Origin: a bacterium
Lineage (GTDB): Bacteria; Eisenbacteria; RBG-16-71-46
Assembly: GCA_043779265.1 (NCBI GenBank)
Contig: JAYWEM010000025.1
Span: 1 to 13,824, forward strand
Direction: 5' to 3'
DNA: 13,824 nt
A program made the translations under genes and the position numbers. A model generated the notes under the pieces. It searched no databases and was not told the origin of the DNA. It worked only from the letters and a program-made list of their open reading frames with translations. Shown one piece after another: positions 1-13,824 of the stretch (its first letter is position 1; every line of letters starts with the position of its first letter).

Positions 1-1143
1 AAGCGCATTAGGCTACTCGGCGCAGGACGCGATTTGACCACCCTCACCTGCACCGATAGTGAACAAGCGACTGTGTGGGTCAAGGGCTCCTGGTGCGGGC
101 TCGAAGCGCTCGCAGTGCGAGGCCCCGGGCAATCGGGAGCTGGTGTCGGGATTGCGATCGGACGTCTTGCGGCTGACCAGCCCACTCCGCCCGACATCAT
201 GCGCTACACGACACTTCGCGACGTGTATGTCGTGAACACACCCAGTTGGGGGGTCGAGATCCTGGGCTGGGATAGCGTTGGTGCAGACGCGAACACGCTG
301 AGCATCTTCGGCCGGTTCACTGGCCTGACGATCCAGTCGAACCGGTCGAACGGATGCCTTCGCATCCACCGGGGCGACACGACGCAGGACTTCATCAGCA
401 GCGAGTTCATCAACTTCGTGGGCCGAGCCACCCAGATGAACTTCGCTGACACCTGCTCGTTCCACCAGTGCACATTCGAGGGGCAGCCGGGTGCGGACCC
501 GGCGGCTTTCGTTGAGGTGTTGGACTGCCGCACCGTGAACTTCACCTCCTGCTGGTTCGAGGAGGATCCCGCCCCGACTCCGCCACCCGACTTGCAGAAG
601 GGGTGGTTCCTGAGCGCCACGGGCCCCCGCACAGAGGGGCTCACCATGACCGGCTTTATCTTCAACCGACCGACGGGCTATCGCACGGCGGCGGTGCTCT
701 TGGAAGCGTGTCCGGGAGCGGTGCTGACTGGGATGACGACATCGGCGCCTGTAGCTGCGATTGGATCGCAATCCCGTGATGACGTGATGCTGAGGCGCCA
801 GGAGAAGTTCCCGAACCCGGTCGGGCCGGATGATTTCATGTACCCGGAGCTGACGCTCTTGGGTGGCGTAGCCGACACGGCTGGCTTGAGTGCCGTTCGT
901 GTGACGAATGAGACCGCAGGGGAAGTGGTCGAGTCGCGACTCAGCGCAGGCGTTAGGAATTTCGAACGGAGACCCGGCGCGATACTTCCCTGGTTGGGAA
1001 CCCAAGCGCGTTCACACCAGTATGGACTGGGCCAACCGCAGCCCGGGACCACCTTCTTCAACGCGCAGTCGAACCGCCTCGAGTACTTCGACGGGACCGG
1101 TTGGCGCTTTCTACTCGGAACGCCGTTCGTGCCTGCGCCATGA
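1..1143 (+). CDS. 5'-truncated right-handed beta-helix protein (pectate lyase 3 / tailspike-like) with a C-terminal tail-fibre-like motif
   Basis: Frame 1 is open from base 1 (KRIRLLGAGRDLTTLTC...), so the TTG at 34 is probably not the true start. 'IRLLGAGRDLTTL' resembles the xxLxGxGxxxTxL motif near the start of pectate_lyase_3-like domains. Beta-helix-like rungs follow (TTLRDVYV, CSFHQCTFEG, VNFTSCWFE, LTMTGFIFN). The C-terminus has PQPGTTFFNAQSNRLEYFDGTGWRFL. The TGA stop overlaps the next ATG. Confidence 0.6.
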   Translation, partial: KRIRLLGAGRDLTTLTCTDSEQATVWVKGSWCGLEALAVRGPGQSGAGVGIAIGRLAADQPTPPDIMRYTTLRDVYVVNTPSWGVEILGWDSVGADANTLSIFGRFTGLTIQSNRSNGCLRIHRGDTTQDFISSEFINFVGRATQMNFADTCSFHQCTFEGQPGADPAAFVEVLDCRTVNFTSCWFEEDPAPTPPPDLQKGWFLSATGPRTEGLTMTGFIFNRPTGYRTAAVLLEACPGAVLTGMTTSAPVAAIGSQSRDDVMLRRQEKFPNPVGPDDFMYPELTLLGGVADTAGLSAVRVTNETAGEVVESRLSAGVRNFERRPGAILPWLGTQARSHQYGLGQPQPGTTFFNAQSNRLEYFDGTGWRFLLGTPFVPAP

Positions 1144-3143
1144 GAGTCGTGCTCGCCATACAACGGATTGCGATCTTCTCCCTTTGCGGTCTCGCGGTCC
1201 TGCACGACCCGGTCTTGGCGTCGCTACCTGCCTGGTCTGACTCAGGTGTGGTGATCACAGATGCGCCTGGCTTGCAGGTCGACCCGGTCGTTACCCCTGA
1301 CGTTCAGGGGGGCGCCTTCATCGCATGGCGTGATCAGCGGCCTGGGCTTCCGAATCCGCAAGCGCAGGCGTATCTGGCCCGTATCCAGATGGACGGCACT
1401 GTGTCCGCGGGATGGCAACCCGGGGGCCAGCTGGTCAGCATGGGCCAACTCGAAGTCTCCCGGCTCTCCACTTTTCCTGATGGGTCCGGCGGTGCTGTGC
1501 TCTTCTGGGAGGATCCGGGACCGAGCCCGGATTCGAGCATCGGGCGAGCGTTCATGCACAGGTTCCGGCCTGACGGATCTCCTCACCCGCAATTCCCGGT
1601 CGGGGGTGTTCGGCTGGGCCCCCTGGATACTCGAACGGGAATCGTCGCGATTTCATCCGGAGATGCCGGTTTCTTCATCGCCACGACTTGGAGAGGCCCA
1701 GAAGGCTCGGGGTCGCAGGGCGGGATCCTGCTCGCACGAGTGGACTCAATTGGCACGACCGCGAGCGGGTGGCCCTTGCAGGGGGTCCTGCTCTGCGATC
1801 AGCCGGGAGTTCAGTCACAGATCAGTCTGATGCCAGATCCCGTGGGCGGCGTGTTCGTGCTCTGGAGGGACCTTCGGTTCGGCTTCGGCTCGGAGCCCCA
1901 CCTGTTCGGGAGCCGAATCTCAGCGAGTGGCGTGCTGGACCCAGCATGGCCGGCGCAGGGCCGTGACCTTGCGACGTTCCGCTCTGGACTTGACGGCTAT
2001 CGCGCCGTGGCCGACCCGGTGGGGTTCATTGTCTCGCTCGACCCGGGAACACTTCTGGCGTTCGATGTCGATGGGCTCGCGCGCGCGGGGTGGCCACCAC
2101 CAGCCATCACTCAGGATGCCTTCCCGGTCGGGCCGCGCGATCAAGACCATCGCTTCGTGACCGCGGCGGAAGGCACGTACATCGTCTGGACCCGGCTCCG
2201 GCAGGTGCTTCCCACTATCAACGAAGCTCAACGGATGCTCCTTCTGGTCGAGCCGAGCGGCCAAGCGTTTCCTCCATGGCCGGACACCGGTCGAGTCGTC
2301 AACCGCAGCTTCGGGAGCGACACGGCGGGCGTCCTCGTCCTGCGATCGTCACCCGCCGGGCTCTACATTATCTACGGAGCCAAGGATGTTCAGGGCGGGT
2401 ACTGGAAGGGCGGAGTCCTTCAGCCCGATTTGAACTGGGCGCCGGGATGGCCCGACGGCGGGAGGCTGGTCTCTCGTTTCCTGGGCGGGGGTTCGAACTC
2501 TATCGCGACCGACGGGGCGCTTTATCACGCCTTCGTTTTTTCTGATGGACTCGGCACCGACGGCATCCGTCTCTTCAAGATGGGTGTGGATGGCCCAGTG
2601 CCCACGCTCGCCAGCGTCGCCATGGCAGAAGTGCGTGGCGATGCCGCGCACTTGGAGTGGCTGGTCGTCGACCCGCCGGCATCGCCCATTCACGTCGAGC
2701 GCAGCAGCGATGGCGTGGCGTGGGAGGACGTTGGGAATGCCGAGTCCGTGGCGGGTGATCGTGTGCGATTCAGCGAGGGCGGTTTCGCGCCCGGTGAACG
2801 GCGCGCGTACCGACTGGCGTGGACGGAGTTGGATGAGCTCAGGTCCGCGGGGTTGGTGTGGGTTCAGCGCGACGGAGTCTCGGCATTCGCACTCCGTTGG
2901 GCGCGGATCATGCATGCGCCCGAGAGGATCATCCTGGGTGTCCTAGGCGCCGAACGCGCTCCAATCCAATTGCGCCTCTTCGACGTGCAAGGGCGCCAGC
3001 GCGCGCAAGCGACGGCCGCGGCATCAGGCGACGCCGAAAGGGAGATCACGCTGCCCTCGGGTTCGCTCGCGCCGGGGGTGTATCTTGTGCGCGCCAGTCA
3101 GGGAGCGACCCATGCGATGGCGCGCGTTGTGGTGACACGGTAG
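1140..3143 (+). CDS. Secreted repeat (beta-propeller-like) protein with Ig-like domain and T9SS type A-like C-terminal sorting domain, 667 aa
   Basis: ATG at 1140 overlaps the upstream stop (ATGA). The N-terminus MRVVLAIQRIAIFSLCGLAVL...VLA is signal-peptide-like. Eight ~50-60 aa repeats follow (W-P-x-x-G...PDxxGG-x-F/V-x-x-W-x-D...ARI-x-x-x-G), then an Ig-like segment (PVPTLAS...HLEW...VERSSDG...YRL). The C-terminus QLRLFDVQGR...LAPGVYLVRASQG...ARVVVTR resembles Por/T9SS CTDs. Confidence 0.8.
   Translation: MRVVLAIQRIAIFSLCGLAVLHDPVLASLPAWSDSGVVITDAPGLQVDPVVTPDVQGGAFIAWRDQRPGLPNPQAQAYLARIQMDGTVSAGWQPGGQLVSMGQLEVSRLSTFPDGSGGAVLFWEDPGPSPDSSIGRAFMHRFRPDGSPHPQFPVGGVRLGPLDTRTGIVAISSGDAGFFIATTWRGPEGSGSQGGILLARVDSIGTTASGWPLQGVLLCDQPGVQSQISLMPDPVGGVFVLWRDLRFGFGSEPHLFGSRISASGVLDPAWPAQGRDLATFRSGLDGYRAVADPVGFIVSLDPGTLLAFDVDGLARAGWPPPAITQDAFPVGPRDQDHRFVTAAEGTYIVWTRLRQVLPTINEAQRMLLLVEPSGQAFPPWPDTGRVVNRSFGSDTAGVLVLRSSPAGLYIIYGAKDVQGGYWKGGVLQPDLNWAPGWPDGGRLVSRFLGGGSNSIATDGALYHAFVFSDGLGTDGIRLFKMGVDGPVPTLASVAMAEVRGDAAHLEWLVVDPPASPIHVERSSDGVAWEDVGNAESVAGDRVRFSEGGFAPGERRAYRLAWTELDELRSAGLVWVQRDGVSAFALRWARIMHAPERIILGVLGAERAPIQLRLFDVQGRQRAQATAAASGDAEREITLPSGSLAPGVYLVRASQGATHAMARVVVTR
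1233..2594 (+). repeat. Eight degenerate intragenic protein repeats (~50-60 aa, WPxxG-anchored)
   Basis: Repeat anchors in the translation are WSDSG, WQPGG, FPVGG, WPLQG, WPAQG, WPPPA, WPDTG and WPDGG. Repeats 1, 2 and 4 share PDxxGG-x-x-x-x-W-x-D. Similarity is visible at protein level only. Confidence 0.7.
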
Positions 3144-3254
3144 CCTCGCGGTTGAGGCCATCTGCGCACGCCTGATTCGCTACGAGCGACCGGCGTCCGG
3201 CACTCCCGCGGCCCATCAAGGGTCCCGAGCCGAGACACTGCCGCGGAGGACCGA

Positions 3255-4034
3255 GTGGACGCGATGATGCTGATGGAGGCCTCGCTCGAGGTGGCGAAGC
3301 GGGCAGGTGAGGTGGCGAGCGCTCACTTCGGTCGCGGCCTCGTTCCCGAGATCAAGCCCGATGGTTCCCCGGTGACGCTGGCGGACCGCGAGGCCGAACA
3401 AGCAGCGCGGTCCTGGCTCGCCGAGCGATTCGCCGGAGACGGCCTATTCGGCGAGGAGTTCGGGCGCGAGCGGAGCGACGCTCCTCGCCAGTGGCTCATC
3501 GACCCGATCGATGGCACGCGGAGTTTCGTGCGCGGTGTGCCGTTGTGGGGAACGCTGATCGCCTGCATCGAGCACGGGCACGTCGTGGCGAGCGCGGCGG
3601 TGTTCCCTTCGGCCGGCCGCACGATGTGCGCCGCTCGTGCGGGGGGGACCTTCGTCGATGGCGTCCGTGCGCATGTCTCGAGCATCCCGACGCTCCAGGC
3701 GGCGCTTCTGGTGGCCACGGATCTCGGCTTCTCGGGGGACGCCTCGCGCGCGAGCCGCGCGGCCTCGCTTGCTGCGGAAGTGGGCACGACGCGCACGTGG
3801 GGCGATGCCTACGGCTACCTGCTCGTCGCCAGCGGAGCGGCCGAGATCATGCTCGATGGCCCCTACCAGCCTTGGGACGCTGCGCCGATGATGCTGGCGG
3901 TCGAGGAGGCGGGCGGCGTGTTCACCGACTGGCGCGGCTCGCTGGCCTGGGATGGCGCACACGGCGGCATCGCCACCAACGCCTCGCTCGCGAACACCGT
4001 GCGCAGCCATCTGGTGGGCCGAACCGGCGCGTAG
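3255..4034 (+). CDS. hisN: Histidinol-phosphate phosphatase, inositol monophosphatase family (HisN-like)
   Basis: GTG start with GGAGGA at 3245-3250. IMPase motifs are present: KPDGSPVTLADREAE, GEEFG, WLIDPIDGTRSFVRGVPLWGTLIA, WDAAP...VEEAGGVFTDWRG. RTWGDAYGYLLVASG is typical of the HisN subgroup. The substrate is inferred. Confidence 0.85.
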   Translation: MDAMMLMEASLEVAKRAGEVASAHFGRGLVPEIKPDGSPVTLADREAEQAARSWLAERFAGDGLFGEEFGRERSDAPRQWLIDPIDGTRSFVRGVPLWGTLIACIEHGHVVASAAVFPSAGRTMCAARAGGTFVDGVRAHVSSIPTLQAALLVATDLGFSGDASRASRAASLAAEVGTTRTWGDAYGYLLVASGAAEIMLDGPYQPWDAAPMMLAVEEAGGVFTDWRGSLAWDGAHGGIATNASLANTVRSHLVGRTGA

Positions 4035-4041
4035 CTCTCGC

Positions 4042-4935
4042 TCAGGCCTGCTGCCAGGGCATGCTCGCGTCCTTCGCGGGCCACCTCGGCTTGAGCCACA
4101 GGAACAGCAGAAGGGTGGTGACAGCGGCGAGTGCGAGGCCGATCCAGAGTCCGTCGGCCATCGAGGCGACTTCCGAGGCGCCGGGCACCTTGCCGCGGGC
4201 GGAGTCATCGGTCATGGAGAGCATCACCAGCGGGATCGAGTTGTTGATCGCGTGCGCCAGCGTCGTCGCCAAGAGCGAACGACTGCGCAGATGCAGCACG
4301 CACAACAGCACGCCGAACACGGTGATCGCGAGCGGGTTCATGTGCATGATCCCGAAGAGCGCGGAACTGAGCACGATACCGCGGGTCATGCCGATTCGCC
4401 TCGTGAACCGGTGCAGCAGAACGCCCCGGAACAGCAACTCCTCGGCTAGCGGCGCCAGTCCCACGACCACGGCAGCCTGAAGCCAGAGCGGGCTCTCGCC
4501 GAACTCGAAGCCCTCGCTGCTCCGACTGATGAACTGCTCCAGCATGGGCGGGTGGAAGCGGGCCAGCAGCCCGATCACCACCAGCAGGACAGCGCCGTTG
4601 GCGAGCAGGTGGAGCCACGCGCTCGAGACGCCTTCGAACACGGCGTTCGCGTCGGGCGCGCGACCGAGCGATCGCGACAGCGACATCCCCGCGCGCCTCG
4701 CGCACGCGGCGAACCACAGGACGACTCCGAGGTAGAACCATCCCGCGTGCAGCATGAAGCCGTGCTTGGCGGGCGAGAGCACCTCGGTGCCGGCCATGGC
4801 GACGGCGATCGGGAGCACGAGGCATGCGGCGAGCGCGAGGAACACCGGCAGCCAGCGAAGCGGGAAGTGCTGGTCGGGTGCGAGTGGGGCGGGGGACACC
4901 GGCGGCAGCGCCGCTTCATCGGGAGGGATCGTCAC
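4042..4935 (-). CDS. CPBP family (CAAX protease / Abi) intramembrane glutamic metalloprotease
   Basis: Multiple hydrophobic helices. Catalytic motifs APLAEELLFRG (EExxxR), SSALFGIMH (FxxxH) and HAINN (HxxxN). GTG start with no evident Shine-Dalgarno, so the start is somewhat uncertain. Confidence 0.9.
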   Translation of the reverse strand: MTIPPDEAALPPVSPAPLAPDQHFPLRWLPVFLALAACLVLPIAVAMAGTEVLSPAKHGFMLHAGWFYLGVVLWFAACARRAGMSLSRSLGRAPDANAVFEGVSSAWLHLLANGAVLLVVIGLLARFHPPMLEQFISRSSEGFEFGESPLWLQAAVVVGLAPLAEELLFRGVLLHRFTRRIGMTRGIVLSSALFGIMHMNPLAITVFGVLLCVLHLRSRSLLATTLAHAINNSIPLVMLSMTDDSARGKVPGASEVASMADGLWIGLALAAVTTLLLFLWLKPRWPAKDASMPWQQA

Positions 4936-4972
4936 GGGGGCGCAGACTAGTGGAGTTCTGGCGATTCGGCAT
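4936..4972 (-). promoter_or_regulatory. Candidate leaderless-type promoter for the CPBP gene (ATGCCG-N17-TAGTCT-N8-GTG)
   Basis: The minus strand reads ctgATGCCGaatcgccagaactccacTAGTCTgcgcccccGTG. It has a TANNNT -10 and no SD, with the same geometry as the site before vanW. Confidence 0.35.
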
Positions 4973-5290
4973 CAGGCGGCGGGCTCGGGCTCTGCGTGCA
5001 GGTCAGCTCGCGCTCGGGCCGGAACGCGGACACGGCGATCCCCACCAATTCCTCGATCGGAGCGCCGGGCATTAGGTCGCCGAGCGCCGCACCCAGTCGG
5101 GCGATCACCTCGTCGCGCGGATCGTGGGGTTCGAGAGGGCGTCGCTGCGCCCTTCTCGTGCGGGCGTCTGCGCGCTTGTGCGCCATGAACCAGGGCCCGA
5201 ACGTGCGTTCGGCTTGGTACTGATTGTGGGCCCGGCAGCAGAGTCGCATGTTGGTCACGGTCGACTCGCCGCCTCGCGCCGCGCCGAGGG

Positions 5291-5308
5291 CGCGTGCGCG
5301 CGCACGCG
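5291..5308. repeat. Perfect 18-bp palindrome next to the HNH frameshift junction
   Basis: CGCGTGCGC|GCGCACGCG, read directly. It is CG-rich, so less improbable than its length suggests. Confidence 0.7.
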
Positions 5309-5551
5309 GCGTACACCCGCTTTTCCTCGGCTGCGACTAGCTGCCTGAGCGCACGCTTGAGGATCGACGAGAGGTCCCCCGAGGGGATCGCGTGGCCCAG
5401 CAACGACTTGGCGTACAGCAACAGGTCGTGCGCCTCCTGGTCGAGGGTGGCGCGGAGTGCGAAGCACGCCGATGAGGGGGGCGCCGCTGCCGGCGTCGAC
5501 GGCGGTGAGGCCCCGACATCCTGCGTCAGAATGTCCCGACTCGGCCCCCCG

Positions 5552-5603
5552 GGTTCGTGAACCTCTGAATTCCTTGAGAATTCAGGTGGTTCCGGAACCA
5601 CCT
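5552..5603. repeat. Cluster of three adjacent inverted repeats, including a perfect 20-bp palindrome
   Basis: GGTTC-gt-GAACC (5552-5563), CTGAATTC-cttga-GAATTCAG (5565-5585) and AGGTGGTTCC|GGAACCACCT (5584-5603), all read directly. Confidence 0.85.
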
Positions 5604-6334
5604 CGTTCGGCGAGAGGGCGCGGACGGTTGCGGCAGGATGCCGAGTGCCGAAGCGCTCTGCGACCATGAGCGCCACCTCCGCCTTGGTTCGGTGCGAGGC
5701 GGCCTCGATCCACTCGTCGGCCGACTCAGGAGTGAGGTGAGGGGCCAGAAGGACCACGGCGCTCAGGTGCAGGCGTCCGTCCGCGATCGCCGCGAAGAGC
5801 ACCGGCAGTCTGCGAGCCGCGCGTGCGGCCCGGATGCGCTTGAGCGCCTCGTCCGAGGACATGCGCAACACATGCACGCAGTAGGCGTGCATCGACGGGT
5901 GCGCGGCGGGGACGTGGAGCTTGCGCGCCTCCGCCTCGGCCAGATGCGCCAGAAGTTCGGCCGTCGTACTGCGATCGCGAACGACAAGTGCCTTGAGGTC
6001 CTGAAGCAGCACATGATCCGGAATCTGTGAGAGTGAGTGCATGGTGGGACTCCGCGGGGGCAAGTCGCGGGGGCACACTCCCTTCCGATCATGGCCGCTC
6101 GCGGCGCTCGAGAGTGCCCGCCAAGCGCGAATTGCACGCGTTCGCGAGAACTTCTCCGAAACTCGGGTCGCAGTGAGCACAGGCCCCTGGACGATTCGTT
6201 CCATGCCCTCGCGGCAAGGGAGTCGGAGTCCGAGCCGATGGCTCCTCCGCAACCCGGTAAGAGGAAAGATGGGTCCGGACCGGGCACACGGGTAGCAGGT
6301 CGGATCGACGCCTCCCGAAATCGCCGCCCGACCG

Positions 6335-6371
6335 ATGCGCCTTGACACACGATGCGTTAGCCTGCCCGGCG
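6335..6371 (+). promoter_or_regulatory. Candidate leaderless-type promoter for the vanW operon (ATGCGC-N17-TAGCCT-N8-ATG)
   Basis: The plus strand reads ccgATGCGCcttgacacacgatgcgtTAGCCTgcccggcgATG. There is no SD before ATG 6372. Confidence 0.35.
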
Positions 6372-7124
6372 ATGCACTCGCCCCTCTCGATGTGGTTCGC
6401 GGCGTTCCTCGCGCTCGGCTCGTCCGTCGGCGCGCTCGAGGTGCATGCGCAGGGGCAGGAGTCCTCGCGAGCTCCCATCGAGGAGTTCCCGGTCTCGCTG
6501 GCCCGGTTCACCACGTCGCTCCTCGGCAGCAGCGACGCGCGGCTCGACAACATCCGCCTGGCGATCGACGCGCTCGATGGCCGAGTGCTGGAACCGGGTG
6601 AGGTGCTGTCCTTCAACGAGATCGTCGGGCCGCGCACGATCGAGCGCGGCTATCAGCTGGCGCCGGCCATCCTGCACGAGGAGCGGCAGATCCAGATCGG
6701 CGGCGGCATCTGCCAGCCCGCTTCGACACTGTTCGTGGCAGGACTCCTCTCCGGGCTCTCGGTGGTCGAACGCTGGCGGCACTCGAGCCCGATCGACTAC
6801 ATCGCGCTCGGTCACGATGCCGCCATCGCGTGGGGCGCCAAGGACCTGCGACTGCGCAACGACCTCGACCAGCGCGTGCGCGTGCGCTTCATCTGGTCGG
6901 GGGCGACGCTCTCGGCGGACGTGCAGGGCGAGCACGCCCCGCCCGAGCGCTACGAACTCCGCACCGAGGAGCACGAGGCGCCCGCCGATGCGGGACTCCC
7001 CGCCGCGCTCCCGGGCCGCGAGATCGAGCTCTACCGCGTGCTGCTCCAGAACGGCGAGGAGGCTGCACGCGAACTCGTGCTGCGCGATGTCTACCCGCCC
7101 ACGCGCGGCAGGCGGCGCGAGTGA
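6372..7124 (+). CDS. Exported VanW family protein
   Basis: VanW motifs RLDNIRLAIDALDGRVLEPGEVLSFNEIVGPRTIERGY, GGGICQ, ERWRHS, YIALGHDAAIAWGAKDLRLRND. Signal-peptide-like MHSPLSMWFAAFLALGSSVGALEVHA. Short G5-like C-terminal strand pair (GREIELYRVLLQNGEEAARELVLRDVYPP). ATG 6372 is preferred over TTG 6342. Confidence 0.9.
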   Translation: MHSPLSMWFAAFLALGSSVGALEVHAQGQESSRAPIEEFPVSLARFTTSLLGSSDARLDNIRLAIDALDGRVLEPGEVLSFNEIVGPRTIERGYQLAPAILHEERQIQIGGGICQPASTLFVAGLLSGLSVVERWRHSSPIDYIALGHDAAIAWGAKDLRLRNDLDQRVRVRFIWSGATLSADVQGEHAPPERYELRTEEHEAPADAGLPAALPGREIELYRVLLQNGEEAARELVLRDVYPPTRGRRRE

Positions 7125-7771
7125 GGGGGCGGCTGATCGCTCTGGCGTGGATGCTGACGGGCTCGGCCTGCTCGGCGGCGACCGGTCCCGAGCTCGAGCC
7201 CTATCGGGCGATGGCCACCTCCGCCCGTGGTGCCCACCTGATCGCCATCGCACAGGCGGCATTGATCGGCGAGCCGAGCGCGTCCACCGACTCGAACGCG
7301 GCCCTCTCGGCGCGCGACTCGCTCGTTCCCGAATGGCCGGCGACGCCGCGCCCGGTCTACGTGACCCTCGTCTCGGGCGGAGCGACGCGCGCCTGTCTCG
7401 GCACCGATTCACCGCTTGGCTCGCTCGAAGGCACGGTGCGCGCACTCGCCACCCGGCTCCTCACGGATGATCGTCGCCGTGCGCCGATCGACTCCGACGA
7501 GCTGGAGCGCCTGCGCTTGGTGATCGCTTTCGCCGGCGTCGCCGAGCCGATTGCCGAGCCCGATCGCGTCGACCCGATGCGCGAGGGCCTGCGCATCGAG
7601 ACCGAGCGAGGCGCCATCGCCTTCTTGCCCGGCGAGGCCCGCACGATCGCGTGGGCGCTGCGCGAGGCGCGCCGTGTCGGCGTGCTGACAGGCGCCACCT
7701 CCGATGCGCGCTTCAGCCGATTCGACGTCGTCACCCTGAGTGGACCCGCGCGAGTGCCTTCGCGCGATTGA
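7121..7771 (+). CDS. Exported (possible lipoprotein) AMMECR1-domain protein, 216 aa
   Basis: GTG at 7121 overlaps the vanW stop (GTGA) and is in frame with the 6830..7771 ORF. The N-terminus MRGRLIALAWMLTGSAC is a basic, hydrophobic, Cys signal (imperfect lipobox). AMMECR1-like motifs occur in order: PVYVTL, TRACLG (canonical LRGCIG), DDRRRAPIDSDELERLRLVI (canonical DPRFxPvxxxEL), DPMREGLRI, AFLPG. Confidence 0.75.
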   Translation: MRGRLIALAWMLTGSACSAATGPELEPYRAMATSARGAHLIAIAQAALIGEPSASTDSNAALSARDSLVPEWPATPRPVYVTLVSGGATRACLGTDSPLGSLEGTVRALATRLLTDDRRRAPIDSDELERLRLVIAFAGVAEPIAEPDRVDPMREGLRIETERGAIAFLPGEARTIAWALREARRVGVLTGATSDARFSRFDVVTLSGPARVPSRD

Positions 7772-7800
7772 ACCCTGCTGCCCGAAAGGAATCCGCGCTC

Positions 7801-10800
7801 ATGTTCCGGTCCGCCCAACGGTTCGTCTGCACTGCGATCCTGATCGCACTCACCGCCACCACAGCGCTCGCCGAGAGCCGCGTGAGCGGACAGGTGGTGG
7901 ACGCCGAGACGCAGAAGCCGGTCGCCAACGCCGATGTCGAACTGGCCAACTCGGGTGGCGGGCAGGGTTACTTCCGCACGCGCACGGATGCCAAAGGCGA
8001 GTTCTCGCTCGAACGCGTGCCCGCTGAGCGCAACTACCTGTTCACCGTTGCGGCCGATGGATTCACCGAGTGGGCGCTCGAAGGCTGGCAATTCCCCGCG
8101 GCCCAGCGCGACATCCGTCTGGTGGTGCCACTCGCGCGGGCCGGTGCGCTGTCCGTGAGCGCGACGCTGAGCGATGGCAAGTCGGTGGTCGCCGGTGCGC
8201 GCGTCACCCTCCGAGGCGAGCGTGGCGGTTCGTGGTGGGAGTCGCGGCAACGAGACCCCGAGCCTCGCTTCACCGACAAGGCGGGCGCGGCGCGATTCGA
8301 TGCGCTCCCGGCCGGTCTCTACACGGTCGAGGTGCAGGCGGCTGGACTTCGGCCACAGGAGTTGCGCCGCGTCTCGGTGCAGCGCGGCGCTCCGACACCG
8401 GTCGCGCTGGCGCTGACGCGGCCCGCGAGTCTCTCGGGGCTCGTGCGTCTGGCCGACTCGAGCGGCGTCGCGGGTGTGACCGTGATCGCGCGGGGGCCTG
8501 CCGAAGTCACGGCCACCACCGACTCCGATGGGGGCTTCACGCTGGCGAACCTGGCGCCCGGCCGTTACCGCGTCGAGGTGGCGCACGAGGGCTTCGAGCC
8601 CGGAGCCGCGCGCGATGGAGCCGCGGTCAAAGAAGGCGAGTCGCGCGACCTCGGAACGATCCGGGTCACGCCCCGCCCGGCCGCCTTCTCGTTCGTGCTC
8701 GAGCGCGAGGTGTTCGTCGCGGCCGCCGAGCCCGGAGACCGCGAGGCGCAGCGCCAGCAGGTCGGACTGCGTGCGTTCCGCGTCGGATCGCTCGAGCTGA
8801 CGCTCTATCGCATTCCCAATGCGCGTCTCCTCGATGGCCAGCGCGACTTCCGTGCGCTCGCGACGGCCGGCGCCGACACGAGCGGGCTGATCCGCACCGA
8901 CGCATGGCGATTCGGTGTGCAGAGTGGCGCGCCCTTCGCGTGGCGCGAGCAGATGCTGCCGCTGCCGAGGGACCAGGAGCCGGGCGCGTACCTGCTCGTC
9001 GGCCGCGCGGGCGCCATCGAGCGCAGGCAGATCTTCTTCGTCAGCGATCTCTCGCTGCTGATCAAGCGCTCCGCGACGCAGGTGGTGGCGTGGGCGGGTG
9101 CGCTGCGCACGGGTGTTCCGGTGCGCGGCGCCAGGCTCTACGCCGTGCAGACGCGTAACGAGCGCAGCATCGGCAGCGGACAGTCCTGGGACATCCCGGT
9201 GGCGGCTGCCGACGGCGAGGGCATCGCGACCGATGCGGAGGGCTTGGCGCGGCTGGCGGCTCCCGGGCGCAGTTCCCAACTTCGCATCGTGGCGATCAGC
9301 GAACGGCACGGCGTGTCGGTGGCCGAGGCGCCGCTCGGGGGCGATGCGACTCGGCAGGGCCAGCTGTTCCTCTTCACCGAGCGTCCGCTCTATCGCCCGG
9401 GGCAGACCGTGTACTGGAAGGCGTTCGCGCGGAAGCAGTCGGCCGAGCGCTACGCGCTGCCCGATCGCACGCAGGTGCGGCTCACGATGTCCGGTCCCGA
9501 TGGCGCCTCACTCGAGCTGCCGGCCGCCGAACTGAGCGCCACCGGCGGCGCCGACGGTTCGCTCGAGTTGCCCGCGGATGTGCCGCTCGGCGAGTGGACG
9601 CTCTCTGCGCATGCGGGCTCGATGTCGGGAACCGCCGCGCTCGGCGTGCAGCACTACCGCAAGCCCGAGTACCAAGTCGAGGTCACGCCCGATCGCGTCG
9701 CCATCGTCGGCGGTGACGAACTGCGATTCTTGGTCGCCGCGAGCTACTTCTTCGGCGCGCCGGTCGTGGGCGCCTCGGTGCGATGGACGTTGTTCGAGAC
9801 ACGGCTCGGCCGTGAGGCGGATCCGTTCGCCGACGGCTGGGAGTCGGGCGAACCCGAAGGCGAGGGCTACGGCCGCATGATCGAGTCCGGCGAGACACGC
9901 ACGGACGTCGACGGCCGTGTCGCGCTCACGTTCACTCCGCCTCGCAGCACGCACGATCGGCGCCTGTCGCTCGAGGTCGAGGTGCTCGATGGCGCGCAGC
10001 GACAGGTGAGTTCGCGCGGCTCGGCCGTCGTCGGACGCGGACTCTTCACACTTCACGTTTCCCCGGTCTCGCGCATGACCGCCGCGGGTCAGCCGATCGT
10101 GGTCGAGGTGCAGGCGAAAGATCACGCCGGCAGGCCCGTCGCCGCCGCGATCACCGTCGACCTCGATCAGGATGTCTGGAACCCGCTCGAGAGGCGCTAC
10201 GTGCGATCGACCCGGCCACTCGCCTCGCTTCCGGTCGAGACCGATGCAACGACCGGCCGCGCGCGCGCCACGATCGCCCCCGTGCTGGCCCGCTCGGGCT
10301 ACCTCATGCTGCGTGCCCGCGCCGAGGATGCGCGAGGCAATCGCATCTCGGCCGAGACCGGCATCTGGGTCTATGACGAGCGCGCGTGGAGCTACGCCTA
10401 TCGCTACCCGTCACTCGAGGTGCTCGCCGATCGCGCGGAGTACGCGCCGGGTGATACGGCGAAGTTGCTGGTCAACACCGACGTCAAAGATGCCCATGTC
10501 CTCGTGAGCGTCGAGGGCCGCGAGTTGCATGAGCTGCGCGTGCAGCACTTGTTCGGCCAGTCGGGGCTGATCCGCGTGCCGCTCAGGGGCTCCTATGGGG
10601 CGAACGCCTTCGTGGCGGTGCACGTTCGCCGCGGCCGCGAGGTGCACTCGCGCGTGCTCGAACTTCCGATCCGTGCCGAGCGCCACGATCTCTCGATCAC
10701 GCTCACACCCGACAAGGCCGAGTACCGCCCGCAGCAGGCCGCCTCGATCGCGATCGAGACCAAGGACGGCTCGGGGCGTCCGGTGGCCGCCGAAGTGGCG

Positions 10801-13110
10801 GTGGGCGTCGTCGACGAGGCGATCTACGCGCTGCGCGCCGACGGCACTCCCAAGTCGCACGACGTGTTCTACGGGCGACAGGCCAACCGCGTCTCGACCA
10901 CGGTCAGCTTCCCGACGCTCTACTTCGCGGGTGCCGACAAGAGCGAGGGCCGCGAGCCACGCCGCGACTTCCGCGATGTCGCGCTGTGGGCGCCGCGCGT
11001 GACGACCGGTGCCGACGGCCGCGGCCGCGTCGAGCTCAAGTGGCCCGACAACCTCACCACCTGGCGCGTCACGGCGCGCGGCGCGACCGAGGCGACGCAG
11101 GTCGGCGAGGCGATCGCGCGAACCCGGGTCTCCAAGGAGCTCGTGGCACGTCTCACCGTGCCGCGCGCCTTCACGGCCGGCGACCAGGCGACGCTCGTGA
11201 CCGTGGTGAGCAATCGTACCGCCTCGCCGCTCACCGGTGTGCGCGAACGCATGAAGGTGACAGGGCCCGCGCAGCTGGTCGGCGGCGCCGAGCGAACGTC
11301 GAGTCTTCCCGCCGATGGCGAGTCGAGGAGCAGCTGGACCGTGCGCACGGAGGCCGAGAGTCCCAAGGACGGCAGCGATTCGAAGCTGACGCTCACCTTC
11401 GGCGCGACGGGCTCGAGCGACGCCGACGCGTTGGAACTGCCGGTGCCCGTGCTGCCGCGCGCAGTGCCGCTCACGCTCAGGGGCGCGGGGAGCACGAACT
11501 TCCCGGCGTTCCGCGAGGCCGTCACAATGCCGGCGGACCTCGTGCGCTCGGGCAGTTCGCTCACCTTGACGCTCTCGCCCGGCGCGGGCGGCGCGGTGCG
11601 CACGGCGGCCGATGCGTTGCTCGCCTACGAGTACGGCTGCACCGAGCAGACAGCCAACGCGCTGCGCGCCACGCTCGCGCTACTCGCCGCGGCGCACAAG
11701 GCGGGCACCACGGTGCCCGGGGCCGATGCGATGCGCGACAAGCTGGCCGGACGGTTCCAGAGGTTGCTGGCGCTCAAGCGCTGGGATGGCGCGTGGGGCT
11801 GGTGGAGCAACGACGACCCCGATCCGTTCATGACGGCGCTCGCGATCGAGGCGCTCGCCATGTGCGTGCAGGGCGACATGCAGAAGGAGGCGGCCCAGAA
11901 CGCACTGCAGGAAGCGCAGTACGGTCTGCAGCGCGCCATGTTCCAGCTACGCGAACCCGACGGCCTCGCGTTCGCGGCCATGCACCTCGCGCGCGTCGCC
12001 GAGTTGCCCGAGGCGAAGCAGCGCCATGCCGACCTGCTGGCGCAGCTCGACGGCGTGGTGGCGAGCCTGGCGGCCCAGAAGGACCAGTTGGGATCGGCCG
12101 GTTCGGCCTGCGCCGCCGTGGCTGCCTCCCGCCTTGGGCGCAGTGCCGATGCCAGGGCCTTCCTCGATCAGACGATGGCGCGCACCATCAAGCGAGGACT
12201 CGACCTGGCCCTTCCCGCCGACCCCGGCGCCGAGGAGCGCTGGTTCGGCGAGCACGACGAGGGCTCGGCCTACGCGCTCATGGCGCTCGCTCGCATCGAC
12301 CCCAAGGACTCGCGTGGCGACGCGCTCGTGCGCGGACTGCTCGCTACGAGGCGCGGCCACATGTGGCGCAGCACGCGCGTGACCGGCCCGGTCGCCGTGG
12401 CGCTCGCCGAGTGGCTGGCCGTGCACCCCGAGCAGTTGTTCCCGGTGGGCGCGGTGAGCGCGCGCTGGAACGGCACGCTCCTCCACCGTGCCGTGCTGGA
12501 CGATGCGTTCGGTGGCGGCGCCACAGTGACGCTCACCGGCCCGCAGCTCCAGCCGGGAGCCAACACGCTCGAGCTGGGCACGGACGGCACGGGCTTGCTC
12601 CTGTGGGCGTGGGAGGCGCGGGCGAACGTGCCGAGTCCGGGCCCTGCGACCGACGCTTCGAGGCTGGCGGTGCAGCGCGAGTACCTGCGCGCCACGCGCG
12701 TCGCCGACCGCCGCGGCCGGCCGCGCTGGCTCGCGGCCCCATTCGACGCGCGCCAGCCGCTCGCCGTCGGCGACGCCGTGCTCGTGCGGCTGACGCTCAC
12801 CGCGCCCAAGGCGCTCTCGCACCTGCTCATCGAGGATCCGCGTCCCGCCGGATTCGAGGTGGATGCCATCCTGCCCGATGGCGCCGAGCGGCCATGGAGC
12901 ACGTCGGGCGAGGTGAGGGACGATCGTTCGGTCTTCTTCGTGGGCTCGCTTCCGCAGGGCCGCAACGTGATCGAGTACCTGCTGCGGCCCGAACTGGAGG
13001 GCACCTACACCGCGCTGCCCACGAGGGCGAGCGCCATGTACGCTCCCGACTTGGTCGTGCGAGGCCGCGAGGAACGGCTCACCGTGGCGCCGCGCCCGGG
13101 TCCCCGCTGA
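7801..13110 (+). CDS. Bacterial alpha-2-macroglobulin family protein with three N-terminal carboxypeptidase-regulatory-like domains, 1769 aa
   Basis: ATG at 7801 with AAAGGA at 7785-7790 and a Sec signal ending TTALA. MG2 motif FLFTERPLYRPGQTVYWK. Also YRKPEYQV, VGVVDEAIYAL, RRDFRDVALW...PDNLTTWRVTARG, thioester YEYGCTEQ (CTEQ at 11638-11649), DGAWGWW, and C-terminal VGDAVLVRL...IEDPRPAGFE...EVRDDR...LPTRASAMYAP. Confidence 0.95.
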   Translation: MFRSAQRFVCTAILIALTATTALAESRVSGQVVDAETQKPVANADVELANSGGGQGYFRTRTDAKGEFSLERVPAERNYLFTVAADGFTEWALEGWQFPAAQRDIRLVVPLARAGALSVSATLSDGKSVVAGARVTLRGERGGSWWESRQRDPEPRFTDKAGAARFDALPAGLYTVEVQAAGLRPQELRRVSVQRGAPTPVALALTRPASLSGLVRLADSSGVAGVTVIARGPAEVTATTDSDGGFTLANLAPGRYRVEVAHEGFEPGAARDGAAVKEGESRDLGTIRVTPRPAAFSFVLEREVFVAAAEPGDREAQRQQVGLRAFRVGSLELTLYRIPNARLLDGQRDFRALATAGADTSGLIRTDAWRFGVQSGAPFAWREQMLPLPRDQEPGAYLLVGRAGAIERRQIFFVSDLSLLIKRSATQVVAWAGALRTGVPVRGARLYAVQTRNERSIGSGQSWDIPVAAADGEGIATDAEGLARLAAPGRSSQLRIVAISERHGVSVAEAPLGGDATRQGQLFLFTERPLYRPGQTVYWKAFARKQSAERYALPDRTQVRLTMSGPDGASLELPAAELSATGGADGSLELPADVPLGEWTLSAHAGSMSGTAALGVQHYRKPEYQVEVTPDRVAIVGGDELRFLVAASYFFGAPVVGASVRWTLFETRLGREADPFADGWESGEPEGEGYGRMIESGETRTDVDGRVALTFTPPRSTHDRRLSLEVEVLDGAQRQVSSRGSAVVGRGLFTLHVSPVSRMTAAGQPIVVEVQAKDHAGRPVAAAITVDLDQDVWNPLERRYVRSTRPLASLPVETDATTGRARATIAPVLARSGYLMLRARAEDARGNRISAETGIWVYDERAWSYAYRYPSLEVLADRAEYAPGDTAKLLVNTDVKDAHVLVSVEGRELHELRVQHLFGQSGLIRVPLRGSYGANAFVAVHVRRGREVHSRVLELPIRAERHDLSITLTPDKAEYRPQQAASIAIETKDGSGRPVAAEVAVGVVDEAIYALRADGTPKSHDVFYGRQANRVSTTVSFPTLYFAGADKSEGREPRRDFRDVALWAPRVTTGADGRGRVELKWPDNLTTWRVTARGATEATQVGEAIARTRVSKELVARLTVPRAFTAGDQATLVTVVSNRTASPLTGVRERMKVTGPAQLVGGAERTSSLPADGESRSSWTVRTEAESPKDGSDSKLTLTFGATGSSDADALELPVPVLPRAVPLTLRGAGSTNFPAFREAVTMPADLVRSGSSLTLTLSPGAGGAVRTAADALLAYEYGCTEQTANALRATLALLAAAHKAGTTVPGADAMRDKLAGRFQRLLALKRWDGAWGWWSNDDPDPFMTALAIEALAMCVQGDMQKEAAQNALQEAQYGLQRAMFQLREPDGLAFAAMHLARVAELPEAKQRHADLLAQLDGVVASLAAQKDQLGSAGSACAAVAASRLGRSADARAFLDQTMARTIKRGLDLALPADPGAEERWFGEHDEGSAYALMALARIDPKDSRGDALVRGLLATRRGHMWRSTRVTGPVAVALAEWLAVHPEQLFPVGAVSARWNGTLLHRAVLDDAFGGGATVTLTGPQLQPGANTLELGTDGTGLLLWAWEARANVPSPGPATDASRLAVQREYLRATRVADRRGRPRWLAAPFDARQPLAVGDAVLVRLTLTAPKALSHLLIEDPRPAGFEVDAILPDGAERPWSTSGEVRDDRSVFFVGSLPQGRNVIEYLLRPELEGTYTALPTRASAMYAPDLVVRGREERLTVAPRPGPR

Positions 13111-13123
13111 GAAAGAGGAAGCC

Positions 13124-13645
13124 ATGCCCCTGATCGCCAAGCCCCGCGCTGATGAGCATCACGAGTACTTCGGTCGCTACATCGCACTGGTGGGCGACGA
13201 CGCATTCACCGCGCTCGCCGGGCAAGCGGCCTCGACGCCGCAGCGCCTCCAGGGCATGACCGAGAGTCAGGCCATGCATCGCTACGCGCCGGACAAGTGG
13301 AGCGTCAAGGATGCGATCCAGCACATGGCCGATGTGGAGCGGGTGTTCGCCTACCGCGCACTGCGCTTCGCGCGCGCCGATTCGACCGAGTTGCCCGGAT
13401 TCGATGAGAACGCCTGGGCGCCGGCGGCAGGAGCCGACCGGCGCAGCGCGAGCGAGTTGCTGTTCGAGTTGGCGGCCGTGCGCGCTGCGACACTCACGCT
13501 GTTCGCGGGTCTCGATCACGAGGCGCTGCTTCGGCGCGGGCGCGCCAATGGCGCCGAGACGAGCGTTCGCGCGATCGCCCACATCATCGCCGGCCACGAG
13601 CGGCATCATCTGGCGGTGCTGAAGGACAAGTACCAGGTCGGCTGA
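13124..13645 (+). CDS. DinB family protein (DinB/YfiT-like putative metal-dependent thiol transferase)
   Basis: AGAGGA SD 13 nt after the A2M stop region. RYAPDKWSVKDAIQHMADVERVFAYRALRFAR, LPGFDEN and IAGHERHH supply the His ligands of the DinB fold. Confidence 0.9.
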   Translation: MPLIAKPRADEHHEYFGRYIALVGDDAFTALAGQAASTPQRLQGMTESQAMHRYAPDKWSVKDAIQHMADVERVFAYRALRFARADSTELPGFDENAWAPAAGADRRSASELLFELAAVRAATLTLFAGLDHEALLRRGRANGAETSVRAIAHIIAGHERHHLAVLKDKYQVG

Positions 13646-13654
13646 GCGGCTGAT

Positions 13655-13693
13655 CCCGGCCGAGCCCGAGCGGCGCCTCGTGCGGGCTCCGGG
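13655..13693 (+). terminator. GC-rich hairpin after dinB (possible terminator or RNA stability element, no U-tract)
   Basis: CCCG..GAGCCCG (13655-13668) pairs with CGGGCTC-CGGG (13683-13693). No poly-T follows. Confidence 0.3.
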
Positions 13694-13701
13694 GTGCGTG
13701 G

Positions 13702-13731
13702 TTTCCAGCCCCGCCGCCGGGTTGCTACCTT
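13702..13731 (+). promoter_or_regulatory. Candidate sigma70-type promoter for the next gene beyond the window
   Basis: TTTCCA/TTCCAG, a 17-18 nt spacer, then extended -10 TGcTACCTT (13723-13731) in otherwise very GC-rich intergenic DNA. Confidence 0.3.
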
Positions 13732-13824
13732 GTAGCCGCATCCCGCCACTCTCCCCGTGGGTGCCGGGCCCATTCCGGGCCGCGGCCCCGACTCCTCGAG
13801 TGACCGTCTCCCGGAGCCCCGCTT

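Follow-up and report, generated by a model that had tools for sequence, protein, structure and literature searches.

Bacterial alpha-2-macroglobulins (A2Ms) have been sorted into two operon types, in which the A2M gene accompanies either the gene for PBP1C or those for Mag/Yfa proteins. A bait region and a thioester are the hallmarks of broad protease traps, and both bait cleavage and thioester trapping have been shown for the type I A2Ms of E. coli and Salmonella. As for the AMMECR1 fold, we know of no function, although it occurs from archaea to man. The following papers are cited from excerpts of their text. PMC5764988 gives the hypothesis that type I A2M and PBP1c act together in trap-and-repair, and PMC12663445 reports protection by the mag A2M operon against T6SS effectors that target peptidoglycan. 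An LdtD-based repair complex in E. coli under outer-membrane stress, and L,D-transpeptidases (LDTs) that anchor Lpp, are described in PMC7554673. VanW domains were defined as L,D-transpeptidases with an essential Cys and a Cys-His-Asp triad in PMC11348318, where the characterised enzymes make 3-3 cross-links and VanW is called scarce in outer-membrane bacteria.

We analyzed a window of 13,824 nucleotides from an uncultured member of the candidate phylum Eisenbacteria. Its genome (3.43 Mb, 92% complete) is that of a diderm, with five Omp85 matches. The initial annotation had described four co-oriented genes at 6372-13645, joined by a GTGA overlap and by gaps of 29 and 13 nt, with export signals on the first three. 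The open reading frames, Pfam and the DNA itself bore out this layout (Table 1), and the export signals of the VanW, AMMECR1 and A2M proteins, called solely by visual inspection and hydropathy, were found as described. The TGA stop of the VanW gene (7122-7124) lies over the GTG start of the AMMECR1 gene (7121-7123). The gap between the AMMECR1 stop (7771) and the A2M ATG (7801) holds GAAAGGA, which is ribosome-site-like, and that between the A2M stop (13110) and the DinB ATG (13124) holds AGAGGA. A scan of 5900-13824 for promoters and terminators gave 0 promoter-like and 2 terminator-like sites, not above shuffles, and was uninformative. The genes at 6372-13110 form a tightly packed conserved set and likely a single operon.

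Table 1. Features of the VanW-AMMECR1-A2M locus, in positions of the window
Feature	Position	Strand	Basis and remarks
VanW gene	6372..7124	+	ORF and Pfam; 250 aa
Cys114 codon of VanW, predicted catalytic nucleophile	6711..6713	+	sole cysteine in the protein; codon checked by translation
His137 codon of VanW	6780-6782	+	codon checked by translation
Asp149 codon of VanW	6816-6818	+	codon checked by translation
AMMECR1 gene	7121..7771	+	ORF and Pfam; 216 aa
Conserved Cys92 codon of AMMECR1	7394-7396	+	orthologue alignment
A2M gene	7801..13110	+	ORF and Pfam; 1769 aa
Cleavable signal peptide of A2M	7801-7872	+	inspection of the N-terminus
First of three N-terminal CarboxypepD_reg domains	7882..8106	+	residues 28-102; PF13620, E 8.5e-38, 3 stretches
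Bait-region domain of A2M	10414..10833	+	residues 872-1011; PF07703 A2M_BRD, E 1.5e-14
Thioester motif CTEQ (Cys1280), TED domain	11638..11649	+	translation AYEYGCTEQTANA; GCTEQ at 11635-11649
Bacterial MG10 domain	12670..13050	+	residues 1624-1750; PF17973, E 1.8e-22
DinB_2 / YfiT-like gene	13124..13645	+	ORF and Pfam; 173 aa

In the VanW protein, a signal peptide is followed by the catalytic domain (PF04294; E 7e-40; 136 bits, cut-off 27) and by a C-terminal beta region weakly resembling G5 domains. By inspection, its N-terminus, MHSPLSMWFAAFLALGSSVGALEVHA followed by QG, is signal-like, which indicates an extracytoplasmic location. Cys114, His137 and Asp149 were invariant across 33 aligned VanW sequences, three Firmicutes VanW proteins included; they were matched to the published triad through motif position, since Ldt4 and Ldt5 lie outside this alignment. 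The domain had initially been annotated as having no known activity. This is outdated, as VanW is now an L,D-transpeptidase domain according to the excerpt of PMC11348318, and the triad is invariant here. Against the NCBIfam model vanW-gen, the equivalog of glycopeptide-resistance VanW, the protein scored 49.5 bits, far below the cut-off of 365. The AF2 model had a pLDDT of 76. Foldseek matches in the PDB were confined to G5 domains (~65 residues, E 0.015), no significant fold match was obtained for the catalytic part, and the sequence search found no solved relative.

The protein shares its extracytoplasmic VanW domain, with the catalytic Cys, His and Asp invariant, with C. difficile Ldt4 and Ldt5 as they appear in the excerpt of PMC11348318, and its G5-like C-terminal part with Ldt5. 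In contrast, it is without a PG4 domain, has a signal peptide in place of the membrane anchor, belongs to a diderm phylum and is tied to an A2M operon. Since a YkuD-type LDT is also present in the genome, VanW is not required for 3-3 cross-links as such.

Pfam detected the AMMECR1 domain (PF01871; E 2e-15; 57 bits, cut-off 25). By inspection and hydropathy, the N-terminus is MRGRLIALAWMLTGSAC, and an N-terminal hydrophobic segment was present in 21/21 aligned orthologues. A lipoprotein anchor was considered and rejected, because the 'GSAC' of the window is not conserved among the orthologues. The AF2 model (pLDDT 87) matched the archaeal AMMECR1 structures 1zq7, 1vaj and 1wsc best in Foldseek, with probability 1.00. 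The residues invariant in the 21 orthologues include C92, D117, R119 and the motif P170-G171-E172...T175. The protein has the same fold as AmmeMemoRadiSam system protein A and retains its R-x-C-x-G cysteine and D-x-R. It differs in being exported and in carrying LLPGEA[RK]T instead of the canonical FLPQV-type motif, and its score against TIGR04335, the model of that protein, was 39 bits (cut-off 99). Unlike the AmmeMemoRadiSam locus, this one has no adjoining Memo or radical SAM gene; no Memo was found in the window, and the only Memo match of the genome lies on another contig (C142).

The A2M, the sole one of the genome, contains three CarboxypepD_reg stretches, MG2, bMG5, A2M_BRD, A2M, TED (TED_complement) and bMG10. 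As in a type I A2M, MG domains, a bait-region domain, TED and MG10 are therefore combined in a single large exported protein. Its distant sequence matches were complement C4/C5, A2ML1 and, weakly, E. coli YfhM (4ziu). The N-terminus is MFRSAQRFVCTAILIALTATTALA followed by ES, the junction reading ...TATTALA and then ESRVSG. By inspection it has no lipobox, unlike YfhM, which is taken to be a lipoprotein because its PDB entry is titled 'Uncharacterized lipoprotein YfhM'. A cleavable signal peptide without a lipobox was seen in 14/15 of the trio-type A2Ms inspected, and a lipobox in 4/9 of the pbpC-type relatives. The later CarboxypepD_reg stretches extend to about residue 280. Among the A2Ms scanned, this domain was a feature of the lineage at hand, present in L052, L053, L065, L095, L120, L078 and L113; it was absent in L045 (pbpC type), L056 (stand-alone) and L105 (fusion type). 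Of the 28 sufficiently long Eisenbacterial trio-type A2Ms, 27 retain the thioester motif C[TS]EQ and L014 has lost it, as has the metagenome set L088. Thus, covalent trapping is not universal in these systems. In the A2M trees, 32 AMMECR1/VanW-linked A2Ms formed one side of a branch, apart from the pbpC-linked ones (support 98 in FastTree; SH-aLRT 98 in IQ-TREE).

The locus resembles E. coli yfhM/ECAM-pbpC and Salmonella Sa-A2M in two ways: its large A2M, taken as periplasmic, combines MG domains, a bait region, a TED with the CxEQ thioester and MG10, and a peptidoglycan transpeptidase gene lies next to the A2M gene. The classical pair sits at the equivalent place in relatives from Eisenbacteria. 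However, the neighbours here are VanW and AMMECR1 and not pbpC. The transpeptidase partner is a VanW-type L,D-transpeptidase, a Cys enzyme without a glycosyltransferase; there is an extra gene for exported AMMECR1; and the partner genes lie upstream of the A2M. The A2M itself differs from the yfhM type in its three N-terminal CarboxypepD_reg domains, its missing lipobox and its separate lineage. P. aeruginosa magABCDEF and E. coli yfaATSQP are similar as multi-gene envelope operons that combine an A2M with dedicated accessory proteins. MagD and YfaS, however, are without the thioester, whereas the Eisenbacterial A2M has CTEQ; by Pfam, no Mag/Yfa-type neighbours were found in the window, which has VanW, AMMECR1 and DinB instead. 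The combination of a thioester-less A2M with Mag/Yfa genes, which marks a type II operon, is thus not what we found. That the classical A2M partners are missing from the window, as first noted, was confirmed with Pfam on its nine ORFs.

The arrangement was conserved. Among seven loci of relatives, the A2M lies beside AMMECR1 in 6/7, and VanW is present in 6/7. On genome contigs, the A2M follows AMMECR1 in 35 of 36 loci and VanW precedes AMMECR1 in 28/36; six of these 36 loci are on the same contigs as in the set of seven, and the loci lacking VanW (8) or A2M are all at contig ends. This conservation shows an adjacency far beyond chance. In a sample of 151 Eisenbacteria genomes, A2M was found in 54, VanW in 29 and BiPBP_C above the cut-off in 19. 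The sample held 19 full trios on a single contig, and 3 further trios were split by contig ends. VanW was accompanied by A2M in 27/29 genomes. VanW and BiPBP_C (pbpC) were never found together (0/151), and are mutually exclusive in this sample. On the other side, 14 A2M genes have pbpC at 4.1-4.7 kb, and the PBP1C identity was confirmed with Pfam in L045, L046 and L059. One concern had been that pbpC might lie just outside the window; no BiPBP_C was detected in the nine window ORFs, across the 3.43-Mb, 92%-complete genome or in the 29 VanW-bearing genomes of the sample. A2M with VanW and without AMMECR1 occurs in one family (L052, L053). A rule that ties AMMECR1 to the thioester was rejected: although the A2Ms of this family, f2, are without both, pbpC-type A2Ms carry CxEQ in the absence of AMMECR1, and the reverse, AMMECR1 with no CxEQ, is seen in L014 and L088.

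Metagenome loci were found via distant exported AMMECR1 genes, on contigs with a GC of 0.31-0.73. A2M and/or VanW adjoin AMMECR1 in 38 of these 57 loci, so that the synteny of the trio holds in other genomes and in distant metagenome contigs alike. The 23 full sets occur in three gene orders: nine VanW-AMMECR1-A2M, four AMMECR1-A2M-VanW and nine AMMECR1 followed by an A2M::VanW fusion; in the remaining one, A2M-VanW is followed by AMMECR1 ~3 kb downstream. In the fusions, VanW is placed C-terminal to the MG10 domain. Pfam confirmed the L105 fusion, in which a single open frame holds bMG10 (1320-1441) and VanW (1471-1599). A VanW-AMMECR1 'fusion', P0121, is probably a frameshift or gene-call artefact and was left out of the counts, because its AMMECR1 half retains an internal signal sequence after a junk-like linker. 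Atlas rows for distant AMMECR1 clusters that name Spirochaetota and Thermodesulfobacteriota have a score of 0.88, and are taken as leads only.

Our literature search found no description of a VanW-AMMECR1-A2M combination, in agreement with the initial annotation. The trio is likely a third, hitherto undescribed A2M operon type and likely serves trapping and wall repair, which would extend the present sorting into two types. We favour, with a rough probability of 0.55, a periplasmic trap-and-repair module in which the A2M is the trap and VanW repairs the wall, with exported AMMECR1 beside them. The exclusion of VanW and pbpC, the A2M::VanW fusions and the transpeptidase identity of VanW support the earlier proposal that VanW takes the accessory role of PBP1C in a different class of A2M. 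Since the Omp85 genes point to an outer membrane, the periplasm would be where the three proteins come together. By cutting the A2M bait, an invading protease or peptidase effector would become trapped through the thioester. VanW would form beta-lactam-insensitive 3-3 cross-links from tetrapeptide stems and so mend or stiffen damaged peptidoglycan, much as has been proposed for PBP1C alongside YfhM and shown for LdtD under outer-membrane stress in E. coli. Exported AMMECR1 would be a third dedicated partner, retaining the conserved Cys and Asp-x-Arg of its family; we guess at a role in preparing or sensing a peptidoglycan or peptide substrate.

Several observations count against this trap-and-repair reading. 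In the AF2 model of VanW, confidence is low (pLDDT <50) in the loop that holds His137 and Asp149. In the assay of PMC11348318, as excerpted, 4/7 foreign VanW proteins were inactive. Furthermore, exported AMMECR1 is found without A2M or VanW in seven metagenome loci with long flanks. The YkuD-type LDT of the genome, the missing lipobox of the A2M and the loss of the thioester motif in L014 and L088 count against it as well. If the reading holds, the long-standing trap-and-repair idea would be backed independently, by a non-homologous transpeptidase in the place of PBP1C that is sometimes fused to the trap. VanW-type L,D-transpeptidases would gain a role in outer-membrane bacteria, and for the AMMECR1 family there would be an exported branch whose defined partners can be assayed.

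The exported AMMECR1 subfamily also reaches other wall enzymes: it is fused to SpoIID in P0278 and L118 and adjoins a PBP transpeptidase gene, without A2M, in L080 and L091. A broader and more tentative possibility is that the trio represents a third, widely spread A2M class in which the trap and the wall enzymes (VanW, SpoIID, PBP) depend on exported AMMECR1 as a catalytic or maturation partner. If true, the AMMECR1 fold would thereby gain its first biochemical context.

VanW might also tether rather than repair, coupling the A2M, or its adduct with a protease, covalently to peptidoglycan stem peptides. Such a step would be analogous to that of YkuD-type LDTs on Braun's lipoprotein and would fix an A2M without a lipid anchor in the periplasm. 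The distribution of lipoboxes, absent in nearly all trio-type A2Ms inspected and frequent in the pbpC type, fits this, as do the nine metagenome loci in which VanW is fused to the A2M C-terminus, as expected if the enzyme works on, or retains, the protein that carries it. Attachment of proteins to peptidoglycan by LDTs is established (excerpts of PMC7554673; abstract of PMC12274547). However, the VanW enzymes characterised to date in the excerpt of PMC11348318 make 3-3 cross-links, and the fused A2M::VanW forms already have their own N-terminal membrane anchor-like helix. We consider tethering unlikely.

We give still less credence to a housekeeping role with no attack from outside, in which the A2M-like protein would hold the cell's own peptidoglycan endopeptidases in check and wall remodelling in growth or stress would fall to VanW and AMMECR1. 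The SpoIID fusions and PBP neighbours tie exported AMMECR1 to wall metabolism generally, and an ECF sigma/FecR pair lies upstream of the A2M in L053. Nevertheless, A2M is patchy, occurring in 25/59 genomes of the bacterium's own family, which makes the module accessory, as expected for defence. This distribution, and the near-restriction of VanW to A2M-bearing genomes in the sample, suit an accessory system better than core wall growth, and the bait region and thioester are kept in all but one of the 28 Eisenbacterial trio-type A2Ms. That the genes are an ordinary cluster of exported proteins without a shared function is already contradicted by their adjacency across the 36 genome loci and the 23 full metagenome sets in three orders, by the gene fusions and by the lineage of their own that the linked A2Ms form.

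DinB, bracketed as an operon member in the initial annotation, does not belong to the core. It matched DinB_2 in Pfam (PF12867; E 1.7e-20 and 74 bits, above the cut-off) and scored 40.8 bits against NCBIfam YfiT (cut-off 160). By inspection and hydropathy, no signal sequence was found in the protein, which probably acts in the cytoplasm. DinB follows the A2M in only 12 of the 21 evaluable loci. It is a lineage-specific downstream addition, which would have joined the genes in one sub-lineage.

In the window, the junctions read on the DNA agreed with those in the initial annotation for four co-oriented genes. The VanW and AMMECR1 genes share a GTGA stop/start overlap, and gaps of 29 nt (AMMECR1 to A2M) and 13 nt (A2M to DinB) both carry purine-rich stretches resembling ribosome sites. 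Export signals had been proposed for the first three proteins. On inspection, the N-termini of VanW, AMMECR1 and A2M indeed run from charged through hydrophobic to small residues, and the same pattern was seen in all 21 aligned AMMECR1 orthologues and in 14 of the 15 trio-type A2Ms inspected. The DinB N-terminus, inspected likewise, showed no such pattern. The window corresponds to contig C25; its metagenome-assembled genome, 3.43 Mb long and 92% complete, has five matches to Omp85-family genes. The 680-aa ORF upstream has no Pfam family and carries a C-terminal T9SS type A sorting domain (NCBIfam TIGR04183, 25.3 bits vs a cut-off of 23). Because of the Omp85 genes and this sorting domain, the host cell is likely bounded by an outer membrane, with a periplasm beneath it.

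Features of the window discussed in the text
Feature	Position	Strand	Basis
680-aa ORF	1101-3143	+	NCBIfam
458-aa ORF	4972-6348	-	
VanW-domain protein	6372-7124	+	ORF + Pfam
AMMECR1-domain protein	7121-7771	+	ORF + Pfam
A2M, 1769 aa	7801-13110	+	ORF + Pfam
A2M thioester motif, GCTEQ	11635-11649		
DinB_2 protein	13124-13645	+	ORF + Pfam

The synteny of the trio was analyzed in other genomes. In seven relatives identified by whole-genome search, A2M adjoins AMMECR1 in six and VanW does so in six, each miss being a contig end. A scan with the AMMECR1 alignment, using one genome per species, gave 36 loci, nearly all labelled Eisenbacteria; six are contigs of the seven-relative set. A2M follows AMMECR1 in 35 of the 36 loci, and the contig of the exception stops 73 nt past AMMECR1. 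VanW precedes AMMECR1 in 28, and the other eight contigs begin at most 112 nt from the AMMECR1 match; the gene calls in relatives are our own ORF picks, and these counts among kin are not independent. Thus, the trio is syntenic beyond the window. DinB, which had been listed, in brackets, as a fourth operon member, follows A2M in only 12 of the 21 loci with enough flank, all from the window's sub-lineage, and is therefore an addition rather than part of the core.

To compare the trio with pbpC, 151 genomes of the phylum were searched with four Pfam families, and the match positions were compared. Of these genomes, 54 have A2M, 29 have VanW and 19 have BiPBP_C, the domain marking pbpC, above cut-off. 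VanW and BiPBP_C occur together in 0 of the 151 genomes; to the question of whether pbpC lies elsewhere in the genome, the answer in this sample is that none of the 29 VanW genomes has a BiPBP_C match above cut-off. All 19 pbpC genomes carry A2M, with 14 A2M genes 4.1-4.7 kb from the BiPBP_C match, and A2M is present in 27 of the 29 VanW genomes. The full trio lies on one contig for 19 A2M genes, and three further trios are split by contig ends. PBP1C (Transgly, Transpeptidase, BiPBP_C) was found by Pfam 3' of A2M at L045, L046 and L059, the last missed by the genome search. By family, trios were seen in that of the window (VanW in 24 of 59 genomes) and in f10, and pbpC pairs in other families of the class.

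For 24 A2M matches, neither partner lay within 10 kb on the contig concerned, some being contig fragments and some stand-alone A2Ms of about 2000 aa (L056, L057, L060, L061, L063). These stand-alone proteins (2040-2137 aa) have no wall-enzyme neighbour; L056, L057 and L061 carry CSEQ, and L060 and L063 lack the CxEQ thioester motif. Two genomes, G003 and G143, possess one stand-alone A2M besides the trio A2M. In family f2, the A2Ms (L052, 7441-13370; L053, 7309-12773) contain CarboxypepD_reg and have no CxEQ and no TED or bMG10 Pfam matches. A divergent VanW (E 2e-19) directly follows both, and AMMECR1 was not found at these two loci. At L053, an ECF sigma factor gene and a FecR-like gene lie 5' of A2M.

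The VanW protein is minimal, with a signal sequence and the VanW domain followed by a weakly G5-like beta region at the C-terminus. The initial annotation regarded the activity of VanW as unknown. This view is outdated, because Bollinger et al. 2024 (PMC11348318) showed VanW domains to be L,D-transpeptidase catalytic domains, which contain an essential Cys and in which a Cys-His-Asp triad is conserved. C114, the sole cysteine of the protein, H137 and D149 are invariant in 33 aligned VanW sequences. Among these, 27 are Eisenbacterial orthologues, two are divergent orthologues and three come from Firmicutes.

By Pfam, the A2M comprises three N-terminal CarboxypepD_reg stretches, MG2, bMG5, the bait-region domain, A2M, TED and bMG10. 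In a tree of 48 A2Ms, the 32 AMMECR1/VanW-linked proteins form one side of a branch (FastTree 98; IQ-TREE SH-aLRT 98, on 1423 columns). The roots are arbitrary, and the rows, many of which deviate in composition, were hand-picked: the Eisenbacterial trio A2Ms are represented by 16 of the 27 whose length covers the motif, and the metagenome A2Ms by 16 of 19. The Eisenbacterial trio A2Ms form one group (support 100). On the opposite side of the branch lie the A2Ms of this phylum that are pbpC-linked or stand-alone, and the f2 pair diverges separately from both sides. N-terminal CarboxypepD_reg (one to three copies) was detected in the window A2M, both f2 proteins and five of six metagenome A2Ms tested, and was absent by Pfam from the pbpC-type and the stand-alone A2M tested. 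CxEQ is kept in 18 of 19 long metagenome A2Ms. In trio-type L014 and in L088, the thioester motif is lost (the sites read RGVEP and MESPEG, respectively) and the VanW and AMMECR1 neighbours are kept.

The AMMECR1 protein gave a confident model (pLDDT 87), whose only structure matches were the three crystal structures of archaeal AMMECR1 proteins, none of which has a known function. It retains the family R-x-C-x-G cysteine and D-x-R, and LLPGEA[RK]T stands in the exported proteins where canonical members carry an FLPQV-type motif. Against the AmmeMemoRadiSam protein A model it scored 39 bits (cut-off 99). No other AMMECR1 match occurs in the genome, whose single Memo gene lies on a different contig. 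Among the 151 genomes, the 25 low-scoring, exported-type matches are all in trio-type loci; 46 high-scoring matches (at least 154 bits) are located elsewhere, and representatives of this kind are Memo- or LigB-fused.

An Eisenbacterial AMMECR1 profile searched against 1.84 billion representatives gave 27 matches at E<=1e-30 and 387 at E<=1e-10. The second-tier matches (about 200-220 aa) possess N-terminal hydrophobic segments and LLPGEA[RK]T; longer matches of the search are canonical Memo- or LigB-AMMECR1 fusions and one SpoIID-AMMECR1 fusion. Metagenome contigs were scanned with an alignment of 20 second-tier proteins, and neighbours at the resulting 57 loci were called with HMMs from our alignments. 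A2M adjoins AMMECR1 in 31 loci, and seven more show VanW and then a contig end. Neither A2M nor VanW was found in 19 of the 57 (10 on contigs not exceeding about 4 kb, seven with long flanks on both sides, and L084 and L094 with a long flank on one side). Full sets number 23: nine VanW-AMMECR1-A2M, four AMMECR1-A2M-VanW, one A2M-VanW with AMMECR1 about 3 kb further on, and nine with AMMECR1 followed by a single A2M+VanW frame, as at L105 (by Pfam, bMG10 1320-1441 and VanW 1471-1599). Since several fusion contigs are near-identical, the nine fusions represent fewer independent cases. The GC content of the metagenome contigs spans 0.31-0.73; thus, several distant lineages are involved, with Spirochaetota and Thermodesulfobacteriota as leads from Atlas for the hosts. 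At loci that lack A2M, the exported AMMECR1 either has a PBP transpeptidase-domain gene directly 5', to which it may be fused (L080 and L091, where the nearest 10 kb hold no A2M), or lies amid unrelated genes (L104, L084). L118 encodes a SpoIID::AMMECR1 fusion (8942-10522) with an A2M after it, and protein P0278 is likewise SpoIID::AMMECR1. Since AMMECR1 keeps the Cys and Asp-x-Arg of its family and every one of its variable partners is a wall enzyme, we guess that its substrates are peptidoglycan or peptides and that it is more than a scaffold.

Type I A2Ms trap proteases via the thioester after bait cleavage, and their juxtaposition with pbpC led to a trap-and-repair hypothesis (PMC5764988). 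The type II mag operon shields Pseudomonas from peptidoglycan-targeting T6SS effectors (PMC12663445), and 3-3 cross-links made by LdtD during outer-membrane stress in E. coli have been assigned to a proposed repair complex (PMC7554673). By analogy, we read the trio as a probable periplasmic trap-and-repair module (probability roughly 0.55), in which A2M would trap an attacking protease after bait cleavage and the VanW L,D-transpeptidase would take the wall-repair place of PBP1C. The main rival, which we consider improbable, is that VanW tethers an anchor-less A2M to peptidoglycan; the A2M N-terminus showed no lipobox on inspection, and anchoring of Braun's lipoprotein to the wall is known from other LDTs (PMC7554673). 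That the set performs housekeeping, controlling the cell's own wall hydrolases, seems less probable still. Chance adjacency of the trio genes is excluded for practical purposes. We regard the set as a likely A2M envelope operon in which the transpeptidase partner has been exchanged and an AMMECR1 protein has joined. As the initial annotation had supposed, no description of VanW or AMMECR1 joined with bacterial A2Ms was found in full-text searches of papers accessible without subscription.

Several minor features were also observed. At L058 (G106:C34, 7206-10856), two successive ORFs make up an A2M-like protein: the first carries A2M and bait domains, the second TED and the A2M receptor-binding domain. 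The split gene follows GH57/branching-enzyme-like genes, an unusual context. The 458-aa ORF, between the CAAX protease gene and VanW, has no Pfam or NCBIfam family, is Arg/Pro-rich in its C-terminal third and has no counterpart there in the same-genus relative (L002/L009). Homologues with 31-44% identity lie near the trio at other positions and orientations in Eisenbacteria (L004/L013, L021, L023, L007/L034). The 458-aa ORF may be mobile or in decay. At 3255-4935 of the window and in relatives, an inositol monophosphatase-family gene lies 5' of the trio in many Eisenbacterial loci, and a divergent CAAX (Rce1-like) protease gene is also upstream in the closest relatives, a conserved local synteny.
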